Source of the DNA: a virus
Taxonomy: Duplodnaviria; Caudoviricetes
IMG/VR virus record: IMGVR_UViG_3300017911_001490
Location: 16,598 to 80,597 of that record
Strand: one strand, 5' to 3'
DNA length: 64,000 nucleotides
Part shown: positions 1-64,000 of the stretch, one piece after another
Numbering within the stretch: the stretch's first letter is position 1
How the letters are laid out: each line of letters begins with the position of its first letter
Program-made: the position numbers and the translations under genes
Notes under the pieces: model-generated
What the model was told of the DNA's origin: nothing
Database searches by the model: none
The model's input: only the letters and a program-made list of their open reading frames with translations

Positions 1-2
1 TA

Positions 3-206
3 GTTCGTTCCTCTTGGGGTGGTCTGTCGCAGAACAGGATGCACACCATGATTCCTCATATAATTCTGTAGCTTGACGCCTTCATCATACGAGAGATGTA
101 CAGAGTCACCCTTCTTCATTGCAGACAAGACCTCACTCCACCTGGAAGAATTATTACGCAAGGGAGGTATTGGTATTCCTCTTTCTATAATTACAGTGGT
201 GTTCAT
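3..206 (-). CDS. Hypothetical small phage protein, truncated by window edge (MNTTVIIERGIPIP...MKKGDSV)
   Basis: ATG at 206 overlaps the stop of the 203..829 ORF (ATGA); frame stays open to the edge; not in the ORF track. Confidence 0.6.
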   Translation of the reverse strand, partial: MNTTVIIERGIPIPPLRNNSSRWSEVLSAMKKGDSVHLSYDEGVKLQNYMRNHGVHPVLRQTTPRGTN

Positions 207-829
207 TTACTGAATGCTATGCACGCAGGTAGTATGCGTTCCAGTTGCCTGTCCTGTTCAATGGTTAGCTTGGTGCGATCCTTATGGAAGTCTGTCTTTG
301 GCTTATTGCCGAATTTCCAGACAGCCACATCTGTACCACATACCTCATTGATCTGCTCGAGGAGTCCATCCACCTCATCTTGCTTGTCAGCAGGGACGAG
401 AGAGAAGTCCACGACACAGGATGTTGTCTCCGTGACTGAGTTCTTGACAAATGCTTCACCTGTTATGGCAACGATCCGTTCCCTGGTCTTGTCGTCGAAC
501 TCACCATATCCTCCCTCCTTGACCTGCACGGACATTTGATGAGGCACACCATAAGTCTGACCCTTGAAGCGAAACATCTTTGGTCTGTCTGCCGCTCGGT
601 TATTGAGTACCATTTCCCGAACAACACGATGAATTACTCGGGACTTATCAATGAGTTCCTTACCTTCAGCCGCTTTCAGTTTGCCCATGTAGTTATCATT
701 GAGGGCTTGTTGTATTGTTGTGTCAGAAGAACTGCTGGCATCAATAACTGTTACCCTGTCCCCTGACGATGTTTTTGGTGGAGGAGCAGATTGAGCCTGC
801 TTCTTCCTTCTTTCTTCTAAACGAGACAT
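203..829 (-). CDS. Hypothetical protein directly downstream of the PRTRC cassette
   Basis: 208 aa ORF starting 4 nt after the ThiF stop; no recognised motif. Confidence 0.75.
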   Translation of the reverse strand: MSRLEERRKKQAQSAPPPKTSSGDRVTVIDASSSSDTTIQQALNDNYMGKLKAAEGKELIDKSRVIHRVVREMVLNNRAADRPKMFRFKGQTYGVPHQMSVQVKEGGYGEFDDKTRERIVAITGEAFVKNSVTETTSCVVDFSLVPADKQDEVDGLLEQINEVCGTDVAVWKFGNKPKTDFHKDRTKLTIEQDRQLERILPACIAFSK

Positions 830-833
830 ATTT

Positions 834-1508
834 CTATGTCCTTTCTATGTTTATGGGGTTACATATACCCTTTGATATATCAAAGAATACACCCCGTTTT
901 GTTATTTGTTTGAAGCGCGTCATCTCCCACACCATGTGGCATGCTTGAATAGCAACTTCATTGTTGATGAAAAGGTCTTGGCGAGCTAGGTGATCCGTGC
1001 AGGTAGGCACATCATCTTCCTCCTCCTCGCCATCCCATAACTGAGGGTTCTCCTCGTATGGGTTAGGTAGTTCACCCTTGAACTGACCAAGCAATACTTG
1101 ACCTGATGTCCGAGCATTACCGCAATCCATAAGGTACGCACCCTCTCGATACCATGACTTGGCAATAGCTTTGCGTGATGCCTTGGTATCCACACAAGAT
1201 ATAACAAGATCGAACTGACCCGATGAGGGTGCTTTAGACTCACGATGTGACCAATTCAGATGGAAGTAATCATTCACCCTCCTGGTCAACACCTTTGCCT
1301 TATTCTGTCCGACATCACACGGGAAGAATGCCTGTCTACCCACATTGTAGTGGGATACTACATCAGGATCGAAGGCAGTAACATATATCTTACCATGGTT
1401 AAGTCTAACCAACTCGTTGTTTATCTTTGCTAAACCATTGATGACATGGCTACCTGTGCCACCACAACCATACACACCAATGTTTCTTATTGTTTTATTC
1501 CGTATCAT
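834..1508 (-). CDS. PRTRC-type ThiF family protein (E1-like adenylating enzyme)
   Basis: GVYGCGGTGS nucleotide-binding loop, D-x-D-x-V-S-x-x-N-x-x-RQ, G-x-NKA, VISCVD, MDCGN, GQVLLG and PTC...QDLFIN, as in PRTRC ThiF proteins. Confidence 0.9.
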   Translation of the reverse strand: MIRNKTIRNIGVYGCGGTGSHVINGLAKINNELVRLNHGKIYVTAFDPDVVSHYNVGRQAFFPCDVGQNKAKVLTRRVNDYFHLNWSHRESKAPSSGQFDLVISCVDTKASRKAIAKSWYREGAYLMDCGNARTSGQVLLGQFKGELPNPYEENPQLWDGEEEEDDVPTCTDHLARQDLFINNEVAIQACHMVWEMTRFKQITKRGVFFDISKGICNPINIERT

Positions 1509-2103
1509 CTAGCACCTCCCTTAGTGTTATTTCTGTTTGTTTTAGTCGGTTACGAGGAGTTGGCATATAGTTGAATGCTGACATATAGAATGCCTCTTCA
1601 TACTCTAACCAACCCTTGCGCTTGGGGCAGTAGGTGACATCAAGGTCAGGCAATGCTGTCCTGACACCACAATGTCCCATCAGTCCATTAGCTGAGTGAA
1701 CATCAGTCCCCCTGTATGGATAGTCATACACTTTACTGTCCTCTTCGGGTAGGAAGTTAGGATCATTCCTGTTCACCACCACCACATGAAGGTTCTGCTT
1801 GCGGAGAATAAACACCAAACCCGGATGCGAGTACATGCGTCTATCTGCGCGTGATAGTATGATCTTCCTTCTGCATGGCTTCTTGTACCATATAATGCAC
1901 TGATTCTTCTGATACCATAGGACATTAGGTAGAACTACTGGTTGAATCATTCGCCCATTGTTAGTAATAGCATCAAAGCAGGCAGGCGTGAGTGTCCGTG
2001 GGTTCACCCAATCTCCATCTGTGTTCTTGTCATAGGCAACGGCAAAGGTTTCCCTGTCGTCACCATAGATCATTATACTGTGTTTAGCTTCAATCGTTTG
2101 CAT
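1495..2103 (-). CDS. PRTRC system protein B-like (prokaryotic E2 family D)
   Basis: Position just upstream of ThiF; IIWYKKPCRR, HPGLVF, Y-x-YPY...N-G-x-x-x-x-C pattern and C-terminal EEAFYMSAF. Confidence 0.7.
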   Translation of the reverse strand: MQTIEAKHSIMIYGDDRETFAVAYDKNTDGDWVNPRTLTPACFDAITNNGRMIQPVVLPNVLWYQKNQCIIWYKKPCRRKIILSRADRRMYSHPGLVFILRKQNLHVVVVNRNDPNFLPEEDSKVYDYPYRGTDVHSANGLMGHCGVRTALPDLDVTYCPKRKGWLEYEEAFYMSAFNYMPTPRNRLKQTEITLREVLDDTE

Positions 2104-3082
2104 AAGATATATATTTTAGTAGGTCATAGAATGGACGGAACAGATAGATAACATGCTCCTGTGCCTCTCTAGTGTGTAGTGCGTAGCACAAGCTAGTGAC
2201 TTGCGCTCCTGTTTGTGTGTAATGAGCAGTCATATCCTCAGTGAGCATCCAAGATGGATCCCTTGGTCCACCCTGATCCGGTGGCCCCGATGTTAACTCC
2301 TCCCTTCGTATCCTCTCATGATCGGGACCATAGTCAGACATATGATGCAGGAACCTGGGGGCGTATCTGCCATACCATGGCTCCAAGCCATACCAAGTAC
2401 ATATCAACGCAGGGAATAAAAAGAATTCTTCATTAGATATATCAATAAACTCATACTGCTTGAGTTCATCAATGGCATCCTCGCATTCCCGTATCAGTCT
2501 GCATAGAATAGGTAATTCTGTTGGCTGGGTATGATTATCCTCCGCATTCGCCTTCACCCATTCCGGGCAGAACCCATAGTTGTGACCCTTCTTCTTCTTC
2601 CTCTCTACCTCGTTGTAGTCCACCCGTGGATTAGCATCAATGCAATCTTCGGTGAGGAACTCAATAGACCCATGAGCTTCCCAGTTGATAAGATCGGGAG
2701 TCAGTATATGTATCGGAGAGTGGGATAGTAAGTGTATCAAGTAATTGCCTATACTATACCTCTTGTGCAACATACTGAGGCGTGGTCCGACTGCATATCG
2801 TTGAACATCCTCGGGCTGATTGATGATTGGAATGAGCATGTCGTTCCACGGGTAGATATGTATCTCGTGCTTGAGGTCAGATATACTATGCAGTAGATCA
2901 GTGAGATAATCATCCTTACATTCATCTTGGTATGTCTTATATACTTTTCCTGTTCTTGTTATGTATTGAGGTAAGCTATGTGGTGTCTCTAAAAAAGGGG
3001 AGGCACGGTATGCGAGGGGAGTTCCCCCCGCATCCGAACATCCGTGATTGCTTGTTTTAGTTGGAACGAGTATCTCGACCAT
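2090..3082 (-). CDS. Protein in the PRTRC protein F position (function unknown)
   Basis: 330 aa ORF between C and B, matching the usual E-C-F-B-ThiF order; sequence similarity not evident by eye. Confidence 0.5.
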   Translation of the reverse strand: MVEILVPTKTSNHGCSDAGGTPLAYRASPFLETPHSLPQYITRTGKVYKTYQDECKDDYLTDLLHSISDLKHEIHIYPWNDMLIPIINQPEDVQRYAVGPRLSMLHKRYSIGNYLIHLLSHSPIHILTPDLINWEAHGSIEFLTEDCIDANPRVDYNEVERKKKKGHNYGFCPEWVKANAEDNHTQPTELPILCRLIRECEDAIDELKQYEFIDISNEEFFLFPALICTWYGLEPWYGRYAPRFLHHMSDYGPDHERIRREELTSGPPDQGGPRDPSWMLTEDMTAHYTQTGAQVTSLCYALHTREAQEHVIYLFRPFYDLLKYISYAND

Positions 3083-3091
3083 TGTCCGTAG

Positions 3092-3331
3092 TTATCCTTT
3101 AGTACCGTATTTCCCTGAGAATTGGTATCGTTCTGTTCCGCCACCTTTTCCTTCGAGTTTGTACTTTTCTTTACCTTTTTCATATATTGGTCCGGCTACC
3201 TCCCCGTTCGTTAATGATGGATATACACGCGCATACATTTGCATTACCTCCTCAGGCTTCAGGTGATGACCGAGATCTTCAAGCACCCGATCACCAAAGA
3301 TGAACTCACGCTTTGTTTTCTTCAGGCTCAT
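3092..3331 (-). CDS. PRTRC system protein C (prokaryotic ubiquitin-like protein)
   Basis: 79 aa; REF-x-F, PEEV-x-x-x-YA-x-x-YP-x-L-x-x-x-x-V-x-GP and the C-terminal GTKG typical of PRTRC C. Confidence 0.88.
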   Translation of the reverse strand: MSLKKTKREFIFGDRVLEDLGHHLKPEEVMQMYARVYPSLTNGEVAGPIYEKGKEKYKLEGKGGGTERYQFSGKYGTKG

Positions 3332-3876
3332 AGGTCATCCAAGGAGAGTGCTTTCTCCTCTGCTTTCTCCACTGCTGATTTGAGTTCTTTGGTTTCCTCC
3401 TTCGGTGGCTCCTCCTTCGGTTCCTCCTTTGCTAGTCGATCAGGCTCATCATCAAGATTCAAGTCCTGTTGGTCAGCACTCTCGGCTTGCTTCTTGCGCA
3501 GTTCCTCACGCTGTTCAGCTTGAGTCTTCTTCTTCCTGGTTGTTGTGGTCTTGCCCGCAGGCTTCTTGGCTGCCACCTTCTTCTGCTTTGAAGCAACTGC
3601 ACCCTTAAGTTTTTTCTCCAACTCAGTCAGGTCAGTTGTGGCGGCAACCATTGGGTCTCTGTAATCATTTAAGTCCTTAGTGAACTCCTGATTAGAGAAG
3701 TTGGATAGGTCATAGCACTTGGTCATAGCACCTTCTAGTACCTTACGATCCTCATCCGGTAGTTTGATGTCTTCCTTTAGTGTAGGAATGACAACTACAT
3801 GTAATAGTTCCCCGTCCAACTGGAGATCTATATTTAGTCTGTGTGTTTTTAGCAGTGGTATGTATTCAGTGATCAC
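3328..3876 (-). CDS. PRTRC system protein E-like
   Basis: N-terminal L-x-I...G-x-x-LHVVVIP, coiled middle and charged low-complexity tail; immediately upstream of protein C. Confidence 0.7.
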   Translation of the reverse strand: MITEYIPLLKTHRLNIDLQLDGELLHVVVIPTLKEDIKLPDEDRKVLEGAMTKCYDLSNFSNQEFTKDLNDYRDPMVAATTDLTELEKKLKGAVASKQKKVAAKKPAGKTTTTRKKKTQAEQREELRKKQAESADQQDLNLDDEPDRLAKEEPKEEPPKEETKELKSAVEKAEEKALSLDDL

Positions 3877-4274
3877 TGTATTTTCCTTTCTCTGTGTGTT
3901 TTAGTGTAGACCTTGCGAATGTCTTCCTCTTTGAATCCATCCCCGTAGTCTTTTAATTTGTCTACCGTGTCGTCTATGCAACCCGTGTAGTATGCTTCAT
4001 GGTTTTCTAGTTCGCGCAGTATGATCTGCTCGGCAGTATGATCCTTCTTGTCCTGGGCAATGCCTTCATCAATGATGTTACTGATACCATCTATTAGTTC
4101 TTTGCTCTTGTCCTTGGGTACAATCATACCTGCACCAAGATGTGAATACTTCACACCCTCGACAGCATGATCTTTGAACTGGAACTTATTGAATGCATAG
4201 AAAGCACCGAGGCGCTTCATCAATGCGTCATGCTTATCCTCAATATAATCAGACAGGTATTTTAATCCCTCCAT
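3873..4274 (-). CDS. Hypothetical phage protein (GAFYAFNKFQF motif)
   Basis: 133 aa ORF, stop overlaps next start. Confidence 0.75.
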   Translation of the reverse strand: MEGLKYLSDYIEDKHDALMKRLGAFYAFNKFQFKDHAVEGVKYSHLGAGMIVPKDKSKELIDGISNIIDEGIAQDKKDHTAEQIILRELENHEAYYTGCIDDTVDKLKDYGDGFKEEDIRKVYTKTHRERKIQ

Positions 4275-4705
4275 AATCTCATTTCCTCCGCTGTCTCAAT
4301 CCTATCGTGGATAGGAAAGGCACCAGGATACCTGATCCCTATCTTTGTGTAGACATAATCGCTCACTCTTGAGTCTCCCGAGTAACAGAAGTTACCCCCG
4401 AACATCACGCTACCTCGTTCTTCAGTGTCCATGGTTCTATCGTCCTCGATCCATTCATCCTTGAGTTCAGAATCCATACGCTTACGAGCGGGCACTACCT
4501 TACAGTACTTGCTCACCTTATCGCATATCAATAAGACTGGGTAGTACTTGTCGCAGGGTTCGAAGGGACATTTAAATCCATGCACATCATGAGTAATATT
4601 CACAATGCACACACCCTTGTATTTATATTTGGGACCACTGAACCCACCCTTCGTGGTGTCAGTGCCAAGGAAGCGATCTGTGTATATACTAGCTATAAGC
4701 CCCAT
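4262..4705 (-). CDS. Hypothetical phage protein
   Basis: 147 aa ORF tightly packed in the leftward operon. Confidence 0.75.
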   Translation of the reverse strand: MGLIASIYTDRFLGTDTTKGGFSGPKYKYKGVCIVNITHDVHGFKCPFEPCDKYYPVLLICDKVSKYCKVVPARKRMDSELKDEWIEDDRTMDTEERGSVMFGGNFCYSGDSRVSDYVYTKIGIRYPGAFPIHDRIETAEEMRLWRD

Positions 4706-4931
4706 CGTAGCAATGCCTCACTCCTACACATTCAATTCTTGAAACCAGGTCTTCGCGACGCTCTCTAACAAGGTAATCCCTGTCGGTCTCGCATCGTACC
4801 ATACATGAGGTAAGTCCGAGTTCATCAATCGCAATGATCTTAGATACATTGAGTGTAAGAACCCTTGATTCCTCCTTACCCTTTGCTCCAGTATAGTGGT
4901 GCCTGATGGTTAATAACTGAGTGCCAGTCAT
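4689..4931 (-). CDS. Small hypothetical protein, weak FlbD-like pattern
   Basis: 80 aa; LNVSKIIAIDE...YLVRERREDL. Confidence 0.55.
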   Translation of the reverse strand: MTGTQLLTIRHHYTGAKGKEESRVLTLNVSKIIAIDELGLTSCMVRCETDRDYLVRERREDLVSRIECVGVRHCYDGAYS

Positions 4932-5794
4932 AGTTCGTCCATACCTCCTTCTTTCTTTGGAGCCTTGAGTGCCTCGATCTCGGCATTGTGCTTCATGATG
5001 AATTGCTTCATCTTCTCACGCTTGGTATCCAAGTCCTTGATCTGGTCTTGCATCTCCTTGACGACCTTGCCTAGCTTGAGTACAGCATTCTCGAGCTTCT
5101 CAGCTATATCTATATCGAACTGTTCAGTGATACCACCTTGTAGCTTGTCGATCTCTTCTACCATTACCTCACGAACGAAGCATCTAAGCATACCGGTCAG
5201 TGTTGATCCATGAGACCCAGCTGGATACTGATGGTTGGCTAGCTCACTACCAAACTTAGCTTTACGCTTAGTGTTAGCCTTGGCTTCCTTGGCTTCCTCC
5301 ACCCTGTCGGGTATCTCCTTGACCTGTTGGTCAACCACCTGATCGACTGCCTCACGCTCTTCACGCTCGACTACTTCATCGTGTGTTTCTTCGTCATCAT
5401 CAATGAGGTTAGTAACATCCTCGTATGTTGAGTCATCATCCTTGACTTCCACCTTGTCAGCACCTGCACTGATAACAGGAGGTCGATCAAACTCACCAGC
5501 CATGGTACGCTTGATCCAGTCCTCATATATCTTTGATGCAATCTTGGCATAGAACTCCTTGCGTTGTGCTTCATCGCGTGGTGGTTCCTCACCTTCGGGC
5601 CAATATGGATTAACTGTACCATCTGCAAGTCTTGGCTTGATATACCTGGCGTGATCACCAAGGAAGAAGATTACATTGGTTAGTGATGGGTCGAGTGCGG
5701 TTAAGCACTTGTCTCGGAAACGAATCTTTACTTCGTCCCCGTGTTTTGCTTGGCGCTCATCGAGTGCCTGATTTAGTTTTTCAGAGAGTTGCAT
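4928..5794 (-). CDS. Hypothetical acidic, coiled-coil protein
   Basis: ORF track 4928..5926; ATG at 5794 preferred because it limits overlap with the ATPase gene to 14 nt. Confidence 0.7.
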   Translation of the reverse strand: MQLSEKLNQALDERQAKHGDEVKIRFRDKCLTALDPSLTNVIFFLGDHARYIKPRLADGTVNPYWPEGEEPPRDEAQRKEFYAKIASKIYEDWIKRTMAGEFDRPPVISAGADKVEVKDDDSTYEDVTNLIDDDEETHDEVVEREEREAVDQVVDQQVKEIPDRVEEAKEAKANTKRKAKFGSELANHQYPAGSHGSTLTGMLRCFVREVMVEEIDKLQGGITEQFDIDIAEKLENAVLKLGKVVKEMQDQIKDLDTKREKMKQFIMKHNAEIEALKAPKKEGGMDEL

Positions 5795-6524
5795 ATTCTT
5801 CTGATCTCTTTCTATTTTTGATTTGGATTGTGCTAAGAAGTTTGTCGAAATGCTTGAGTGAGGCGCGAATATCCCCACCGCCGTTTTCAACGCAGATCTT
5901 AGCGGCTTTAAGTTTAAGTTGAGCATTCTCTTGTTGATCTAATCCTTTCTTCATCTGCACACCCTTGAGGCACATCTTAGCCAACTCCATAGCTAGCTCA
6001 TTCGTGGGTATCTTGGGTGCTTCATACCATGTGAACCTAGATGCAAACTTCGGAGTCAAATGCTCAGCTTTCTCCGATGCGGACATCTTTTCGTACTGGT
6101 CCCGATGGCAGGGTTTCTTGTTGGTAGTTACAAAGAACGCGTATGACTTAGGCATCTCGTCCTGTAACCAGTCATGCAGGCTGTCCTGCACATCCTTGTG
6201 AATCCGATCACACTCATTGACGAGTATCGCTCGGCGAGAGCCGAACATAAATGTCGTAGCTGACTGCTCCTCCCATTCATTAGTGGTAGCCATAGTTACC
6301 TTGGCACCCTTAACGACTTGGTAATTGAGCGGATCATCTATCCATTCCCTCGCGAGCATGTCAGCGATAGTGGTCTTACCTCTGCCTTCATACCCATGAA
6401 TCAGAAAACACCGCTCGCCCTCGGGCTGTCCGAGTGCGTATCTGATGAGTTCTGCTTGGGTTCGGATTCCGTCTCCGATGAGTTCATCGAAGCTTTTGGG
6501 TTTCCATGTTGCCCATGTTTGCAT
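5781..6524 (-). CDS. Clamp-loader-like (DnaX/RFC/RarA clade) AAA+ ATPase
   Basis: WKPKSFDELIG N-terminal motif, Walker A GYEGRGKTT, Walker B ILVNECD, FFVTTN sensor, ASRF, GGGDIRASL. Confidence 0.8.
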   Translation of the reverse strand: MQTWATWKPKSFDELIGDGIRTQAELIRYALGQPEGERCFLIHGYEGRGKTTIADMLAREWIDDPLNYQVVKGAKVTMATTNEWEEQSATTFMFGSRRAILVNECDRIHKDVQDSLHDWLQDEMPKSYAFFVTTNKKPCHRDQYEKMSASEKAEHLTPKFASRFTWYEAPKIPTNELAMELAKMCLKGVQMKKGLDQQENAQLKLKAAKICVENGGGDIRASLKHFDKLLSTIQIKNRKRSEEYATL

Positions 6525-6697
6525 CTCTTATTATTTTCCTCCTCCCACTGACGGATGTACTCCTCGTGGTTTAGTTGCTCCATTGGTTTATCTTCCAACG
6601 GAAGGTTATCTTTTGCTCCTCTCATAGCGTCACGAATCATGTGTTGCACGAAGACCTCCGGGTCCCCGATAACATCCTTTATGTGCGTTACACCCAT
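6401..6697 (-). CDS. Hypothetical protein
   Basis: Fills the gap between neighbours but overlaps the ATPase start by about 120 nt. Confidence 0.45.
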   Translation of the reverse strand: MGVTHIKDVIGDPEVFVQHMIRDAMRGAKDNLPLEDKPMEQLNHEEYIRQWEEENNKRCKHGQHGNPKASMNSSETESEPKQNSSDTHSDSPRASGVF

Positions 6698-6993
6698 GCG
6701 AACGACTCCAGTTCATCGACATGCTCACCATCCTGACTAAGCATAAGCCAATCATACTCGGCGGGTATCCGTTCGAGTAGTTCATGTATGAATTGCCTGG
6801 AGTATCCTTTCTCCTCCAACCACTTGCGTGTATGCTTATTGGATGCAGGAGTCGTATCGAACATAATACCCTCTTTATGATTGAGGTGTAGTACGAAGAA
6901 ATCCTCCTCCTTCTTGAGTAGTAGGAAGTCACTTGGTTTGATGTGAGCGATATCAAGATGCAGAAAGGAGAATGCCTCCTGTACTGCGATCAT
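6688..6993 (-). CDS. Hypothetical protein
   Basis: 101 aa ORF in a coupled operon. Confidence 0.65.
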   Translation of the reverse strand: MIAVQEAFSFLHLDIAHIKPSDFLLLKKEEDFFVLHLNHKEGIMFDTTPASNKHTRKWLEEKGYSRQFIHELLERIPAEYDWLMLSQDGEHVDELESFAWV

Positions 6994-7643
6994 CGGAACT
7001 TATACTTGGTATGCATACCCAAGTTCATCGACTGCTTACGGGTTAGATCGTAAGGAAGGGTAGCATCCACCACGACAACACCCTCCCAGTTGTATGCAGA
7101 GGAAGTATTGATCGCCACGAAATGCTCATAAGCATTCTTCATAGTATCAAACGCATCCTGTGCATGCACCTCGTCCCACACAGGGAACCGAGTAACTAGC
7201 CAAGGCATATCAATCATTGACACGAAAGGATCAATAGTTGGCACATCGACTAGGTTGCGGCGCGTGTGATAGTCGACAATCGACCCATCGCATACATCAA
7301 TGATGCAAGCACGCTTATGCCTACATGAGTACTCCAAGTCCCACCACTGCACGGTGGAATGAGAGCATTGCAGAAGGACATCATGTATGTCTCCCTGTAC
7401 TCCCTTGTCCATGCGTGTATACTCTTGGGTCTTCCGGTTATATACATTCCCATTACGATCCATGAGGACACGGTCTGAGTCCGCATCCATCTTAGGTGTA
7501 CCCACCTCATGGTCACGCACGGTGACATGGTATGAGCCTGTGGTTGCACGGGGTGGATACCCGATGCTCACATTGATACGGTCAAGTATATGTCCCTGCG
7601 TGTAGTGATGTCCTTTATGGGGCATAGTTAATGGTGTGACCAT
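6990..7643 (-). CDS. Hypothetical protein
   Basis: ORF track 6990..7670; ATG at 7643 has GGAGG upstream and TAATG coupling. Confidence 0.7.
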   Translation of the reverse strand: MVTPLTMPHKGHHYTQGHILDRINVSIGYPPRATTGSYHVTVRDHEVGTPKMDADSDRVLMDRNGNVYNRKTQEYTRMDKGVQGDIHDVLLQCSHSTVQWWDLEYSCRHKRACIIDVCDGSIVDYHTRRNLVDVPTIDPFVSMIDMPWLVTRFPVWDEVHAQDAFDTMKNAYEHFVAINTSSAYNWEGVVVVDATLPYDLTRKQSMNLGMHTKYKFR

Positions 7644-7870
7644 TAGTGTACCTCCTCCATATGGTAACAATCAGCATCCTGGTTGGCGGGCCAATCCATT
7701 GGATGTTTACTTGGGGTGATGAAGTAATTACCTACGGCTTTACCATCAAACATTACCGTGCCTGACGCTTGCCCATCCCTTACCTCTACTGATATTTGCT
7801 CGACAGCATTACCCAACTGCGTGGGTGTCATATCCGTCAAGCCTGTGTCTATTTCAACTTGTAGCTTCAC
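7643..7870 (-). CDS. Hypothetical protein
   Basis: 75 aa ORF in a coupled operon. Confidence 0.65.
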   Translation of the reverse strand: MKLQVEIDTGLTDMTPTQLGNAVEQISVEVRDGQASGTVMFDGKAVGNYFITPSKHPMDWPANQDADCYHMEEVH

Positions 7871-8108
7871 TTGCTACCTCCTTTACTACTTGTATTGATT
7901 TTAGTCGTTTAGCTTCCATTAGAAGCATTATGAATGCACTATACTCGGGGTACCTGTTCTTAATGAACGAGGGAACCTCAAGCATTGTGATTTCACCCGT
8001 TGTAACACGGGTTTCTCCTGCCTTCTCAATGCAGTCCAAGATTATCTTGGCATCACTGAGGGCATCTATTCTATCGGGATCGCAGTCCCAAACCTGTACT
8101 CTATCCAT
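7854..8108 (-). CDS. Hypothetical protein
   Basis: 84 aa ORF in a coupled operon. Confidence 0.65.
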   Translation of the reverse strand: MDRVQVWDCDPDRIDALSDAKIILDCIEKAGETRVTTGEITMLEVPSFIKNRYPEYSAFIMLLMEAKRLKSIQVVKEVASEATS

Positions 8109-8475
8109 GATCTTCTATCTCTAGCACCACATCCTCGGGTGCTAGCCTTTCTTGTTTATGTGTGAAGTAGTATCCTTGAGCCTTGTATCTCTCAGGGAAC
8201 TCTTTGATGAACTGCTCCGCTTCCTCACGGGTTTCACATGTAGTGGCAGGTATGCCATCTGTTCTGTTCCATACGGTGAATCTTGGGTGAGGTTCGGGAG
8301 GGTCTATGATGTCTTGTATCTGTACCAACCTTCGTATTGCCTCTTCACCTACTTGAAGTGCATCAAGGGCTGCCTGTACGACATCCATACCCTTCTCACT
8401 GAGGAACACTGGGTCCTTGATCCAAATCTCGAGATCCTTACGAGCCTTGCTTAGTTGCTTGTAGTCTCCTGACAT
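8101..8475 (-). CDS. Hypothetical protein
   Basis: 124 aa ORF with AGAAAGGA upstream. Confidence 0.7.
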   Translation of the reverse strand: MSGDYKQLSKARKDLEIWIKDPVFLSEKGMDVVQAALDALQVGEEAIRRLVQIQDIIDPPEPHPRFTVWNRTDGIPATTCETREEAEQFIKEFPERYKAQGYYFTHKQERLAPEDVVLEIEDHG

Positions 8476-8528
8476 ATCGCTTCATCCTTTCTACATTTAT
8501 GGGTTTTGTGTTGTAGTATATGCACATG

Positions 8529-9350
8529 CTATCGTCCTTTCACTGTGTACTCGGGTATGTCTGCGATGTCCCAACCAACAGCACCGGACGCACCCTGTTG
8601 CACATCGAAGTGTGGTGTGGGTAGTAGTGACATCAGTTGCCCATCCCACTTGTCAGGTAATCCCTGAGTGAGTGGTCCAGGATATGTTGTCCATACCTCA
8701 TCATCATCGCCCTCATTTTCACCGGGACCGACGATCAACCAGGCACCATACTCATCATCTTTTGTACACTCAGACACAGCTATGCTGTCTATGTTATCCG
8801 AGGTGATCTCATACTTACCTGTCTTGACCGAAGGCATCACGAGAATGTTATGAAGATCAATGCACTTCTGAAGATCACGATAATGCACAAACGGTGTTGT
8901 CCATTTGCTAGTCTTATTAATCTCACTCACTGTAGCAGGCATCCGTTGCATCCATTGACGCAAGGTCAGTATGTTCTGACTAGCGTATGGAAACACAGCA
9001 GATAACTGCTTCGCAGTCACTGCATAGTATGTGCAGTCAGGACGCATAGCTTTGTTCAGCTCGTCATCCTGTCTACGAGAGTTAACCTCCCTCCAAGGAA
9101 GAATAGCAAACCCATTAAGCGGTAGCCTCTTAGCCTCACCACTGATTAAGGGAACGAATGTATCTATGTCGCTCAACTGAGCCTCACCCTCATGCTCGAT
9201 ACTGCCCCACACTGAGCCACCTATACGCTCTTCAGATAGTATCTTGGCACGCTTGGGCTGTTGCCTGGCGGTGGTAAAGAACGCTTGTTGCACTCGTTGA
9301 TTTACCCACACAGCGGGCAAATGCTTAGTATTTAAGTATCCTTCTTCCAT
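8529..9350 (-). CDS. Hypothetical protein
   Basis: 273 aa ORF; no motif recognised. Confidence 0.75.
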   Translation of the reverse strand: MEEGYLNTKHLPAVWVNQRVQQAFFTTARQQPKRAKILSEERIGGSVWGSIEHEGEAQLSDIDTFVPLISGEAKRLPLNGFAILPWREVNSRRQDDELNKAMRPDCTYYAVTAKQLSAVFPYASQNILTLRQWMQRMPATVSEINKTSKWTTPFVHYRDLQKCIDLHNILVMPSVKTGKYEITSDNIDSIAVSECTKDDEYGAWLIVGPGENEGDDDEVWTTYPGPLTQGLPDKWDGQLMSLLPTPHFDVQQGASGAVGWDIADIPEYTVKGR

Positions 9351-9352
9351 GA

Positions 9353-9982
9353 TTAGTTCCTCTGTGCTTGGGCAATCTTAGCCTTGTATTGATCTATTGA
9401 TCTCTGAACTAGCGTGACGATTGCGTTGTAGTCCTCTGGGTGGAGATAGTTGTTAAACTTCTTGTTGCTTGGTCGGCACATAAGGTGCAACTCCTCGAAC
9501 GGAACAAACTTCATGTCAGTGATTGCCGGATCACGCTTAGCCGAGAAGTCGATCTTGTCCAAGTCTTTGCATAACCCCAAGTAGTAGGTGAACTTCCTCT
9601 CGGGACCAAACCAACCGAGCTTGACGGTACCTGGCTCCCCATCAGGGCGACAACCGAATGTAGGGCGCGTAATAGTCGTGCTTAAAGGCACATACTCATC
9701 CTTAGAGGACAAGTCTTTATCCTTTGCATACACGAAGCGATGCTTAGGCATACCCACATTGGTAATCGTAGATAATCTTTCTCCTCCCTTAAGGACGGAG
9801 TTGTAACCAGTCTCCTCTCGCAGTTCACGCGAAGCAGTTTTAATAGGATTACCACCATCCACTTCCTCCATGCGTCCCTTTGGTGGACACCATGTTCTTC
9901 CATGCTGTTGTACAAGTAGGACGCGGGTTGGGTCTGTTGGCACCATACCGAAACTTGGTAAGGGTTTATGATTAAGGGTCAT
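9353..9982 (-). CDS. NUDIX hydrolase
   Basis: W-x-PPKGRMEEVDGGNPIKTASRELREETGY matches the Nudix box; ATG at 9982 preferred over GTG at 10018. Confidence 0.85.
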   Translation of the reverse strand: MTLNHKPLPSFGMVPTDPTRVLLVQQHGRTWCPPKGRMEEVDGGNPIKTASRELREETGYNSVLKGGERLSTITNVGMPKHRFVYAKDKDLSSKDEYVPLSTTITRPTFGCRPDGEPGTVKLGWFGPERKFTYYLGLCKDLDKIDFSAKRDPAITDMKFVPFEELHLMCRPSNKKFNNYLHPEDYNAIVTLVQRSIDQYKAKIAQAQRN

Positions 9983-10011
9983 ATATTTCTTCCTAACATT
10001 TATAAGGTTAA

Positions 10012-10033
10012 GTAACACGTAAAATCGTGTTAC
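10012..10033. promoter_or_regulatory. Palindromic operator-like site GTAACAC-gtaaaatc-GTGTTAC
   Basis: Perfect 7-bp inverted repeat with 8-bp spacer between the 10030..10425 and NUDIX genes; same motif recurs at 9 other gene starts. Confidence 0.7.
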
Positions 10034-10425
10034 AAGATAGACACACCTGCATGAGCAAGTGCATCAGCCATGCCGTTGTTAAAACGACGATCCACACCAC
10101 GACCTGCACCGGGAACTCCCTTTGGTGTGGCCCTAAACTCCGCTTTCTTGCCACGACCCGTGACAGAAAACTCGAAGTGTTTATTGAACCATGCACCGAC
10201 TTCACGACGGAAGTCAGCATCGTACCGCTTTTTGCGCAGATACTCTGTACCGGCATGCTTGCCGTATTTACTACGACCCTCGCTTGACGCCAGGAACATA
10301 GACACCGTCTCATCAGACGGATAGCATTTCCCATTGGCATACGTAAAACCTATGCCTAACTTCTGCTGCGCACTGGATTGTGATGGGAAGCGCAACACTC
10401 TCCCACTTTTTGATTTTATACTCAT
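10030..10425 (-). CDS. Hypothetical basic protein
   Basis: 131 aa ORF with A-rich upstream region. Confidence 0.7.
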   Translation of the reverse strand: MSIKSKSGRVLRFPSQSSAQQKLGIGFTYANGKCYPSDETVSMFLASSEGRSKYGKHAGTEYLRKKRYDADFRREVGAWFNKHFEFSVTGRGKKAEFRATPKGVPGAGRGVDRRFNNGMADALAHAGVSIL

Positions 10426-10537
10426 TGTATTTGTATTTGTGGTTTGTAAGTAGCACTACAGGGCGACATAGGTGTCACCACAGCACTACTTGGTGAAATA
10501 TATCGGAGGTTAAGAGTATCCGCGGGAGCAAACATCA

Positions 10538-10783
10538 TCATCCTCCATGCCTAGTAGGCGATATACGAGCTAAACAAGTCCCATAGTTCTGTCTCCTGGT
10601 CAGATTAATGACACGCTTGGAGATCTTGAACACCTCACGTTCGGTCTTACCCGACGCAACAGAGACCCATTGAGAGCCCGCAGCTTCGTCCAATGCATCT
10701 TCCTGCTTTTGTCGTACTTCAGTAGGAGTACTGAGTATGTCAGCAGGAGACGCACTGGGTAGATTGTTGATTGTATTATCCAT
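10538..10783 (-). CDS. Possible small hypothetical protein (MDNTINNLP...)
   Basis: Internal ATG of the 10538..10840 ORF, downstream of the terminator. Confidence 0.4.
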   Translation of the reverse strand: MDNTINNLPSASPADILSTPTEVRQKQEDALDEAAGSQWVSVASGKTEREVFKISKRVINLTRRQNYGTCLARISPTRHGG

Positions 10784-10840
10784 AAAGAGTGAGCCGCTTC
10801 GATAGCGCGTGATAGTCACGCATCCTCGACAAGTAGGCAC

Positions 10841-10873
10841 AAAAAAGCCGACCGTTTCCGATCGGCTCTTTTG
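10841..10873 (-). terminator. Rho-independent terminator, possibly bidirectional
   Basis: Minus strand AGCCGATC-GGAAAC-GGTCGGCT followed by a T-run; T-run also on the plus strand. Confidence 0.75.
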
Positions 10874-10876
10874 TAA

Positions 10877-11452
10877 CTACCTGTTACGCTTGCGAGGTAC
10901 TTCTCTCCAAAATGACGATACTCCATTCGGATTGTATATACGATGGTACTTGTTTTCCCGTGTATAATACTCGATCGCATTGTTGATCTTGTTGTTATGT
11001 GACTCAATAAACTTGTCATAATTGATGCAATCCATCGCCGCTTCATAGTTGCCACTCTTAGCGTGTATTACTCGCATCGCATATGTAGGATTCGGATTGC
11101 CACCATATGATTGGTATTTGCCAAACCTAGTTGGAAATGCGATACCACTAATTGTAACTTGACGATTGCAATTGCGTTTATGACCACGTTGTATGATGGT
11201 CCCGCCCCAAGATTGAAAACCTTTTATCTTAACACCATCTTGAAACCATATCGCACGCTCAATGCGTTGAGCCTTGAAGCCTTGACGATTGGGACCATTG
11301 TGCTTGCGAACGCATCTTTGTGCTTCCGAAAACATTTTGGTTGCCGTCAAGCCTAGCTTGCGAGGTTTTAATGATTTGAGATAGCGTTGTTGCCTACGCA
11401 ACTTCTTAGCTTTCCAACGGGGTGAGCCTTTACGGTCTCTTGCTTTACTCAT
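10877..11452 (-). CDS. Hypothetical Lys/Arg-rich protein
   Basis: 191 aa ORF, GAAAGGA upstream, terminator downstream. Confidence 0.7.
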   Translation of the reverse strand: MSKARDRKGSPRWKAKKLRRQQRYLKSLKPRKLGLTATKMFSEAQRCVRKHNGPNRQGFKAQRIERAIWFQDGVKIKGFQSWGGTIIQRGHKRNCNRQVTISGIAFPTRFGKYQSYGGNPNPTYAMRVIHAKSGNYEAAMDCINYDKFIESHNNKINNAIEYYTRENKYHRIYNPNGVSSFWREVPRKRNR

Positions 11453-11528
11453 TGTTTGATCCTTTCGTTACATTGTTGATGGTGAAAGGGGTGGCGACCA
11501 TAGCCTCGCCTAGCATGGGTAAGAGATA

Positions 11529-12311
11529 CTATTCTGCAGATGCGAAAGGTAATGCCTTTACGCCATCATTAGAGATGTAACCTTGATCGATACCATCTTG
11601 AAGCACTCGCCTCATATCAGTAGTGGTAAAGGTAACCTTGCAAGTCACATTGAGCCTGCCTTGATCATCTTTCTCTACCTTTTCCGGCTCGGGAACATCA
11701 TGGAATGTTGTATTCTCATGTCCGGTGATCAATCGCATCACCTTTTGAGCCTGTACATTCTTACGGAAACCTAGCTTCCGTTGCTCAACTTGCCAAGCGA
11801 AGTACTCGCTTAATGTAACGGTCTTGGTAGTGACCTTTTTGCCGTCTCGAATGATCGTAATTGCATTTTCAACTTCAAGAATAGAATCCTTGACCTTGCT
11901 ATGCAACTTGCCATCGCGAGATACAATCTTGTACATTTCAAGTTGAGCGTTGCCATTGCCGTCACCATCTCGCTTCCACTTGCCTGTCTCACAATAGGTG
12001 TCTACACCATCCATGAGACATTGAGTAGCATCTTCGATGGTCTTGCCTGTCAGTTCCCACTTGGAAAGCTTAGATACATCTTTCGTTGCGTTTTGATACG
12101 CAATCAAACGATTGGCATCTTTTGCTTCCTGTTTGCGAGCCTTGGCATCGACTAGTCTCTTAGCGTGGTTGTCAGTGTGTGGAATAATCGCATCATCCCA
12201 CATACCGATTGCGTTGTTGTCTTGCGAAGCATCAATAAACACGGTTGCGTTATTGTCAGCAGTTTCCTCAACTGCATTGCTTGCGTTAGGCTGATCTTTA
12301 TCTTTTGCCAT
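11529..12311 (-). CDS. Hypothetical protein, first gene of the leftward arm
   Basis: 260 aa ORF. Confidence 0.75.
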   Translation of the reverse strand: MAKDKDQPNASNAVEETADNNATVFIDASQDNNAIGMWDDAIIPHTDNHAKRLVDAKARKQEAKDANRLIAYQNATKDVSKLSKWELTGKTIEDATQCLMDGVDTYCETGKWKRDGDGNGNAQLEMYKIVSRDGKLHSKVKDSILEVENAITIIRDGKKVTTKTVTLSEYFAWQVEQRKLGFRKNVQAQKVMRLITGHENTTFHDVPEPEKVEKDDQGRLNVTCKVTFTTTDMRRVLQDGIDQGYISNDGVKALPFASAE

Positions 12312-12937
12312 AAAGTGCCATCAACAATGCGAACCAAACAGAGTTCACATCAATGTAGAGGGTTGCCCCAACTCATTCTTTCGAGTGTCATTCGTCCACT
12401 CTCCCCGAGTCAATATTCATCGCCACATAGTCACCACTTGCGTGTGGTTTCCACTACCAATCGTTCATCGAATAGCGTTCGCCTTGCCACTACTGCACCA
12501 TGTCGCCATGGGAGGGAATGTACCGTCTGCTTTTGCTTTCGTGAGAGATAGTCTGACCTAAAGACCATTGGTCTTGATGCGTCTTGTCTCGCTTCGGACA
12601 CTTTCGGATAGTGTCATCCATGATGGATAAGTAGTGGTCATAAGTTTCAATTAAGACGGATGCCCCGACTACTTAAATGTATTTGTATTTTGTGCGTTTT
12701 CTATAGTTCCTTTCGTTGAGTTAATAATAACAGAGGGGAACGGCGACCCTTTCGCCGAACCCATCCTAGAAAACCTTGCTAATAAACGACTTACGACATA
12801 TCTGTAACACTACACCCATAGTGTAACATACCCCCCTTGGGGGGGACGGGTCTTGGCGTGCGTGCATATATATACCCCGATTCTCTAGTTTCCAGCCCCC
12901 CTGACAAAATCAGGTATCACCACAGGACTACTAGCAG

Positions 12938-12975
12938 TTGACTTTTGCGCATTGTAACACTAAATTTCGTGTTAT
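12938..12975 (+). promoter_or_regulatory. sigma70-like promoter overlapped by operator motif
   Basis: TTGACT-17-TAAATT, ATG 7 nt later; GTAACAC-taaatttc-GTGTTAT at 12954-12975. Confidence 0.7.
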
Positions 12976-13996
12976 GGAAAAGAAGCAAGAGGTCTCAACC
13001 GAGGTTCCGAGTTATTTCATACCTGGTTTAGGTAGTATAATTAGCGGCATAGGCAACTTGGCAACAAATGCAGGTAGTGCCATAGCAAATGGAGCGGGAC
13101 ACCTAGCTAGTGCGGCCTCTCACATACCAGTAGTGGGTAATGTACTACAGGGAGGGATCACTAGCATGGGGAACGGGCTTGGTCAACTGGTGTCAGGTAA
13201 CCTTACTGGTGGCTTAAACAGTATGTACTTAGGTGCAGATAAGCTTTTGGGCGGAGTTTTGCCTGGTGGACAAGCGTTTGGTGCGGGTTATTTGGGAAAT
13301 ATGTATGGCGCGGCAGACCGTGCGTTGGGTGGATACCTTCCAAACATAGGTGGAGTGGGTGCTACTCCTGCACAAATGAGTGGTGCGGCATTAAATGCGG
13401 CAAGTGGTGGAGTACCGGGTGCAATGCCTGTCGCTGGACAGGGTAATGGATTTGGTGGAGTTGCTGTAAATGCTCCAGGAGCAGTACCGGGTGCAGTGCC
13501 TGCAGTGCCTCAGATGAGTAATTGGGATAAGTTGGCAACGGGAATACAGGGTGCGGGTCTACTTGGATCAATATTTTCGGGGAATAAAGGTACGGCACAA
13601 GCGGCAATGATGTATCCTGGTCAATTAGCACCGGGTGCAGGAAGGTCATCAAGTCCGTTAGGTCAGACAATTAAGCAAGATCCTGTTATGCAGGGTGATG
13701 GAGTAGGTGCATCTGCTACGGGTCAGGGCAAGAATAAGACTCCAGGACTAGATTCCGTTGAGGTTGGTGTAAACCCTGCGGCTCCGCCATCAAGTCCCGA
13801 AGAGATGATTACTGAAGAAATTGGTTTAACTTTGGATAAGTACCTAGAGGGAGCAGGAACACCGATGGAAGAAGTGGAAGAGAATAGTCCATTAAGCCCA
13901 AGGAACCGGAAGAAAAGATATACGAACCGAGACGCTAATAAAGCCGCCAGGACACCAAGGACTGTTACTCCAAGACCTAATAGGAGAAGTGGATAG
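12974..13996 (+). CDS. Gly/Ala-rich low-complexity protein, possible virion-internal protein
   Basis: ORF track 12938..13996; ATG at 12974 follows the promoter; glycine-zipper-like helices, acidic then basic tail. Confidence 0.75.
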   Translation: MEKKQEVSTEVPSYFIPGLGSIISGIGNLATNAGSAIANGAGHLASAASHIPVVGNVLQGGITSMGNGLGQLVSGNLTGGLNSMYLGADKLLGGVLPGGQAFGAGYLGNMYGAADRALGGYLPNIGGVGATPAQMSGAALNAASGGVPGAMPVAGQGNGFGGVAVNAPGAVPGAVPAVPQMSNWDKLATGIQGAGLLGSIFSGNKGTAQAAMMYPGQLAPGAGRSSSPLGQTIKQDPVMQGDGVGASATGQGKNKTPGLDSVEVGVNPAAPPSSPEEMITEEIGLTLDKYLEGAGTPMEEVEENSPLSPRNRKKRYTNRDANKAARTPRTVTPRPNRRSG

Positions 13997-14295
13997 TGGG
14001 ATTTAAGAGGTTTAAAGAATTTCTCAGAGTTGCCTTCGGACCGAAGGTTTCTTTCAAAGACTGGCTCGCAATACTCAAGGCGAGCTTTTTGGTATATAGG
14101 AGTCCTTACTCACAGGCAATGTGGCGGGAGAGGATGCGTAAATGCTACAACTGCCCAATATTTGATAAGACCCGCAAGACATGCCGACCATTCGAGGGTT
14201 CGGTTATGGGATGTGGGTGCTACGCACCATATAAGGCATTGGTTAAGGAACATTGCTGGGGGCGTGAAAGATTTGGAGATAATTTCGGATGGTAA
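13996..14295 (+). CDS. Small Cys-rich metal-binding protein
   Basis: R-x-x-x-CYNCP...C...GCGC...K...HCW pattern. Confidence 0.7.
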   Translation: MGFKRFKEFLRVAFGPKVSFKDWLAILKASFLVYRSPYSQAMWRERMRKCYNCPIFDKTRKTCRPFEGSVMGCGCYAPYKALVKEHCWGRERFGDNFGW

Positions 14296-14495
14296 TGAAG
14301 TGGTCAGGACTAAAAGGGGAAGTGAGTGACGGGAAGTACTACGCAACCCTAGAACTAAGCACCGAAAACGGAGAGCCCGAGTGGTTTTGTTTATTCAGTA
14401 AAGACACTGGAGATTGGGCGATTAGAGAATTTTTTGAAGTGGGTAAGCTGGAGCAGGCTTATAAGTGGTGTATAAACCAACTGAAAAGCAAATGA
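14289..14495 (+). CDS. Hypothetical protein
   Basis: 68 aa ORF coupled to neighbours. Confidence 0.6.
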   Translation: MVMKWSGLKGEVSDGKYYATLELSTENGEPEWFCLFSKDTGDWAIREFFEVGKLEQAYKWCINQLKSK

Positions 14496-14674
14496 GCGGA
14501 GAACAAGATAATAGCCTACAGGCTGTCCTTGAGAGTCGTAAGCAGAATATACAGATGGACTTGCAAGTTCTTGAAAACAGTCAGAAACGACTGGAAGATG
14601 AGAAAGCAAGACTCCTTCTTAAACTGATGCACACTCGGGAGAGCTTACTGGCGATCACCGAACAGGATGAGTAA
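14492..14674 (+). CDS. Small coiled-coil protein
   Basis: ATG at 14492 (ATGA overlap); heptad-like Leu pattern. Confidence 0.6.
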   Translation: MSGEQDNSLQAVLESRKQNIQMDLQVLENSQKRLEDEKARLLLKLMHTRESLLAITEQDE

Positions 14675-14921
14675 ACCTGCCTTCGTTGTCCGGGCTGACC
14701 TGGGCAATCTTGGGTGGGTGGTAAAACTATCCCATGAGACCATGGGGGAAGTTCCTGTCGGCCCAAGGCTTGCCAAGGGAACTAGATTCCCAAATGAAAT
14801 TGGCACATTTTTTGAAAATAAATCGGATGCGCTTCGCGCATGTGAGGTATGGGACGAATGGTATTTTAATCAGCCGTATGTAAAGAAACCCAAGAAACAG
14901 AATGCGAAGTATCTTGCATGA
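14667..14921 (+). CDS. Hypothetical protein
   Basis: 84 aa ORF coupled to the previous gene. Confidence 0.65.
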   Translation: MSKPAFVVRADLGNLGWVVKLSHETMGEVPVGPRLAKGTRFPNEIGTFFENKSDALRACEVWDEWYFNQPYVKKPKKQNAKYLA

Positions 14922-14948
14922 TCATGTTACACGAATTAAAATGTTACT
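14914..14948 (+). promoter_or_regulatory. sigma70-like promoter overlapped by operator motif
   Basis: TTGCAT-17-TAAAAT, ATG 6 nt later; GTTACAC-gaattaaa-ATGTTAC at 14926-14947. Confidence 0.65.
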
Positions 14949-15083
14949 ATGCCTAAGAAAGCTAAATCCAAAAAGGATGCCTGTTACCATAAGGTAAAGC
15001 GTTCATATAAGGTATTCCCTAGTGCGTATGCTAGTGGGGCTATAGCTAAGTGTCGTAAGAAAAAAGCAGGGAAGAAGAAGTGA
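14949..15083 (+). CDS. 44 aa Lys-rich microprotein (KKDACYHKVK...PSAYASGA)
   Basis: Translated by hand, below the ORF-track cut-off; motif familiar from aquatic phages. Confidence 0.75.
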   Translation: MPKKAKSKKDACYHKVKRSYKVFPSAYASGAIAKCRKKKAGKKK

Positions 15084-15325
15084 GGGGTACGCAGTATGAT
15101 GATGCTAAACTTATGGATAAGGCTCTTGAGGAGTTTCAGAAAAAGGCTCGGGCAAAGTTCATTGATGGCATCTTTGAGCATAACCCTGACGGTACTAAAG
15201 GAATGTGCCGAATGTCTTTCGAGGATCGTATTAAAAATGCGAAGGAGGAAGTAATAGACCTTTGGTTCTACTTAACATCATTGGAATATGGCAGTAAGAA
15301 AGACAGCAAAGGGAGCGGCTCTTAA
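15080..15325 (+). CDS. Small helical protein, weak MazG/all-alpha NTP-pyrophosphatase-like motif
   Basis: G-x-x-EH...AKEEVIDLWFY; GTGA coupling to previous gene. Confidence 0.5.
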   Translation: MRGTQYDDAKLMDKALEEFQKKARAKFIDGIFEHNPDGTKGMCRMSFEDRIKNAKEEVIDLWFYLTSLEYGSKKDSKGSGS

Positions 15326-15524
15326 GCGTTGGTTTAAGGAGAAGTGGAAGGATCAGGATGGAGATGCCTGTGGTAAGAAGAAGGGGAAGGTAAAGAAATG
15401 CCGACCCACAAAAAGAGTTTCTAAAAAAACACCTAAGACTTGGAAACAAGTCGGAAAAAACAAGAAAAAGCTCGTAGCTGAAAAACGGCGAGTAGGCATG
15501 GGGCGCAGGACAAAAAAGGCATAA
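15288..15524 (+). CDS. Lys-rich small phage protein (LKRWFKEKW...CG...KCRPTKRVSKKTPKT)
   Basis: 78 aa; motif familiar from aquatic phages. Confidence 0.75.
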   Translation: MAVRKTAKGAALKRWFKEKWKDQDGDACGKKKGKVKKCRPTKRVSKKTPKTWKQVGKNKKKLVAEKRRVGMGRRTKKA

Positions 15525-15526
15525 TT

Positions 15527-15652
15527 ATGGCATACGGTAAGAAAACAAAGGCAAAGAAAGCAAAAGTGGCAAAAAAGCCCTTTAAACCATGCAGTAAGTG
15601 CAAGTTCCCGGCTAAGTGTAAAAAGGCTGGTAAATGCTTAGGAAAGAAATGA
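15527..15652 (+). CDS. 41 aa Lys-rich microprotein with four Cys (FKPCSKCKFPAKCKKAGKC)
   Basis: Translated by hand, below the ORF-track cut-off. Confidence 0.7.
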   Translation: MAYGKKTKAKKAKVAKKPFKPCSKCKFPAKCKKAGKCLGKK

Positions 15653-15685
15653 ACTGCGGTTGTACAAAATGTAGAGGAGGCAAAC

Positions 15686-15958
15686 ATGGCAACAAAAAGA
15701 AAGTCAGCAAAGCCAGCAAAAGGAAAACGGTTCGCAAAGGTCGTAAGAAATCCTAAGACTGGCAGGAAGCGTAAAGTATCTTACGGACAAGCAGGTAAAG
15801 CCAAAGGTGGTGGGGATAGGATACGCCCTGGCACCAAGAAGGGTGATGCCTACTGCGCCCGTAGTGCGGGCATAAAAAAGTGCAAGAACCCACCATGTGC
15901 CAATGACCTCTCTCGTAAGAAGTGGAAGTGTCGCGGCAAGAAGTCTATGCGTAAATGA
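15686..15958 (+). CDS. Lys/Arg-rich small phage protein (KVSYGQ...PGTKKGDAYCARS...SRKKWKC)
   Basis: 90 aa; GGAGG upstream; motif familiar from aquatic phages. Confidence 0.8.
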   Translation: MATKRKSAKPAKGKRFAKVVRNPKTGRKRKVSYGQAGKAKGGGDRIRPGTKKGDAYCARSAGIKKCKNPPCANDLSRKKWKCRGKKSMRK

Positions 15959-16278
15959 CCCAACTAGGTGAAGAGTCTACCGCGCGGGTAAATCTGCAGT
16001 TCGCCGCCAAGGTCATAGCCCTGGTCGGAACATGTGTCTGGGGATACAGTGTGGTGTGGAATAAGATCAACGCCATAGAACTGGACATAGAGCGTGTGAA
16101 GCATGAGCTTGAACTTAACTCAGAATTTAGGGTCAAATGGCCTCGAGGTGAATTGGGGTCGTTACCCGATGATGCCGAGCAAAATATGCGCCTTAAATAC
16201 CTAGAGGGTGTAGTAGGGAAAATGGAGGAACAAGTTGACCACCTCAGATACAAGTTTGGATCATCTTCCGGTAATTAA
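15955..16278 (+). CDS. Single-pass membrane protein with coiled coil
   Basis: Hydrophobic AAKVIALVGTCVWGYSVVW then coiled-coil pattern. Confidence 0.65.
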   Translation: MTQLGEESTARVNLQFAAKVIALVGTCVWGYSVVWNKINAIELDIERVKHELELNSEFRVKWPRGELGSLPDDAEQNMRLKYLEGVVGKMEEQVDHLRYKFGSSSGN

Positions 16279-16453
16279 GATTGTCTCCGAGGAGGAGGAG
16301 ATGCATGTAAGGATGAACCTTGAGATGGAGGATTCTACACACGCTACGCTAGTCAAGATGGGTAAGGAAGTAGCCACAGATGAGGACTTTGTGCAAATAG
16401 CCATTACCCATGGGTTAAAGGAATATATTGACCAATCAGAGTCACACGAATAA
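16235..16453 (+). CDS. Small hypothetical protein (start uncertain)
   Basis: 72 aa ORF filling the gap. Confidence 0.5.
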   Translation: MTTSDTSLDHLPVIKIVSEEEEMHVRMNLEMEDSTHATLVKMGKEVATDEDFVQIAITHGLKEYIDQSESHE

Positions 16454-16462
16454 CATAGTAAC
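16428..16462 (+). promoter_or_regulatory. sigma70-like promoter overlapped by operator motif
   Basis: TTGACC-17-TAACAT, ATG 6 nt later; GTCACAC-gaataaca-TAGTAAC at 16441-16462. Confidence 0.65.
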
Positions 16463-17857
16463 ATGTTTGGATTCGGTACAGCCCTCAAAAGTATATTTGA
16501 CCAAGGACCAAGACCCGCACGTAGTGGATTCGGCTTATCAGGCATAGCAAGTGGTTTCGCTAAACCATCATACGGTGGATACACAGGAATGGGTAGAGGT
16601 TTATCAGGTCTTAGTAGGGGAACTTACGACTTTGGTGGTGGATTCAGAAACGCTTATGATCCCGTAACATCTGCACAGAGCGTGGGTCGCAGGCCAAAGA
16701 GATTAGCTACAGATTTATTCAGTAGATTCAATGACCGTGATCTGCGTACAGCACCTCGTCCTGATGCACCTATGCTTACGAGGCAAGTACCTGAAGAGTA
16801 TCAGGAGTTGGTAAATTACCAAGACCCCGACTACTTTAATTATGTCAGAAACACACCTGATCTAAGAAAAGCATTTGAAAATTCACCTGAGGCTAAAGCT
16901 CTATATGAACCCGCATGGGATTCGACTGCAGGTAAGATAGACGAAAGTAAGCTAGACCTAGATGCATACAGAGATGCCGCAATAAAGTTTGGTGAAACTC
17001 ACTACAATGATTTCGGAAAGGGCGAGGGTCGTGATCTTCCAATGATTGATCGTCAGCGGTATGAGACCAAAGAGCGTATGATTGATGAGATGTATGAGGG
17101 TGAGCGTCCCGATCGTGAGCAACTCTTTGATACAGCCCGTAACGCAATTCAGGATAGACTTTATAGTAACATGGGTAGACAGCGTGAGTTTAACCCGTAT
17201 AATTTTGATTCATATTCTCCTAGCAGACGCGGAATGGGTAGAGGGCCTCTCAATATGGGGCTAGACTCTATGTTCGGAGGAATGTTTAGAAATAGTTCTC
17301 CATACGGACAATTCCCTGGATTTGGAGGTATGCAGCCATTCAATCCTTACGGAGGTGGTAGAAGAGGTATGTTTGGCATGCAACAACAAGCACCCTTCGG
17401 TGGTATGTTTGGTGGATCCCCATACAATACTTCATTCAGTGATGACGGTATGAGTGGTGGAATCTTTGGAGGTATCGGTCGTGGACTTGGTGGTATGTTT
17501 AGTCGTCCAAGTATGGGAGGAGCTATGGATCCTTTCATGACACCAAGAGGTGGACGCGGTATGTTTGGTGCGATGAATGATATTGCCCGACGCGGTATGC
17601 AAGCTAACAGGCAGGGAGCTGGTGGACCACGAGTTCCAGCGATGCGCCACGGGCAATCAGAAGGTGGTGATTTACCTAGCGGATATAGCTACAAACCAAC
17701 TCCAGGCATGGCATACTCAATGGATATGCCAAAGAATGGTGGTAGATGGGCATACGGTCCCGAAGGGGACAGAATCGAAGTAGGTGGCACTCAGCCAAAA
17801 CCAGTTGGAGGCAGGGGACTCATGGGTATGAGTTTCCTAAGAAATCTATTTGGATGA
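16463..17857 (+). CDS. Gly/Met/Phe-rich low-complexity protein with a small central domain (Y-x-x-x-x-PDL...HY-x-x-FG-x-x-EGR)
   Basis: 464 aa; many GGMFG/GRG units. Confidence 0.8.
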   Translation: MFGFGTALKSIFDQGPRPARSGFGLSGIASGFAKPSYGGYTGMGRGLSGLSRGTYDFGGGFRNAYDPVTSAQSVGRRPKRLATDLFSRFNDRDLRTAPRPDAPMLTRQVPEEYQELVNYQDPDYFNYVRNTPDLRKAFENSPEAKALYEPAWDSTAGKIDESKLDLDAYRDAAIKFGETHYNDFGKGEGRDLPMIDRQRYETKERMIDEMYEGERPDREQLFDTARNAIQDRLYSNMGRQREFNPYNFDSYSPSRRGMGRGPLNMGLDSMFGGMFRNSSPYGQFPGFGGMQPFNPYGGGRRGMFGMQQQAPFGGMFGGSPYNTSFSDDGMSGGIFGGIGRGLGGMFSRPSMGGAMDPFMTPRGGRGMFGAMNDIARRGMQANRQGAGGPRVPAMRHGQSEGGDLPSGYSYKPTPGMAYSMDMPKNGGRWAYGPEGDRIEVGGTQPKPVGGRGLMGMSFLRNLFG

Positions 17858-18093
17858 TGAAGTGTGAATGGATGGAAGCAAAGCGTTTCCTCCTCACAAG
17901 CTTACAAAACCCTGAGAATGTACATCTAGTAGACCTAGATGAGTTTGACGGATACGGTGAGTGTTCTTGCGAACACTACACCTTCCGCCTCTTGCCTCGA
18001 TTAAAACTTAGGAAACGACCTCTAGTTCCGGCTTGTCGGCACCTTCGGATGGCGCGTCGGGAGCTTGCGCGTTTGCTCGTGCCTGACGAGTAA
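17854..18093 (+). CDS. SWIM-type zinc finger protein
   Basis: CSC...CRH motif; ATG at 17854 overlaps the previous stop. Confidence 0.7.
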   Translation: MMKCEWMEAKRFLLTSLQNPENVHLVDLDEFDGYGECSCEHYTFRLLPRLKLRKRPLVPACRHLRMARRELARLLVPDE

Positions 18094-18271
18094 TTCTCTC
18101 ATAGACATCCATCTTGGCACATTCTATGTGTCCGATCAGTTCGCCCAGAGTTAACTCTTGCTCCTGCCCGAGTTTAAGTGCGAGTCCAATAATAGCTTCC
18201 GCTACAGGGACTTTTTCGTTAGTCTTTTCCTCGGCTTTAGCCTCGGGTGTTGCTGTCTTTTTCTTAGCCAT
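18008..18271 (-). CDS. Hypothetical protein, last gene of the leftward replication operon
   Basis: 87 aa ORF; overlaps the SWIM gene convergently. Confidence 0.65.
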   Translation of the reverse strand: MAKKKTATPEAKAEEKTNEKVPVAEAIIGLALKLGQEQELTLGELIGHIECAKMDVYERITRQARANAQAPDAPSEGADKPELEVVS

Positions 18272-18275
18272 ATTT

Positions 18276-18350
18276 TTACTTCATTAGGAGTTTCTCTAGG
18301 ACTAGGATGCCTAGAATTAAAAAGAGTGCGTATGTGAGTAGCTCAATCAT
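18276..18350 (-). CDS. 24 aa membrane micropeptide (MIELLTYALFLILGILVLEKLLMK)
   Basis: Start overlaps the oxygenase stop; one hydrophobic helix. Confidence 0.5.
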   Translation of the reverse strand: MIELLTYALFLILGILVLEKLLMK

Positions 18351-19086
18351 CCTTAGTTGCTTCCTTCTTGTCTTCTTTGAGCCAAAATACGAATAGGTAT
18401 CGATCACCTGACTTGAGGGGTAAACCTCTATGCAAACATCCGTATGTTGGGAATATAAGTGCATGACCATTGGGAAGTGGATCAACTACACCCGTATTCC
18501 AAAATTCTGTACCACCACCTTCGTATCCACCCGTGTTAAGTGGTACGACCATAGTGATGTCTGCATCGCCATCATGATGCCAGGTTGTTTGAGTGATTTC
18601 CTTTGGGTTGTAGTTAGCTAACTGAATGATCCCATCGGTTACGATTCTCTGAAACAGAGAAGCAAAGATGACATTTATCTTACCTGCAATAATCTGCCAC
18701 ATGGAGTAATACCAACCGGGTGATTTCTCTGCTAATTTAAACTCTTCGATCTGTACTTCCTTCTCCTCGCCTTCATTGACTGAAAACCCATTCGTCTGCT
18801 TGATGTGGTTAATCTCATCAAGAACTACCTTACAAAAGGTATCAGAGAATAAAGGCATAGAGTACACTCCATCAAAGTGCTTGGTCACATGATCCAGTAC
18901 TGGAAAGTCAATGGGTTGTGCGTCATTCCTATACTCCACATCATCCAAAAATTTCTTACAGACAGGCTTACTCTCCTCGATTGATTTTGATACATCTTCT
19001 TGGATCATCCACTCAGCAGGCACGCAGAGTAAGTGATTCTTCAGCAAGTAAGCTGAGTCTTTAGGCTCAAGGAAGTCTAGGTTCAT
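18343..19086 (-). CDS. 2OG-Fe(II) oxygenase, lysyl/prolyl-hydroxylase-like
   Basis: H-x-D (WHHD), LN...YEGGGTEF, distal H (LHRG) and RY-x-x-V-x-W; ATG at 19086 preferred. Confidence 0.85.
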   Translation of the reverse strand: MNLDFLEPKDSAYLLKNHLLCVPAEWMIQEDVSKSIEESKPVCKKFLDDVEYRNDAQPIDFPVLDHVTKHFDGVYSMPLFSDTFCKVVLDEINHIKQTNGFSVNEGEEKEVQIEEFKLAEKSPGWYYSMWQIIAGKINVIFASLFQRIVTDGIIQLANYNPKEITQTTWHHDGDADITMVVPLNTGGYEGGGTEFWNTGVVDPLPNGHALIFPTYGCLHRGLPLKSGDRYLFVFWLKEDKKEATKDD

Positions 19087-19207
19087 TGTTCTCGTAAAAA
19101 CATATTGGACAACTGCCATGCCCTGGCATCGGGCAACAGGTCTTCCTTTTGCAGTTCGAACTGCACCCATTAAGGAAAATGATAATGATCAGAATTAAAA
19201 ACTTCAT
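19067..19207 (-). CDS. 46 aa Cys-rich lipoprotein (MKFLILIIIIFLNGC-SSNCKRKTCCPMPGHGSCPICFY...)
   Basis: Translated by hand; basic N-terminus, hydrophobic core, lipobox-like LNGC; ATG overlaps the HNH stop. Confidence 0.65.
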   Translation of the reverse strand: MKFLILIIIIFLNGCSSNCKRKTCCPMPGHGSCPICFYENNEPRLP

Positions 19208-19485
19208 ATTAGGAATCCTTTCTCTCTTGCCCATGCGGGCTCTCTATGAATCTTGTCATGACAGGATCTGCATACGGATAACCAAGTATCGACATCAAGG
19301 TAATGTTTCCCCCGTCCCGCCTTGTGGTGAATGTCTGTTGAGTTTGCCTTCATACACACTTCGCAGATAGGAAGCTTTTCCATAAACTCGGTCCTTAGTG
19401 TCCCATACTCCCGCATTTCTTTCTGCCTCTTCTTGCTCGCTCTGCGCAGGGGAGTTTTTCTTTTGAGAGGCCCTGAACGCTTCAC
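19204..19485 (-). CDS. HNH endonuclease
   Basis: CEVC...DIHH...N/T-x-L-x-VCRSCH-x-x-IH. Confidence 0.85.
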   Translation of the reverse strand: MKRSGPLKRKTPLRRASKKRQKEMREYGTLRTEFMEKLPICEVCMKANSTDIHHKAGRGKHYLDVDTWLSVCRSCHDKIHREPAWAREKGFLI

Positions 19486-19571
19486 TGTTTATCCTGATTA
19501 TTGTTTCCAGGTCCCACATACAAATATCCACAGAAAGTTAATATAATTATCAATAAAAGTATTGCCCACAT
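19482..19571 (-). CDS. 29 aa membrane micropeptide (MWAILLLIIILTFCGYLYVGPG...)
   Basis: ATG 3 nt after the operator; stop overlaps the HNH GTG start. Confidence 0.55.
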   Translation of the reverse strand: MWAILLLIIILTFCGYLYVGPGNNNQDKQ

Positions 19572-19574
19572 CTT

Positions 19575-19613
19575 GTTACACGATTTTATGTGTTACATGC
19601 AAACCGATGTCAA
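19575..19613 (-). promoter_or_regulatory. sigma70-like promoter with operator motif
   Basis: Minus strand TTGACA-18-ATAAAA(T); GTAACAC-ataaaatc-GTGTAAC at 19596-19575. Confidence 0.6.
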
Positions 19614-19713
19614 CCCCGATACGGAGGAAATGGAGTTTGATTACTATCTTTCCCTCGCGAAACTTTTCGACGAAGGTTATCCTTCGATACCCCACGCACA
19701 CTGCGCCAACGCT

Positions 19714-19839
19714 TCAGTCCCTGCATCCCCGACTCATGGTATACCCGAGAAACGCGACCCCACACCAGAAGAGTGCGCCACAACTGACGCACCCTTCCGG
19801 GAATAGAGTAAGCACTCCTGACAAGTAGTCGGACAACAT
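19714..19839 (-). CDS. Possible 41 aa hydrophobic peptide
   Basis: TAATG coupling to the SSB stop; MLSDYLSGVLTLFPEGCVSCGALFWCGVAFLGY. Confidence 0.4.
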   Translation of the reverse strand: MLSDYLSGVLTLFPEGCVSCGALFWCGVAFLGYTMSRGCRD

Positions 19840-20183
19840 TAAATGTCCAATCCCTCATTGCCTGAGTTCCGGTTGTCGAGAAGATCGAAATCCTCAAGTC
19901 TGTAACGGTAGGTCTTAACCTTATTGCCGTTTTTATCGTCGTAGGTATCTTCTGAAATACTTCCACGAACTGACACATTTTTACCCTTCTTGAAGAATTG
20001 CATGATGTGCTTGTTCTTGTACTCCGACCAGGACTCGAAGTTTGCGAAGGAAGCAATGCTTTCTCCTTTGCGTTTCTCATTCCATGCTCCGCGGAACTTT
20101 ACCAAAGTCCCATCTCCAACTTTTACCTCTTCAGCGTCCGCCACGAGCGTTATATTTCCGTAGAATAACATTTTACCGTTCAT
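19839..20183 (-). CDS. ssb: Single-stranded DNA-binding protein
   Basis: OB-fold pattern GN-x-x-x-x-x-DAE, KKGKNVSVRGSI...Y-x-DKNG. Confidence 0.85.
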   Translation of the reverse strand: MNGKMLFYGNITLVADAEEVKVGDGTLVKFRGAWNEKRKGESIASFANFESWSEYKNKHIMQFFKKGKNVSVRGSISEDTYDDKNGNKVKTYRYRLEDFDLLDNRNSGNEGLDI

Positions 20184-20185
20184 AT

Positions 20186-20314
20186 TTATGATTCCTTTTG
20201 TTGTTTGTTAGACGAGGCGTTTTGCCTCGTTGCTAAATATCTGATTTGTGCCCTTCTGCGTTTCCCTTTCAGTCCGCCGAACGCACCCTTTTGTCCTTTG
20301 CTTTTACTGCTCAT
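20186..20314 (-). CDS. Possible 42 aa basic peptide
   Basis: ATGA coupling to the DnaB stop; fills the gap to ssb. Confidence 0.4.
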   Translation of the reverse strand: MSSKSKGQKGAFGGLKGKRRRAQIRYLATRQNASSNKQQKES

Positions 20315-21693
20315 ATTCTCGTAATGTCATCGAAGTCTAAAGTTTCACGGAATGATACCTCTCGTCTTCCGTCGTTGAGTGCATTATTTTCCTCTTGGAT
20401 AAATCTTTGGCACATTGGTTTGAATTTGATCTTATCTCCCGAATGACCACATCCACCGAACCTTTGCTTTGCCACAATTACTTTCACATCCTCTTTGTCA
20501 TCCCCAAGTAGATCTCGGTGAAGAAGGATTACCACATCTGCGTCCTGTTCGATCTGTCCGCTTTCTCTGAGGTCATGAAGTTGTGGTTCTGATCCACGCT
20601 TGACTGAATCTCTGTTTAGCTGAGCGATTAAGAATACTGGAAGATTTAATTCCTTTGCCAATGCCTTGGATAATCTACTGATCTCAGCGACCTGTTGCTC
20701 TCTTGGCATTTTTGAATCCTCAGGTTTTACGAGTCCTAGATAATCAATGACTATGCAATCAAGTCCATGCTTCCTATCCATGATCCTAGAGGTCGCACGA
20801 ATATTTCCCATGTTTGATCCTGCAAAATCATCAATGTAGATCGGTAGGTCTTTGCACTCCTCGATATTGCGAATCAAGGTTTCTGCATTCCTCTTATTGG
20901 TTTCTGCGTTGGTGGTTTTGTATGGCAATCCATTCTCTGCACCTGATCGGATGAGTCCTAGCTTTTCCCAAAGCGATTCGGATTTCATTTCGAGTGAGAA
21001 GAATAAAGTTTTCTTCCCTTGGAGGGCGGCATGATAAATGAAATTGAGAACGATGGTTGTCTTCCCAACGGATGGACGAGCCGCAACAATGTTTAGGTGA
21101 CTATCCTTAAACCCACCATTCAATCCGTACCTCAACCAAGGCAGATGGGGTTCTATTCTAGCGGGACCCTGCTCCAAGCTCTTTCTAATTTCGCTAATGG
21201 TTGACTTGGTCAACTCCTTGGAATCCATGAGCGTACTGCTCTTTGGTTTAATCAGATTCTGAAGTTCTCTTTCGGATGCCAATGCGTAATCCATTGGATC
21301 ATCCATTTTGTTTCTATCCTTCACCCTAAGGTGTAAGTCCGACCCAATGCTTTCGAGTTTACGGAAGTTTGCTTCCTTGACCATCTGATCAACGGCATAC
21401 TTTCCTTTAGCAAAAGTTACCATCTCGTGGGCTGGGAGAACTTCTTCACTGAAGTGTGGATATTCGCTGTAGAACTCCTTGGATAATCTTTGGTGCGTGC
21501 CGATCATTCCGAAGTCTCCTTCTTTCTCAGCTAGTACCGTTGCCATCCAATATTCCCTACAAGCGGGTTCTTGGAAGTGTTCTGCGGTTATGCCTTGCTC
21601 GATTGCGTAGGCGAATACTTTGTACATCTCATCCTCTTCATCTCTGATGCAAGAAATGAGTCCTCGTTCTGAGTCGAATTGCTCAGAAGTCAT
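20311..21693 (-). CDS. dnaB: DnaB-like replicative helicase
   Basis: AARPSVGKT, FFSLEM, IVIDYL, IAQLNR, DLRESGQIEQDADVVILLHR, VAKQRFG; start near 21693-21711. Confidence 0.95.
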   Translation of the reverse strand: MTSEQFDSERGLISCIRDEEDEMYKVFAYAIEQGITAEHFQEPACREYWMATVLAEKEGDFGMIGTHQRLSKEFYSEYPHFSEEVLPAHEMVTFAKGKYAVDQMVKEANFRKLESIGSDLHLRVKDRNKMDDPMDYALASERELQNLIKPKSSTLMDSKELTKSTISEIRKSLEQGPARIEPHLPWLRYGLNGGFKDSHLNIVAARPSVGKTTIVLNFIYHAALQGKKTLFFSLEMKSESLWEKLGLIRSGAENGLPYKTTNAETNKRNAETLIRNIEECKDLPIYIDDFAGSNMGNIRATSRIMDRKHGLDCIVIDYLGLVKPEDSKMPREQQVAEISRLSKALAKELNLPVFLIAQLNRDSVKRGSEPQLHDLRESGQIEQDADVVILLHRDLLGDDKEDVKVIVAKQRFGGCGHSGDKIKFKPMCQRFIQEENNALNDGRREVSFRETLDFDDITRI

Positions 21694-22240
21694 AATTACC
21701 TGTTGGTTCATTCGATTCCTTTGATTGAGTGTTTTTCCATCCATGTCCTGCGATCCATGAGTTTGGGTGACTGAACTTGTCCCCATCTCTTTTGGATTGC
21801 TTGACATATTCGTTGTAGGCTTGCGCCATTTCTTTTCCGCTCATCTTCGAATCGAGGATTTCATTCCATTGGTCTTTGATTGCCTTGGAGATTCTTTCGG
21901 GGAACTTTACAAAGTCCGAATGCCCGAGAAACGATTTGAAGAATTGCTCATGCTTGTCGACTTCGACAGAGTTAGATTTATCTAACGATAAATTCTTAGT
22001 ATCCCCCGCACGCGTACGAGGCAGGTAGACCTGTGGTGATACTTGAGCATTTATTGGTTTATTTTCTAAGTAGACCTCTGGTGATACTACAGGGCTACCT
22101 ATGTACTTTGATAATTTTTCGGCTACCAAAGATTTTATTACCGCAGAAGGAGCCATATCCACTTGATCGCAATACCATTCTAGCAACCCACGAAGATTGC
22201 CTTTGAAGCGTACAGCGACCTTTAAATCGTTATCGTTCAT
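21683..22240 (-). CDS. Putative replication initiator / helicase-loader-adjacent protein
   Basis: Immediately upstream of dnaB; C-terminal HPNSWIAGHGW resembles the lambda O/DnaD-type tail; internal 19-bp repeats. Confidence 0.6.
   Translation of the reverse strand: MNDNDLKVAVRFKGNLRGLLEWYCDQVDMAPSAVIKSLVAEKLSKYIGSPVVSPEVYLENKPINAQVSPQVYLPRTRAGDTKNLSLDKSNSVEVDKHEQFFKSFLGHSDFVKFPERISKAIKDQWNEILDSKMSGKEMAQAYNEYVKQSKRDGDKFSHPNSWIAGHGWKNTQSKESNEPTGNYDF
22025..22088. repeat. Two 19-bp direct repeats GTAGACCT(G/C)TGGTGATACT, candidate iterons
   Basis: 22025-22043 and 22070-22088, one mismatch, AT-rich spacer. Confidence 0.7.
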
Positions 22241-22565
22241 CTTGAGACCTCCACCCACGTTTCTTCGTTTTTGTACGAGGAGACTTTTTCCTGACTGACT
22301 TCGAGGGTGATCGCTTTTGGATCGTCTTCTGGTATAATTCCCGCAATCCTGAGCGCATCGACGAGATGCTTGACTCCCCCAACCAAATTATCCGGGTCGC
22401 AAAGTCTGACGCGTTTGCTAACAATGCGGACTCGATGGCGAGGAGAGTCTCCATATTCATATCTCGTTTCTCCCTTAACCTCTCCCACTCGTTCATTCGA
22501 AGAAGAGTATTTAAGGAAGGGGTTCGCTTCGCTATCCTGAGGGTTATTATTTCTCCCGATTCCAT
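22230..22565 (-). CDS. Overlapping-frame ORF resembling the RusA N-terminal half (ITLRI-x-x-x-TPSLN...W-x-R-x-x-x-KR)
   Basis: Open across the same DNA as the RusA-like ORF; ATG coupled to the upstream stop (TGATG). Confidence 0.55.
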   Translation of the reverse strand: MESGEIITLRIAKRTPSLNTLLRMNEWERLREKRDMNMETLLAIESALLANASDFATRIIWLGESSISSMRSGLRELYQKTIQKRSPSKSVRKKSPRTKTKKRGWRSQDER

Positions 22566-22572
22566 CACCCAT
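22237..22572 (-). CDS. RusA-like Holliday junction resolvase, catalytic C-terminal half
   Basis: RVR-x-x-DPDNLVGGVKHLVDALR-x-AG-x-I-x-EDD motif. Confidence 0.75.
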   Translation of the reverse strand: MGDGIGRNNNPQDSEANPFLKYSSSNERVGEVKGETRYEYGDSPRHRVRIVSKRVRLCDPDNLVGGVKHLVDALRIAGIIPEDDPKAITLEVSQEKVSSYKNEETWVEVSR

Positions 22573-22960
22573 TGTCTTTAACGATTGAAGAGGCTTTAGG
22601 CTTAGTTTTAACAATGTCCTTTAGCCTATCCTTAAGATCCACTCTAGCTTTCGCTAAAGAGATACCACGCTTATCTGCCCATTGCTTTGCCATGGCTCCA
22701 TCCACATACTTGCATCCCTTTAGGAAATCATTCCATTGAAGTACATTCGTACTCATTAGAATCTCCGCTACTTCAAATGCCTCGTAGGTAGAAATGTTTC
22801 CACCTTTGCGAAGTTTAAATCCTGGTATGCTACTTGGATCCTCTTCTAGTTTTTCTCTCACCAAGGCTTTTACTTGCTTCACGAATTGTTCCATAAGTGG
22901 AACTTTTGTCATGCAGTCAGCAATGTCCTCAATGCTATCCATCCACCGTTTCTCTGTCAT
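22565..22960 (-). CDS. Protein resembling the C-terminal part of DUF2800-type phage nucleases
   Basis: IPGFKLRKG motif; AGGAGG upstream of ATG at 22960. Confidence 0.65.
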   Translation of the reverse strand: MTEKRWMDSIEDIADCMTKVPLMEQFVKQVKALVREKLEEDPSSIPGFKLRKGGNISTYEAFEVAEILMSTNVLQWNDFLKGCKYVDGAMAKQWADKRGISLAKARVDLKDRLKDIVKTKPKASSIVKDNG

Positions 22961-23661
22961 TTTTCCTCCTGTAGTTTTTGTAAACACGAAAATAAGTGTG
23001 ACTTTGCTTCGGGACATGCCCACATCGCAGAACACCACTTACATTGTTTTGGTCCGAATATTCTCTCGGGATTCTCTGCGTAGCTTTTTGCTACAACTTC
23101 ATTTAGCCACTCTAGCTTCTTTTTTAGGACATCTGCCGTGTAAAGCACGGTAGTGTAAGTCGGCTCATTAAAAGGCTCAATCAACGCACAATAGAAATTC
23201 TCCACTTCTTGGTTATTATACCAATAGAGAACCGACTGAGCGATTAACTGAACATTTTCGGGGGCAGGGGAATGAGAGCCGTGGAGGGTCTTATAGTCTG
23301 CTATAAGAACGTCTACCCCCAAACGCTCAACATAATCTAGTTGTCCACTCCACGACTCATCAACCCATAGCCGTAACTCACGCTCGACCAACCCTTCGCC
23401 GAGCTTGCTACCAAATACTTTTTCACGACACTCTGCCAATGCTTGTCGACATCTGTATGCACAAAGTCTTCTTTCATCATCCTCAATTTCCTCAAGGGGA
23501 ACTTCATTCTCCTCGTTTTCATGTCGGACCGTTCCTTCATTGGCAGACTCGCGATCTGCTTTCCACATGAACTGGCGATTAGCTTGGAAGTAGGATGGGC
23601 AAAGACTTGCCGCCTCCATTTTAGAAGCAGATAGTTTTGCATCTATTTCCTCACTTCTCAT
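22957..23661 (-). CDS. PD-(D/E)XK (Cas4-like/DUF2800-like) exonuclease
   Basis: C...EGT-x-x-H, G-x-x-D...IADYKT, QL-x-x-x-S, C-terminal CKWC-x-x-x-x-x-CP. Confidence 0.8.
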   Translation of the reverse strand: MRSEEIDAKLSASKMEAASLCPSYFQANRQFMWKADRESANEGTVRHENEENEVPLEEIEDDERRLCAYRCRQALAECREKVFGSKLGEGLVERELRLWVDESWSGQLDYVERLGVDVLIADYKTLHGSHSPAPENVQLIAQSVLYWYNNQEVENFYCALIEPFNEPTYTTVLYTADVLKKKLEWLNEVVAKSYAENPERIFGPKQCKWCSAMWACPEAKSHLFSCLQKLQEEK

Positions 23662-23866
23662 TAGCTACCTCCGCTACATGTGAAAATTTACATTTAATAA
23701 GATCGGCAAACTTAAGTGCCCGCTCTCTAGCCTCTTCTCGATCGTAGCATTCAAAAACCATTGCGTTTCTCATCTTACCGAAACCATCTTCGTAAAACGC
23801 ATTGTATTTTCTAAGCTTTCGATAAGGTCTAGTTACCCTTTTGAAAATCCTGCTTCCCATTGTCAT
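23651..23866 (-). CDS. Hypothetical protein
   Basis: 71 aa ORF coupled to neighbours. Confidence 0.55.
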   Translation of the reverse strand: MTMGSRIFKRVTRPYRKLRKYNAFYEDGFGKMRNAMVFECYDREEARERALKFADLIKCKFSHVAEVANEK

Positions 23867-24575
23867 TCATTTTGGAAACCACCCATTCAACTGCTTTAAG
23901 CAACTCAGGGTCGGATTCGGATAAAACTTCGTAAGCATTTTTAAGGATGCCTTTAAGGTAGTTCGGGTCTTCCTTGGCGATAACTTCAAGCATCTTTCCT
24001 GTATGCTTTTTCTTTCCTGGCCAAATCACCTTCCCAAGTATCCAATCGCCTTCAACGGTAGTGTCATCCACTAAATCCTCAGCAGGAACTTCCTCTTGAT
24101 CTTTAGGTAGCGGGTTATTGGTGGACTGACGAATTTTCCCCTCTTTAATAGGGTCGCCTTGTTCTTCCCGTTCCATGGGGTCGTCCTTACTCCACATCTG
24201 CCAAGCGTAACCGAACAATGCCGCCGCCGCTTTACATGCTCCACGAACAAAAGAATCTGCCACATCACGGGCTCCGATTTTGTCTCCCGGCAGTGGGTTC
24301 ATCTTATGATCCATAATCGCATGAGGAATCCCTGCGGTCATAGTCCCATCAATGTGTGTGAATCTTACTACTAAATATCCTGAGCCATCGGGTGCTTTAT
24401 GAATCTCATTCCCGTCAATGTCTGTTTGCATCTCGGGCATCCATCCCTGTGCGTGTTGTCGGATATCCTGAAGAGTCCGAGCCCAGTTTATGTAGTCGGC
24501 AGTAAATCTGCCTGTTCCTTTTTGGCTGACATTTTGCGGATCAGCTATTCCGCTTAAGTTTGGTAGTATTTCCAT
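23829..24575 (-). CDS. Sak/Rad52-like single-strand annealing protein (DUF1071-like)
   Basis: YINWA, IMDHKMNP, DV-x-x-S-x-x-RG-x-x-KA-x-A-x-x-FG. Confidence 0.75.
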   Translation of the reverse strand: MEILPNLSGIADPQNVSQKGTGRFTADYINWARTLQDIRQHAQGWMPEMQTDIDGNEIHKAPDGSGYLVVRFTHIDGTMTAGIPHAIMDHKMNPLPGDKIGARDVADSFVRGACKAAAALFGYAWQMWSKDDPMEREEQGDPIKEGKIRQSTNNPLPKDQEEVPAEDLVDDTTVEGDWILGKVIWPGKKKHTGKMLEVIAKEDPNYLKGILKNAYEVLSESDPELLKAVEWVVSKMNDNGKQDFQKGN

Positions 24576-24817
24576 TATCTGTATGACTTGAATTGAGGTA
24601 ACTGATCGGCTTCATCCTTAGCAGAATCAATAACTGCTTGAACTTCTTCCCTCCGATACCTCGGGGTTTTAAGTGCTGGCAAGAAGATCGGTTTTAACAC
24701 ACCCAATCGAGCAAGATGATCTAAGTATCTGTACCCTGCGGTTCCGCCAAAACCGAGCAACTTAGCCGTTTCTCCCTTCTTAAGTAGGGTAATTTCTTCT
24801 ATGTCGCTTCGTAACAT
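24575..24817 (-). CDS. Excisionase/MerR-like winged HTH DNA-binding protein
   Basis: LL-x-x-x-E-x-A-x-x-LG...G-x-LKP...PRYRREEV; divergent from the regulator. Confidence 0.7.
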   Translation of the reverse strand: MLRSDIEEITLLKKGETAKLLGFGGTAGYRYLDHLARLGVLKPIFLPALKTPRYRREEVQAVIDSAKDEADQLPQFKSYR

Positions 24818-24902
24818 AGTTATGCGTTATGCAATAAAGTTGTGCATCGGAAAAGAAAAAAGTGCTTTTATTACTAACTAAATTTATTTTGTATATTTTT
24901 AC

Positions 24903-24930
24903 TTGACGAAACGATAAGAAACGATAAAAA
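24903..24930 (+). promoter_or_regulatory. Candidate promoter with tandem GAAACGATAA x2 in the divergent switch region
   Basis: TTGACG at 24903; direct repeats at 24908-24927. Confidence 0.5.
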
Positions 24931-24961
24931 GAACTAAATCCCAAATTAAACAGGAGAAAAA

Positions 24962-25183
24962 ATGACAAAACCAGTAGCAATAAACTCACGCATTGATGCA
25001 GACTCTTACGGTCTCATTACCGAGATTTGCGAACTCACTAACAAGTCGGTAGCGGCTTATGTGAAGGATGCCTGCCTCGCGTATTATTCTTTGGTCAAAA
25101 ACCCTAAATCAGAACCCACGGACGCACTCAAAATTGACCAATTTGCGTGGTCCTTAAAAACGAAAGGAAGTAAAAATAAATGA
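24962..25183 (+). CDS. Ribbon-helix-helix (CopG/Arc-like) regulator, candidate repressor
   Basis: V-A-I-N-S-R-I-D strand then two helices (YGLITEICELTNKSVAAYVKDA); AGGAG upstream. Confidence 0.65.
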   Translation: MTKPVAINSRIDADSYGLITEICELTNKSVAAYVKDACLAYYSLVKNPKSEPTDALKIDQFAWSLKTKGSKNK

Positions 25184-25566
25184 ACTCCCACCGCCAAGAA
25201 ATTAAAATTAACTACGACTCGCAAGAGTGGATAACGGATTTCGATGGCGGAATTGCCTCGGTGGAGGTGGATGGAAAAAAACTCTACGGACATGAGTCGT
25301 GGAGGGATTGGATTAGAGATAGAGCATTACTTTTTAGTGCATGCATATTAACGATTGGTTTTTCAATCGGGTATATTAGCCCTAAAGGTAATGTTATATC
25401 TGACGAGCAGTTCAATAATATGAAAAACCAAGCAGGAATCTCGCATGAAGGGGCAACGATGCTTCATCGAGCAGGTGTGCAATGGGATGCAGAACTGCGC
25501 GATTGGGTATGGAGTGGCAATAGATTGGCAATATCTAGCCATGATAAGCATGAAATAAGCGAATAG
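25180..25566 (+). CDS. Membrane-anchored hypothetical protein in the lysogeny module
   Basis: Hydrophobic ALLFSACILTIGFSIGYI. Confidence 0.6.
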   Translation: MNSHRQEIKINYDSQEWITDFDGGIASVEVDGKKLYGHESWRDWIRDRALLFSACILTIGFSIGYISPKGNVISDEQFNNMKNQAGISHEGATMLHRAGVQWDAELRDWVWSGNRLAISSHDKHEISE

Positions 25567-25650
25567 CATCTCATTCGTAATGAGAAATTGCATAAAAATG
25601 ATACTACTCTAAACTATCCACTAAATACGCGGTATTCCCGCTTAAACAAA

Positions 25651-25679
25651 GGGCTTCACTTCGGTGAGGCTCTTTTTTT
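25651..25679 (+). terminator. Rho-independent terminator
   Basis: GGGCTTCAC-TTCG-GTGAGGCTC stem-loop followed by a T7 run. Confidence 0.85.
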
Positions 25680-25733
25680 GTTGTAAGTAAATCCTATCGC
25701 TTTATACCGAAATATACCCCTATTTCACACTTC

Positions 25734-25757
25734 AACTGGCAATAAAACTGGCAATAA
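25734..25757. repeat. Tandem 12-bp repeat AACTGGCAATAA x2 abutting the integrase start
   Basis: 25734-25745 and 25746-25757. Confidence 0.75.
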
Positions 25758-26774
25758 ATGAAAATAAATATCCGCAAAGGCAAAGCGAATGGTAAAGATA
25801 CATGGATACTAGACATTCACTCTAACGGAGTACGCACTCGTAAGTTTTTTAAGAAGTATACAGATGCCGTAAGATTCGATGTGGAAGCATGGATTAAGGA
25901 GAAATCAAAAACAATTCCACAAGGTTATGAAACCACTACAGAGTTTGCGTTAAAAGAATATATAGCAGACTACCAAAGAAGGTATCCGCGATCTAATACG
26001 CAAATGCTACAGCACAAACTAGAGATGCTACTCAAGTGGGAAAAGATAAGGGACATTAGCTTGAAATCTTTAAGTCAGACTTTAGAATTGCAGGTTGCTA
26101 GATCGGGACCCAATAAAGGTAAGCTTTGGACGAAGTCTACAAGGAAGACCTATAAAGTTGTTTGGGAAGTTTTTCTTAGATGGTGTCATTATAAAGATTA
26201 TACTCCGCAGAAAGATTGGAATATCGAATTGCTCAATGTAAAAGAAACACCGAGTCCGATTGGGATATTAACACCACAACAAGCCTTACAGATCCTCCGA
26301 GGGATAAAACCATCTCACCAACCTGCATTTGCACTTATGTGCTTCACAGGGATTAGACCAAATGGAGAAATGAGTAGGCTTGAATACAAGCATATTAAAT
26401 GGGGAGAGTATATTGAGATACCAGGTGAAATTGCCAAATGGGGAGAACGCACCCTCTACGATCTGCCTGAGAACTTATGGTCATGGGTACCCAAGAAGAG
26501 AAGTGGTAAAGTTATGTCCTCTTGGTCAGGGATAAATCAATCGAGACGGCGGGCTTGCGTAAGGTTGGGATTTAAATATCCCGCGGATGGAGCAAGGCAT
26601 AGCTTCGGAACATACGGATATTGGTACAAGGGAATGGAGTGGGCAATGCACACAATGGGTCATTCTAACTTCCAAACATTCCAAAGGTTTTATCGTAACA
26701 AGAAGGTATCTAAGGATGTAGCACTTGAATATTTCAAACTGGAGCCATCGACCGGAATCGAACCGGTGACCTAA
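25758..26774 (+). CDS. int: Tyrosine integrase
   Basis: FTGIRP (R), ARHSFGTY (R-H), MGH, catalytic Y in QRFY; N-terminal arm-binding-like domain. Confidence 0.92.
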   Translation: MKINIRKGKANGKDTWILDIHSNGVRTRKFFKKYTDAVRFDVEAWIKEKSKTIPQGYETTTEFALKEYIADYQRRYPRSNTQMLQHKLEMLLKWEKIRDISLKSLSQTLELQVARSGPNKGKLWTKSTRKTYKVVWEVFLRWCHYKDYTPQKDWNIELLNVKETPSPIGILTPQQALQILRGIKPSHQPAFALMCFTGIRPNGEMSRLEYKHIKWGEYIEIPGEIAKWGERTLYDLPENLWSWVPKKRSGKVMSSWSGINQSRRRACVRLGFKYPADGARHSFGTYGYWYKGMEWAMHTMGHSNFQTFQRFYRNKKVSKDVALEYFKLEPSTGIEPVT

Positions 26775-26815
26775 CGCTTACGAAGCGTTTGCTCTACCAA
26801 CTGAGCTACGATGGC
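26740..26815 (-). tRNA. trnT: tRNA-Thr(CGT), complete with encoded CCA; candidate attP
   Basis: GCCATCG acceptor stem, AGCTCAGTTGGTAGAGC D-arm, AACGC-TTCGTAA-GCGTT anticodon arm, GGTTCGATTCC T-arm, CCA end. Confidence 0.95.
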
Positions 26816-26819
26816 AAAT

Positions 26820-26846
26820 AAACTACGGTTTTATAAACCATAGTTT
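26820..26846. repeat. Inverted repeat AAACTACGGTTT-TAT-AAACCATAGTTT just upstream of the tRNA
   Basis: 12-bp arms with one mismatch, followed by a T-run on the plus strand. Confidence 0.55.
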
Positions 26847-26878
26847 TTCGGGGAGGTAAAGAAATGTTTAGCCCCCCG

Positions 26879-26980
26879 ATCGCTCCCAATCGCTCCCAAT
26901 CGCTCCACGGATTATTCCACCTAACTCCACCTTATTCCACATAAACTCCACATAAACCTCACATATATTCCACATAACAC
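26879..26980. repeat. Helically phased short repeats: ATCGCTCCC(A) x3, then TCCAC-type units every 10-12 bp
   Basis: TCCAC/CTCAC at 26904, 26916, 26926, 26936, 26947, 26958, 26969. Confidence 0.8.
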
Positions 26981-27021
26981 GAAAATTCGTGTTGCATTTT
27001 CAGCGTGTGTTTTGTTAATTC
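26974..27021 (+). promoter_or_regulatory. Operator motif overlapping the -35 of a sigma70-like promoter for the packaging operon
   Basis: ATAACAC-gaaaattc-GTGTTGC; TTGCAT at 26992, TG-t-TAATTC near 27013-27021, ATG at 27028. Confidence 0.55.
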
Positions 27022-27027
27022 TAAAAC

Positions 27028-27246
27028 ATGGAGGATGACAAAAGGAACCAGGAAGCACTTTCATGCTTTCGGAGAATTAAACCAATCATGGAGGAGTATT
27101 TCGATAACTGGATATTGACAGCTCACCGTGCTGGCTGCGGAACAAAAGTAATTATAGGCGACTACGATAGAAAGAAGCCTGACATGAACAAACTAATGTC
27201 CAATGCCAAAAAATGGAAAAAGAACACCGTGGGAGATACTGACTAA
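27028..27246 (+). CDS. Hypothetical protein
   Basis: 72 aa ORF at the head of the packaging operon. Confidence 0.65.
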   Translation: MEDDKRNQEALSCFRRIKPIMEEYFDNWILTAHRAGCGTKVIIGDYDRKKPDMNKLMSNAKKWKKNTVGDTD

Positions 27247-27586
27247 GTACCCTCCTGTATTTGTAAGACTCTACGCCAAAGAGCGTGAGGGTGCTAGGAT
27301 GCACTGTGCCCTTAGTGATCAAGAGGTTGCTATTCGTGGGAGCTTGTCGCTAGATCGGGTAAGGAAAATATCCAAGTTAACCTCATGGGATGATGTAACA
27401 GTCGGGGAGGCTAGGAATTTCTGCAAGGGCTGTAACTTTGACCCATTTAACTACTTAGATCGAAATCGCATATCTGCATACTCACGAAAAGGAACTTACG
27501 CATTTCTTCGTAGATCAGACCATTGGAATACAACATTCCTTCCCCTTATAAAAATACTTCAAGATGCCCAGGTCGCACAAAATTAA
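27203..27586 (+). CDS. Hypothetical, possibly HTH-like protein
   Basis: 127 aa; LSDQEVAIRGSLSLDRVRKIS resembles a helix-turn-helix. Confidence 0.65.
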   Translation: MPKNGKRTPWEILTKYPPVFVRLYAKEREGARMHCALSDQEVAIRGSLSLDRVRKISKLTSWDDVTVGEARNFCKGCNFDPFNYLDRNRISAYSRKGTYAFLRRSDHWNTTFLPLIKILQDAQVAQN

Positions 27587-28241
27587 AACTGATGTTCTTG
27601 CCCAAGCCCTGAAGGAGTTTGACGGAGATTACGGAAAGGTGGCGGAACATTTCGGGACAAGTGCCAAGAAAATTAGGGAAAGAGTTTATCATGACCCACA
27701 GCTATATGCTATTTGGGTAAAGAATGGGACTAAGGATGTTAAGCCTGACGGGATCGAGTTAATGGAACGCCAGGAGGAGCATGACGATGGCAAAGGCACT
27801 AGATTGCTCGAGGCATTAGACAAGAATAGTAGGTTTGTATTCAATAATGAGCTAGAGAGCATCTTGACGAACCAAGACAATGTTAAAAAACTACAAATAT
27901 TCTCAGATTTCGATGATTCGGTAGGATTGCTTATGGCAGAAGCACTTCGTGTGACCCAAAAAGTAAATATTAGGCAGAATATGAGTTTGTTTGAGGTTAC
28001 GGAGGCATTAAAAGACCAGCTTGATGGGGATGAAATGGATCCCGAGGAAAGAATACTGCAAACTAGACTATTTCTACAGGCAACCGAACAGCAAGGTAAG
28101 TTCTATGACCGATTACTCAAAGGATTGGAGTTTCAACTGAAGCTAGCCAACGAGAAGGACAAGAGGGAGACTAAGAAAAAGCCAGGATTCCGACCATTAA
28201 AGGAGTTGCAGAAGGATGCCGAAGAAGAAGACGAAGGTTGA
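27564..28241 (+). CDS. Putative terminase small subunit
   Basis: N-terminal HTH (ALKEFDGDYGKVAEHFG), helical body, directly upstream of terL. Confidence 0.55.
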   Translation: MPRSHKIKTDVLAQALKEFDGDYGKVAEHFGTSAKKIRERVYHDPQLYAIWVKNGTKDVKPDGIELMERQEEHDDGKGTRLLEALDKNSRFVFNNELESILTNQDNVKKLQIFSDFDDSVGLLMAEALRVTQKVNIRQNMSLFEVTEALKDQLDGDEMDPEERILQTRLFLQATEQQGKFYDRLLKGLEFQLKLANEKDKRETKKKPGFRPLKELQKDAEEEDEG

Positions 28242-29754
28242 TCATAAAATCCTCATCGAGAAGTTTGCTCCCGTTGAGCAGGTTGATGAAAAGGATGCTG
28301 AGCCATGGATGCCATCGCTTACTATTACTCAGCGTAAAATATTCGATGACCCCGCCAAGTATATCCTTGCATATGGGGAGAGAGGTTCCGGAAAAACCTA
28401 CTCATTGGGTGGTCATAAATTAGTCAGGCATTGCTACGAGAACTTTAACGCTTTAGCACTAATTATCGTTGGTGTCAGATCACAGGCGACTATGGGTGGT
28501 GTGTGGCATAAGCTCCAGGTGGAGATTCTACCCGAGTGGGTGGAAGGGATTGGATTAAATCACACGGAAGAAAGACAGGATACACAGAAGAACTTATATA
28601 TGGATATAGAAAACCGATTCGGTGGTTACTCACGAATATGTTTAATTTCTATACCTTATGGTTCCTTTATTAAAGATCGTATCAAGGGTTTTGAGCCTAG
28701 CTTAGTATTCGTGGACGAGTTAACCAACTTGGATACAAACGATTACTTCAATGCAGTTGTACAGCAGTTAGGTCGAAGACAAGGAATCCACGGCCCTCAA
28801 CAATATCTCGCCGCTTGCAATCCTGACGGACCGAGTCATTGGGTATATAAAAGATTCTTTGAAGACCCATACGATAAGGATGGGAACTGGAATAAGGACT
28901 ATGCAGTCTACCATGTAAAAATAGAGGATAATATAGCTAACCTTCCTGATGGATACTATGATCGGATTCAAGAAGCAGTTAAGGCTGACCCGATTGAAGA
29001 AGCACGAATGGTTCGGGGTGAATGGATTGACCGTCCTGCGGGTAATGCAATCTTTGGTCCTTACTTCAATAAAACCATGCATGTCCGTGGGGACTCAAAG
29101 AAAGGCATCCTTCCTAATAAGAATTATCCAATCACCATTGGATACGATCCCGGTTCAGTAAATAACGCATGTATTTTCATGCAAGCATTACCTGGGGCAG
29201 ATAAGACTATATGGATAGTGTTCGATGAGTTTGTGACTATAAACAAGAAGTTACCATACACCACGCTCGTTCCCCTACTCATGAGAAAGATGGCATACTG
29301 GAACAGAAAGTGTGATCACAAATTTAAGTATGTGCATGTATCGGATAACTCAGCATTCAATCAGTTCCGAGCCAAGACGGGCTCCTATGATGTCAGAGAC
29401 TTTGAGGATATATCTAAAGATAAAGCAGAGACCTTTGGCTTAGAACCTATTCGCATGAAAGCGGCACCTAAGTTTAATGGATCAGTAGAGTCTCGCGTGA
29501 GATTGACCATCGCAAAACTTCAACAGGAAGAACTGCTTGTATCGGCACAATGCACATCCATCCTAAAGATGTTTCAAAACTTAATATCTGAGAAGCCAGG
29601 TAAAAGTTACGACCCGAATATTGCATTTAAGCCTAAGCGATCTGTGTATGTTCACCCGTTCGATGCCATGTCTTATGTGCTGTTGTATTACAATGCGCTA
29701 CACTTGGATACGCAACCTGTCGTTAAAACGGAAATTATGGATTTAGGAGGTTGA
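28216..29754 (+). CDS. terL: Terminase large subunit
   Basis: Walker A YGERGSGKT, Walker B VFVDEL, ACNPDGPSHW, RNase H-like GYDPG and HPFDAMSY. Confidence 0.92.
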   Translation: MPKKKTKVDHKILIEKFAPVEQVDEKDAEPWMPSLTITQRKIFDDPAKYILAYGERGSGKTYSLGGHKLVRHCYENFNALALIIVGVRSQATMGGVWHKLQVEILPEWVEGIGLNHTEERQDTQKNLYMDIENRFGGYSRICLISIPYGSFIKDRIKGFEPSLVFVDELTNLDTNDYFNAVVQQLGRRQGIHGPQQYLAACNPDGPSHWVYKRFFEDPYDKDGNWNKDYAVYHVKIEDNIANLPDGYYDRIQEAVKADPIEEARMVRGEWIDRPAGNAIFGPYFNKTMHVRGDSKKGILPNKNYPITIGYDPGSVNNACIFMQALPGADKTIWIVFDEFVTINKKLPYTTLVPLLMRKMAYWNRKCDHKFKYVHVSDNSAFNQFRAKTGSYDVRDFEDISKDKAETFGLEPIRMKAAPKFNGSVESRVRLTIAKLQQEELLVSAQCTSILKMFQNLISEKPGKSYDPNIAFKPKRSVYVHPFDAMSYVLLYYNALHLDTQPVVKTEIMDLGG

Positions 29755-29782
29755 CTTTTTGTAACACTAAAACAAGTGTAAC
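29751..29782 (+). promoter_or_regulatory. Operator motif with upstream TTGACT
   Basis: TTGACT at 29751; GTAACAC-taaaacaa-GTGTAAC at 29761-29782; ATG at 29787. Confidence 0.6.
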
Positions 29783-29786
29783 AACT

Positions 29787-30053
29787 ATGCAGATGGAATC
29801 ATTAGTAAACTTCGACCTCCAAATGTATCCCGATCTGGTGGATATGCTTGATGGGGTTTCCGTGGGTGATAAGGTACGCATTTCAGGCGGGTTCGTAGTT
29901 AAGGAACTATCCGATAAGCGCATTTCAGCATCCTTTGACGATAACGATTCGAGTATCTCGATAACAAAATCAGGTGGAGATGAAGATGAAGACTCCGAAG
30001 ACGAAGACGATTCAGACGCAGAAACACCCGAGACAGAAGAAGCTTCCGGGTGA
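29787..30053 (+). CDS. Small protein with very acidic C-terminus
   Basis: ATG at 29787; DEDEDSEDEDD tail. Confidence 0.7.
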   Translation: MQMESLVNFDLQMYPDLVDMLDGVSVGDKVRISGGFVVKELSDKRISASFDDNDSSISITKSGGDEDEDSEDEDDSDAETPETEEASG

Positions 30054-30084
30054 TTCAGAATATACTACCTCAGCTTCGATCCTT

Positions 30085-30348
30085 ATGGATGCGCATTATG
30101 CGCGTCTGGGAGTGGTTAAGAAATGGAATAAAGCGAGGGTAGATCGGTTATGCGGTTTCCTAAGAATGAACTATGGGGAGATAGCAAGTCTACTTCTAAT
30201 GCCTCACGCAGAGTTCAAGAGGATGATAATAAGCACAAAACCTTTTCCTGGTCCTCTATGTTTACTCCTCTCAATCATCGAGAGAAGGTATTTACAAAAC
30301 TATACAAAGGACACGATAGACAACCTATTCAATTTTACCGATGGTTAA
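30085..30348 (+). CDS. Hypothetical, possibly HTH-like protein (start uncertain)
   Basis: ORF track 29974..30348; RLCGFLRMNYGEIASLLLM. Confidence 0.6.
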   Translation: MDAHYARLGVVKKWNKARVDRLCGFLRMNYGEIASLLLMPHAEFKRMIISTKPFPGPLCLLLSIIERRYLQNYTKDTIDNLFNFTDG

Positions 30349-32602
30349 TAAGGACATACTAAGAGAGTACGGGTGTACGCAAGAACGCCTTCGAGATATA
30401 TTTACAGCAACGGAAGGAAAAGACCTAGAGACTAGGGAGCGATTCCAGGACATTATACAATCTCGCATACTTGAGGGTATCCGTCAGTGTGCAAAGGACG
30501 CAAAGTTGTATATGAGTGTTGATATGGCATGGGACTCCTTGCCGATCAATAAATCAACCATTCCGTTATTACAGTATGCACAGGGCAAAATTGATATAGA
30601 TCAGTGTGCCGATAAACTCGGCGATCTAGGTGTAGCGGATAGGTTTTGTGAGTATGACGATCAGAACCAACTGAAATCAATCAATGCACTTAGGCTCTAT
30701 GAGGTGTCTGTTAATATCATACGATCGTATGTCACTCGTCGGGTTGCCGCTCAGGCTAGTAGATTCTGCAATCTATTCCCGTATTTCAAGTATGAGCCTC
30801 GCAGTACGGCACTTACCGACAAGTTGCGTGCAGATGTACTTAGTCAGCGTGTTGAGATCATGGCTGAGCAGTTTGGGTATCGCCATCAGTTTGAGCAGAC
30901 TATCCGCCAGATGTTCATGTATGGACATAGTATCGCTTTCCCTGAAACCTCTTGGACAGAAGATATTCAATGGAGATACTCCACGGACGATCTGACTGGA
31001 GAAAAAAGCAAGGAGTCTTATGCTGAGCGTGCAGGAGTAAAATTTGTGACCCCACACCCAACTCGGGTGGTAAGAGATATTTCTCGCCCACTACACGATG
31101 TAAATAATAACCAAGGACCGGAATGGATCGGGTATTGGGATATTGTGCGGTACGGAGATATACACGGAAATCCTGCAACATGGAACTCCGACAAGATCAG
31201 TTTCACCAATAGTCTATCGTCTATATATAATACCTACGCAGACTTCTTTGGTTACTACTTCAAGGATGATATATCCTTCCCCAAAGTTGGGGATACATTC
31301 TCAATGAACAATGAGCGTGTAGCTCAGATCGGACTTTATGCCGCTGAAGACGAAGACAAGGGGATGTTCATCACACAGATGTATATGCGGGTGAATCCAA
31401 AGCGTGATGGTCTAGGCGAGTACCCACATGATGTTTGGTTAAAGCTAACCGTGGCAAGTGATGAAACCGTACTTTACGCAGAGTATCTCCCATCGTTACC
31501 AGCAATATATGGTGGCATAAATGAGAATGATGATCGCATGGCGAATATATCTGTCGCTCACGAAATCATGCCCTACCAAGACCAATTAACAAATATACTT
31601 ACCTCTATGCTCGAGCAGATGAAGATGAGTATGTTTAAGATATTTGCAATAGACCAAGATGCCCTGGATGACGATGTGAAGGACTATATCAAGGATGCCA
31701 TATCCGAGGATAGTTTCTATGCTAAACCAAAGGCATTATTCTACTCAGGACAAAAAGCGGCAGACTTGGGTATCAATAATCATGACTTCATAAAGGTCGT
31801 AGATGTACAAAGGGAACTTTCCGCAGGGGTCAACCAGTCGATCCAAGCGATTCTCCAACTACTAAATCTCGTTGAGCGTTTGCTGATCCTATCTCCACAA
31901 GAGTTGGGACAGCCCGCTCCGCGGGAGATCTCTGCAACGGAGGTAGCTGAAATCGCTAATACCACAAATAGTATATACTCATTCATATCAGAAGGCGTGG
32001 ACGACATGCGTTCTGCAATGAAGAAAGTAATCTACGAACACCTGGTATCCTGTTCATCCGATAAATTCGTTGTACCTATCCGTGGTAGATATTCTGAGAA
32101 TATAATCAGGGATGCAGGATTTGAGGTGGAAACATCTGGTGATCCAAATGCAGTGAAGCGTAATGTTATTGGTACACCTGATAATCTGATTTATGAGTAC
32201 TTATTTAGTTCACGGGACGGAGCCGAGCGTGCGAGAGATACACAATCCGCACAGGTTCTTGGTCAACTCATGATGCAACTCTTACAAGTACCCGACATGG
32301 CTCAGTCTTTGGGTAAAGAGAGAATCTTTAATATGTTCAACGAGATATTCCGTATGTCAGGCGCACACGATCTTAAGCTGGAGGTTGATGAAGCTGACGA
32401 GCAACAAGAGATGTCGAATATCGGAAACGAGCAATTTATCACTCAACTGAAGGAGCAATGGCCACAAGTGACCGAAGCACTTCAGATGATTATGCAGAAA
32501 ATGCAACAAGCAGAACAACCACCGCAAGCACCACCGGGCGCACCACCCATGGAGGGCGAGCAACAACCAATGACATCACCTGAGCAACAAGTCCAGTTAT
32601 GA
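30341..32602 (+). CDS. Portal protein
   Basis: 753 aa, after terminase and before scaffold/capsid; Gln/Pro-rich C-terminal tail as in podovirus portals. Confidence 0.75.
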   Translation: MVNKDILREYGCTQERLRDIFTATEGKDLETRERFQDIIQSRILEGIRQCAKDAKLYMSVDMAWDSLPINKSTIPLLQYAQGKIDIDQCADKLGDLGVADRFCEYDDQNQLKSINALRLYEVSVNIIRSYVTRRVAAQASRFCNLFPYFKYEPRSTALTDKLRADVLSQRVEIMAEQFGYRHQFEQTIRQMFMYGHSIAFPETSWTEDIQWRYSTDDLTGEKSKESYAERAGVKFVTPHPTRVVRDISRPLHDVNNNQGPEWIGYWDIVRYGDIHGNPATWNSDKISFTNSLSSIYNTYADFFGYYFKDDISFPKVGDTFSMNNERVAQIGLYAAEDEDKGMFITQMYMRVNPKRDGLGEYPHDVWLKLTVASDETVLYAEYLPSLPAIYGGINENDDRMANISVAHEIMPYQDQLTNILTSMLEQMKMSMFKIFAIDQDALDDDVKDYIKDAISEDSFYAKPKALFYSGQKAADLGINNHDFIKVVDVQRELSAGVNQSIQAILQLLNLVERLLILSPQELGQPAPREISATEVAEIANTTNSIYSFISEGVDDMRSAMKKVIYEHLVSCSSDKFVVPIRGRYSENIIRDAGFEVETSGDPNAVKRNVIGTPDNLIYEYLFSSRDGAERARDTQSAQVLGQLMMQLLQVPDMAQSLGKERIFNMFNEIFRMSGAHDLKLEVDEADEQQEMSNIGNEQFITQLKEQWPQVTEALQMIMQKMQQAEQPPQAPPGAPPMEGEQQPMTSPEQQVQL

Positions 32603-33975
32603 GCGAAGAAACTAATAAACCGTCGGACGACGAACAAAAAACACAAGAGGAGACTCCCAAGGAGAATCCCTTATACAAAACTTTATTTGATGTAGCGGAG
32701 GAAGCTACCGAAGAAGTTGAACAGGAAGAGTCTAGTGGTAATGTTATCAATTTAAGTGAGGCAGTCGATGGACTCGACATGTCACAACCACAGGAGGAGG
32801 AAGTCAAAGAGGAAGCTAAGGAGGAGGCTAAGGAGGAAGAGCCTGAGAAAGCTGAACCTAAAAAGAAGAAACTTCGCAAAGTAGTTGATCCCGACATTCC
32901 TGATGCGGTAGCTAAGCAACCAGCATTTAACCAAAATATTGAGATCGATCCACTTGATGATCCGGACGAGAAGGAGTTTATGGATACTCTTATTCCAGAG
33001 GAGAAGGTGGTGTATGAGAAAATTCTGTATGCCGACAAGAAACTAGGTGGCGAGTACGAAGGTAGGTCAAAGAAATTTAAAGCATTCTTAAAGAAGAGTA
33101 AGGACTACTTGGATAAGAAGATGCAGGAGGATGACTTCTACGACCCTTCAACGGACGATCAGTACAAGGAGTTTATCAATAAGAATAGACCACAATTCTC
33201 ACGGGCTGATGAGGATAAGGTTTATCGTGAAATGATTCTTGAGGAAGCGGACAAGCGTACGCAAAAGCGTACGGACGCAAGAGTTCAGGAACTGGAAGCC
33301 AAGTTGCAACGCCAAGAGGTACAACCAAAGGTTCAACAGGCTAAGGCTAACTTCCGTAAGGTTGCACAAGAAACAGTAATACCTGAGGAGTATCGAAAGA
33401 CTTTATCGGGCGGAGATGAAGCAATACAGAAGTTTGCGGAAGAAAATCCTTTCGAGTATCAAATCCTTGAGAACTTCTCTCAGCAGTTACTTACTTATAG
33501 TGATGCATTGACTGACATCTTCCTTGATCCGACCACTCGACTTGACCTGGAGAATAATCAGATTCACAAGGACTTGAATAATTGGCTAGAGAAGGAGCAA
33601 GAGAATTTCATTCAATCGGGTCAAACCGAACAGGATGGCAAATTATTCATGCGTCGTGAGCGTTATTATCAACTTCCGGAAGACAAGCGTTCTCAGTACT
33701 ATACATGGAGTGACAATGATCTATTGAAGATTCTTGCTCTTCGGTATTCAGATTTGGTTAAGAACGCTCTGCATCAACAAAGATCGCAATTAGAGAAGGC
33801 GGGATATACAAGAAGTGAAGCACAACCTGTTCAACAACAAGCACCTGCGCAAACTCAAGCACCCGCACCAAAGCCTCCAGTTGTGGCAACTACACCAAGG
33901 CAAGGAACTACCGTTGATCCAAAACCTCAACAAAAGAATCCAAATAATGCACTACTCGGTGCGTTAGGTTTGTAG
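32599..33975 (+). CDS. Capsid scaffolding protein
   Basis: Acidic, coiled-coil, between portal and capsid. Confidence 0.65.
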   Translation: MSEETNKPSDDEQKTQEETPKENPLYKTLFDVAEEATEEVEQEESSGNVINLSEAVDGLDMSQPQEEEVKEEAKEEAKEEEPEKAEPKKKKLRKVVDPDIPDAVAKQPAFNQNIEIDPLDDPDEKEFMDTLIPEEKVVYEKILYADKKLGGEYEGRSKKFKAFLKKSKDYLDKKMQEDDFYDPSTDDQYKEFINKNRPQFSRADEDKVYREMILEEADKRTQKRTDARVQELEAKLQRQEVQPKVQQAKANFRKVAQETVIPEEYRKTLSGGDEAIQKFAEENPFEYQILENFSQQLLTYSDALTDIFLDPTTRLDLENNQIHKDLNNWLEKEQENFIQSGQTEQDGKLFMRRERYYQLPEDKRSQYYTWSDNDLLKILALRYSDLVKNALHQQRSQLEKAGYTRSEAQPVQQQAPAQTQAPAPKPPVVATTPRQGTTVDPKPQQKNPNNALLGALGL

Positions 33976-34095
33976 ATCCAAAAACATAGTTTTAGGTTAT
34001 AATTAAAGAATAGGCTTAAATACCGATTTCAAAGAAAAACACCCTATTTTATTCGAATTGCTGATTCCTTGATTTAGTCACGCTATTGTTAGGTT

Positions 34096-34117
34096 GTAAC
34101 ACGAATTATCGTATAAC
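34096..34117. promoter_or_regulatory. Operator motif upstream of the capsid gene
   Basis: GTAACAC-gaattatc-GTATAAC; TATAAT at 34128. Confidence 0.6.
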
Positions 34118-34137
34118 AACTAACACATATAATTACA

Positions 34138-35982
34138 ATGGCAGCAACTAACTCATCTCATTTAGCAGATCCAACAGCTATTGCTAACAGCAATCTAGTA
34201 AAAGATCCAGGGGTTGCTCGTATCATCAAATGTGATGACTCTACGGGCTGTACTCTTACTAACGCCTCCATCAAGGGTTTAACCCCTGCGGAATTCGAAG
34301 CTCTTTCCAATAAGGAAATTGACTTAGCTCGCGTTATCGCAAGCTCAGCAGAAGCAAGAATGTTAGGCGTTCAAGAAAGAGGGCTCGTTTCCTTACTCAA
34401 TAGCTCGATCACAAACATCAAGCCTTTGATCAACAAGGTAAACATTTCCGAACAATCAATCATCCTTCCATACATTCAGCGTCGTCAGCGCTCTGTAATC
34501 AACAGCGGATACTTCGCCGTTGAAGCAGGAAAACTTGCTGATGGAGGTTCACCAATCGATGCCGCTTACACCCGTTCAGGTGGTGACTGGGAAGCTACTG
34601 TAAATCTTGGTGCATCCGACTGGGCATCCCCAATCGACCACATCGAGCGTTACTTCCTTACCGGTGGTGTTCTCATCGCTAATCATTGGGACGACAACAA
34701 CGAACCTGTTGAAGTTCAGTTCAAAATCATCGGAGCCGCTAATGCGACTGCAGGTGGTATTTCTAAAGCTAAGGTCACACTTCGCCCAATGGGTAAACAG
34801 ATCAAGGCCGCAGGTTACACAGATGTTGAGTGGGGCGCTCTTAGTGCTGACTTCCAAGCTCAGTACGGTCCTGTTAAAGGTGTTGTTCAAACGATCGCTA
34901 ACAATGTTAACGACTTCGAAGAATGGTGCCGTAACCAACCAACCGACCTCAGCGTTAAGCTGATCGTCAACTGGTTGCAAACCACTCGTGAATCTCGCAC
35001 CGTAGATCAGTCCTATCGTGAGACTCTTCAGAAAATCATGAACGGTGAAGTCAATAGCTTCCTTAAGTCCATGGTTTACACTCCGCTTGCTGAGCAAAAC
35101 AAAATTGCTTCTCAAGCATCTCAAGATCAGTGGTTGCGTGCTACTTGGTTCAATCAACCAATTAACGATGCTCAAACACCTGAGACCTACATGCAACTTC
35201 CTGCGGTCACCGACCCAGAGGATAGCTCCTGCACATTGGAGTACAAATCCAACGCATTGGGAATCAAAGCACTTTTGGCTGAAGCTAATCGTGTTAAAGA
35301 TGGTGGCGGAGCCGCTCTTAACCTTGAGTCGTTGATGGCTGACATCTACTACTTGAAACGCAACCGGGAACAAGACGGATCAAACATCAGTGTTATCGAC
35401 TGCATGACCGATCGTTTCACCTACAACAAGTTGTTCGAAGTATTCAACAAATACTACACAGCTCGTTACGGATGGGGAATCGACCGCAACGCACAGATCA
35501 ACCAGCAGATCACCCACAATGGTATCTTGTTGTTCAACTACTCGATGTACGATCTTCCTGAAGTTGGTTGTCAGTTGGCAGTCTTCCACGATCCTTACTT
35601 CGACGATCTTATCAATCACCAATCCGCATTGTTCGGTTCTTCCGTTCAACCTGATGGTGACAAGGTAATTGACGAAGACGGAAATCGTTCCGGTCAAGCA
35701 GTTGTAGGTGCCGCTACTTACGCAAAGGTCATGAGAGCCATGTGGTTCGTTGATTGGTCTGATGTAAAAATCGGTATCGCTGGAACTAACTCCATCACCC
35801 GCAAGCAACCACATCCTGAAACGGATCGCTTGTACAAATGTCGCATGGCTCACAAGGAAACTGAGTACTCACTCCGTTCCACCAAGTGGACCACGATGAT
35901 GGATGTTCCTGCTCGTCACTTGATTATCGAGAACTTCGATGCTAACGCACAAGTTTCCGACTGGTCGAACTACATCACCTGA
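34138..35982 (+). CDS. Major capsid protein
   Basis: 614 aa, follows the scaffold, strongly biased codon usage (many C-ending codons such as AAC/TTC/ATC), own upstream regulatory site and downstream terminator. Confidence 0.75.
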   Translation: MAATNSSHLADPTAIANSNLVKDPGVARIIKCDDSTGCTLTNASIKGLTPAEFEALSNKEIDLARVIASSAEARMLGVQERGLVSLLNSSITNIKPLINKVNISEQSIILPYIQRRQRSVINSGYFAVEAGKLADGGSPIDAAYTRSGGDWEATVNLGASDWASPIDHIERYFLTGGVLIANHWDDNNEPVEVQFKIIGAANATAGGISKAKVTLRPMGKQIKAAGYTDVEWGALSADFQAQYGPVKGVVQTIANNVNDFEEWCRNQPTDLSVKLIVNWLQTTRESRTVDQSYRETLQKIMNGEVNSFLKSMVYTPLAEQNKIASQASQDQWLRATWFNQPINDAQTPETYMQLPAVTDPEDSSCTLEYKSNALGIKALLAEANRVKDGGGAALNLESLMADIYYLKRNREQDGSNISVIDCMTDRFTYNKLFEVFNKYYTARYGWGIDRNAQINQQITHNGILLFNYSMYDLPEVGCQLAVFHDPYFDDLINHQSALFGSSVQPDGDKVIDEDGNRSGQAVVGAATYAKVMRAMWFVDWSDVKIGIAGTNSITRKQPHPETDRLYKCRMAHKETEYSLRSTKWTTMMDVPARHLIIENFDANAQVSDWSNYIT

Positions 35983-35999
35983 TTCTAACCTTTAACAAC

Positions 36000-36049
36000 C
36001 CTTACTCCCCCTGACTGCGTAGCGGGCACGGGGGAGTGGGGTTTTTTTA
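36000..36049 (+). terminator. Rho-independent terminator after the capsid gene
   Basis: ACTCCCC...GGGGAGT stem followed by a T7 run. Confidence 0.75.
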
Positions 36050-36052
36050 TAT

Positions 36053-36415
36053 ATGAAACATTTATATTTCAAGAAGATGCCTTACGACTATGGTGCTGAA
36101 GTTCAGCCCTTAACCGTAGGAGTCAAGAAACGCGGAATTGGTAGTTACCAGGACAAGGATGCAAAAATTCTACTTAAACTCCACAAGGGTTTAGTTGAAG
36201 AGCTTAGCGAAGAACAATTCGAAGAGCTAAAAAAAAAGCTGAGGGTAGTTCCAACAAGTTTTCGAGCATTCAAGACGCTACCCCAAGACGCAACGAAGGA
36301 TCCCAATGCAGTGTATGCCGAGACCGAAAACAACGAATCGGACCAGTCTAAGGCAGAGGATTTGATCGAGGTAGCAGAGGCAGAAGTAGAAGACCCTCTT
36401 GAAGGGAAAGAGTAA
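36053..36415 (+). CDS. Hypothetical protein with acidic tail
   Basis: 120 aa ORF; contains an A9 run. Confidence 0.7.
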   Translation: MKHLYFKKMPYDYGAEVQPLTVGVKKRGIGSYQDKDAKILLKLHKGLVEELSEEQFEELKKKLRVVPTSFRAFKTLPQDATKDPNAVYAETENNESDQSKAEDLIEVAEAEVEDPLEGKE

Positions 36416-36570
36416 TGGACAGGCATTCTGCGGTCGGGTTGGCAGGAACTTTCGCTAGCTTTACCTTAGAAACAATCCATTTATACGCGGCTACCATCTG
36501 CGCTGTGTTGACGGCTGTCCATCTAGGTGTTAGCATTTATACGAAGCTAAAGGGGAAGGATAAGAAGTGA
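36415..36570 (+). CDS. 51 aa holin-like membrane protein
   Basis: Translated by hand: MDRHSAVGLAGTFASFTLETIHLYAATICAVLTAVHLGVSIYTKLKGKDKK; basic C-terminus; coupled on both sides. Confidence 0.6.
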   Translation: MDRHSAVGLAGTFASFTLETIHLYAATICAVLTAVHLGVSIYTKLKGKDKK

Positions 36571-37433
36571 ATACTGTAAACTACAATAATCTAGGTGCCA
36601 TAACTGACCCAACCTATGTTGGTGTTGACGACAATCGTCTTGTCATAACTACTAAGGTTCGCAATTTTGGTACTTTCGGCGCTACGATTACTGGAGATTA
36701 CACACCACTTCCTTGGTTTAAGGCAAGTAGCTTTAGAATATCCAACCTCACAGGTAAAACCATAGGGGTGCGACCTCGTCACATCTCCTCTATAGTAGAT
36801 AACTTCGAAGATAACTTATTCCCCGAATGGACAGGAACAATCGAGTCAAGTAAAAGACTTGATGAGGGACTTGTCGGGGCAAAGATTACAGGAACTGCAT
36901 ATCGTGCATTAGGAAATGATGTAATGCTGGACGGCACGGAAGTGGACTTTGTGGTCGAGCTTCCTGCGGGAGACTATTCCGTCAAGTTTTGCATCTATGA
37001 TGATTATTCCCGTGTCGGAATGACAGGAGCAGGTGAAGTAGTACTCACTCCTTCCAACTCAATAAGTAACACGAAATTAAAGGTAACAATTAGGATGAAC
37101 CCAAATGCGGGTACATACAGTGCTTACCTTGAAAATATTGCCCAGGGTACAAGAACTACCCTTGTTACGGATGAAGCTGGTGTGTTTGGTACGAATAATA
37201 TGATCGGCTCCATCATATATATAGACACAGGGGATGATGAAATCTTCGTAGACCCAATCGTGTTACACCAAAAAGCCAATCAGTCGATCGAGCATATCGG
37301 TCATGGTGGCAACTTTGTGTATCCTTGCATGGAAAATACCGCAGAATATGAGGTTATAAACTTAGGGAGTGAAGCCGGGAACTACGCCGATAACACTAAT
37401 CCCGTATCCATAAGCGGGTTCTATGCAGTATGA
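36567..37433 (+). CDS. Putative virion structural protein (beta-rich)
   Basis: 288 aa ORF in the structural operon. Confidence 0.7.
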   Translation: MNTVNYNNLGAITDPTYVGVDDNRLVITTKVRNFGTFGATITGDYTPLPWFKASSFRISNLTGKTIGVRPRHISSIVDNFEDNLFPEWTGTIESSKRLDEGLVGAKITGTAYRALGNDVMLDGTEVDFVVELPAGDYSVKFCIYDDYSRVGMTGAGEVVLTPSNSISNTKLKVTIRMNPNAGTYSAYLENIAQGTRTTLVTDEAGVFGTNNMIGSIIYIDTGDDEIFVDPIVLHQKANQSIEHIGHGGNFVYPCMENTAEYEVINLGSEAGNYADNTNPVSISGFYAV

Positions 37434-38158
37434 TTTCCTCAACCGTTACTCCTGGCTACAGTCCATCTCAGCAGTTCATAAGTTTTGTTGAAGGCTCTTC
37501 TTCGGAAGCACCTGATCCTGCAAACTATTCGCTCACGGTCTTAGCGGCCGACCATAACTTAAATACTCTTGATGGAGGTGATCCGACCAATGGGTTTGCC
37601 CCATGGGTTACAGATGTCCTTATTTACCCAAGTAGCGAGTATTGGGAGACATTATTAGAAGAAGGAAGGGTTCGACCATACATTGATCTTAGTATCTCCA
37701 ACTACAATACACTCCGTGTTCCTAGTGCTGTACATAACTATGATCTTTATGCCGATACCGCTAAATTCTATGAGAATATAGAAGTAGATGGCACAGCATT
37801 AGTAAGTGGAACCCTAACAATAGGCACAGCTAGCATACAACCTAACGGAGACGCAGAGTTTTCCAATATAAAGGGAGTATCCAATACACGGGCTGTGGTA
37901 ATGAACATCACTACCGACACTTTATTAGAGAACTCTCAGTCAGGTGCTATTATTAACTCTCAAGGAGGTTTAAACATTTCATTACCTGAGGTCGGGGAGG
38001 ATGGAGTAACTTTCAGTATCGTTCATTGCGGAGGTGGAAACACTACAACCATTGACCATATTATCCGAGCAAGAGGAAAAGTCTTAGCTGAGCAATACTC
38101 AGCTTGTACAATCTATTGGAATACCGATTCGTGGTATGCCTTTGGGGATTTAGTATGA
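37430..38158 (+). CDS. Putative virion structural protein
   Basis: 242 aa; C-terminal ISLP...GVTF-x-I pattern seen in fibre/decoration proteins. Confidence 0.65.
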   Translation: MISSTVTPGYSPSQQFISFVEGSSSEAPDPANYSLTVLAADHNLNTLDGGDPTNGFAPWVTDVLIYPSSEYWETLLEEGRVRPYIDLSISNYNTLRVPSAVHNYDLYADTAKFYENIEVDGTALVSGTLTIGTASIQPNGDAEFSNIKGVSNTRAVVMNITTDTLLENSQSGAIINSQGGLNISLPEVGEDGVTFSIVHCGGGNTTTIDHIIRARGKVLAEQYSACTIYWNTDSWYAFGDLV

Positions 38159-38907
38159 TCGCATTGCTTACATCCAGTACTGACACATCCAAGGCTAAAC
38201 TGCCTGCTGATGCGATGCCTGCTGTATTTGCACTTTCTGTAAATCGTAAGCTTAGATACTTGTACGAAGGGCCTTACTTTCGATTCTCTCGAAACGGGCA
38301 AGAGTATGATTACCCCGAAACCCCCGCACAAGAGGGAGATAAGATCGTAAAGATATACGACCAAAAGGCACACAATGGGCACACATCGTATGATGCTATA
38401 CAGACAGACCCCGATCTACAACCAACTGTTGGTTTGGATAATGGAGTACCATTTGCAAAATTTGATTTAGGTCAGTACATGACCATCGGAGTAGCATCAC
38501 AACTCACAAGGACAGACTTTACTATTACCATAAAGGGTAGCAGTTCCCACCCTCGTCCATTATTTGGATGTTGGGGAGCAGATACTCTATCGGTGGAACC
38601 AGGGCAACAACACGGAAGATATAAGCTAAATAATAAGCAAGTCGTGCTTACAGATTCAAATAATCGCATGACACAAATCTTCGCAGGAGTGGATAAGGCA
38701 CAAAATAATACCCGTGTCCTCGAGGCAAAAAGTAATACTTCCGAAGGTGCGGCACCCCTTCCCCTTGAGTTTACATCATTTGATAATGTCGCTATTGGCA
38801 GAATTGATACCAGGTATTTTTCAGGAACATTTTCAGAGGTCACATACCACGACAACTTGACGGAGCTTGCGTCAAATAGAATCTGGGAGGGGTCTAAGAA
38901 TGTTTGA
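38155..38907 (+). CDS. Putative lectin/LamG-like structural protein
   Basis: ALSVNRKLR-x-x-Y-x-G...IYDQ and terminal AIGR...FSG-x-x-SEV; ATG at 38155. Confidence 0.6.
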   Translation: MIALLTSSTDTSKAKLPADAMPAVFALSVNRKLRYLYEGPYFRFSRNGQEYDYPETPAQEGDKIVKIYDQKAHNGHTSYDAIQTDPDLQPTVGLDNGVPFAKFDLGQYMTIGVASQLTRTDFTITIKGSSSHPRPLFGCWGADTLSVEPGQQHGRYKLNNKQVVLTDSNNRMTQIFAGVDKAQNNTRVLEAKSNTSEGAAPLPLEFTSFDNVAIGRIDTRYFSGTFSEVTYHDNLTELASNRIWEGSKNV

Positions 38908-39364
38908 ATTAATCACAATGTTTTTAACGGGCGGTGGATCGGCGGCTCTTGGATCAATACTCAAGGGGGTGTTTGGTGCAATCAATGATTCTCGTCAACA
39001 AAAGTTTGAATTAGAATTAGCAAGGGAGGCACGCGGAAATGAATTTGCACTCAAGTTTCAAGAACAGCTTAATAGCGGTGAAGGTGGTAAGTTTACTCGT
39101 GCTACACGCAGGATGCTCGCACTCATCCTCGTCTCCACGCTCTCAGCAGTCGTCATACTCTGCACCCTCTTCCCCTCTGCAGAAATCATCACCCTCACCA
39201 ACCCTAGTGGAGAAGGTGCAACGGAATTCCTCTTTGGGCTCTTCTCTTTTCCAGCTAAGCAAACCCCTATATCATTAACCACTGGACACCTATCAACCTA
39301 TTTCGTTGTAATTATATGCCCTATGGTTGTCGGATTTTATTACACACCCGGAGGTAGACGATGA
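38900..39364 (+). CDS. Multi-pass membrane protein, holin-like
   Basis: Hydrophobic segments ending in VVGFYY; ATG at 38900. Confidence 0.55.
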   Translation: MFELITMFLTGGGSAALGSILKGVFGAINDSRQQKFELELAREARGNEFALKFQEQLNSGEGGKFTRATRRMLALILVSTLSAVVILCTLFPSAEIITLTNPSGEGATEFLFGLFSFPAKQTPISLTTGHLSTYFVVIICPMVVGFYYTPGGRR

Positions 39365-40137
39365 TGACTTGGAAGGAATTTAACGAGAAGGTACGCGTAT
39401 TCCTACTCGTAGATAGTGAGCGTAAAGGTAGAGGTGTGCAGGAAAAGATAGATTCACTAATTGCTAATGCAGTTCGTGATTTATCTACTTATGTAAAAGA
39501 GCTTCGGGAGCATCAGTTTAAACACTATGCAGGGAATGATTTAGTCGAGCCCGATCCATTGGATTTATCGTCGGTCAACTCGGAGAACTTGGAAGTTCAC
39601 AAAGGTATTTTTGGCGTAGCTAATGCACGCATCAAGCAGATCATCGTAAGAAGAATCCCCACAGCAGACAATGGGCAAGAGATTTCGCAGTACTTCTATC
39701 CCCAAAGGATTCCGTGGGAACATAGATTTAAACTTATAGACAGCAGTAATATGGAGAAGACCCAAGGTATGCCTGGTCGGATCGCATTCGGAGAAGGTAA
39801 GTTTTGGATAGCTCCTAAGGTGAGAAGTGATGAAGCATTATACCTATATTACAGCGGAGAACTCTCCTACACACCCATATACAAGGCACTAGAGAATGAC
39901 AGAGATAGACCTGTTATATTAGACGAGATGGAGGCAAAGGCAGTATCTGATTATGTCAAAGCCGAACTCGCCAAGGATGTTGAGAATGATCTTCAGATGT
40001 ATAACGCATACATGCAAATGTATCAAAAGGAACGCGCTCAGATTTACATCAATCGCAAACAATACGAGACCCCAACCGATCAGGCAGGAGTGACCAGTAT
40101 GCTAGGTGGGGCATTGGAGGAGACAACCATAGGATGA
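39361..40137 (+). CDS. Head-tail adaptor-like protein
   Basis: Position upstream of the nozzle-like gene; helical N-terminus and beta-rich middle. Confidence 0.55.
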   Translation: MMTWKEFNEKVRVFLLVDSERKGRGVQEKIDSLIANAVRDLSTYVKELREHQFKHYAGNDLVEPDPLDLSSVNSENLEVHKGIFGVANARIKQIIVRRIPTADNGQEISQYFYPQRIPWEHRFKLIDSSNMEKTQGMPGRIAFGEGKFWIAPKVRSDEALYLYYSGELSYTPIYKALENDRDRPVILDEMEAKAVSDYVKAELAKDVENDLQMYNAYMQMYQKERAQIYINRKQYETPTDQAGVTSMLGGALEETTIG

Positions 40138-42944
40138 GCGTACAAGACCGAATTACCCTTAAATCATACTTTATGTCAGGTGCGACTCTTGATGAGTCGG
40201 ACTTTGCAGACCTTATTGACTCAACCTTATTGGTCGAAGACTTGGTCACCGCTCTTAACTCAACATCCACAACCTTACCCTTATCGGCATCGGCTGGTGG
40301 AGAGTTAAACACCAAGATCACAGACCTGACCGCAAGGGTCACTACCCTAGAGGACGGGGAGAACACATTTGCTTCTGCGTATTACGACAAGGCTGAGGTA
40401 GATAATAAATTAGACGGAGTAGATAACTACATCAATTCCTTGCCATTTGAGGAGCAGATCTCCCAACTTCAGATAGATGTCCAGAGTGCCATAAATACGG
40501 CACAGACAAAATCTGATTCCGTACATAGTCACACGATCGCTGAGGTTACAGGCTTGCAGGAGTTATTAGATCAAAAGGCAACGATTGATGAACTCAATAG
40601 CGTCAAAAACTCCTTAATAGCTAGCATCAATGCCATACAAATTTCAGATGAAACTACAGAAGTGGGTTCATTGCAGACCGCAGTAGATGAAATTAATGCA
40701 ACGATTGCAACTCTCGCGACCAAGGCAGAGCTTAATGGGATAATTACAAGTGATGGGGAGGTAGACCTTAGTGGATACTACACCAAACCCGAGGTTGATA
40801 CTAAGATTGACTATGTAATGGGGATGCACACCCAAGAGCTTCCGGTATCTAACATTACTGGGCTTGGAGATGAGATCGAAAATAAGACCAATATTTTGGT
40901 CCAAGATCACTCAGCTAGAACAGATAATCCACATAGTGTAACCAAGGGACAGATTGGACTCGATAAAGTCGAGAACATGACACCCGTAGAAATGGTAACC
41001 GCAGGGGGCGGGTTATCCACGGAACTAATTGATGCAGTAGATGCAAGGGTGACGGAACACTTAGCCGCAAGTAATCCACATAGCATCAATAAGACGCATA
41101 TCGGACTCGATAATGTTCCCAATATAAATGTACAGGATCTACTTAATGATCATCTCTTGTCGACAAATCCCCACAATATCGACATATCAACCTATGACAT
41201 TTACACGACATCGGAGGCAGATCAGAAGATACAGGACTACATCACTGCAACCCGTTATGAATTTACTCCACTTACCAATGATGATTCTGCGGGAGAAGTG
41301 GGAGACTTTGCATACGACAATGAGAATCTATATTTTAAATCAAGACCAACAGAGTGGGTAAAGATTCCATTTGGTCCTGTCTATGTTGAAGAAATTGTCG
41401 AGGTCGAGCAGACCAGTACTGTAAGTGAGGAAGATATAAGTTCCGGTACACCCGTTCAGCAAGAAGCAACCCAAGAGGATGTGGATGCTGGATTGGCAAC
41501 TAGCGTTGGTGAGACCATAATCATTGTTAAGGAAACGGTAATTGTTGAGCGAGTAGCTACTCAGACCGAAATAGATGATGGTACTGCCACTGAAGAGGTT
41601 GCCACCCAAGAACAGATAGACGGAGGTAACACTACTGAAAGAGTATCAACTCAAGCCGAAATAGATGACGGTACGGCAACACAAACAACTGCCACTCAAG
41701 AACAGGTGGATGCAGGACTCGCTACATCAGTTGGGGAGACTATCTATGTAACAAATGTTGTCTATGTGGTTCAGGAGCCTACCGAGCAAGAGAGATTAGC
41801 AACCCCTGAAGAGACAACAGGTAATGTGGCAGAGGAGACAGTTGCTACCCAGGAGGATGTAGATGAAGGCAGAGCCACTAGCGTAGGTGAAACTATCGTT
41901 ATCGTAAAAGAAGTTGTACAGGAAGTTGTACAATCAAGTGAGGTTACCATTCAGGAAGTTAGTAATATCCAGGTAACAGAAGACTTCGCCCTCGAGGACG
42001 AGCAGGGAACACCTCTGTTTCAGATCAGTGATGAGAATAATATTCTCCAGGCACCTACCACGATTGACAACTTGTCAATCAAACAGGACGAAATTGCAAC
42101 ACAAACCCCGCTCACGATTGATGCACCACAGGTAAATATTACCAATACCTACATAGATGGTGGTGAGATTACGAATGTTACCAATGTAACAACCACAGAG
42201 TTTACTTCTGCAAATGCAGTAATAACCGACCTAAACACTACTGATCTGACCGTAAACAGACTTAAAGCTCAGAACTTTAAGCTCTTTGATCCAAGTCATG
42301 AAGCGACTGTTCGTTACGATTGGAGTGATGACAGACTAAAAGTTGATGATGGCAATGGTGAGAAGACATTTGCATACACAACTGACCAACCTGATCTATC
42401 CCCATATGCATTAAAAGCAGACATTCCATCTAATATCGGACCAGGTAAAGGAGACGGATCAGATGGTGCAAATGTAACAGATACTGTTCTTGACGCTACC
42501 TCAGGTGGATTAGCTTCGGGATATGCTTTCACGGAGGGTGCAGGACTTTATGCAGATGACCCAAATCTTGCGGGAGATCAGGAGTACTGGACATACGAAA
42601 CAGAGGGTATAGATACCACGGGCTTTGTTATTAACATCGGAGTGGGTGCTAATAATCCTAGCCTTAAATACAACTACCAAGATAGTAATTGGGAGTTCTT
42701 CGATGGTAATACTGCTGTTGCGGTTCGAAATGGTGCATCTCTCACGGAGGAGGTAATTGACGCAAAAATTGCGGCAGTAGTTGACTCGGCTCCCGCCCAA
42801 CTGAATACGCTAAATGAATTAGCCGCCGCCCTAAACGATGACTCAAACTTTGCAAACAATGTAACAAATCAGTTAAGTGACCTGCAGAGCCAAATCAATG
42901 CCCTTAGGACTGAGATTACTAGCAACCTTTATGCTTACGGGTAA
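40134..42944 (+). CDS. Long fibre-like protein with internal repeats
   Basis: LKSYF-x-x-G...F-x-DLIDS N-terminus, HSHTIAEVTGLQ, NPH-x-x-x-K-x-x-IGLD repeats, ATQE-x-x-D-x-G repeats, IVDSAP-x-x-LNTLNELAAAL-like C-terminus. Confidence 0.75.
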   Translation: MSVQDRITLKSYFMSGATLDESDFADLIDSTLLVEDLVTALNSTSTTLPLSASAGGELNTKITDLTARVTTLEDGENTFASAYYDKAEVDNKLDGVDNYINSLPFEEQISQLQIDVQSAINTAQTKSDSVHSHTIAEVTGLQELLDQKATIDELNSVKNSLIASINAIQISDETTEVGSLQTAVDEINATIATLATKAELNGIITSDGEVDLSGYYTKPEVDTKIDYVMGMHTQELPVSNITGLGDEIENKTNILVQDHSARTDNPHSVTKGQIGLDKVENMTPVEMVTAGGGLSTELIDAVDARVTEHLAASNPHSINKTHIGLDNVPNINVQDLLNDHLLSTNPHNIDISTYDIYTTSEADQKIQDYITATRYEFTPLTNDDSAGEVGDFAYDNENLYFKSRPTEWVKIPFGPVYVEEIVEVEQTSTVSEEDISSGTPVQQEATQEDVDAGLATSVGETIIIVKETVIVERVATQTEIDDGTATEEVATQEQIDGGNTTERVSTQAEIDDGTATQTTATQEQVDAGLATSVGETIYVTNVVYVVQEPTEQERLATPEETTGNVAEETVATQEDVDEGRATSVGETIVIVKEVVQEVVQSSEVTIQEVSNIQVTEDFALEDEQGTPLFQISDENNILQAPTTIDNLSIKQDEIATQTPLTIDAPQVNITNTYIDGGEITNVTNVTTTEFTSANAVITDLNTTDLTVNRLKAQNFKLFDPSHEATVRYDWSDDRLKVDDGNGEKTFAYTTDQPDLSPYALKADIPSNIGPGKGDGSDGANVTDTVLDATSGGLASGYAFTEGAGLYADDPNLAGDQEYWTYETEGIDTTGFVINIGVGANNPSLKYNYQDSNWEFFDGNTAVAVRNGASLTEEVIDAKIAAVVDSAPAQLNTLNELAAALNDDSNFANNVTNQLSDLQSQINALRTEITSNLYAYG

Positions 42945-45604
42945 TGACAAAGAGGTACAAGAACATAACCATTCATCCTGCTCAAGGTGGTGCGTTAATA
43001 GGTTCCGCCTCTGATGATGTACCTACCACGCAGGAATCAAACTATTTATCATCCTCAGCCAATTACACCACAAAGGTAAACTTTCGCAGGGAGACCGATG
43101 GTGAGTTAAGGCGGGAAGGATGGGAATTATTTAACCCGAAGGATACTAAGGCAGAGCTTGGGCAATGGGGTAATAATATTGGTTTTGATCCAATAGACGC
43201 TCAGTACCCTATCCGTGCGATCCACCAATTCCCTGGCACAAACGGAACTCCTGTTATGATTGCTATCGCGGGTGGCAAGGTATGGAGACTCCGATCTGCC
43301 GATGCAAGTTATGCTCAGGATTATGGCGGAGGTAATAATTACTCCATGGGTCCTGACGGGAAGGAGTATTGGCTTGATGCAGATGAAGACTTTTATTGGG
43401 AGCAGATATATGAGTTCACTCGTCACATGGATGTGGTTGAGCCAAACGGATCACTTAAATCACCATTTGAGGGAGGTGCGTATCGTTGGGAAGTAGTAAA
43501 TGTAAAGAATCATGTCGTTATCAATAACGGGGTGGATCTTCCGATAGTTTACAAGAGTGAGTGGGATGTGGCGGAGCCAATCTATGGTCTCCGTGAAAAT
43601 GGTGTAATATCCGTGGGAACAGTAGCATCCTACCAAGACAGACTCTTCTGTGGAGACCTAACGGTAATAGTAAAAGGATACGACAAGTGGTTCACACAAT
43701 CATCCGACCCATACGGATACATATACGAGAGCAGTCTATACGGCCCTCAAGTAAATGTGGAGAGATACCAGTACCGAATGGTCTACTCATCCGAGGGCGA
43801 CCCCAAGCTATTTAACTCAGGTATTATATCCCAAGATGCAGTAGTCATGGAATCGGGAGGTATTCCTGGTGTACTGACTGTTCACGCAGATGGATTATAC
43901 GAGTTCACACCTGACTACAATTTCAAGATAGGCACAGAGGGGAGCATGTATAACTTGTACTCGGACGGGATATATCAAAGTGATGAGGCGTACACATTAA
44001 ACATGGTGTCTCCAATAGCGAATGTCTACCTAGAGGATCAGAAAACCATGGCGGTAAGTAGTATCTTCTTGGATATAAACGCAAACTCGGCGGGAAGCTA
44101 TGCAACTGATGATGACCCGAACGCACCCGCGGACGCAAATATACCATACTCAACAGATTATGGACCCGATAATATTTATAATACCTATGATGATGACTAC
44201 AAGGACTACTGGGAAACATGGACATCTTATAAGCTAGTCGATACGGAACGGGAGAACTTAGGTTTATCCAACCCCAATGATGGGCAACTACTCGATCCCG
44301 CTACCTATACGGTGGTGCTTCGTCCGTATGTTGAGCAACTTAGATCACCTGCCGCATTTCGTGAGTTCCCCGAGGATGGTTCACGCATCCTCCGAATGAA
44401 GCCACTTGCTGATAAATTGGTTGTGTATCGTGACTCAGGCTTCTTCTTCATGTCTCGCACAAATAGCACGGCATTCCCATTCGCGGTTGAGCCGAGATAT
44501 AATGGTGGTCGAGTGGCAGACTTTAGACATACGATAATAGATATAGACGGGAAGCAACATCTGTTCATGGGGAATAGTGGAATCTACGCAATCAATCGTA
44601 CATCCACCGAACCCCAACAGGTAAGTATGTTTGAGATCGGTCCTCCGTTTTGGCAACGAGTACCACCGGATCTCGCTGAGTTTGTGTATGCCGTGGATAA
44701 TCCAGTGACTCGTGAAATATTCATTATGTGCCCTCTAGGTCTACTAGAGAATGAGCATGGTGATTATATTAACGAAAAGGGGGAGGTCATATACAGTGAA
44801 GCCAACTTTGACTACGCAACGACTGAAAGCCGAGAGCTTTATGCAGACGATCCGTACAAAAGTGGAGATCAGGAGTTTTGGAACTTGGAGCCTACATATC
44901 CGCCACAACCAAAACTAAAATGGGGAGTTATAGCGTACGACTATGTAAATAAGACCCTCTCCGAAATAGATGTCTCCTTCACGGCATGCGCATATATTCG
45001 AAAACCAAAGCATAATAGAATTGGACCTGAGGAAGCATGGTTTGTAATGGGTGTACATCAGGCGGATGGGGATGAATATGTTTATCCTGGCACTCAGTAT
45101 CGAGAGGATGCGGAGTACGGAGGAGTGCTTTGTCGCTATGGATACGGGCCACCCAAGGTAAATGAGCGTGAGCCATATAGGATCTACTCGAGATTGGGCA
45201 AAGGGTATGATTCTGTAATCAAGAGCGGACTGATTGATTTTGGTGACTCTTACTCAGATAAAGAATGTCGAGCCTATGTATTGGAACTATCCAGTAAGTA
45301 TGGCACAACTCCTGTTCGTGTGAGAATTAGCACAAGCACCGCACCGCAGGGAACTGAGATCATTGAAACCATGCAGACAGTTGATGGTGAGGAGATAGAT
45401 TACGTGGAACTTAATAACCTCGTAGACGAAAACATGATACCTATGTATGTGCGGGCTCCCTACATTAGGGATGAGATCACTGTACTACCTGAGTATGACA
45501 ACGAGGGAAATGTGGTAGATAATCCAATCAAGATCGTAGGTCGTACATTTGAGGTGAGTGGAGTAAGTACAAGAGCAACAACCCAAGCATATAATCAAGG
45601 ATGA
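42944..45604 (+). CDS. Tail nozzle/stabilisation protein (podovirus type)
   Basis: 886 aa, beta-propeller-like composition, position after adaptor. Confidence 0.65.
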   Translation: MTKRYKNITIHPAQGGALIGSASDDVPTTQESNYLSSSANYTTKVNFRRETDGELRREGWELFNPKDTKAELGQWGNNIGFDPIDAQYPIRAIHQFPGTNGTPVMIAIAGGKVWRLRSADASYAQDYGGGNNYSMGPDGKEYWLDADEDFYWEQIYEFTRHMDVVEPNGSLKSPFEGGAYRWEVVNVKNHVVINNGVDLPIVYKSEWDVAEPIYGLRENGVISVGTVASYQDRLFCGDLTVIVKGYDKWFTQSSDPYGYIYESSLYGPQVNVERYQYRMVYSSEGDPKLFNSGIISQDAVVMESGGIPGVLTVHADGLYEFTPDYNFKIGTEGSMYNLYSDGIYQSDEAYTLNMVSPIANVYLEDQKTMAVSSIFLDINANSAGSYATDDDPNAPADANIPYSTDYGPDNIYNTYDDDYKDYWETWTSYKLVDTERENLGLSNPNDGQLLDPATYTVVLRPYVEQLRSPAAFREFPEDGSRILRMKPLADKLVVYRDSGFFFMSRTNSTAFPFAVEPRYNGGRVADFRHTIIDIDGKQHLFMGNSGIYAINRTSTEPQQVSMFEIGPPFWQRVPPDLAEFVYAVDNPVTREIFIMCPLGLLENEHGDYINEKGEVIYSEANFDYATTESRELYADDPYKSGDQEFWNLEPTYPPQPKLKWGVIAYDYVNKTLSEIDVSFTACAYIRKPKHNRIGPEEAWFVMGVHQADGDEYVYPGTQYREDAEYGGVLCRYGYGPPKVNEREPYRIYSRLGKGYDSVIKSGLIDFGDSYSDKECRAYVLELSSKYGTTPVRVRISTSTAPQGTEIIETMQTVDGEEIDYVELNNLVDENMIPMYVRAPYIRDEITVLPEYDNEGNVVDNPIKIVGRTFEVSGVSTRATTQAYNQG

Positions 45605-45879
45605 ACATACCAGTCAGAACATTCAGTCGTGCAATCGAGGTAAAATTTTCTGAGGACGAGGCAGTCCCTGAAAGTTTGAGACCATGGTGGGCAGACACAA
45701 GAGATAACTTGGAGAGGATCGTGGACAGGGTAAGTGACATCGAACAGGGAGAGACTTCGGTTGCGACCACTTCGGTTTCAGGAAATCTCACAGATAGGAC
45801 AGTCGAAGACTTGTTTGATCCAGGCACGGAATTTTATAGTCAAGCGAGAACTGATTTTCTTAGTGCGTTACACGACTAA
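45601..45879 (+). CDS. Hypothetical protein
   Basis: 92 aa ORF, ATGA coupling. Confidence 0.65.
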   Translation: MNIPVRTFSRAIEVKFSEDEAVPESLRPWWADTRDNLERIVDRVSDIEQGETSVATTSVSGNLTDRTVEDLFDPGTEFYSQARTDFLSALHD

Positions 45880-45899
45880 TAGTGTTACAATTACAAACG

Positions 45900-46145
45900 A
45901 TGAGCATATTAGGTTTAATTGGTAAGCATCTTCGGGAGCTAAAAGTTGAGTTAGCAAACAAGACTCTAATTAGCCTAACTGATGTTAAAACCGCTAGACC
46001 CGGCAACTTGTCAGTTCTTCAATACAACGGTTTACAAAACCAATGGATATTTGCTCCACCTGAAGAGATCGGTGCGGTCGTGGACGGAGGTATTGCAGGT
46101 ACTGTACACTTAACGGAACTTACGCTCGATGGAGGAGGTGCTTAA
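45900..46145 (+). CDS. Small fibre-associated protein
   Basis: LTDV...N-x-SVLQYNG-x-x-x-QW motif typical of fibre repeats; ends LDGGGA. Confidence 0.6.
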   Translation: MSILGLIGKHLRELKVELANKTLISLTDVKTARPGNLSVLQYNGLQNQWIFAPPEEIGAVVDGGIAGTVHLTELTLDGGGA

Positions 46146-46387
46146 TGTCAGTCTTCAGGCGAATACTCGTTCGCAGAGATACCGCTACGAATTGGGAGAC
46201 AGTCAACCCTGCCTTGCACCAGGGCGAGATCGGTATGGATCTTACGAACAAAAGGCTAAAGGTGGGGGATGGTTTCAATAATTGGAACGACTTAGAATAT
46301 GTTGATGACGCAGGACTAGATAGCATACGAGCCGAATACGGCGATGAAGAGACTTTTAAACTACATTTCGAACTACATAAAACTTAA
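46145..46387 (+). CDS. Small protein with Mtd N-terminal-like domain
   Basis: RRDTATNW-x-x-x-NP-x-L-x-x-GEIG...LKVGDG-x-x-x-WNDL-x-Y. Confidence 0.8.
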   Translation: MSVFRRILVRRDTATNWETVNPALHQGEIGMDLTNKRLKVGDGFNNWNDLEYVDDAGLDSIRAEYGDEETFKLHFELHKT

Positions 46388-46406
46388 CCACTAACTAACT
46401 ACTACA

Positions 46407-47135
46407 ATGCCAGCTACAGATATATTAGGAAAAATAGGTGAAACAGTCGGAGGGGAAATTAAATCCCTACGCACAACATTAACGGGCGATCTCGCAACCA
46501 AGGTATCCCTTGGAAATGTACAGACGCAAGTAACTACTAACGCAGGTGCAATTTCGGACCTTGATACCGCAAAAGCATCAAAAGTATCCCTCGCCAACTA
46601 CGCAAACGGAACAAGTGTATTCTCACTTCTCTCTGCCACGCGGGCTACTACCACAGGTGATGTAACCATTGGAGGAAACCTTACGGTTTCAGGAACGACC
46701 ACTACGGTCAACTCAACCACTGTCGAGGTAGAGGATAATGCTATTGAGGTAAACCTTCAGTCTGACGGAGCCGCTACTGCAAATACCGCAGGACTTATTG
46801 TTAATCGTGGAGAAAATATTGATAAGGCTCAGTTCTTATTCGATGACACCGTTGACAAGTTTACTCTCAAAGTAGGTACTGCCTTAGGTACTCTTAATGT
46901 TGCCACCGTTGAAGCTGCTCTTACAGGGGATGTCACAGGTAATGTTACGGGTAATGTAACTGGTAATCTTACGGGCAATGTCACGGGCAATGTCACAGGA
47001 GATGTTACTGGTGGCGTTACTGCGGGTGCAGGGAAAGTGGTTGCTGTTGCAAATGGCAATGGATTTACCATTAACTCAACTTCAATTGGAGATTACTCCA
47101 CATTCGAGACTGCTTTTAATACCGCCAAGGCGTAA
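46407..47135 (+). CDS. Fibre-like protein (paralogue group A)
   Basis: GNLTVSGTTTTVNSTTV-x-V-x-DN-x-I-x-VN motif; GNVT repeats. Confidence 0.75.
   Translation: MPATDILGKIGETVGGEIKSLRTTLTGDLATKVSLGNVQTQVTTNAGAISDLDTAKASKVSLANYANGTSVFSLLSATRATTTGDVTIGGNLTVSGTTTTVNSTTVEVEDNAIEVNLQSDGAATANTAGLIVNRGENIDKAQFLFDDTVDKFTLKVGTALGTLNVATVEAALTGDVTGNVTGNVTGNLTGNVTGNVTGDVTGGVTAGAGKVVAVANGNGFTINSTSIGDYSTFETAFNTAKA
46921..47026. repeat. Coding 12-bp tandem repeat (TG[N/D][V/L])x8
   Basis: LTGDVTGNVTGNVTGNLTGNVTGNVTGDVTGG with synonymous variation. Confidence 0.8.
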
Positions 47136-47482
47136 TGACTGACATTCTCGCCCAGATTGGAAACAAACTGGGTGCTGAGGTCAAGCTACTTCAGGCTCAG
47201 ATAGATTCCGGCACAGGAGGTGGTGGCGGGAGCGGTCATACGCACCCCGAACCTTCTGACGACTTCACTGAACTTACCTTCATTGGAGGTAAACTGCTTG
47301 CGACCACAACATATACGGATAGCACGAAAGCTGTAGTAGTTAGTAGCAAGGCGTTCTCGTACAATTCGAGTGATGTGCTTACTCAGATTGTGGAGTCTGA
47401 GGGTGGGAATGTTCATCTGACCAAAACCTTAACCTATGACTCTGATGGAAACCTAGAGTCTGTAACCAAGGATTACGCATGA
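47135..47482 (+). CDS. Small fibre-associated protein
   Basis: 115 aa; GGGGGSG linker, HTH-x-P, YD-like beta tail. Confidence 0.65.
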   Translation: MTDILAQIGNKLGAEVKLLQAQIDSGTGGGGGSGHTHPEPSDDFTELTFIGGKLLATTTYTDSTKAVVVSSKAFSYNSSDVLTQIVESEGGNVHLTKTLTYDSDGNLESVTKDYA

Positions 47483-49992
47483 GTTGGACTTATATAGCAG
47501 GAGCAAGTGGCCCAACAGGCAATGAGAATACCTTGAGGTTGGATGCTGGTACGACTGAAAATGATCTTAGTGGGTTAGAGGGCAAAACGGGAGTTACTGT
47601 TTCAATAGACAAAAATCACATCAAGGTATATCGAGTCGATGAGCATACACGGATTGAAATCAAAGGAACCCTGTACCATGATCCTGATGCAGAGATATTG
47701 ATTCTTGAGCATGATAATGTTCATGCAGACCCAGCCGCTGGTACATGGGGCAAAAAAAATGCACTTAAAATCGCTAACAATGGGGCATCCCCTGCGTTTT
47801 ATTATTATGGCACAGAGCGAACCGATGCAGCAACAGGACGGGTAACTAAATCGAAAGGTGCTGGTCTGATATTTACAGGTAACCCTCAGTCAAATTGGCA
47901 TCCTTCTGATGCGGCAATCGCAGGAGGTGGTGACCGAGATAGCAGGTTTGTATGTCGTGGTGGAGTTATTCTCACAACGCGTATGATTTCGTTTGGAGGT
48001 AAGTTCGATGTTGATGGACTGACTATAAGAGGAATAAGTAACAATCTGGAATACAGGACTCCATTTGGATCATCTAGTAGCACCTTTAAAGGGACAATTG
48101 ATGGTATTACTATTCCTACAGCACCCGATGGTTTTGATCCTGTATTCACTTTCCATAATGGTTCAGTCGCTGAAGTTCTTGGCCCTTGGCAAGAAAAGGT
48201 TCTAAGGAATTTTGATGTTAGTGAAAACATAGCGAATGTAGATGTGGGACAGGACGGATCGGTCACTTATGGGCATACTGATTGGATAGTGATTAATTCA
48301 GCAACTGGTTCAGATGTTCGTAAAATGTGGAGAGCTACTCGTGGAAACACAGGGCAATACGGCACACTTAGCACAAGAAAGGAAGTTTCTTTTACGATCA
48401 AAGATATAAGCGGAAACCCAATCGAAGGTGTCGCTATGTATCTGAAAGATACTCCCTCCGCCTACGCTAAGAATGGTAAGTTCATTCACCTACCCAATGA
48501 TACGCTCGGCACATACGAAAATTACAAAGTCGCATTTGAGCAACTAGGTAAATCACCATCCCTAACTAGAGGAGTGGCAAATGATGATGGGGACTTGGTT
48601 TACGATTACACTTATCCTGAGGAATACTCTAAGATAACAGATGCAAGTGGGCAGATTTCCACTTTTGAAGTATTAACCTCAATACAGATACATGACCGTA
48701 CAACATCAGATTCAACAGCTTCCCAGTATTATGTTACTTTCGGTGGAGGGAAGTGGAAAGAAGCAGATGGTCAACAGCCTCAATATACTGATTGGGACAC
48801 AGACAGGTTTGGTAATTTTTATAAGGTAGACAGGCGATCCGACAGCAACTCTAACCTTGATGACTTTACCTTTAAGTTCTGTTCCTATGGACACTCATTG
48901 TCCTCCTCATCACAACAACTCAAAGGTCTCGGTGAGCTAGAAGTGAATTGGGTATTGTTTGATGACCTGGTTATTACTGAATCTGACAAAGCCATTGTAG
49001 ACGCTTACACCGAGATTGATACATCTGCAAAATTTTACGACCGTGCTAAATCTTTCTTAACTGCAAACTACGAAGGGGAAGGATCAACCATTGTATCCCG
49101 TGCAGGTATCGACATAGAGACTACCTTTGATATAGAGATTGATGCCTCAGCTACAAGTGCTTTCGCATTCGATGGATCAAAGATTACAATTAAAGCATCT
49201 GCATTTTCAGGAAACATAACAACTACGGGCTTGGTAACCACACTCAATGATGCAGTTGTCCTGGGTACGATCACTGACTCCTCGGGGACAAGGGCAACCC
49301 TTCAGTATAATATAAGTGGTCTTATTCAGCATAGTCGCGTACAACTTTTCAATGTTACCGCAGATACTGAAATCTTTAATGGAGCAGTAAATTCAACAAG
49401 TTATTCCGCCCAGTACACCGAAGGCGTTGAAGTTAGCACGGGTGATGAAATACGGATGCGTGTAACAAGGCAATTTGGAACAACAGCATATTTACCCTTT
49501 GAAGCCACAGCGATTGCTACCGCATCTGGATTCTCATTCAAGGCGAGTCAACTTCTTGATCTTGTTTACAATACAAATGGAATAGATGGGTCTGCAATTA
49601 CTACACTAACCGCAGACTTCCCTAATGTACAAGTGGATGTGGATGATGCAGATGGTGTGTGTGATGTCCGTGAAATCTATGCTCGTTATGTAAACATCAT
49701 CACTACTGAAGAAGGCATTCGTCAATGGTTTGGTGGAATTACTGCCCTGAATGCAGTAAATTACCAAGTGAACACACAGATCGCAGACCTTACTATTCAG
49801 AATATAGGCACGAACGGAGTAAACCTTGGTGTTGCCAGGATATTCCGAGATGACGGAGCAATCATTTTAGCACAGGGAACAGCACCCATAACTCAGGATA
49901 ATGGCGAGTTCGTACAATTTATTGCCCCACAGGTGGAAGCATCTTTGGGTTCAGTAACCAAAAATACCAACCTTATACCCGCTCTTCTTTGA
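47479..49992 (+). CDS. Large receptor-binding/tailspike-like protein
   Basis: 837 aa beta-rich ORF amid the fibre genes. Confidence 0.6.
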   Translation: MSWTYIAGASGPTGNENTLRLDAGTTENDLSGLEGKTGVTVSIDKNHIKVYRVDEHTRIEIKGTLYHDPDAEILILEHDNVHADPAAGTWGKKNALKIANNGASPAFYYYGTERTDAATGRVTKSKGAGLIFTGNPQSNWHPSDAAIAGGGDRDSRFVCRGGVILTTRMISFGGKFDVDGLTIRGISNNLEYRTPFGSSSSTFKGTIDGITIPTAPDGFDPVFTFHNGSVAEVLGPWQEKVLRNFDVSENIANVDVGQDGSVTYGHTDWIVINSATGSDVRKMWRATRGNTGQYGTLSTRKEVSFTIKDISGNPIEGVAMYLKDTPSAYAKNGKFIHLPNDTLGTYENYKVAFEQLGKSPSLTRGVANDDGDLVYDYTYPEEYSKITDASGQISTFEVLTSIQIHDRTTSDSTASQYYVTFGGGKWKEADGQQPQYTDWDTDRFGNFYKVDRRSDSNSNLDDFTFKFCSYGHSLSSSSQQLKGLGELEVNWVLFDDLVITESDKAIVDAYTEIDTSAKFYDRAKSFLTANYEGEGSTIVSRAGIDIETTFDIEIDASATSAFAFDGSKITIKASAFSGNITTTGLVTTLNDAVVLGTITDSSGTRATLQYNISGLIQHSRVQLFNVTADTEIFNGAVNSTSYSAQYTEGVEVSTGDEIRMRVTRQFGTTAYLPFEATAIATASGFSFKASQLLDLVYNTNGIDGSAITTLTADFPNVQVDVDDADGVCDVREIYARYVNIITTEEGIRQWFGGITALNAVNYQVNTQIADLTIQNIGTNGVNLGVARIFRDDGAIILAQGTAPITQDNGEFVQFIAPQVEASLGSVTKNTNLIPALL

Positions 49993-50025
49993 CAAGATTT
50001 GAACAACCCTTAACATATACATATC

Positions 50026-50886
50026 ATGGCAGACTCTATCTTTACATTAATGGGCCGACAAACCCGCAGTATTGTTGGCGAAAAACTAAACCTCACAGGC
50101 GGAACCCTTACAGGAGACCTATTCCTTAACGGAGCCCCATCTGCAAACCTACAGGCGGCAAATAAAAAGTATGTCGACGATACGGTAGATGCACTCAATA
50201 TCAATGAGTATGCACGACTTGATGGTGCTGACTTTACTGGAGATGTTACGGGTACGAACCTCACATTATCGGGTAATTTGACGGTCAATGGATCGGTATC
50301 AGCCCTCGAGACAACTAACTCCACACTTGCTGATGCAATCATCTTACTCGCTAAGGGTGCTGGTGATAATGCAAATGCAACAACGGATGCAGGTATCTTA
50401 ATTGAGCGTGGCAGTTCCGAGAACAATGTTGCAATCTTTTGGGACGAGACCGATGACAAATTCCGTTTCGTATCCACAAACCTATCTGCGGATGCCTCTG
50501 ATCTTAGCTCCGGAACTACCGCCGAAGCAGACATTTCCGTAAAAGGAATTAACACCAATGGTAACGACCTTGGTAAGGTTGAGGAGTTCTTTGGACAACT
50601 TGTGGTATCCGTGGGAACAGTAGTAATACCCAAATCAGAGTTCGACAGCAACCAAACTGACGGAAAGGTAGAGATCACAGGAACAAGCTCTCCATTTAGC
50701 GGAGTAGCTATCTCAACTACTTACGGCTCACCTGAGGAAATAATCTACACCTTATCCGAGCAAAGTAACGACGGCACAGACACCACATGCAGACTTCAAA
50801 CAACTAGCTTGAGCGAAGGTGCATTAGACGACTTCCGTGGAACAGGTAATATAACCATCGGTGCTAGCGAAGTAACTTTCCTATAA
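50026..50886 (+). CDS. Fibre-like protein (paralogue group A)
   Basis: GG-x-x-TG-x-L, AANKKYVD, GNLTVNG...D-x-IILLAKG, AGILIERG...AIFWDETDDKF. Confidence 0.75.
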   Translation: MADSIFTLMGRQTRSIVGEKLNLTGGTLTGDLFLNGAPSANLQAANKKYVDDTVDALNINEYARLDGADFTGDVTGTNLTLSGNLTVNGSVSALETTNSTLADAIILLAKGAGDNANATTDAGILIERGSSENNVAIFWDETDDKFRFVSTNLSADASDLSSGTTAEADISVKGINTNGNDLGKVEEFFGQLVVSVGTVVIPKSEFDSNQTDGKVEITGTSSPFSGVAISTTYGSPEEIIYTLSEQSNDGTDTTCRLQTTSLSEGALDDFRGTGNITIGASEVTFL

Positions 50887-51449
50887 TGTCTGGACGATTC
50901 ATAACTGCCCGCCTTGCCTTTCGTCGTGGTACGAAAGAGAAATGGGAGTCGGAAAACCCGACTCTCAATGAGGGGGAGCCTGCTCTCGAAATAGGAACAG
51001 GGAGGATAAAGATTGGTGATGGTGAAACGCCATGGAATGAATTAAACTACTACCAAGTGGGTGACTCAGAGTCTCCTGGTACATTTATTCATAATGGAGA
51101 GTTGATCCCTGGCTATGTGCAGTCGGTAAGTAGTGCGATTGAATACCTTGGCCATCAGTTTAAGATTCTTAATGAAGCAGGATTAGATGAGTTCAATAGT
51201 GGCGTGTCAGGTGGATCTGCTAAGTTTTTACTTACAGTTGCTTCAGGCAATGGTGGAGCCGCCTCACACTCGGAGTCAGTAGACTTATTTGATGACGGGA
51301 CGGTAGTCTCACTCAATGCAGTACCTTTTGGTGGGTATGAGTTCGAAAATTGGGAAGGTCCTGTAAGTGACCCCGCCGATCCAAATGCGACCATTACGGT
51401 CACAAGTAATGTATATGTAAGGGCACACTTCAAGATACTAGGATCGTAA
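50886..51449 (+). CDS. Mtd N-terminal-like domain fused to a Listeria/Bacteroides-repeat-like domain
   Basis: RRGT-x-x-x-W-x-x-x-NP-x-L-x-x-GE...KIGDG-x-x-x-WN-x-L-x-Y; C-terminal V-x-L-x-A-x-P-x-x-GY-x-F-x-x-W-x-G. Confidence 0.75.
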   Translation: MSGRFITARLAFRRGTKEKWESENPTLNEGEPALEIGTGRIKIGDGETPWNELNYYQVGDSESPGTFIHNGELIPGYVQSVSSAIEYLGHQFKILNEAGLDEFNSGVSGGSAKFLLTVASGNGGAASHSESVDLFDDGTVVSLNAVPFGGYEFENWEGPVSDPADPNATITVTSNVYVRAHFKILGS

Positions 51450-51467
51450 CACGAATAGAATTGTAAC
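51446..51467 (+). promoter_or_regulatory. Operator motif ending at the start codon
   Basis: GTAACAC-gaatagaa-TTGTAAC-ATG; TAGAAT 6 nt before ATG. Confidence 0.65.
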
Positions 51468-53291
51468 ATGTCAGACACAACATCAGTATTTTATCAGCTC
51501 GGGCAAGCGGTATCTCAAAAGATCAGTAGTACTTCTAGTGGATTCGATGGAGGTACGATAAGCTCAAATATTACGATCCAAAAAGATAACCCAGTTTTAT
51601 TATTAAGGGACACACAATCCGATGGAGCGCCGCTCAATCAAGCATCTTACGTTGAGTACCAAAAGAGCGATGGAAGTGCTAAGGGTTATGTTGGTTATGG
51701 TACTAATAGCGATGACGATCTTGATTTAAAGAACCACATGGGTCATATCAGAATATCCCCTGCAAGTGGACATCAAGTGTATATCGGTAATAGTGCAGTA
51801 ATAACATCTGACAACATTAGCTCTTATGCCCTTACATCTGGTGGTGTTGCATCACAGATACAAATAGGTAGCGGCATACAACTGAAAGAATCAGGAGACA
51901 GGGCGGATCTTCTTCAGATTGTAGGACTAACCTCGACTTGGGCAGGAATACAGATCAAGAATAATACAACTGAGCATTTGTTCTCATTGATGTCGGACGG
52001 GGCAATATTTGGTCTATATGACGATCAGCAAAATGAGTGGGCATGGCAGTACACTGAAAACGCAGGGCACCAATTTAGATACAATAATGTAGTCAAACTT
52101 TCTACCAATTCTGCAGGTGCAACGGTATCAGGAACTTTGACTGCCACAAGTCTTTCAGGGGATGGCGCAAGTGTTACTAATGTAAACTACAACAACCTCA
52201 CTAATAAACCATCGATTCCCTCCGTATCCTCTTCAAGTCAGTACATACTGACTGCATCAGGTTCCTATGGAACGGTCAAAGTAAATGACAACAGAGGAGT
52301 CTCTTGGGCGGGTTATGCTATCCGTGATGACTGGGTTTTGATGTCTAATGGCGCTGACACTTGCGGAATATACAACGACACCGACAATGAGTGGGGTTTA
52401 ATTTGTAGAAGGAATGCAGAGACTGAATTATACCACAATGGGGCAGTGAAGATGGAGACCACTTCTGCGGGAGTATCGGTTGCGGGTGCAGTGGGTGTAA
52501 CTAATGGAGAAATTACTTCTGTAGGTAAAGGTCGTTTTGGTGGATGGGGCACATATTCTACATATTCAGGTGATGCCACAGAGATTGGGGTAAGTAGTGG
52601 AGATGGGTGGATACTGCCATACAATCGTTCCACTAGTACATATCTCCCAAACATGTACCTTCAGTGCGGTAGTAAAATTAGACTAAAGCGAGACACAAAG
52701 GGAACAGACATAAGTGGACTGACTTCATTTGGTCCTGCGGATCAGGCATACACCACTATGCAAATCTCCCCCGGCCCTGCCTCCTCGGGTGCAACATCAT
52801 ATATCTCTACATACAACTCCAATAATATGGGGTTCCGCACAGGTGGTACTAACCTTGGTATGGAGATCACAAATAGTGGTGCGTATGTAAGAATGCCAAA
52901 AAACCCATTTGTTCTCGCACAGAAAACAGTTCACCAAACATCGAGTGGTGTTGTTGCGTGTGACTCGATATTAAATCAGGTGGGCAATAGCTATAATACA
53001 AGCACTGGTCACTTCACGGCACCCGTGACAGGTAGATATGTTTGTTCGTTCACTGTTCTCCCGTATGGTTTCAACACAAGTAATACTAGTACTATCTTTT
53101 GGTATGTGAATGGATCTTCTAAAGCCTTTGGTGGCACGTACACGCGAATGTACGGAAATTATTTTGGGCAGGGAAATACTCTTACTTTTTACTTATACCA
53201 AGGAGATTATGTATATCCATACTTTAACCGATCTGCCAGTTGCGGACTTCACAGCAATTACACATTTTTATCAATAACTTACATAGGATGA
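51468..53291 (+). CDS. Tail fibre with C-terminal C1q-like domain
   Basis: Repeated E-L-x-H/Y-N-x-x-VK-x-x-T-x-S-x-G shaft; N-x-G-x-x-Y-N-x-x-TG-x-FTAPV-x-G-x-Y and YLYQGDYV. Confidence 0.8.
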   Translation: MSDTTSVFYQLGQAVSQKISSTSSGFDGGTISSNITIQKDNPVLLLRDTQSDGAPLNQASYVEYQKSDGSAKGYVGYGTNSDDDLDLKNHMGHIRISPASGHQVYIGNSAVITSDNISSYALTSGGVASQIQIGSGIQLKESGDRADLLQIVGLTSTWAGIQIKNNTTEHLFSLMSDGAIFGLYDDQQNEWAWQYTENAGHQFRYNNVVKLSTNSAGATVSGTLTATSLSGDGASVTNVNYNNLTNKPSIPSVSSSSQYILTASGSYGTVKVNDNRGVSWAGYAIRDDWVLMSNGADTCGIYNDTDNEWGLICRRNAETELYHNGAVKMETTSAGVSVAGAVGVTNGEITSVGKGRFGGWGTYSTYSGDATEIGVSSGDGWILPYNRSTSTYLPNMYLQCGSKIRLKRDTKGTDISGLTSFGPADQAYTTMQISPGPASSGATSYISTYNSNNMGFRTGGTNLGMEITNSGAYVRMPKNPFVLAQKTVHQTSSGVVACDSILNQVGNSYNTSTGHFTAPVTGRYVCSFTVLPYGFNTSNTSTIFWYVNGSSKAFGGTYTRMYGNYFGQGNTLTFYLYQGDYVYPYFNRSASCGLHSNYTFLSITYIG

Positions 53292-53584
53292 TACTACAAA
53301 TAGAACTAACAGACTCACAATTCAAAGCCTTTGAATATGTAGCAAAAAGCCCTCAGGAATGGGTGGAGAACTTCGCTCAGGAAAGAGCACGTCAAGCAGT
53401 CGATGAAATCACATCTAAGCTAATCGAGCATTGCAACACCAATGAGATAGCATTGGCAGTCGGGCAGGATGCACAGATCGACCAGGCATTTTCTTTAGGC
53501 ATCGTAACGGCACTCAAGGATGTGCCTGAACCTACCTTTGAAGACTTAATTGACCCTACTTTAGAACAACCAACCGAGGAATAA
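53288..53584 (+). CDS. Fibre-associated small protein
   Basis: ATG at 53288 (ATGA-type coupling); follows the C1q-like fibre. Confidence 0.65.
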   Translation: MILQIELTDSQFKAFEYVAKSPQEWVENFAQERARQAVDEITSKLIEHCNTNEIALAVGQDAQIDQAFSLGIVTALKDVPEPTFEDLIDPTLEQPTEE

Positions 53585-53587
53585 ACC

Positions 53588-54220
53588 ATGTCAGACACAA
53601 CATCAGTATTTTACCAAATCGGGCAGTCCGTAACTTCTGCGGTTAACTCTCGATTTTCAGTATTCACGTCATCCCCCAATACATTTAGCGGGACTCAGTC
53701 ATTCTCGACGATTACCCTAACAGGAAGCCTTGATGGATCAGCGGCATCTGCACAGGTTAAGAGCCTTGAAGTCATAGACCTTGCGGGCTCATCAGGAAAA
53801 GTAGCACTTATTGGATCAAATGGAGTAATTGAAGCAGACTCACTAGCATACAATAAAGCCACTGATACACTATCTGTAGCCAACTTAAATGTCACAGGAA
53901 CAACCACTTCCGTATCCACAACGAATACCGAAGTCACTGACAAGGTTCTTGTTCTAAATAAAGGAGGTGGGGACACCGCGGGCGAATCCGGTATTCTTGC
54001 AGAAGGCCCAACAGCCGCCAATGGTTCTGTCACAAGTGGTTCTTTCACATTCGCAAATAATGTATGGAGAGCAGGAACTACGGCATCTGATGGATCAGGT
54101 GGTGTGACCACTACACCAGGCACTCTGAATGTGGGTGGATTGCAAATTACATCCGGATCTCCTGTAAATACGCAGAACCTTGGAGACTATAATGACTTTA
54201 TCGCAGGTCTGAATGCTTGA
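53588..54220 (+). CDS. Fibre-like protein (paralogue group A)
   Basis: LNVTGTTTSVSTTNTEVTDKVLVLNKG; 5' end identical to 51468 gene. Confidence 0.75.
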   Translation: MSDTTSVFYQIGQSVTSAVNSRFSVFTSSPNTFSGTQSFSTITLTGSLDGSAASAQVKSLEVIDLAGSSGKVALIGSNGVIEADSLAYNKATDTLSVANLNVTGTTTSVSTTNTEVTDKVLVLNKGGGDTAGESGILAEGPTAANGSVTSGSFTFANNVWRAGTTASDGSGGVTTTPGTLNVGGLQITSGSPVNTQNLGDYNDFIAGLNA

Positions 54221-54231
54221 CGATCAGCGGA

Positions 54232-54266
54232 TTGACATCTAATGTAACACTAACAATATTGTAACT
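54232..54266 (+). promoter_or_regulatory. sigma70-like promoter overlapped by operator motif
   Basis: TTGACA-17-AATATT, ATG 6 nt later; GTAACAC-taacaata-TTGTAAC at 54244-54265. Confidence 0.65.
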
Positions 54267-55922
54267 ATGGCTAGTAATCTTAATAATAACGGATCATTTT
54301 CAGTCACATCTAGTGCGATCCAACTACGGGCAAATTCAGGAGGAGTTCCTCTTTCCCATAATGATGTAGACAGTAACTTTGAAAACCTTCGCTTGGCACA
54401 CAACTCCGTTGTAACTGCCCTAGCAGGGAAATCGGCATCTAGTCATACGCACAGCAATGCTACGACTTCAGCCCACGGATTCATGTCATCCTCTGACAAG
54501 TCTAAGCTGAATGGAATAGCAACAAGCGCAAATAATTATAGCCTTCCTACCGCATCAAGCTCTACACTTGGTGGAGTAAAGGTTGGGTCAAATATCAATA
54601 TTTCTAGTGGTACAATTAGTGTACCCTTGGCATCTACGACTACTGCAGGTGTGGTAGAGTACGATAACAGCACGATCAAGAAGAATGGTTCCGGTCAGTT
54701 ATATGTTAATGTTGGTGCAGTTAATACCGACACAAATACGACCTACTCAGCGGGAAGTGGACTTTCCTTATCAGGCACAACATTCTCCCATAAGGATACA
54801 TCATCCCAAGGATCTTCCAATAACTCAGGCAGAACATATATCCAAGATATCACTCTTGATGGGTACGGGCATGTTACTGGGATAGGCACAGCAACAGAAA
54901 CGGTCGTCAATACCAACACGACTTATAGCGCAGGAAGCGGACTCAGCTTGTCGGGTACAACTTTCAGTCACTCAAACACTTCTAGTGCAGGGTCTGTAAA
55001 TAACAGCGGCAACACAGTTATCCAGGACATCACGGTTGACACCTACGGGCATGTCACCGCAATCGGATCAAAGACTATCTCCACAGGTGGAGTTAATGGT
55101 CTTGCATCCACGGCTAATGTAACGATCCAAAACTCAGACATAATCTATTCAAAGCTAGAGGCCGCTGACGGAACAAACACCTCTGGTACCGCTCGAGATG
55201 GAGATGGTATAATAATTTGTGCAGGATCAGGGTATGGAAGCAGTCAGTCAAATACGACTGGTGGAGATTCCGGGCATATTATAATTGCCACTGATTCGGG
55301 TGGATTGTCAGATGAAACTGAAGGAAGCGCAGGTAGTATCTTTCTTAATGCAGGTGGTGGTATTAAGACAAACAGGATTCCTGACTATTACCCCTCTGCA
55401 CCTATCGATATGGCCAACGAAACGGTATATGGGTTTAGAACCAATTACAATGTTTCATCAAATAGGTACCCATTCTTAACGACCTTCAACATTCATACTT
55501 ACCGTGGTAGTAGAAGTGAGTCATCAGGCACACACTACCTCCATCGTTACCCAGAACCATGGACTACTACAAGTTCGAACACTGTTGGTTATTGGGGCAG
55601 TATGAATGAGTTTTCAGTTTCTTGGAAGAAACAGGGGTACATAGTCCATTGTAGCTTCAATTACGTATTTGATAATGGTGGGGGCATGAACCTGGGTGGG
55701 TATGTCGCATTTGACAATCTACCTTTCCCAGTAGCTGGTACTGGAGGAGGATGGTTCTACAGGAGGGCAAACGCATTAGTTGGGCACCCAGATAGATACG
55801 AGGATGGAAATCCTGTTTTAGTAAAACATGGTTTATTGTATTTGCAGTGCATGTGTAATGTTTTGAACGACGAGGATGATCCCCTATTCGGACACTTCAC
55901 CTACACCACTAACACCTTATAA
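54267..55922 (+). CDS. Fibre-like protein
   Basis: LS-x-x-x-VD-x-NF N-terminus, G-x-MS-x-x-DK-x-KL-x-GI, LP-x-AS-x-x-TLGGVKVG, two NTTYSAGSGLSLSGTTFSH repeats. Confidence 0.8.
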   Translation: MASNLNNNGSFSVTSSAIQLRANSGGVPLSHNDVDSNFENLRLAHNSVVTALAGKSASSHTHSNATTSAHGFMSSSDKSKLNGIATSANNYSLPTASSSTLGGVKVGSNINISSGTISVPLASTTTAGVVEYDNSTIKKNGSGQLYVNVGAVNTDTNTTYSAGSGLSLSGTTFSHKDTSSQGSSNNSGRTYIQDITLDGYGHVTGIGTATETVVNTNTTYSAGSGLSLSGTTFSHSNTSSAGSVNNSGNTVIQDITVDTYGHVTAIGSKTISTGGVNGLASTANVTIQNSDIIYSKLEAADGTNTSGTARDGDGIIICAGSGYGSSQSNTTGGDSGHIIIATDSGGLSDETEGSAGSIFLNAGGGIKTNRIPDYYPSAPIDMANETVYGFRTNYNVSSNRYPFLTTFNIHTYRGSRSESSGTHYLHRYPEPWTTTSSNTVGYWGSMNEFSVSWKKQGYIVHCSFNYVFDNGGGMNLGGYVAFDNLPFPVAGTGGGWFYRRANALVGHPDRYEDGNPVLVKHGLLYLQCMCNVLNDEDDPLFGHFTYTTNTL

Positions 55923-55937
55923 CTAACAATTAATACA

Positions 55938-56183
55938 ATGGAAAAGAAAGAGACACTTGTAAGTATCAATATCGAAGCCGATGGACAGATCGGGTATGTC
56001 ATGAATGTCGTAGTTACAGATGCAGGCGAAATAGTATCTGAGTCAAAAATGCCAAAAGTGATAATACCTACTTTCCAAGGGGATAAAGCCTCTCTTCCTG
56101 AGCTGGTTCAGAAAGCTATGGAAATTTACTGGACTCCTGAATTCAAACAAGCTTGGCAAGAAGGTAACATACCATCCGCTTAA
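55938..56183 (+). CDS. Small fibre-associated protein
   Basis: 81 aa; DGQI...G-x-x-VS-x-S...V-x-x-P...WTPE pattern. Confidence 0.65.
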   Translation: MEKKETLVSINIEADGQIGYVMNVVVTDAGEIVSESKMPKVIIPTFQGDKASLPELVQKAMEIYWTPEFKQAWQEGNIPSA

Positions 56184-56203
56184 ATGACGGGTAAAAGCCC
56201 GTC

Positions 56204-58624
56204 ATGGACAAGTACCAAAAAGCGGCTAAGACCCTCAATGAGATAGCTCCTGAACAACCTGGTTTTGGGAAAGAGCGTATTGCCTTTCTCAACCCACTTG
56301 AAGAGGAGATTCTCAAGTCCATTGGCGGGTCGGGACAAGTAATTGTACCCGAGGCTAAAGGCAAGAAAGCTGGGAAAGAGACAGAGGTACCATCCTATTT
56401 AGTTAAGTTCTTCAAGAAGAAGGTCATGGATGACTGGTTGGGCATCGATGATAATAAGACTTTTGGGATTAAGCATAAAACTCTCCTAGGTAAGGGACTT
56501 GGTAAGGTAAGAGATGATATACTAGGTATCGACTCAAAAAAGACTTTTGGTATTAGTGATGCAACTTGGGAAGATGCTCTTCCATTTGTAGCTAGTGTTA
56601 TTAACCCAGTTGCTGGTCTCATATACTCGGGATTAGATGCAGTGGTAGAGAATAATTGGGAGGACAGCGACAAGAACAATATGAAGCGTGCCATAAGGGC
56701 ACAGCAAGAAGCCGCGCGTGAAGCGGCGTCAAAAAGGGCAGGTAATATGACTGATGATGAATTAGCAAACTCACGGGCTCTCGCAATGGATCTTATCAGT
56801 CGTGGCAAGTCAGGCTTAATTGATCCGTCCGATAGCGCACGATTACAAACTTTATTAGCATCGCCGGGTGATGAATCATACATTGAGGGCGAGTCCATAG
56901 GTGGACAGGAGATCGATCCATTCCCCAATAGGTTCCGTGAGTCAGGTGACTTCATCAATCGTACCCTAAATAACACAGGTCGGTTCGCAGAGGATTACAT
57001 AGGCACAGAAGACCAAAGGATGTACGACTTCGCCCCGATCCTAGATCGGATGAAGGGCATGAACTTGGACGCTATGTCCACTTTGGGTTCTATCTATGAC
57101 CGAGGCCCTGGTGGATTGGAGTCACAATACAGAGGATTTCAGGATGATTTTAATAGCTTAGCAGGCGATCAGAAACGACTAAACATGATGACCGCAGACT
57201 CTAATCAGAGGTTTGTGGATGATGTTATAGGTGGTGGTGATCGGTATGCTGATGCGATCCGTGGAGCAAAAGAATTACAGACAGGACTGACCGATCGTGC
57301 ATTCGATGAACTATCTGAGCTTGAAAGTATCAAGCGGATGGAGAATCAAGAGCGCATGGGTAGGTTTGCTGATACCCGATTGGCAGAGATTGGTAGGAAT
57401 AGAGAACTTGAAGGTAGATTCGGGAACACCCGAGATGCTTTGAGAAATGTCCTTAATGAGGAAGAGGGTAGATTTTACGACACATTACAATCTCAGCTAG
57501 GTGGAGCAGATAGACTGCAGGGGGCAGAGTATGGTGCGGCAGATCGTATGCTCGATGCAGAGACAGGTCTTGGTGAAGGGATGTATGACTCCAGGATGGA
57601 TCGTGCGGGAAGTGTTAGGGATGCTCAGTTCGGAGCCGCCGACAGACTTCGTGATGCAGAACGACTCAAGGCACTGGTAGCGGCAGATAATGTAACACGA
57701 TCAGCCAATGCAGAGCAAAGGAACTTACGATCCGCTCGTGTAGGACAAGGAACAGGCACAGGCATGAACATGGCAAATGCTATGATTCGGGCACAGGCTG
57801 GAGCAGATCGAGGAGATATACTTGCGGATGCAAACATTGAGGATGCCATCAGACGAGGTGACTCGGAAATGGAATACGCAGATGTTGCGGGTAGAGCAGG
57901 AATTGGTAGAGCGCAAGACCTCGGTGAAGCAGGTGTTGGATTTGCAGGTGCTACAGGAGATTCTGACATTGGTCGAGCAATGGGCATTAACGATGCCATG
58001 GATCGGTACTCTCAACAGATGGAAGGAAATATTAAATCCTCCGCAGACCTTGCCATGGCTAAACAGATGGAGGGTGTCCTTGATCGTGATGCTGATATTA
58101 ACTTTGCCGACAAAATGGAAGGAATCTTGGACTCCGATGCTGATCGTATTGGTGCTGAGATTGGTGCAGATCGATACCGAACACTTTCCGAACTTGATCC
58201 AGGAGCAGGGGAAGTTGCGGGTGCGCAGGCAGACCTGCAAAATAGGATACGGGCTCTCGGATATGGTGATCAAATACTTAACGCTTATGGTGCGAACATT
58301 GGTATCGACCAAGGAACACTTGATGATGAGCGTAAGTTGCTTAGTGATCTCACCAACATGAGACTTGGTAATACATCCATGATCCCATCACTTGGCATGC
58401 AGTATGCACAACTTCCGGCATCCATGCTCGAGGCGGGACTTGCACCGATGGGTCCATTGGTCAGAAACATTTCTCCATACACATCCACAGGACAATTAAG
58501 TTCTCCAATTACATCCTTCGAGCCAATAGCTCCACCGCAACAAAAGATGAAGTGGTATGACTATGCGATGGCAGCTCCACAGATCGTGAATGGCGTTAGA
58601 AGTATAGGAAATATGTTCTCATGA
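56204..58624 (+). CDS. Putative ejection/DNA pilot protein
   Basis: 806 aa Gly/Ala/Asp-rich helical protein with GAADR and MEG-x-LD-x-DAD repeats; position typical of podovirus internal proteins. Confidence 0.65.
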   Translation: MDKYQKAAKTLNEIAPEQPGFGKERIAFLNPLEEEILKSIGGSGQVIVPEAKGKKAGKETEVPSYLVKFFKKKVMDDWLGIDDNKTFGIKHKTLLGKGLGKVRDDILGIDSKKTFGISDATWEDALPFVASVINPVAGLIYSGLDAVVENNWEDSDKNNMKRAIRAQQEAAREAASKRAGNMTDDELANSRALAMDLISRGKSGLIDPSDSARLQTLLASPGDESYIEGESIGGQEIDPFPNRFRESGDFINRTLNNTGRFAEDYIGTEDQRMYDFAPILDRMKGMNLDAMSTLGSIYDRGPGGLESQYRGFQDDFNSLAGDQKRLNMMTADSNQRFVDDVIGGGDRYADAIRGAKELQTGLTDRAFDELSELESIKRMENQERMGRFADTRLAEIGRNRELEGRFGNTRDALRNVLNEEEGRFYDTLQSQLGGADRLQGAEYGAADRMLDAETGLGEGMYDSRMDRAGSVRDAQFGAADRLRDAERLKALVAADNVTRSANAEQRNLRSARVGQGTGTGMNMANAMIRAQAGADRGDILADANIEDAIRRGDSEMEYADVAGRAGIGRAQDLGEAGVGFAGATGDSDIGRAMGINDAMDRYSQQMEGNIKSSADLAMAKQMEGVLDRDADINFADKMEGILDSDADRIGAEIGADRYRTLSELDPGAGEVAGAQADLQNRIRALGYGDQILNAYGANIGIDQGTLDDERKLLSDLTNMRLGNTSMIPSLGMQYAQLPASMLEAGLAPMGPLVRNISPYTSTGQLSSPITSFEPIAPPQQKMKWYDYAMAAPQIVNGVRSIGNMFS

Positions 58625-60285
58625 TTAATCCACTCCAAGCAATGGCACAGGCGCGTCAAGCCAACCAAATGGGTGGTTTGGGTGTTCAGTCACAAGGGGC
58701 ACAACAGATGACCCCACTCCTTCAGCAGGCACAAATGAATGTAGCCGACCCGACTATGATGCAGGCACAACCTGCTCGGCTGATGGAGATGGATAAATAT
58801 CGCTATGTCAATGCCGCACAGGATCGCGCACAGCGTGATAAGGAATTACTATTTAAGACACTTGATGCGAAAGAACAGAGGGCACACGCATTACAGGCTC
58901 AGCAAAACGCTTATGATATGTCTCTTAGGCTGGAGCAAGAAAAGATGAGAATGAAGGCTGAGCAGGATGATGCGATTACATCACTTGCTGATAAGCGTTA
59001 TGGTCCTCTTCGAGAGAAAACTGCCCGTGTATTTAAAGACTACAATCAATGGATTTCGGGTGGTGCGCAAACAGAACTGCAGAATAGATTTAAAGAAAAA
59101 TCAAAGATGTATGCATTACAGCACATTCCCTTTGATGAAATAAAAAAGCGTTACTTTGGGGAGGGTGGTACATATCAAGGAGTGGAGCCTCCACAGTTTG
59201 GTAGTGATGTACATAAGGCACTTGCCCTACAAATGCTTAACGAGACAGAAGCAGGGAAGAAAGCAATCTTATCAATATACGGGGAAACCCAAAGGGAAAT
59301 CTCACAAGAGACCACAAATAAGACAGCAGGATACAGAGCGGCTATGGATGGTCTCAAGGCTCTTAAATTCTCCGTGCCATATATTGAAGACCAACAGGGT
59401 GGCGGAAAGAAAGAAGGAGGCCCCATAACTATAGAGAATAAAGGTGTAGGGTCTGAATTAGATTTACCTGGTCTCGGTGGCGGTCCTAGAGGAGGAGCAG
59501 TTGACCCAACCACAGGGGATGATGGAACATTTGCGGGTAAGCAGTTTAATCCTTTAGTTGCAGACATACCTGTTAATATTGCTGAGGGTATAGCTAATAC
59601 AGCGGAAACGATAAGCAATAATCCCGGGGGTACTATTGTTGCCCCGATTACAGGTTTAACTGCAACAGAGTTTTTATCACAGGACAGAAAAGGGGCTCAG
59701 TACCAAGAGGGACTAGAGAAAGAACTTGATGCGAAACAAGGCGAAACTGATAAGCTTAAGAAGGATGGCACTCCAAAGAAACTTTCACCAAAAGCAATGG
59801 AGCAGGTTCGAAAAAAGATAGCACCCGAAGTCATGCTTGAGCATGCTAAGAAATTAGACCCAAGGGGGCTAGGCAAAAAGGACTTAGATTACTTTAAGAA
59901 CATTGACGAGAAAGACTTTGGAAAGCTTGTTGAGAAATCACGAGGTGGTTGGATCAAGCGTTTGAGCAAGTACGGATTGGATAAGGTTATGGTTCCCGAT
60001 CCTGATACTGGTGAGCGGAAAGTTATGTCGATTAAGGATATAATGAAGTCAAGGATAGGTAAAGCGGGTGGCGTGCTAGCAATCGGTGGATTGATTATAG
60101 ATGCAATAAATTACTCACAGGCTCCATCCGCAGAGGAGAAGAAAGAGCTTTTAGAGATGACGCAGTCGCACATGCAACTTGAAATGGTTGATGGAGAAAT
60201 AAAAGTAATCAACTCCCAAATGTCCGACGATCAACGAGCAAGACTTAATCAACTTTTAAGCCCCAGTCCACTTGTTCCACAATGA
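58621..60285 (+). CDS. Putative ejection/internal virion protein
   Basis: 554 aa; Gln/Met-rich N-terminus, helical. Confidence 0.6.
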   Translation: MINPLQAMAQARQANQMGGLGVQSQGAQQMTPLLQQAQMNVADPTMMQAQPARLMEMDKYRYVNAAQDRAQRDKELLFKTLDAKEQRAHALQAQQNAYDMSLRLEQEKMRMKAEQDDAITSLADKRYGPLREKTARVFKDYNQWISGGAQTELQNRFKEKSKMYALQHIPFDEIKKRYFGEGGTYQGVEPPQFGSDVHKALALQMLNETEAGKKAILSIYGETQREISQETTNKTAGYRAAMDGLKALKFSVPYIEDQQGGGKKEGGPITIENKGVGSELDLPGLGGGPRGGAVDPTTGDDGTFAGKQFNPLVADIPVNIAEGIANTAETISNNPGGTIVAPITGLTATEFLSQDRKGAQYQEGLEKELDAKQGETDKLKKDGTPKKLSPKAMEQVRKKIAPEVMLEHAKKLDPRGLGKKDLDYFKNIDEKDFGKLVEKSRGGWIKRLSKYGLDKVMVPDPDTGERKVMSIKDIMKSRIGKAGGVLAIGGLIIDAINYSQAPSAEEKKELLEMTQSHMQLEMVDGEIKVINSQMSDDQRARLNQLLSPSPLVPQ

Positions 60286-60827
60286 GCAAAGTTAATTCTG
60301 AGTATATAGAACAAGAGCTTAATAGAATTTCTGACATCCCTGACCAAGAGGAAAGGGTTCGGGCGGCTCAGCAACTACAATCACTAATAGTAGCTCAGGA
60401 GAACGAAGGTAAGCAACAGATCGAGCAGGCTAAAGCACTACCCGAGATGATGCAGAATGTGCAGGACAAGGATGATTATGTTAAGGATGTGGCAAAAGAT
60501 TTTCCAGGACTGACTGCCGGTGCGGCTCTAGGCATGAAGGTTATGCCTACATTACCGAATCCAGTAGCTAATTTTATATCCAAAGGCTTAGGTGCGGCGG
60601 GGGGTGGATTAATTGGGTCAGAGGTTACAGGTCCGTATGTCAAACCATACACCGACGCTATATACGATGCGGTAACTGATCCTGAGAATAAAAGAGTAAT
60701 TGCACTCGGAGATGACTTCGACCAAGGACAACCACTTATGGGTAGTCCTTCAATAATCCAACAGCAGGATCCCTACATGGATTCATCATCCACGGGAGTA
60801 ATGCCCGTATCACCTCTTCGTCCATGA
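60282..60827 (+). CDS. Hypothetical protein with glycine-zipper-like segment
   Basis: 181 aa; GLTAGAALG...GLGAAGGGLIG. Confidence 0.6.
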   Translation: MSKVNSEYIEQELNRISDIPDQEERVRAAQQLQSLIVAQENEGKQQIEQAKALPEMMQNVQDKDDYVKDVAKDFPGLTAGAALGMKVMPTLPNPVANFISKGLGAAGGGLIGSEVTGPYVKPYTDAIYDAVTDPENKRVIALGDDFDQGQPLMGSPSIIQQQDPYMDSSSTGVMPVSPLRP

Positions 60828-63800
60828 GTCCGGCAGACTGGATAAGGAAGCAGTACCTCGATGAGCATAACATCGATGTATCTCAATTCTCGGATGAACA
60901 ATTAATATTCAAGATAGGTTCGGATGCTGAGAAGAGTGGACTTACTATGCCTGACTTAAAGGCTAAGTACGGAGATGAATTTACAAATATATATTACGAC
61001 TCAAAGAATAGACCCGATCCAAACCAAGGATTCCTCGATGAGATAGGTTCAGGATTTAAGTCACAAGGGTACGGACTGCTATCCATGATTCCTGGTTCTG
61101 CGGGTCTTGTTGCAGGTAAGTTAGGATTCGAAGATGCTGAATCATACCTCATGGATAAGACTGCGGAGATTGCATCTCGCGGAGCAAATGATCGACCATC
61201 TGTCGAGAGATTCTCGGATGTAAGATGGGATAATCCTAGTGAGATTGCTAGGTTCTTCCTTGGTGGTATGGGATCGGCGGCTCCATCTGCACTTGAGTCC
61301 GCGGCGGCATTTGGACTAGGTGGGGGTATAGGTTATGGTATTGCCCGTAATCGCATTAAGAGTGGAATAAGAGAAACGATTGCAAATAAGGTAAAGGATC
61401 AGGGTGCCAAGGAGAGACTTACTGAGGTCTACCAAGAGATGGCAAAGATCAAGGCAAGAGAAGGTTTTAACACGGGTGCTAATATTGGTCTTGGTGCTTC
61501 GTCCTTGAGCTTAGGTACTGGTGAAATTTACTCAGAGTTATATCCTAGCACACAGCTCGACCCGAGTGATCCTGATTATATAGACCCCGATACCGCCCGT
61601 AATTTATCTTTAGGGTTTGGTGCATTGTCAGGTAGCCTAGATATGATACCCGCCTCTCGCCTATTAGGAAAACTAACAGGTCAAGGTGAGGGTAAAGCAA
61701 AGAGTTACTTGAAGCGGTTAATGCTCGCTTTACCTGAAGGTGTATTCCTCGAAGGTAGCACAGAAGCCACACAAGAGTTCATTAACATGGCGGCCGAGAA
61801 GTACGGCAGGGGTGAAGAGCTAGAGTTTAATAACCAAGAGATTGCACGAATGCTTGACGCGGGTGTACTTGGTGCTATTGGGGGCACTCAGTTTGCCGCT
61901 ATTGGTGCGATTAGAGGACCGAAGGATACAAGTTTACCCGACACCCCACCTGAACAGATCGCATCCGATGATCCAACTATTCAACAACAGGAAGACCTGC
62001 TTGAGGAATTAAGAAAAGAAGATGAGAGTCAACCAGGCAGATATGAGAGAGGAGAGAATGTACAGGACGCTTACGGAAATAAGGGAGTCATCAAGGAGAC
62101 CACAGCTAATACTGCATTAGTTGAAATGGATGATGGTTCTATCCGTGAATATACTCATGATCGGCTTGCACTTGCATTAGACGAGGAGGTCATTGAAACA
62201 CCATCTGTTAATGTTACACCTACCGCAACCGAATCAAGTGACTTCGGTGTTAATAAAGATGGTAAATTACCCCCAGCACTAGCTGGTGCAAAACCAGGAT
62301 ACAACTACGGTCAACGAAAAATTAATCTTAACTTCGAGAATGACATAGCGAAGGCATTATACATTGTTGGTAGTGGTCAGAACTCACGAAGAAAGCAAGA
62401 TTATTTAAACTGGCTCAAGTCTCAAGGGGTGGAAAATCCTCAAGAATTAGCTAAGCAGATTAGGGATGAGATAAAGGCACAAGCTAAAGCGGGTAAAAAT
62501 ACCGTTAATGTTAAATCCCCATTCACAATCGCCCCTGCAGATCCACAAGTTATAGTACCCGATGAAGTAGTAGACCCTCCAGCACCTGAAGTGCCAAAGG
62601 TTGAAATGATTAACGGGGAGAATAAAATCGAGGTAGAACAGGACAGGGAGAAGGATGTAAGGAAGCTTGTTAAGTATTACCGAGAATGGTCAAAGAGTGG
62701 AAAGTTTTACAAGAACAAGCGGAGGGCTGCATCCCAAGGAGTTGGAGCATGGGGCAGTAATGATGGGGATCGCATTAAACTCAAGCTGGGTACGGATAAG
62801 GATATATATAACAAGAGGAATGTTAATATACTCAAGGAACTCGGATACTTAGATAGTAAGGGAGAATGGGTAAAACCTACGGTTGCTGATAAGGAATTCG
62901 AGAAAAAGGATTTACAAGAAAAGAGAGACTCAAGGCTCAACCTAATCAATGAACTAAAGAAAAGAGATGACAACTGGTTGGCTCCCGGCAGAAAAGTACA
63001 GGATCGTCTTGGTGAGTTGGGTGAGATTGAGAAGGTAACCCGTGATGGGTATGTGGTTATCAATGGGGAGAAGTATGACCCGAAGCATTTATATAAAGTC
63101 AAGCCTCCCAAGCCCGTCCCTGGTAGTAATAATAATTCAAAACGCAACGATCAGCTAGAGGTCCTTGATCCATTCCCTGAGAACATGGAGTTTAAAGGGA
63201 AGAGTATTGAATTGGGATACAAGAACGGCAATGGTGTAAGAGCTAAAAACCGAAAGGTTGGAGTACCCATATCATCAAGGGAACAACTTAAAGATACACT
63301 CATTAAGATACTCGCTAAAGAAACCCAAAAGGGTGGAACACAGAAGCCTCTATTAACCAATTTAGATAAGATTGTAGTTGATGGTGCTGACTATTTCGCA
63401 GGGTACGAAAAACAAGGTGAGTATTATTCGTTTGGTGGTATCCATATAACAAAGGATGAGATTGCTGAGTATATTATAGAAAGCACACCTAATGACCAGA
63501 AGTCTTCGATTGGTGATTCTTTCACCATAAATGTAAATAGGCTTGGTGGAGGAAAGACTCCCGGAACAGATCAGGAAGTAGAGTATCTAGCAACCTTGCA
63601 TGATGAAATTTTGCCGGGAGAGGATTATACGCCAGGTATTTTCCTTGGTCAAATAAGTAGCCTTAATCAAGTCATAGACATGGCGACGGGGAAACTTCAA
63701 CCTACCTACGGAGGCTTGGCTGAGGATGAGGTCAGTATGGTAGCAAGTTTCCGTAGCTTGATTAGTCAAAGGAGTAAGACTAAGGCAATAGGCATATTTG

Positions 63801-64000
63801 GACATCCACAGACTGGTGAGATTAGATTGATGACCTTGCGACTAGATAGTACAGGGAGGGTCGAAGCATTTGATTCAACATTTAAGGCATCCAAGACCAA
63901 GCAATACAAGCGATTAATTGATATGCAGTCAAAGGGATGGTCATTGCAAGGCAAGTTTGGGACCAACGATATAGCGAAAGATATAGATATTCTATACACA
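60824..64000 (+). CDS. Very large internal virion/ejection protein, truncated by window edge (at least 1059 aa)
   Basis: ATG at 60824 overlaps the previous stop; frame open at the points I translated (start, 62.0, 62.6, 62.9 kb, end); absent from the ORF track presumably because it has no stop; N-terminal glycine-zipper-like helices. Confidence 0.8.
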   Translation, partial: MSPADWIRKQYLDEHNIDVSQFSDEQLIFKIGSDAEKSGLTMPDLKAKYGDEFTNIYYDSKNRPDPNQGFLDEIGSGFKSQGYGLLSMIPGSAGLVAGKLGFEDAESYLMDKTAEIASRGANDRPSVERFSDVRWDNPSEIARFFLGGMGSAAPSALESAAAFGLGGGIGYGIARNRIKSGIRETIANKVKDQGAKERLTEVYQEMAKIKAREGFNTGANIGLGASSLSLGTGEIYSELYPSTQLDPSDPDYIDPDTARNLSLGFGALSGSLDMIPASRLLGKLTGQGEGKAKSYLKRLMLALPEGVFLEGSTEATQEFINMAAEKYGRGEELEFNNQEIARMLDAGVLGAIGGTQFAAIGAIRGPKDTSLPDTPPEQIASDDPTIQQQEDLLEELRKEDESQPGRYERGENVQDAYGNKGVIKETTANTALVEMDDGSIREYTHDRLALALDEEVIETPSVNVTPTATESSDFGVNKDGKLPPALAGAKPGYNYGQRKINLNFENDIAKALYIVGSGQNSRRKQDYLNWLKSQGVENPQELAKQIRDEIKAQAKAGKNTVNVKSPFTIAPADPQVIVPDEVVDPPAPEVPKVEMINGENKIEVEQDREKDVRKLVKYYREWSKSGKFYKNKRRAASQGVGAWGSNDGDRIKLKLGTDKDIYNKRNVNILKELGYLDSKGEWVKPTVADKEFEKKDLQEKRDSRLNLINELKKRDDNWLAPGRKVQDRLGELGEIEKVTRDGYVVINGEKYDPKHLYKVKPPKPVPGSNNNSKRNDQLEVLDPFPENMEFKGKSIELGYKNGNGVRAKNRKVGVPISSREQLKDTLIKILAKETQKGGTQKPLLTNLDKIVVDGADYFAGYEKQGEYYSFGGIHITKDEIAEYIIESTPNDQKSSIGDSFTINVNRLGGGKTPGTDQEVEYLATLHDEILPGEDYTPGIFLGQISSLNQVIDMATGKLQPTYGGLAEDEVSMVASFRSLISQRSKTKAIGIFGHPQTGEIRLMTLRLDSTGRVEAFDSTFKASKTKQYKRLIDMQSKGWSLQGKFGTNDIAKDIDILYT

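What the first reader, a model, noticed from the sequence alone, without database searches (positions are those of the whole stretch)
834..3876. Phage-encoded ubiquitin-like conjugation cassette (PRTRC E-C-F-B-ThiF) inside the early/accessory arm
Seen: five contiguous, translationally coupled genes: E-like, a 79 aa Ubl ending GTKG, a 330 aa F-position gene, an E2-family-D-like protein with a candidate catalytic Cys (NGLMGHCG), and a ThiF/E1 with an intact GxGGxG loop and PTC Cys. Established: PRTRC cassettes are described mainly from plasmids and integrative elements and have no known substrate; other bacterial E1/E2/Ubl systems (CBASS Cap2, Bil) act in antiphage defence. Inference: here the cassette is co-oriented with phage genes and has no mobile-element borders, so the phage may conjugate its own Ubl to host or phage proteins, for takeover or as counter-defence.
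Basis: partly seen in the sequence, partly recalled or inferred. Interest (0 to 1): 0.9.

Follow-up and report, generated by a model that had tools for sequence, protein, structure and literature searches.

The report
Protease-less phage ubiquitin-like tagging cassette
A complete 80-kb marine phage carries a cut-down version of the known but never-tested bacterial "PRTRC" ubiquitin-like tagging gene set, whose tag is made in finished form so that no trimming protease is needed; similar sets are already annotated in cultured phages, so it is a good experimental lead and not a first.

Summary
Window 834-3876 (minus strand) carries five coupled genes:
- a PRTRC-type ThiF E1 (TIGR03736, 203 bits, above cut-off);
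- a Prok-E2_D protein with an invariant Cys145;
- a 330-aa gene in the F position;
- a 79-aa Prok_Ub protein ending in GTKG;
- a gene whose N-terminal domain matches PRTRC E (hhalign 96.9%).

The record is a complete phage genome with direct terminal repeats. Contigs from an independent study bridge both cassette borders, so it is not a chimeric join.

All five complete relatives (TerL 66-88% identical) keep the cassette.

The cassette is not canonical PRTRC. The whole genome has no JAB peptidase (protein A) and no ParB. Its Ubl stops exactly at the conserved G-x-K-G. In JAB-bearing phage cassettes that motif is mostly followed by a 62-100 aa tail. Across about 50 viral loci, a missing JAB goes with a tail-less Ubl.

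My reading is a one-way E1-to-E2 tagging system expressed within the replication arm. Its target is unknown.

The claim that this is phage-specific and new is overstated. RefSeq already annotates PRTRC E-C-F-B-A-ThiF in Ralstonia phage Dina, two papers mention prophage copies, and this scan has reported such phage cassettes many times on other DNA.

Verdict: new variant of a known, uncharacterised kind. Interest is moderate.

The parts
3328..3876 (-). PRTRC-E-like protein, 182 aa. It has an N-terminal globular domain, a Lys/Ala-rich basic middle and an acidic tail ending LSLDDL.
   Evidence: No direct HMM hit. A profile of 8 clade members against 10 PRTRC E proteins gives hhalign 96.9%, E 1.9e-10 over residues 3-111.
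3092..3331 (-). Ubiquitin-like protein (PRTRC C type), 79 aa, made in finished form and ending in the conserved Y-G-T-K-G with a free C-terminus.
   Evidence: Pfam Prok_Ub 49.6 bits (GA 25). TIGR03738 38.4 bits, below its 45.95 cut-off. G76, K78 and G79 are invariant, and every clade relative stops at this motif.
2989..3183 (-). Candidate overprinted small gene X, 64 aa, in the +1 frame over the last 30 codons of the Ubl and the first 31 of F. It ends ...LPSHTVPPLF.
   Evidence: The alternative frame is open in all 8 clade members and ends in a shared LP(S/P)xxxPPLF-type motif. A free-standing 55-65 aa ORF with a similar C-terminus lies between C and F in other cassettes, and the motif ends the tail of phage Dina's 129-aa C protein. 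Caveat: stop-free +1 stretches of 60 or more codons cover 15% of coding positions in this genome, and the L002 copy has no ATG/GTG/TTG start.
2090..3082 (-). F-position protein, 330 aa. Residues 1-51 are predicted disordered and the rest is an alpha/beta, mostly helical domain. It probably corresponds to PRTRC F (Pfam alpha-hel2). Role unknown; I propose a specificity or scaffold factor.
   Evidence: No Pfam, NCBIfam, PHROG or PADLOC hit. A profile search of 1.84 billion representatives finds only 31 proteins. hhalign to PRTRC F sets is weak, although the same motif aligns both times (E 0.12; E 0.0029 at 10.6%). AF2 model pLDDT 75.7; best PDB match Z 2.9. Two metatranscriptome contigs lie at 2190-2603.
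1495..2103 (-). E2-like protein (Prok-E2_D), 202 aa, candidate catalytic Cys145, with a clade-invariant D134-x-H136 nine residues upstream.
   Evidence: Pfam Prok-E2_D 39.4 bits (GA 25). TIGR03737 34.8 bits, far below its 131.45 cut-off. Invariant residues are in A3 and the alignment with canonical B proteins is A12. AF2 pLDDT 68.9. Foldseek finds nothing. About half of the VIA-wide top 50 are E2/UEV chains, but only at Z 3-4 over residues 58-190.
834..1508 (-). ThiF-type E1 adenylating enzyme of the PRTRC family, short form of 224 aa. It has the GCGGTGS nucleotide loop, the D47/D49/N55/R58/Q59/D107 site and a candidate thioester Cys170.
   Evidence: TIGR03736 203.1 bits (cut-off 144.75) and Pfam ThiF 50.4 bits. 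These residues are invariant over 20 clade members (A1) and over 17 PRTRC ThiFs that include canonical ones (A14).
203..829 (-). Coupled downstream gene of unknown function, 208 aa. Not a fixed member of the cassette.
   Evidence: No family hit. Homologues sit directly after ThiF in L001 but elsewhere in L002 and L003.
3873..4274 (-). DUF7659 protein, 133 aa, coupled directly upstream of E. A possible recurrent neighbour of the cassette.
   Evidence: Pfam DUF7659 97.7 bits. A homologue lies directly after ThiF in the unrelated viral record L053, and others lie near the cassette in L058 and L002.
5781..6524 (-). AAA+ clamp-loader-like protein (context: replication module upstream of the cassette).
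   Evidence: PHROG 168 clamp loader, E 4.7e-12; dnaX_nterm 27.7 bits. It is conserved upstream of the cassette in 7 relatives.

Best explanation
The region is a streamlined PRTRC-derived ubiquitin-like protein conjugation cassette that belongs to the core early and replication arm of a lineage of about 72-81 kb marine phages.

Proposed mechanism:
1. The ThiF-type E1 binds ATP and adenylates the free C-terminal Gly79 of the 79-aa Ubl.
2. The Ubl is passed as a thioester to E1 Cys170 and then to Cys145 of the E2-like protein.
3. It is then attached to lysines of one or more targets. The F-position protein, the E-like protein and possibly the small overprinted protein X act as specificity or scaffold factors.

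The Ubl is translated already ending at the family's conserved G-x-K-G, so no maturation protease is needed. The genome encodes no JAB peptidase, so tagging would also be irreversible by the phage's own means.

Shown here: domain identities, conserved catalytic residues, the finished Ubl end, absence of JAB and ParB, inheritance within the lineage, and integrity of the assembly. Inferred: every chemical step.

The target is unknown. The cassette's recurrent placement beside replication and partition genes makes a DNA-replication or segregation-linked target my first guess. A host-takeover or defence-related target remains open.
For: - Domain identities: TIGR03736 203 bits above cut-off; Prok_Ub and Prok-E2_D above Pfam GA; E homology by hhalign 96.9%.
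- Gene order E-C-F-B-ThiF matches the RefSeq-annotated PRTRC order in phage Dina, minus A. There A is DUF2016 plus Prok-JAB and F is alpha-hel2.
- E1 ATP-site residues and Cys170 are invariant across clade and canonical PRTRC ThiFs.
- E2 Cys145 is invariant in the clade.
- The Ubl ends at YGTKG in all clade relatives. The same G(T/R)KG lies inside the longer C proteins of Dina and BgVeeders33.
- All 26 JAB-less viral loci where the motif was found have a Ubl ending exactly at G-x-K-G. For three more JAB-less loci the script found no motif, and L004's zero tail comes, not from the script. Of 27 JAB-bearing loci, 22 have tails of 62-100 aa.
- No Prok-JAB and no ParB_N anywhere in the complete genome.
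- The cassette is present in all five complete genomes with TerL 66-88% identity.
- No promoter-like or strong terminator-like site lies inside the cassette.
- Independent contigs bridge both borders.
Against: - No biochemical data exist for any PRTRC system in the literature I could search.
- The E2 and Ubl score below the NCBIfam PRTRC_B and PRTRC_C cut-offs.
- The E2 model is of middling confidence. Its active-site loop is below pLDDT 50, and structural matches to E2s are individually weak at Z 3-4.
- The clade lacks the histidine downstream of the Cys that canonical PRTRC B proteins keep (Iyer et al. 2006, PMC1779556).
- A related bacterial pathway (Bub) works through oxyesters, not thioesters (PMC11601596), so the assumed chemistry may be wrong.
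- F has no established homology or fold.
- Evidence for expression is limited to two short metatranscriptome contigs that could be carried-over DNA.
Confidence: 0.68

Rival explanations
1. The system is a sulfur carrier or adenylation system and does not tag proteins. The E1 and Ubl would work like ThiF/ThiS or MoeB/MoaD, making a Ubl thiocarboxylate that donates sulfur for a nucleic-acid or cofactor modification, perhaps linked to the phage's DNA-modification genes.
For: The E1 gives weak hits to ThiF and MoeB adenylyltransferases (35, 28 and 16 bits). A DpdA base-exchange enzyme and an SNF2 helicase lie a few kb downstream in the same arm. The Ubl is a small beta-grasp protein ending in Gly, as sulfur carriers are.
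Against: Those hits are far below the family cut-offs (159-275 bits), while the PRTRC ThiF model is passed. The cassette keeps an E2-family protein with an invariant Cys, which sulfur-carrier systems lack. I noticed no rhodanese, cysteine desulfurase or thiazole/molybdopterin synthase partner in the genes I scanned.
Confidence: 0.07
2. It is a prophage-carried anti-phage defence system, for superinfection exclusion. Like Bil, Bub or CBASS Cap2, the cassette would tag proteins of an incoming competitor phage and benefit the lysogen, not the phage's own lytic programme.
For: Every bacterial E1/E2/Ubl pathway characterised so far acts in antiphage immunity (PMC10097602, PMC10557695 and PMC11601596). 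The phage is probably temperate, since an integrase lies in the same arm. Other PRTRC-bearing phages are temperate or prophages.
Against: PADLOC gives only weak E1-domain hits of about 20 bits or less and nothing for the other proteins. The genes are translationally chained inside a long early/replication operon with no promoter-like site of their own. They are kept in every complete genome of the lineage. That pattern is unlike the variable, self-contained 'moron' islands in which defence systems usually sit, a point that rests on my general knowledge.
Confidence: 0.15
3. It is a maintenance or partition module, as the PRTRC name and the 'ParB/ThiF partitioning cassette' label imply. It would serve segregation or copy control of an extrachromosomal prophage, with Ubl tagging only a regulatory detail.
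For: Canonical PRTRC is defined with a ParB homologue. ParB lies directly upstream of E in L054 and L035. Cassettes in viral contigs sit beside DnaB, DnaN, ParB or a clamp loader. PMC13366799 calls it a partitioning cassette.
Against: This genome has no ParB_N domain at all and does have a tyrosine integrase. The partition role of PRTRC is an annotation habit, with no experiment behind it in the papers found. This rival overlaps the best explanation and does not exclude it, because the target could be a replication or segregation protein.
Confidence: 0.1

Closest known systems
PRTRC system (ParB-Related, ThiF-Related Cassette; NCBIfam TIGR03734-03742). It equals operon type 6d of Iyer, Burroughs and Aravind 2006 (PMC1779556) and is annotated in Ralstonia phage Dina, NC_055026.
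   Same: - Same gene order, E-C-F-B-ThiF.
- The E1 passes the PRTRC ThiF model.
- The Ubl and E2 belong to the same Pfam families (Prok_Ub, Prok-E2_D).
- The E N-terminal domain is homologous.
- The Ubl carries the same G-x-K-G conjugation motif.
- There is a small X-type ORF or tail between C and F.
- The system is equally uncharacterised experimentally.
   Different: - No protein A (DUF2016 plus JAB) and no ParB anywhere in the genome.
- The Ubl ends at the motif instead of carrying a 62-100 aa tail.
- The E1 is a shortened form (224 aa against about 250-290).
- The E2 and Ubl score below the NCBIfam cut-offs.
- The E2 lacks the downstream His and has an upstream D-x-H instead.
- F is not recognisably alpha-hel2.
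- X is overprinted on C and F instead of standing alone.
Other JAB-less PRTRC-like cassettes in IMG/VR viral records (for example L032, L034, L037-L044, L047, L053, L054).
   Same: E, a Ubl ending at G-x-K-G, a small ORF, F, B and ThiF with B directly abutting ThiF; no JAB.
   Different: They sit in phages with an unrelated terminase. ThiF identity is only 28-39%. Most carry DnaN, DnaB or ParB next to E instead of a clamp loader and SNF2. Their small ORF is free-standing.
Bil, Bub and CBASS Cap2/Cap3 bacterial Ubl-conjugation pathways (antiphage defence).
   Same: E1 adenylation domain, an E2-type carrier and a Ubl or target ending in Gly. All are mobile and phage-conflict-associated.
   Different: Not members. 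PADLOC gives only weak E1-domain matches of about 20 bits or less, to E1-E2 fusion models. Here the E1 and E2 are separate, there is no cGAS-like or effector partner, no deconjugating peptidase, and the genes are carried by the virus inside its early operon.

Membership tests
PRTRC system (NCBIfam TIGR03734-03742) | ThiF-family E1 reaching the TIGR03736 cut-off | tested here: met
   203.1 bits against a cut-off of 144.75.
PRTRC system (NCBIfam TIGR03734-03742) | Protein C (Ubl) reaching the TIGR03738 cut-off | tested here: not met
   38.4 bits against a cut-off of 45.95. Pfam Prok_Ub is passed at 49.6 bits against GA 25.
PRTRC system (NCBIfam TIGR03734-03742) | Protein B (E2-like) reaching the TIGR03737 cut-off | tested here: not met
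   34.8 bits against a cut-off of 131.45. Pfam Prok-E2_D is passed at 39.4 bits against GA 25.
PRTRC system (NCBIfam TIGR03734-03742) | Protein A (DUF2016 plus JAB peptidase) | tested here: not met
   No Prok-JAB match at E <= 1 in the complete 80.6-kb genome, while the control genomes matched. tblastn with Dina protein A finds nothing. B abuts ThiF with a 14-nt overlap.
PRTRC system (NCBIfam TIGR03734-03742) | ParB homologue | tested here: not met
   No ParB_N match at E <= 1 in the complete genome.
PRTRC system (NCBIfam TIGR03734-03742) | Protein E | tested here: inconclusive
   No hit in the hmmscan of NCBIfam or Pfam, including PF19556. Profile-profile homology to the PRTRC E N-terminal domain is 96.9%, E 1.9e-10.
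PRTRC system (NCBIfam TIGR03734-03742) | Protein F (alpha-hel2) | tested here: inconclusive
   No HMM hit. hhalign gives E 0.12 and E 0.0029 (10.6%) on one shared motif. The gene sits in the syntenic position.
PRTRC system (NCBIfam TIGR03734-03742) | Gene order E-C-F-B-(A)-ThiF | tested here: met
E1-E2-Ubl protein conjugation (general) | Ubl with an exposed C-terminal glycine | tested here: met
   The protein ends ...YGTKG followed by a stop. G76, K78 and G79 are invariant in 9 sequences.
E1-E2-Ubl protein conjugation (general) | E1 nucleotide-binding site and a conserved cysteine | tested here: met
   G14-C-G-G-x-G-S20, D47, D49, N55, R58, Q59, D107 and C170 are invariant.
E1-E2-Ubl protein conjugation (general) | UBC-fold E2 with a catalytic cysteine | tested here: inconclusive
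   The Pfam family match and invariant C145 are positive. The AF2 model has pLDDT 68.9. Foldseek finds nothing, and VIA-wide is enriched in E2 chains only at Z 3-4, rmsd 3.5-4.5 over about 90 residues.
E1-E2-Ubl protein conjugation (general) | ATP- and Cys-dependent thioesters and isopeptide adducts | not testable with these tools
   Requires biochemistry.
Known defence Ubl systems (CBASS Cap2, Bil, 6A-MBL) | Match to the system's models | tested here: not met
   PADLOC gives only E1-E2 fusion models at about 20 bits or less over the first ~100 residues of the E1 (E1 residues 3-115), and nothing for the other proteins. NF058523 scores 34 bits against a cut-off of 320.
ThiF/MoeB sulfur-carrier adenylyltransferases | Reaching an equivalog cut-off | tested here: not met
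   35, 28 and 16 bits against cut-offs of 159, 275 and 266.

The most novel reading that the evidence does not exclude
The phage runs a one-way protein-tagging system aimed at DNA-replication or segregation machinery. That target could be the sliding clamp, its loader, or a DNA-bound partner recruited through the E protein's basic region and acidic tail. This would be a viral, prokaryotic counterpart of PCNA ubiquitination. A seventh component, X, would be encoded by overprinting on the Ubl and F genes.
Probability: 0.13. Interest if true: 0.85.

Novelty: new variant of a known kind. Interest (0 to 1): 0.5.

Why it matters
PRTRC (operon type 6d of Iyer et al. 2006) is one of the predicted bacterial ubiquitin-like conjugation systems. 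I found no experimental study of it in the searchable literature. The related Cap2, Bil and Bub pathways have all proved to be real conjugation machines.

This phage variant is close to the smallest form the system takes. It has separate small E1 and E2 proteins, a 79-aa tag that needs no processing, and no deconjugating enzyme. That makes it a convenient set for reconstitution.

The link between a missing JAB and a finished Ubl gives a clear, testable account of what protein A does in the full system.

Carriage by every complete genome of a phage lineage, inside the replication arm, argues that the virus itself uses the tagging. If so, it would be a rare case of a bacterial virus bringing its own ubiquitin-like modifier.

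The result is tempered because phage copies are already annotated in RefSeq and this scan has met similar cassettes many times.

Tried and rejected
- blastn of the cassette against 50,697 phage records: no match.
- tblastn of the E2 against the same set: no match.
- The search for related loci with the single ThiF protein: nothing. The alignment-based scan worked.
- Word-indexed search with the F alignment: 3 hits only. Exhaustive profile search: 31 proteins, none bridging to canonical PRTRC F.
- Foldseek and VIA-wide on the F model: no fold match, best Z 2.9. Foldseek on the E2 model: nothing. ESM Atlas on F: no lead.
- Scan of GTDB species genomes: no close relative, best 35%, so no host inference.
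- DnaN in the phage's own genome: none.
- ThiF in 12 TerL-related IMG/VR records: none. All are fragments, 26-82% complete, so this says nothing about absence.
- A beta-clamp-binding motif in E tails: my pattern was written after seeing the sequences. It hits 9 of 58 distinct upstream ORFs taken as E, not including this window's E, against 0.45 in shuffles, and the large Dina-like group lacks it. I keep it as a lead only.
- A chimeric join to a plasmid or ICE: rejected.


Full report
OBSERVATION

- E-like, 3328-3876
- Ubl, 3092-3331
- F-position gene, 2090-3082
- E2-like, 1495-2103
- ThiF, 834-1508

They are chained by 4-14 nt overlaps or short gaps. The chain extends to a DUF7659 gene upstream and a 208-aa gene downstream.

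HMM scans gave these results:
- The ThiF passes the NCBIfam PRTRC ThiF model (203.1 bits, cut-off 144.75).
- The Ubl passes Pfam Prok_Ub (49.6 bits, GA 25).
- The E2 passes Pfam Prok-E2_D (39.4 bits, GA 25).
- The Ubl and E2 fall below the stricter NCBIfam PRTRC_C and PRTRC_B cut-offs.
- E and F gave no direct hit in Pfam, NCBIfam, PHROGs or PADLOC.

IS IT REALLY IN A PHAGE, AND IS THE ASSEMBLY SOUND?

The window is bases 16598-80597 of an 80,597-bp IMG/VR virus record. The record has a 141-bp direct terminal repeat and a CheckV completeness of 100%. The window encodes a large terminase, an SU10-type portal and head-fibre and tail proteins.

The stretch occurs in seawater metagenomes. Contigs from a second sample, and from a different study holding a strain about 95% identical, cover all of window 1-8000. 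They bridge the g208/ThiF and E/DUF7659 junctions.

RELATIVES

ThiF homologues fall into two groups. About 40 short forms (215-243 aa, 44-61% identical) come mostly from marine metagenomes, several on 78-81 kb contigs. The usual PRTRC ThiFs (about 250-290 aa) are 41% identical or less.

An alignment-based scan of IMG/VR returned 80 loci. In L001-L009 and L012 the genes C-F-B-ThiF, usually with E and a clamp loader upstream and an SNF2 helicase downstream, are syntenic with the window. The four complete records among them have terminases 66-88% identical to the window's.

The cassette is therefore inherited within a lineage of about 72-81 kb phages. It evolves faster than the terminase: ThiF is 43-61% identical, the E2 22-40% and F 23-34%. 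Twelve further terminase relatives lack ThiF, but all are fragments.

WHAT IS ALREADY KNOWN

Phage-borne PRTRC is not new as an annotation.
- RefSeq annotates PRTRC proteins E, C, F, B, A and ThiF in Ralstonia phage Dina. There A is DUF2016 plus Prok-JAB, F is alpha-hel2 and E is PF19556.
- Burkholderia phage BgVeeders33 has the same set, unnamed. PMC13366799 describes it in prophage AB2 as a 'ParB/ThiF partitioning cassette'.
- A 2026 preprint notes PRTRC protein B as a variation hotspot in a Phocaeicola prophage.
- The system is operon type 6d of Iyer et al. 2006 (PMC1779556).

I found no experimental study of it. The characterised bacterial pathways are Cap2, Bil and Bub. This scan has also reported phage PRTRC-like cassettes many times on other DNA.

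WHAT IS DIFFERENT HERE

1. The complete genome has no Prok-JAB and no ParB_N domain. B abuts ThiF with no room for protein A.

2. The Ubl stops at the family's conserved motif. In the clade all copies end ...YG(T/Q)KG. In Dina and BgVeeders33 the same G(R/T)KG is followed by about 60 more residues. Across the viral loci:
   - All 26 JAB-less cassettes where the script located the motif have a Ubl with zero residues after G-x-K-G. In three more JAB-less loci the script found no motif. L004's zero tail is read, because the script picked an internal GKKG there.
   - Of 27 JAB-bearing cassettes, 22 have 62-100 aa tails.
   This fits protein A acting as the maturation protease, and probably also as the deconjugase. 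The present variant has dispensed with both roles.

3. The E1 is a shortened form but keeps every nucleotide-site residue and Cys170, which is invariant across 17 PRTRC ThiFs.

4. The E2 keeps an invariant Cys145. It lacks the His downstream of the Cys that canonical B proteins keep (F-T/S-H). Instead it has an invariant D134-x-H136 nine residues before the Cys. That spacing recalls the HPN-to-Cys spacing of classical E2s; the resemblance rests on my general knowledge and was not tested.

5. The E2 model has pLDDT 68.9 with a poorly defined active-site loop. Foldseek finds nothing. In the exhaustive VIA search about half of the top 50 chains are E2 or UEV proteins, but only at Z 3-4. The fold is therefore supported by the family match and only weakly by structure.

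6. E is a true PRTRC E relative (hhalign 96.9%) with the same build: an N-terminal domain, a Lys/Ala-rich basic stretch and an acidic tail.

7. F remains unassigned.
   - Its family has only 31 members among 1.84 billion representatives.
   - Profile comparisons with PRTRC F align the same short motif twice but are not significant.
   - The AF2 model (pLDDT 75.7, residues 1-51 disordered) has no PDB match.

A POSSIBLE SEVENTH GENE

A 64-codon ORF (2989-3183) lies in the +1 frame across the end of the Ubl gene and the start of F. The frame is open in all eight clade members and ends in a shared LP(S/P)xxxPPLF-type motif.

Other PRTRC cassettes have a free-standing 55-65 aa ORF with a similar C-terminus between C and F. 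In Dina that motif ends the tail of the C protein. The part of F that overlaps it is predicted disordered.

Against it: stop-free +1 stretches this long cover 15% of coding positions in this genome. One relative lacks a standard start codon. Part of the conservation is forced by the YGTKG codons. I list it as a candidate.

CONTEXT AND LIKELY ROLE

The cassette lies in a long leftward arm with no promoter-like or strong terminator-like site inside it. A clamp-loader-like AAA+ protein lies upstream. Downstream are an SNF2 helicase, a DpdA and an integrase.

In unrelated viral records the gene directly upstream of E is a DnaN sliding clamp (L034, L037, L041) or a ParB (L054, L035), and in L047 a DnaB helicase lies just upstream of E, one small ORF away. 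A tblastn census over the 95 loci held at that point, which include non-cassette loci, finds DnaB near 29, SNF2 near 11, DnaN near 9, a clamp loader near 7 and ParB near 7.

The partner changes while the replication or partition theme stays. This is association only, and phage early modules are rich in such genes anyway. This phage has no recognisable DnaN of its own.

MECHANISM I COMMIT TO (confidence 0.68)

- ATP-dependent adenylation of Gly79 by the E1.
- Thioester on Cys170, then transfer to E2 Cys145.
- Isopeptide attachment to target lysines, with F, E and possibly X giving specificity.
- No phage-encoded removal of the tag.

The chemistry is inferred. Bub shows that related systems can use oxyesters. 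The target is unknown. A sulfur-carrier role is unlikely, because an E2 with an invariant Cys is retained and the ThiF and MoeB models are missed by a wide margin.

VERDICT

This is a new variant (JAB-less and ParB-less, with a finished Ubl and a divergent E2 and F) of a known, uncharacterised kind. It is worth a bench test because it is minimal, but a specialist who knows the RefSeq phage annotations would not be surprised by it.

Noticed in passing
window 2989-3183 (-): A 64-codon +1-frame ORF overprinted on the Ubl 3' end and the F 5' end. It is open in all 8 clade relatives and ends in a shared ...LPSxxxPPLF motif. That motif resembles the C-terminus of a free-standing small ORF between C and F in other PRTRC cassettes, and the tail of phage Dina's C protein.
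   Followed up: partly
window 60824-64000 (+), continuing in G000:C1:1-8844: A giant ORF runs off the window end and continues through the terminal repeat into the start of the record. It has 1059 open codons in the window and 2947 at the record start, which overlap across the 141-bp repeat, so the protein has roughly 4000 residues.
   Followed up: no
G000:C1:9975-15389 (-), just left of the window: The same leftward arm goes on with an 882-aa SNF2-family helicase, a 295-aa unknown, a DpdA (7-deazapurine-in-DNA) enzyme and a tyrosine integrase. The SNF2 gene follows ThiF directly, or after one small ORF, in L002-L009 and lies about 1-3 kb downstream in L001 and L012.
   Followed up: partly
L034:5663-6757, L037:6303-7385, L041:5887-7170: In three JAB-less viral cassettes the gene immediately upstream of PRTRC E is a DNA polymerase III beta sliding clamp (three DnaN domains by Pfam). 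In others it is ParB, or DnaB lies close by.
   Followed up: partly
window 3328-3876 (-), C-terminal half of E: E proteins end in an acidic tail with a hydrophobic or aromatic last residue (LSLDDL here; DAGVDLY, TLDLF and IFELNF elsewhere), a build that recalls SSB-type acidic tips. Some relatives carry Q-x-[SD]-[LM]-F-like clamp-binding-type motifs (this window's E has a weaker QQDLNL). The pattern was defined post hoc and is absent from the Dina-like group.
   Followed up: partly
window 1495-2103 (-), residues 134-178 of the E2: The clade's E2 has an invariant D-x-H nine residues before the catalytic Cys. It lacks the His after the Cys that canonical PRTRC B proteins keep, so the conserved histidine has apparently moved.
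   Followed up: partly
L004:6632-8053, L005/L006:6647-8060: In one branch of the clade an extra 217-220 aa gene sits between E and the Ubl. A small ORF with a sigma-70 region-4-like helix-turn-helix (…RERVRQIE…ALRKLRHP…) lies just upstream of E.
   Followed up: no
window 2190-2603: Two short contigs from seawater metatranscriptome libraries of one study match the F gene with 3-4 mismatches each. This hints at transcription but could be carried-over DNA.
   Followed up: no
window 2869-2876 and 3084-3086: A strain about 95% identical, from another study, has a 1-nt deletion and a 1-nt insertion 7 nt apart in F (a compensated frameshift). It also has a 3-nt loss in the 9-nt spacer between the Ubl stop and the F start, which keeps the two genes in the same frame.
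   Followed up: no
window 3873-4274 (-): The DUF7659 gene coupled upstream of E also lies directly after ThiF in the unrelated viral record L053, and near the cassette in L058 and L002. It may be a recurrent accessory gene.
   Followed up: partly

What the first reader, a model, noticed from the sequence alone, without database searches (positions are those of the whole stretch)
22230..22572. Dual-coded RusA-like locus: the two halves of the resolvase appear to be written in overlapping frames of the same DNA
Seen: two ORFs are open across the same 330 nt. Frame A (ATG 22565, TGATG-coupled) gives ITLRIAKRTPSLNTLLRMNEWERLREKR plus a long helix; frame B (ATG 22572, 8-nt overlap with the upstream stop) has a low-structure N-terminus then RVRIVSKRVRLCDPDNLVGGVKHLVDALRIAGIIPEDD. 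Established: RusA-like proteins begin with a strand, a PS-x-N motif and a basic helix, and carry D-x-DN...K...D...DD later in one chain. Inference: either a -1 frameshift from A to B (no classic slippery heptamer seen, and the fusion would shorten the helix) or a split enzyme whose two chains are overprinted and assemble in trans.
Basis: partly seen in the sequence, partly recalled or inferred. Interest (0 to 1): 0.7.

Follow-up and report, generated by a model that had tools for sequence, protein, structure and literature searches.

The report
RusA-like resolvase in two overlapping frames
In this 80-kb marine phage, and in every related viral locus I could fetch, the front half and the catalytic half of a RusA-like DNA-junction-cutting enzyme are written in two different reading frames of the same 330 bases, both kept open by selection, so the enzyme is most likely built from two proteins read off one stretch of DNA.

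Summary
On the minus strand, frame A (ATG 22565 to stop 22230) and frame B (ATG 22572 to stop 22237) overlap completely, with A one base downstream of B.

It is neither an assembly indel nor a pseudogene. All 105 distinct related viral loci, in 10-16 lineages down to about 35% identity, keep both frames open, while the third frame holds a median of 7 stops. Synonymous shuffles give about 0.005 for A staying open.

Selection switches from frame A (codons 1-41) to frame B (from codon 49). Around codons 42-48 the constraints of the two frames interleave.

A single-frame RusA-like relative, P0336, matches both halves (hhalign 97% and 95%). It has 14-18 more residues between the PSLN and DxDN motifs than the overlapping DNA could supply to a frameshift fusion.

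No slippery heptamer is conserved (absent in 73 of 105 loci, including this window). Each frame has its own start codon and gains its own N-terminal domain in some clades.

My best reading is two separately translated chains forming a split RusA-like resolvase (about 0.5). A -1 frameshift fusion is the main rival (about 0.2). I found no description of this in the literature. Earlier agents of this scan reported the same layout on other DNA.

The parts
22230..22565 (-). Frame A ORF (111 aa plus stop). It holds the RusA-like N-half (strand 6-9, PSLN 16-19, helix 26-48), then a Ser/Thr/Lys/Arg-rich tail ending KKRGWRSQDER.
   Evidence: AF2 on the A alignment gives pLDDT 71 with E6-9, H18-23, H26-48, E58-61 and H64-81. 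Frame A is open in all 105 related loci.
22237..22572 (-). Frame B ORF (111 aa plus stop). It has an acidic, Gly-rich head (residues 1-44, with an ENPF motif), then the catalytic C-half RHRVRIVSKRVRLCDPDNLVGGVKHLVDALRIAGIIPEDDP...TWVEVSR.
   Evidence: More than 149 homologue clusters at 60-93% identity. 1838 clusters at 50% identity match the C-half profile. PHROG RusA-like hit with E 7e-4.
22416..22565 (-). Stretch selected in frame A (A residues 1-50). Variation sits at A third positions. Conserved pattern: GEKITLxVKKRTPSLNTLLxMNxWxRxKEK...AIESAL.
   Evidence: hhalign to residues 6-33 of the single-frame RusA-like P0336 gives prob 97.4%, E 1.5e-11.
22240..22440 (-). Stretch selected in frame B (B residues 45-111). 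It holds D59, D61, N62, K68, D72, D83 and D84.
   Evidence: hhalign to P0336 residues 59-92 gives prob 95.5%, E 1.4e-8. It aligns to E. coli RusA 69-100 (RDLDNL..K..DAL..AG..DD), 41% identity over 32 columns, E 0.023.
22422..22442 (-). Junction with constraint in both frames (A codons 42-48, LAIESAL, against B RHRVRI). Diversity is low at all three codon positions.
   Evidence: Across the superfamily the B residue between V and I is R, C, S or G, that is NGC codons, which matches the frame-A Ala of SAL. In contrast, B H46, R47 and V48 stay fixed while A I44 and S46 change.
22563..22572 (-). Start cluster: B ATG at 22572-22570, the upstream gene's TGA at 22567-22565, and A ATG at 22565-22563.
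   Evidence: In the window's clade the A start always abuts the upstream stop, and most loci have a B-frame ATG or GTG within about 15 nt. The same layout (ATGTATGA) occurs in the distant L140.
22516..22524 (-). B-head NPF motif, overlapping the A TPS of PSLN. The third positions of A codons T15 and P16 are invariant although four-fold degenerate.
22237..22240 (-). ATGA: the stop of B overlaps the ATG of the downstream gene. The stop of A lies 7 nt further on, at 22230-22232.
   Evidence: In 105 loci the A stop falls between -107 and +19 nt of the B stop, mostly -8 to -29.

Best explanation
The locus holds two genuine, fully overlapping same-strand genes. Gene A (+1 relative to B) encodes the N-terminal strand, PSLN loop and long helix of a RusA-type Holliday-junction resolvase, followed by a basic tail. 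Gene B encodes a variable head followed by the catalytic strand-helix-strand-strand half (DPDN...K...D...DD). Each is translated from its own start codon; in this phage both starts sit within 7 nt of each other at the stop codon of the upstream gene, so terminating ribosomes could restart in either frame. The two chains then assemble in trans into a RusA-like nuclease that resolves branched replication and recombination intermediates before packaging.

Shown: both frames are kept open and are under selection; each half is homologous to one single-frame RusA-like protein; both frames have start codons.

Inferred: translation of both frames, their assembly, and junction-cleaving activity.
For: 1. 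Both frames are open in all 105 distinct related loci, in 10-16 lineages. The chance probability per sequence is about 0.005 for A and about 0.2 for B.

2. Codon-position diversity switches from A-type to B-type at codons 42-48. The constraints interleave there rather than switching cleanly.

3. Some four-fold B codons show no synonymous variation, or are strongly skewed towards particular frame-A residues. Examples are V64, G65, V92 and V97 invariant; Thr as ACG in 40 of 50; Leu as CTC in 38 of 42; Ile as ATA or ATT giving A Tyr or Phe in 44 of 51. In the other direction, A codons T15 and P16 are fixed so that B reads NPF.

4. Each frame behaves as its own gene. Frame B carries a CxxC...CxxC zinc-ribbon-like head in L134-L137 and other conserved heads. 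Frame A carries 80-110 aa N-terminal extensions in P0272, P0275 and P0278.

5. The single-frame RusA-like P0336 (phrog_1682 E 6.7e-17) matches the A N-half and the B C-half. It has 55 residues from the P of PSLN to the D of DxDN, against 110 or 122 nt (37-41 codons) in the overlapping loci. A fusion would therefore lack the end of the helix and the loop.

6. A canonical slippery heptamer is absent in 73 of 105 loci, including this window. RNAalifold finds no strong consensus structure after the junction.

7. AF2 puts the A helix at residues 26-48 and the first B strand at 48-51. These share DNA at 22422-22431.
Against: The B head and A tail are poorly conserved as amino-acid sequences and look largely like out-of-frame shadows. 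The protein language model does not recognise frame A as a natural protein (recognition 1621). B alone folds poorly in AF2 (pLDDT 49), and neither half finds RusA by Foldseek or VIA-align. B start codons are not positionally conserved across clades. Why frame A must stay open to the end of B is not explained by the model itself. One clade has A_AAA_AAG in frame at a fixed place (27 loci).
Confidence: 0.5

Rival explanations
1. Programmed -1 ribosomal frameshift. Ribosomes start in frame A, slip back one base near the junction, and make one fused A(N-half)-B(C-half) RusA-like chain, which is the active enzyme.
For: The frame relation is right for a -1 shift. Selection switches from A to B at one place, and about 20 nt there are nearly invariant at all codon positions. 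One clade has A_AAA_AAG in frame A at a fixed distance of 60 nt 5' of DxDN (27 loci; also L048 and L051). An AAGGAG-like run precedes the junction in the window's clade.
Against: 73 of 105 loci, including this window, have no canonical heptamer. No strong conserved downstream structure was found. The model does not explain why frame A stays open for 33-62 codons after DxDN, or why frame B is open for at least 9 codons before PSxN. B-constrained codons lie 5' of A-constrained codons at the junction. A fusion would have 37-41 residues between PSLN and DxDN, against 55 in the single-frame relative. Frame B has its own N-terminal domains.
Confidence: 0.2
2. Both frames are translated, but they do not form one fold. 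B, probably as a dimer, is the nuclease on its own. A is an overprinted accessory protein, for example a basic DNA-binding or regulatory factor descended from a degenerate RusA copy.
For: B carries all the catalytic residues. The A tail is basic and some of its residues are constrained. AF2 gives A a self-contained strand-helix-strand-helix model with pLDDT 71.
Against: The A N-half is homologous to the N-terminal part of a single-frame RusA-like protein, and B lacks that part. B alone is predicted with low confidence. The N-half is the best-conserved part of A.
Confidence: 0.12
3. Artefact or decay: a sequencing or assembly indel, or a recently frameshifted pseudogene of an ordinary RusA gene.
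For: A gene whose two halves sit in different frames is what a single indel produces. One ENA contig protein (P0123) switches from A to B at a different, later point, as an indel would.
Against: The same offset is found in 105 distinct loci from independent metagenomes, with PSxN to DxDN always 110 or 122 nt and both values equal to 2 mod 3. Both frames are under purifying selection. Both frames remain open far beyond chance. The genome is a complete 80.6-kb virus with terminal repeats.
Confidence: 0.01

Closest known systems
RusA Holliday-junction resolvase (E. coli DLP12 RusA; Pfam PF05866; PHROGs 34 and 1682)
   Same: It has the same motif order: N-terminal strand, P-S-x-N, basic helix, then D-x-D-N...K...D..L..AG...DD and two terminal strands. 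The B C-half aligns to E. coli RusA 69-100. Both halves align to a single-frame RusA-like protein that hits phrog_1682 at 6.7e-17. It sits in a phage replication and recombination module, next to DnaB, a Sak-like annealing protein and a PD-(D/E)XK exonuclease.
   Different: It is not one polypeptide: the two halves are in different frames of the same DNA. The spacing between the motifs is 14-18 codons shorter. Neither frame reaches the Pfam threshold, and a six-frame search of the genome with PF05866 finds nothing.
Rz/Rz1 spanin genes of lambdoid phages (my own knowledge; the rzpD/rzoD pair is visible)
   Same: Two proteins are encoded in different frames of the same strand, one ORF lies within or across the other, and the two act together as a complex.
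   Different: Rz and Rz1 are two unrelated proteins, and Rz1 covers only part of Rz. Here the two ORFs overlap over their whole length and together carry the two halves of one known enzyme fold.
Programmed -1 frameshift genes (dnaX tau/gamma, phage tail chaperones G/GT; review PMC5009743)
   Same: The N-terminal part is in the zero frame and the C-terminal part in the -1 frame. One clade has the dnaX-type A_AAA_AAG heptamer.
   Different: No slippery site or stimulator is conserved. Both frames are open end to end, whereas in known cases the zero frame stops soon after the site and the -1 frame is not open upstream. The review does not mention RusA or resolvases.

Membership tests
RusA resolvase family (PF05866 / PHROG RusA-like) | Significant match to the family profile | tested here: inconclusive
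   Pfam gives no hit for A or B. RusA scores E 0.03-0.11 in 3 of 52 family members. A six-frame PF05866 search of the genome finds none. PHROG 34 and 1682 give E 7e-4 and 1.8e-3 on the B C-half. Indirectly, the single-frame P0336 hits phrog_1682 at 6.7e-17 and Pfam RusA at 20.3 bits (cut-off 22.8), and it matches both halves by hhalign at 95-97%.
RusA resolvase family (PF05866 / PHROG RusA-like) | Catalytic acidic residues and lysine (E. coli D70, D72, K76, D91) in the motif D-x-D-N...K...D...DD | tested here: met
   B has D59, D61, N62, K68, D72 and D83/D84. D59, D61, N62, K68, D72 and D83 are invariant, and D, D, K and D are invariant across distant members. They are aligned to RusA 69-100.
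RusA resolvase family (PF05866 / PHROG RusA-like) | N-terminal strand, P-S-x-N loop and basic helix in the same chain as the catalytic part | tested here: not met
   The N-terminal element is present, but in frame A, +1 relative to the catalytic frame, in all 105 loci.
RusA resolvase family (PF05866 / PHROG RusA-like) | RusA alpha/beta fold and dimer | tested here: inconclusive
   AF2 of A alone gives pLDDT 71 and of B alone pLDDT 49. Secondary-structure order is as expected for the two halves. Foldseek and VIA-align list no RusA entry.
RusA resolvase family (PF05866 / PHROG RusA-like) | Holliday-junction cleavage | not testable with these tools
   This needs a biochemical assay or ruv-mutant complementation.
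Programmed -1 ribosomal frameshift gene | Conserved slippery heptamer X_XXY_YYZ in the zero frame at the frame junction | tested here: not met
   It is absent in 73 of 105 loci, including the window. It is present as A_AAA_AAG at one fixed place in a single clade (27 loci).
Programmed -1 ribosomal frameshift gene | Conserved stimulatory RNA structure 3' of the site | tested here: inconclusive
   RNAalifold on 35 sequences across the junction gives only short helices, -9.3 kcal/mol over 140 nt. Pseudoknots were not searched.
Same-strand overlapping gene pair (overprinting, as Rz/Rz1) | Two ORFs with start codons, both kept open and both under purifying selection | tested here: met
Same-strand overlapping gene pair (overprinting, as Rz/Rz1) | Both products made and interacting | not testable with these tools
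No expression data were reachable.

The most novel reading that the evidence does not exclude
A whole superfamily of phage RusA-like resolvases (about 1800 clusters at 50% identity) is an obligate two-chain enzyme. Its halves are translated from two completely overlapping reading frames, with the ratio of the chains set by alternative restarts at the stop codon of the upstream gene. Current annotation, which calls only one frame, would then miss half of the enzyme in thousands of phage genomes.
Probability: 0.45. Interest if true: 0.88.

Novelty: new variant of a known kind. Interest (0 to 1): 0.8.

Why it matters
If the two-chain reading holds, this is a natural case of one enzyme fold divided between two polypeptides encoded on the same nucleotides in different frames, kept over deep divergence. 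That would have four consequences:
- It would be a clean model for how overprinted genes arise and persist.
- It would show that gene callers which discard overlapping ORFs systematically miss functional phage proteins. Only 3 frame-A proteins of the window's clade are in a 5.8-billion-protein database, against more than 149 frame-B clusters.
- It would correct the "hypothetical protein" label on a very large viral family.
- It would give a compact natural template for building overlapping genes.

If instead a non-canonical frameshift joins the halves, it would be a new recoding site without a slippery heptamer. Either answer can be tested with simple expression experiments.

Tried and rejected
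- Assembly error or pseudogene: rejected by conservation in 105 loci.
- Canonical frameshift site: scanned, not conserved.
- Transcriptional slippage: no homopolymer run at the junction.
- Conserved RNA structure after the junction: weak only.
- Pfam on A, B, 22 C-halves, 30 distant B members and 10 distant A ORFs: no hit above threshold.
- Profile of the C-half against PDB sequences: nothing relevant.
- Foldseek and VIA-align on the AF2 models of A and of B: no RusA entry and no match above background.
- hhalign of the A N-half against E. coli RusA: no meaningful alignment.
- ESM Atlas: B falls in unnamed viral clusters, with a RusA cluster only at 0.84; A gives no usable hit.
- INPHARED phages: one weak hit only.
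- GTDB genome contigs with the distant-member alignment: no relative; the first try with a too-diverse alignment failed.
- The upstream gene as a baseline for synonymous diversity: too divergent, with only 5 usable codons.
- I first suspected that the neighbouring exonuclease was also frameshifted. It is simply two adjacent ORFs coupled by ATGA.
- Literature searches for RusA with frameshifting or overlapping genes found nothing relevant. The PRFect paper's "RusA/RuvC" citation is the 1991 ruvC identification paper, and the Arthrobacter phage notes refer to tail chaperones.

Full report
**What is there.** On the minus strand, two ORFs cover the same DNA.
- Frame A: ATG 22565 to TAA 22230, 111 aa.
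- Frame B: ATG 22572 to TGA 22237, 111 aa.
- A codons begin one base downstream of B codons, so A to B is a -1 step.
- The A ATG overlaps the stop of the upstream gene (TGATG). The B ATG lies 7 nt upstream of the A ATG. The B stop overlaps the ATG of the next gene (ATGA).

The window is part of a complete 80.6-kb IMG/VR virus with direct terminal repeats. The locus sits in a replication and recombination module. That module holds a large ORF at 20311-21807 that looks like a DnaB-type helicase by eye, a Sak-like annealing protein, and a PD-(D/E)XK / DUF2800-like exonuclease.

**Not an artefact.**
- Frame B has more than 149 homologue clusters at 60-93% identity covering its full length.
- Frame A has only three database entries, because gene callers keep one frame.
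- I fetched 66 viral loci of the window's clade. In all 63 that carry the motif, both frames are open over the whole stretch. The same holds in L065 and L066, which share only 46% identity in the conserved half.
- A profile of the frame-B C-half finds 1838 clusters (50% identity representatives) at E<=1e-3.
- Loci of distant members again all have the +1 frame open, with P-[SL]-[LW]-N...HW..R...K......SAL in it.

Altogether there are 105 distinct loci in 10-16 lineages.
- The distance from the P of PSxN (frame A) to the D of DxDN (frame B) is always 110 or 122 nt. Both values equal 2 mod 3.
- Frame A stays open 33-62 codons beyond DxDN.
- Frame B is open at least 9 codons, mostly 16 or more, before PSxN.
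- The third frame has a median of 7 stops.
- Shuffling synonymous codons of the selected frame leaves the other frame open with a median probability of 0.005 for A and 0.21 for B.

**Which frame is selected where.**

In 35 non-redundant sequences of the window's clade, A codons 1-41 vary at the A third position and are almost fixed at the A second position. From codon 49 on, variation sits at the B third position. The "conserved" ENPF of the B head is the A TPSL read out of frame. Likewise, the P.PKPEQ..VRHEPLG...GE motif of the annotated frame in distant members is PSLN...HW..R..EK read out of frame.

The switch is not clean.
- A codons 42-48 (22422-22442) are low in diversity at all three positions.
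- Within that stretch, B H46, R47 and V48 stay fixed while A I44 and S46 change.
- Just downstream, the B residue between V and I is R, C, S or G across the superfamily. These are NGC codons, which keep the frame-A Ala of SAL.
- B-constrained codons therefore lie 5' of A-constrained codons.

Outside the junction there are further signs that the "shadow" parts are read.
- Four-fold B codons V64, G65, V92 and V97, and two-fold K68, D72 and E82, show no synonymous variation.
- A codons T15 and P16 are fixed at the third position, so that B reads NPF.
- Across 51 diverse sequences, Thr is ACG in 40 of 50 (A reads Arg), Leu is CTC in 38 of 42 (A reads Ser), and Ile is ATA or ATT in 44 of 51 (A reads Tyr or Phe).

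**Relation to RusA.** Direct profile matches are weak.
- Pfam gives none for either frame, and RusA at E 0.03-0.11 in a few members.
- PHROG RusA-like families give E 7e-4 and 1.8e-3 on the B C-half.
- A six-frame PF05866 search of the genome finds nothing.

The link comes through a single-frame protein, P0336 (120 aa).
- P0336 hits phrog_1682 at 6.7e-17, phrog_34 at 7.9e-16 and Pfam RusA at 20.3 bits.
- The frame-A N-half profile aligns to its residues 6-33 (prob 97.4%, E 1.5e-11).
- The frame-B C-half profile aligns to its residues 59-92 (prob 95.5%, E 1.4e-8).
- The B C-half also lines up with E. coli RusA 69-100 over the catalytic RDLDNL..K..DAL..AG..DD segment.

So the two frames carry the two halves of one RusA-like protein. 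Structure prediction of each half alone gives the expected order of elements. A has strand 6-9, helices 18-23 and 26-48, then strand 58-61 and helix 64-81, with pLDDT 71. B has strands 48-51 and 54-57, helix 63-76, and strands 95-97 and 104-108, with pLDDT 49. Neither model finds RusA in fold searches, which is not surprising for half a fold.

**Mechanism.** Several results speak for two separately translated chains and against a -1 frameshift fusion.
1. 73 of 105 loci, including this one, have no X_XXY_YYZ site between the motifs. One clade has A_AAA_AAG at a fixed place.
2. No strong consensus RNA structure follows the junction.
3. A frameshift does not require frame A to be open downstream or frame B upstream, yet both always are.
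4. The constraints interleave at the junction.
5. P0336 has 55 residues from the P of PSLN to the D of DxDN. The overlapping loci have room for only 37-41, so a fusion would lose the end of the long helix and the loop. With two chains, the A helix (to residue 48) and the first B strand (from residue 48, with R45-R47 conserved) can both be complete, although they share DNA at 22422-22440.
6. Each frame behaves as a gene of its own. Frame B has a CxxC...CxxC head in L134-L137 and other conserved heads. Frame A has 80-110 aa N-terminal extensions in P0272, P0275 and P0278.
7. Start codons exist for both. In the window's clade the A start always abuts the upstream stop, and most loci have a B-frame ATG or GTG within about 15 nt. 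A minority start B about 33 nt further on (MC[KE]E.NPF). The distant L140 has the same tight layout, ATGTATGA.

I therefore favour two chains assembling in trans (0.5). The alternatives are a frameshift fusion (0.2), both proteins made but B acting alone (0.12), and an artefact (0.01).

Three things remain unexplained or weigh against the favoured reading. First, it is unclear why frame A must run to the end of B. A useful basic tail, or termination next to the downstream start, are guesses. Second, the B head and A tail are weakly conserved as proteins. Third, the language model does not recognise frame A as a natural protein.

**What could not be done.** There is therefore no co-fold, no read-level check and no expression evidence.

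**Novelty.** Full-text searches for RusA with frameshifting, overlapping frames or overprinting found nothing that describes this. After I had formed my reading, the scan's own notes showed that other agents had reported the same layout on other phage genomes, and mostly reached the same two-protein conclusion. This is agreement between AI notes, not independent proof. The enzyme family and overlapping genes are both known. One fold divided between two fully overlapping frames, kept across a very large family, is to my knowledge undescribed.

Noticed in passing
window 22565-23661 (minus strand): The DUF2800 / PD-(D/E)XK exonuclease is one 356-aa ORF in L065 and L066. In this window it is two ORFs: 22957-23661 (234 aa) and 22565-22960 (131 aa). 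They are joined by ATGA, with an AGGAGG Shine-Dalgarno sequence in front. The same split (about 240 plus about 130 aa) is kept in the window's clade. It is an ordinary split into coupled genes, not a frameshift.
   Followed up: partly
window 22458-22475 (minus strand): Inside frame A, an SD-like AGGGAG (AAGGAG or AAAGAG in relatives) lies 9 nt before a nearly invariant in-frame ATG (A residue M36) in the window's clade, but not in distant clades. It could be an internal start giving a short A' protein, or simply the codons for K-E-K..M.
   Followed up: no
window 22516-22533 (minus strand): The acidic run followed by NPF in the frame-B head (SEANPF; EEENPF in relatives) is held by synonymous constraint on frame A. 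It loosely recalls acidic peptide tips that end in PF, such as the SSB tail (my own knowledge). Its function is unknown.
   Followed up: no
L134-L137 about 870-1000; P0272, P0275 and P0278: Clade-specific additions. There is a CxxC...CxxC zinc-ribbon-like head on the frame-B protein, and an 80-110 aa helical N-terminal extension on the frame-A protein. Other B heads carry W[TS]xxEY or KG[FYW]....G.[WY].[RK]P motifs.
   Followed up: partly
P0123 (ENA contig of 1230 nt): A database protein reads frame A up to ...WLGESSS and then continues in frame B at LRSADIIPEDDP. This is a frame switch at a different, later point, most likely an indel in that contig.
   Followed up: no
27 loci of the L073-type clade, 60 nt 5' of DxDN: The dnaX-type heptamer A_AAA_AAG sits in frame A at the KKK of the helix, at a fixed position, in this one clade (also in L048 and L051). 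It may permit some frameshifting there even if it is not the general mechanism.
   Followed up: partly
window 22237-22258 and related loci: The downstream gene differs between loci (mosaic), yet its ATG overlaps the stop of frame B (ATGA) in many of them. The third-frame reading VGGG.KM is only the shadow of the B TWVEVSR end.
   Followed up: no
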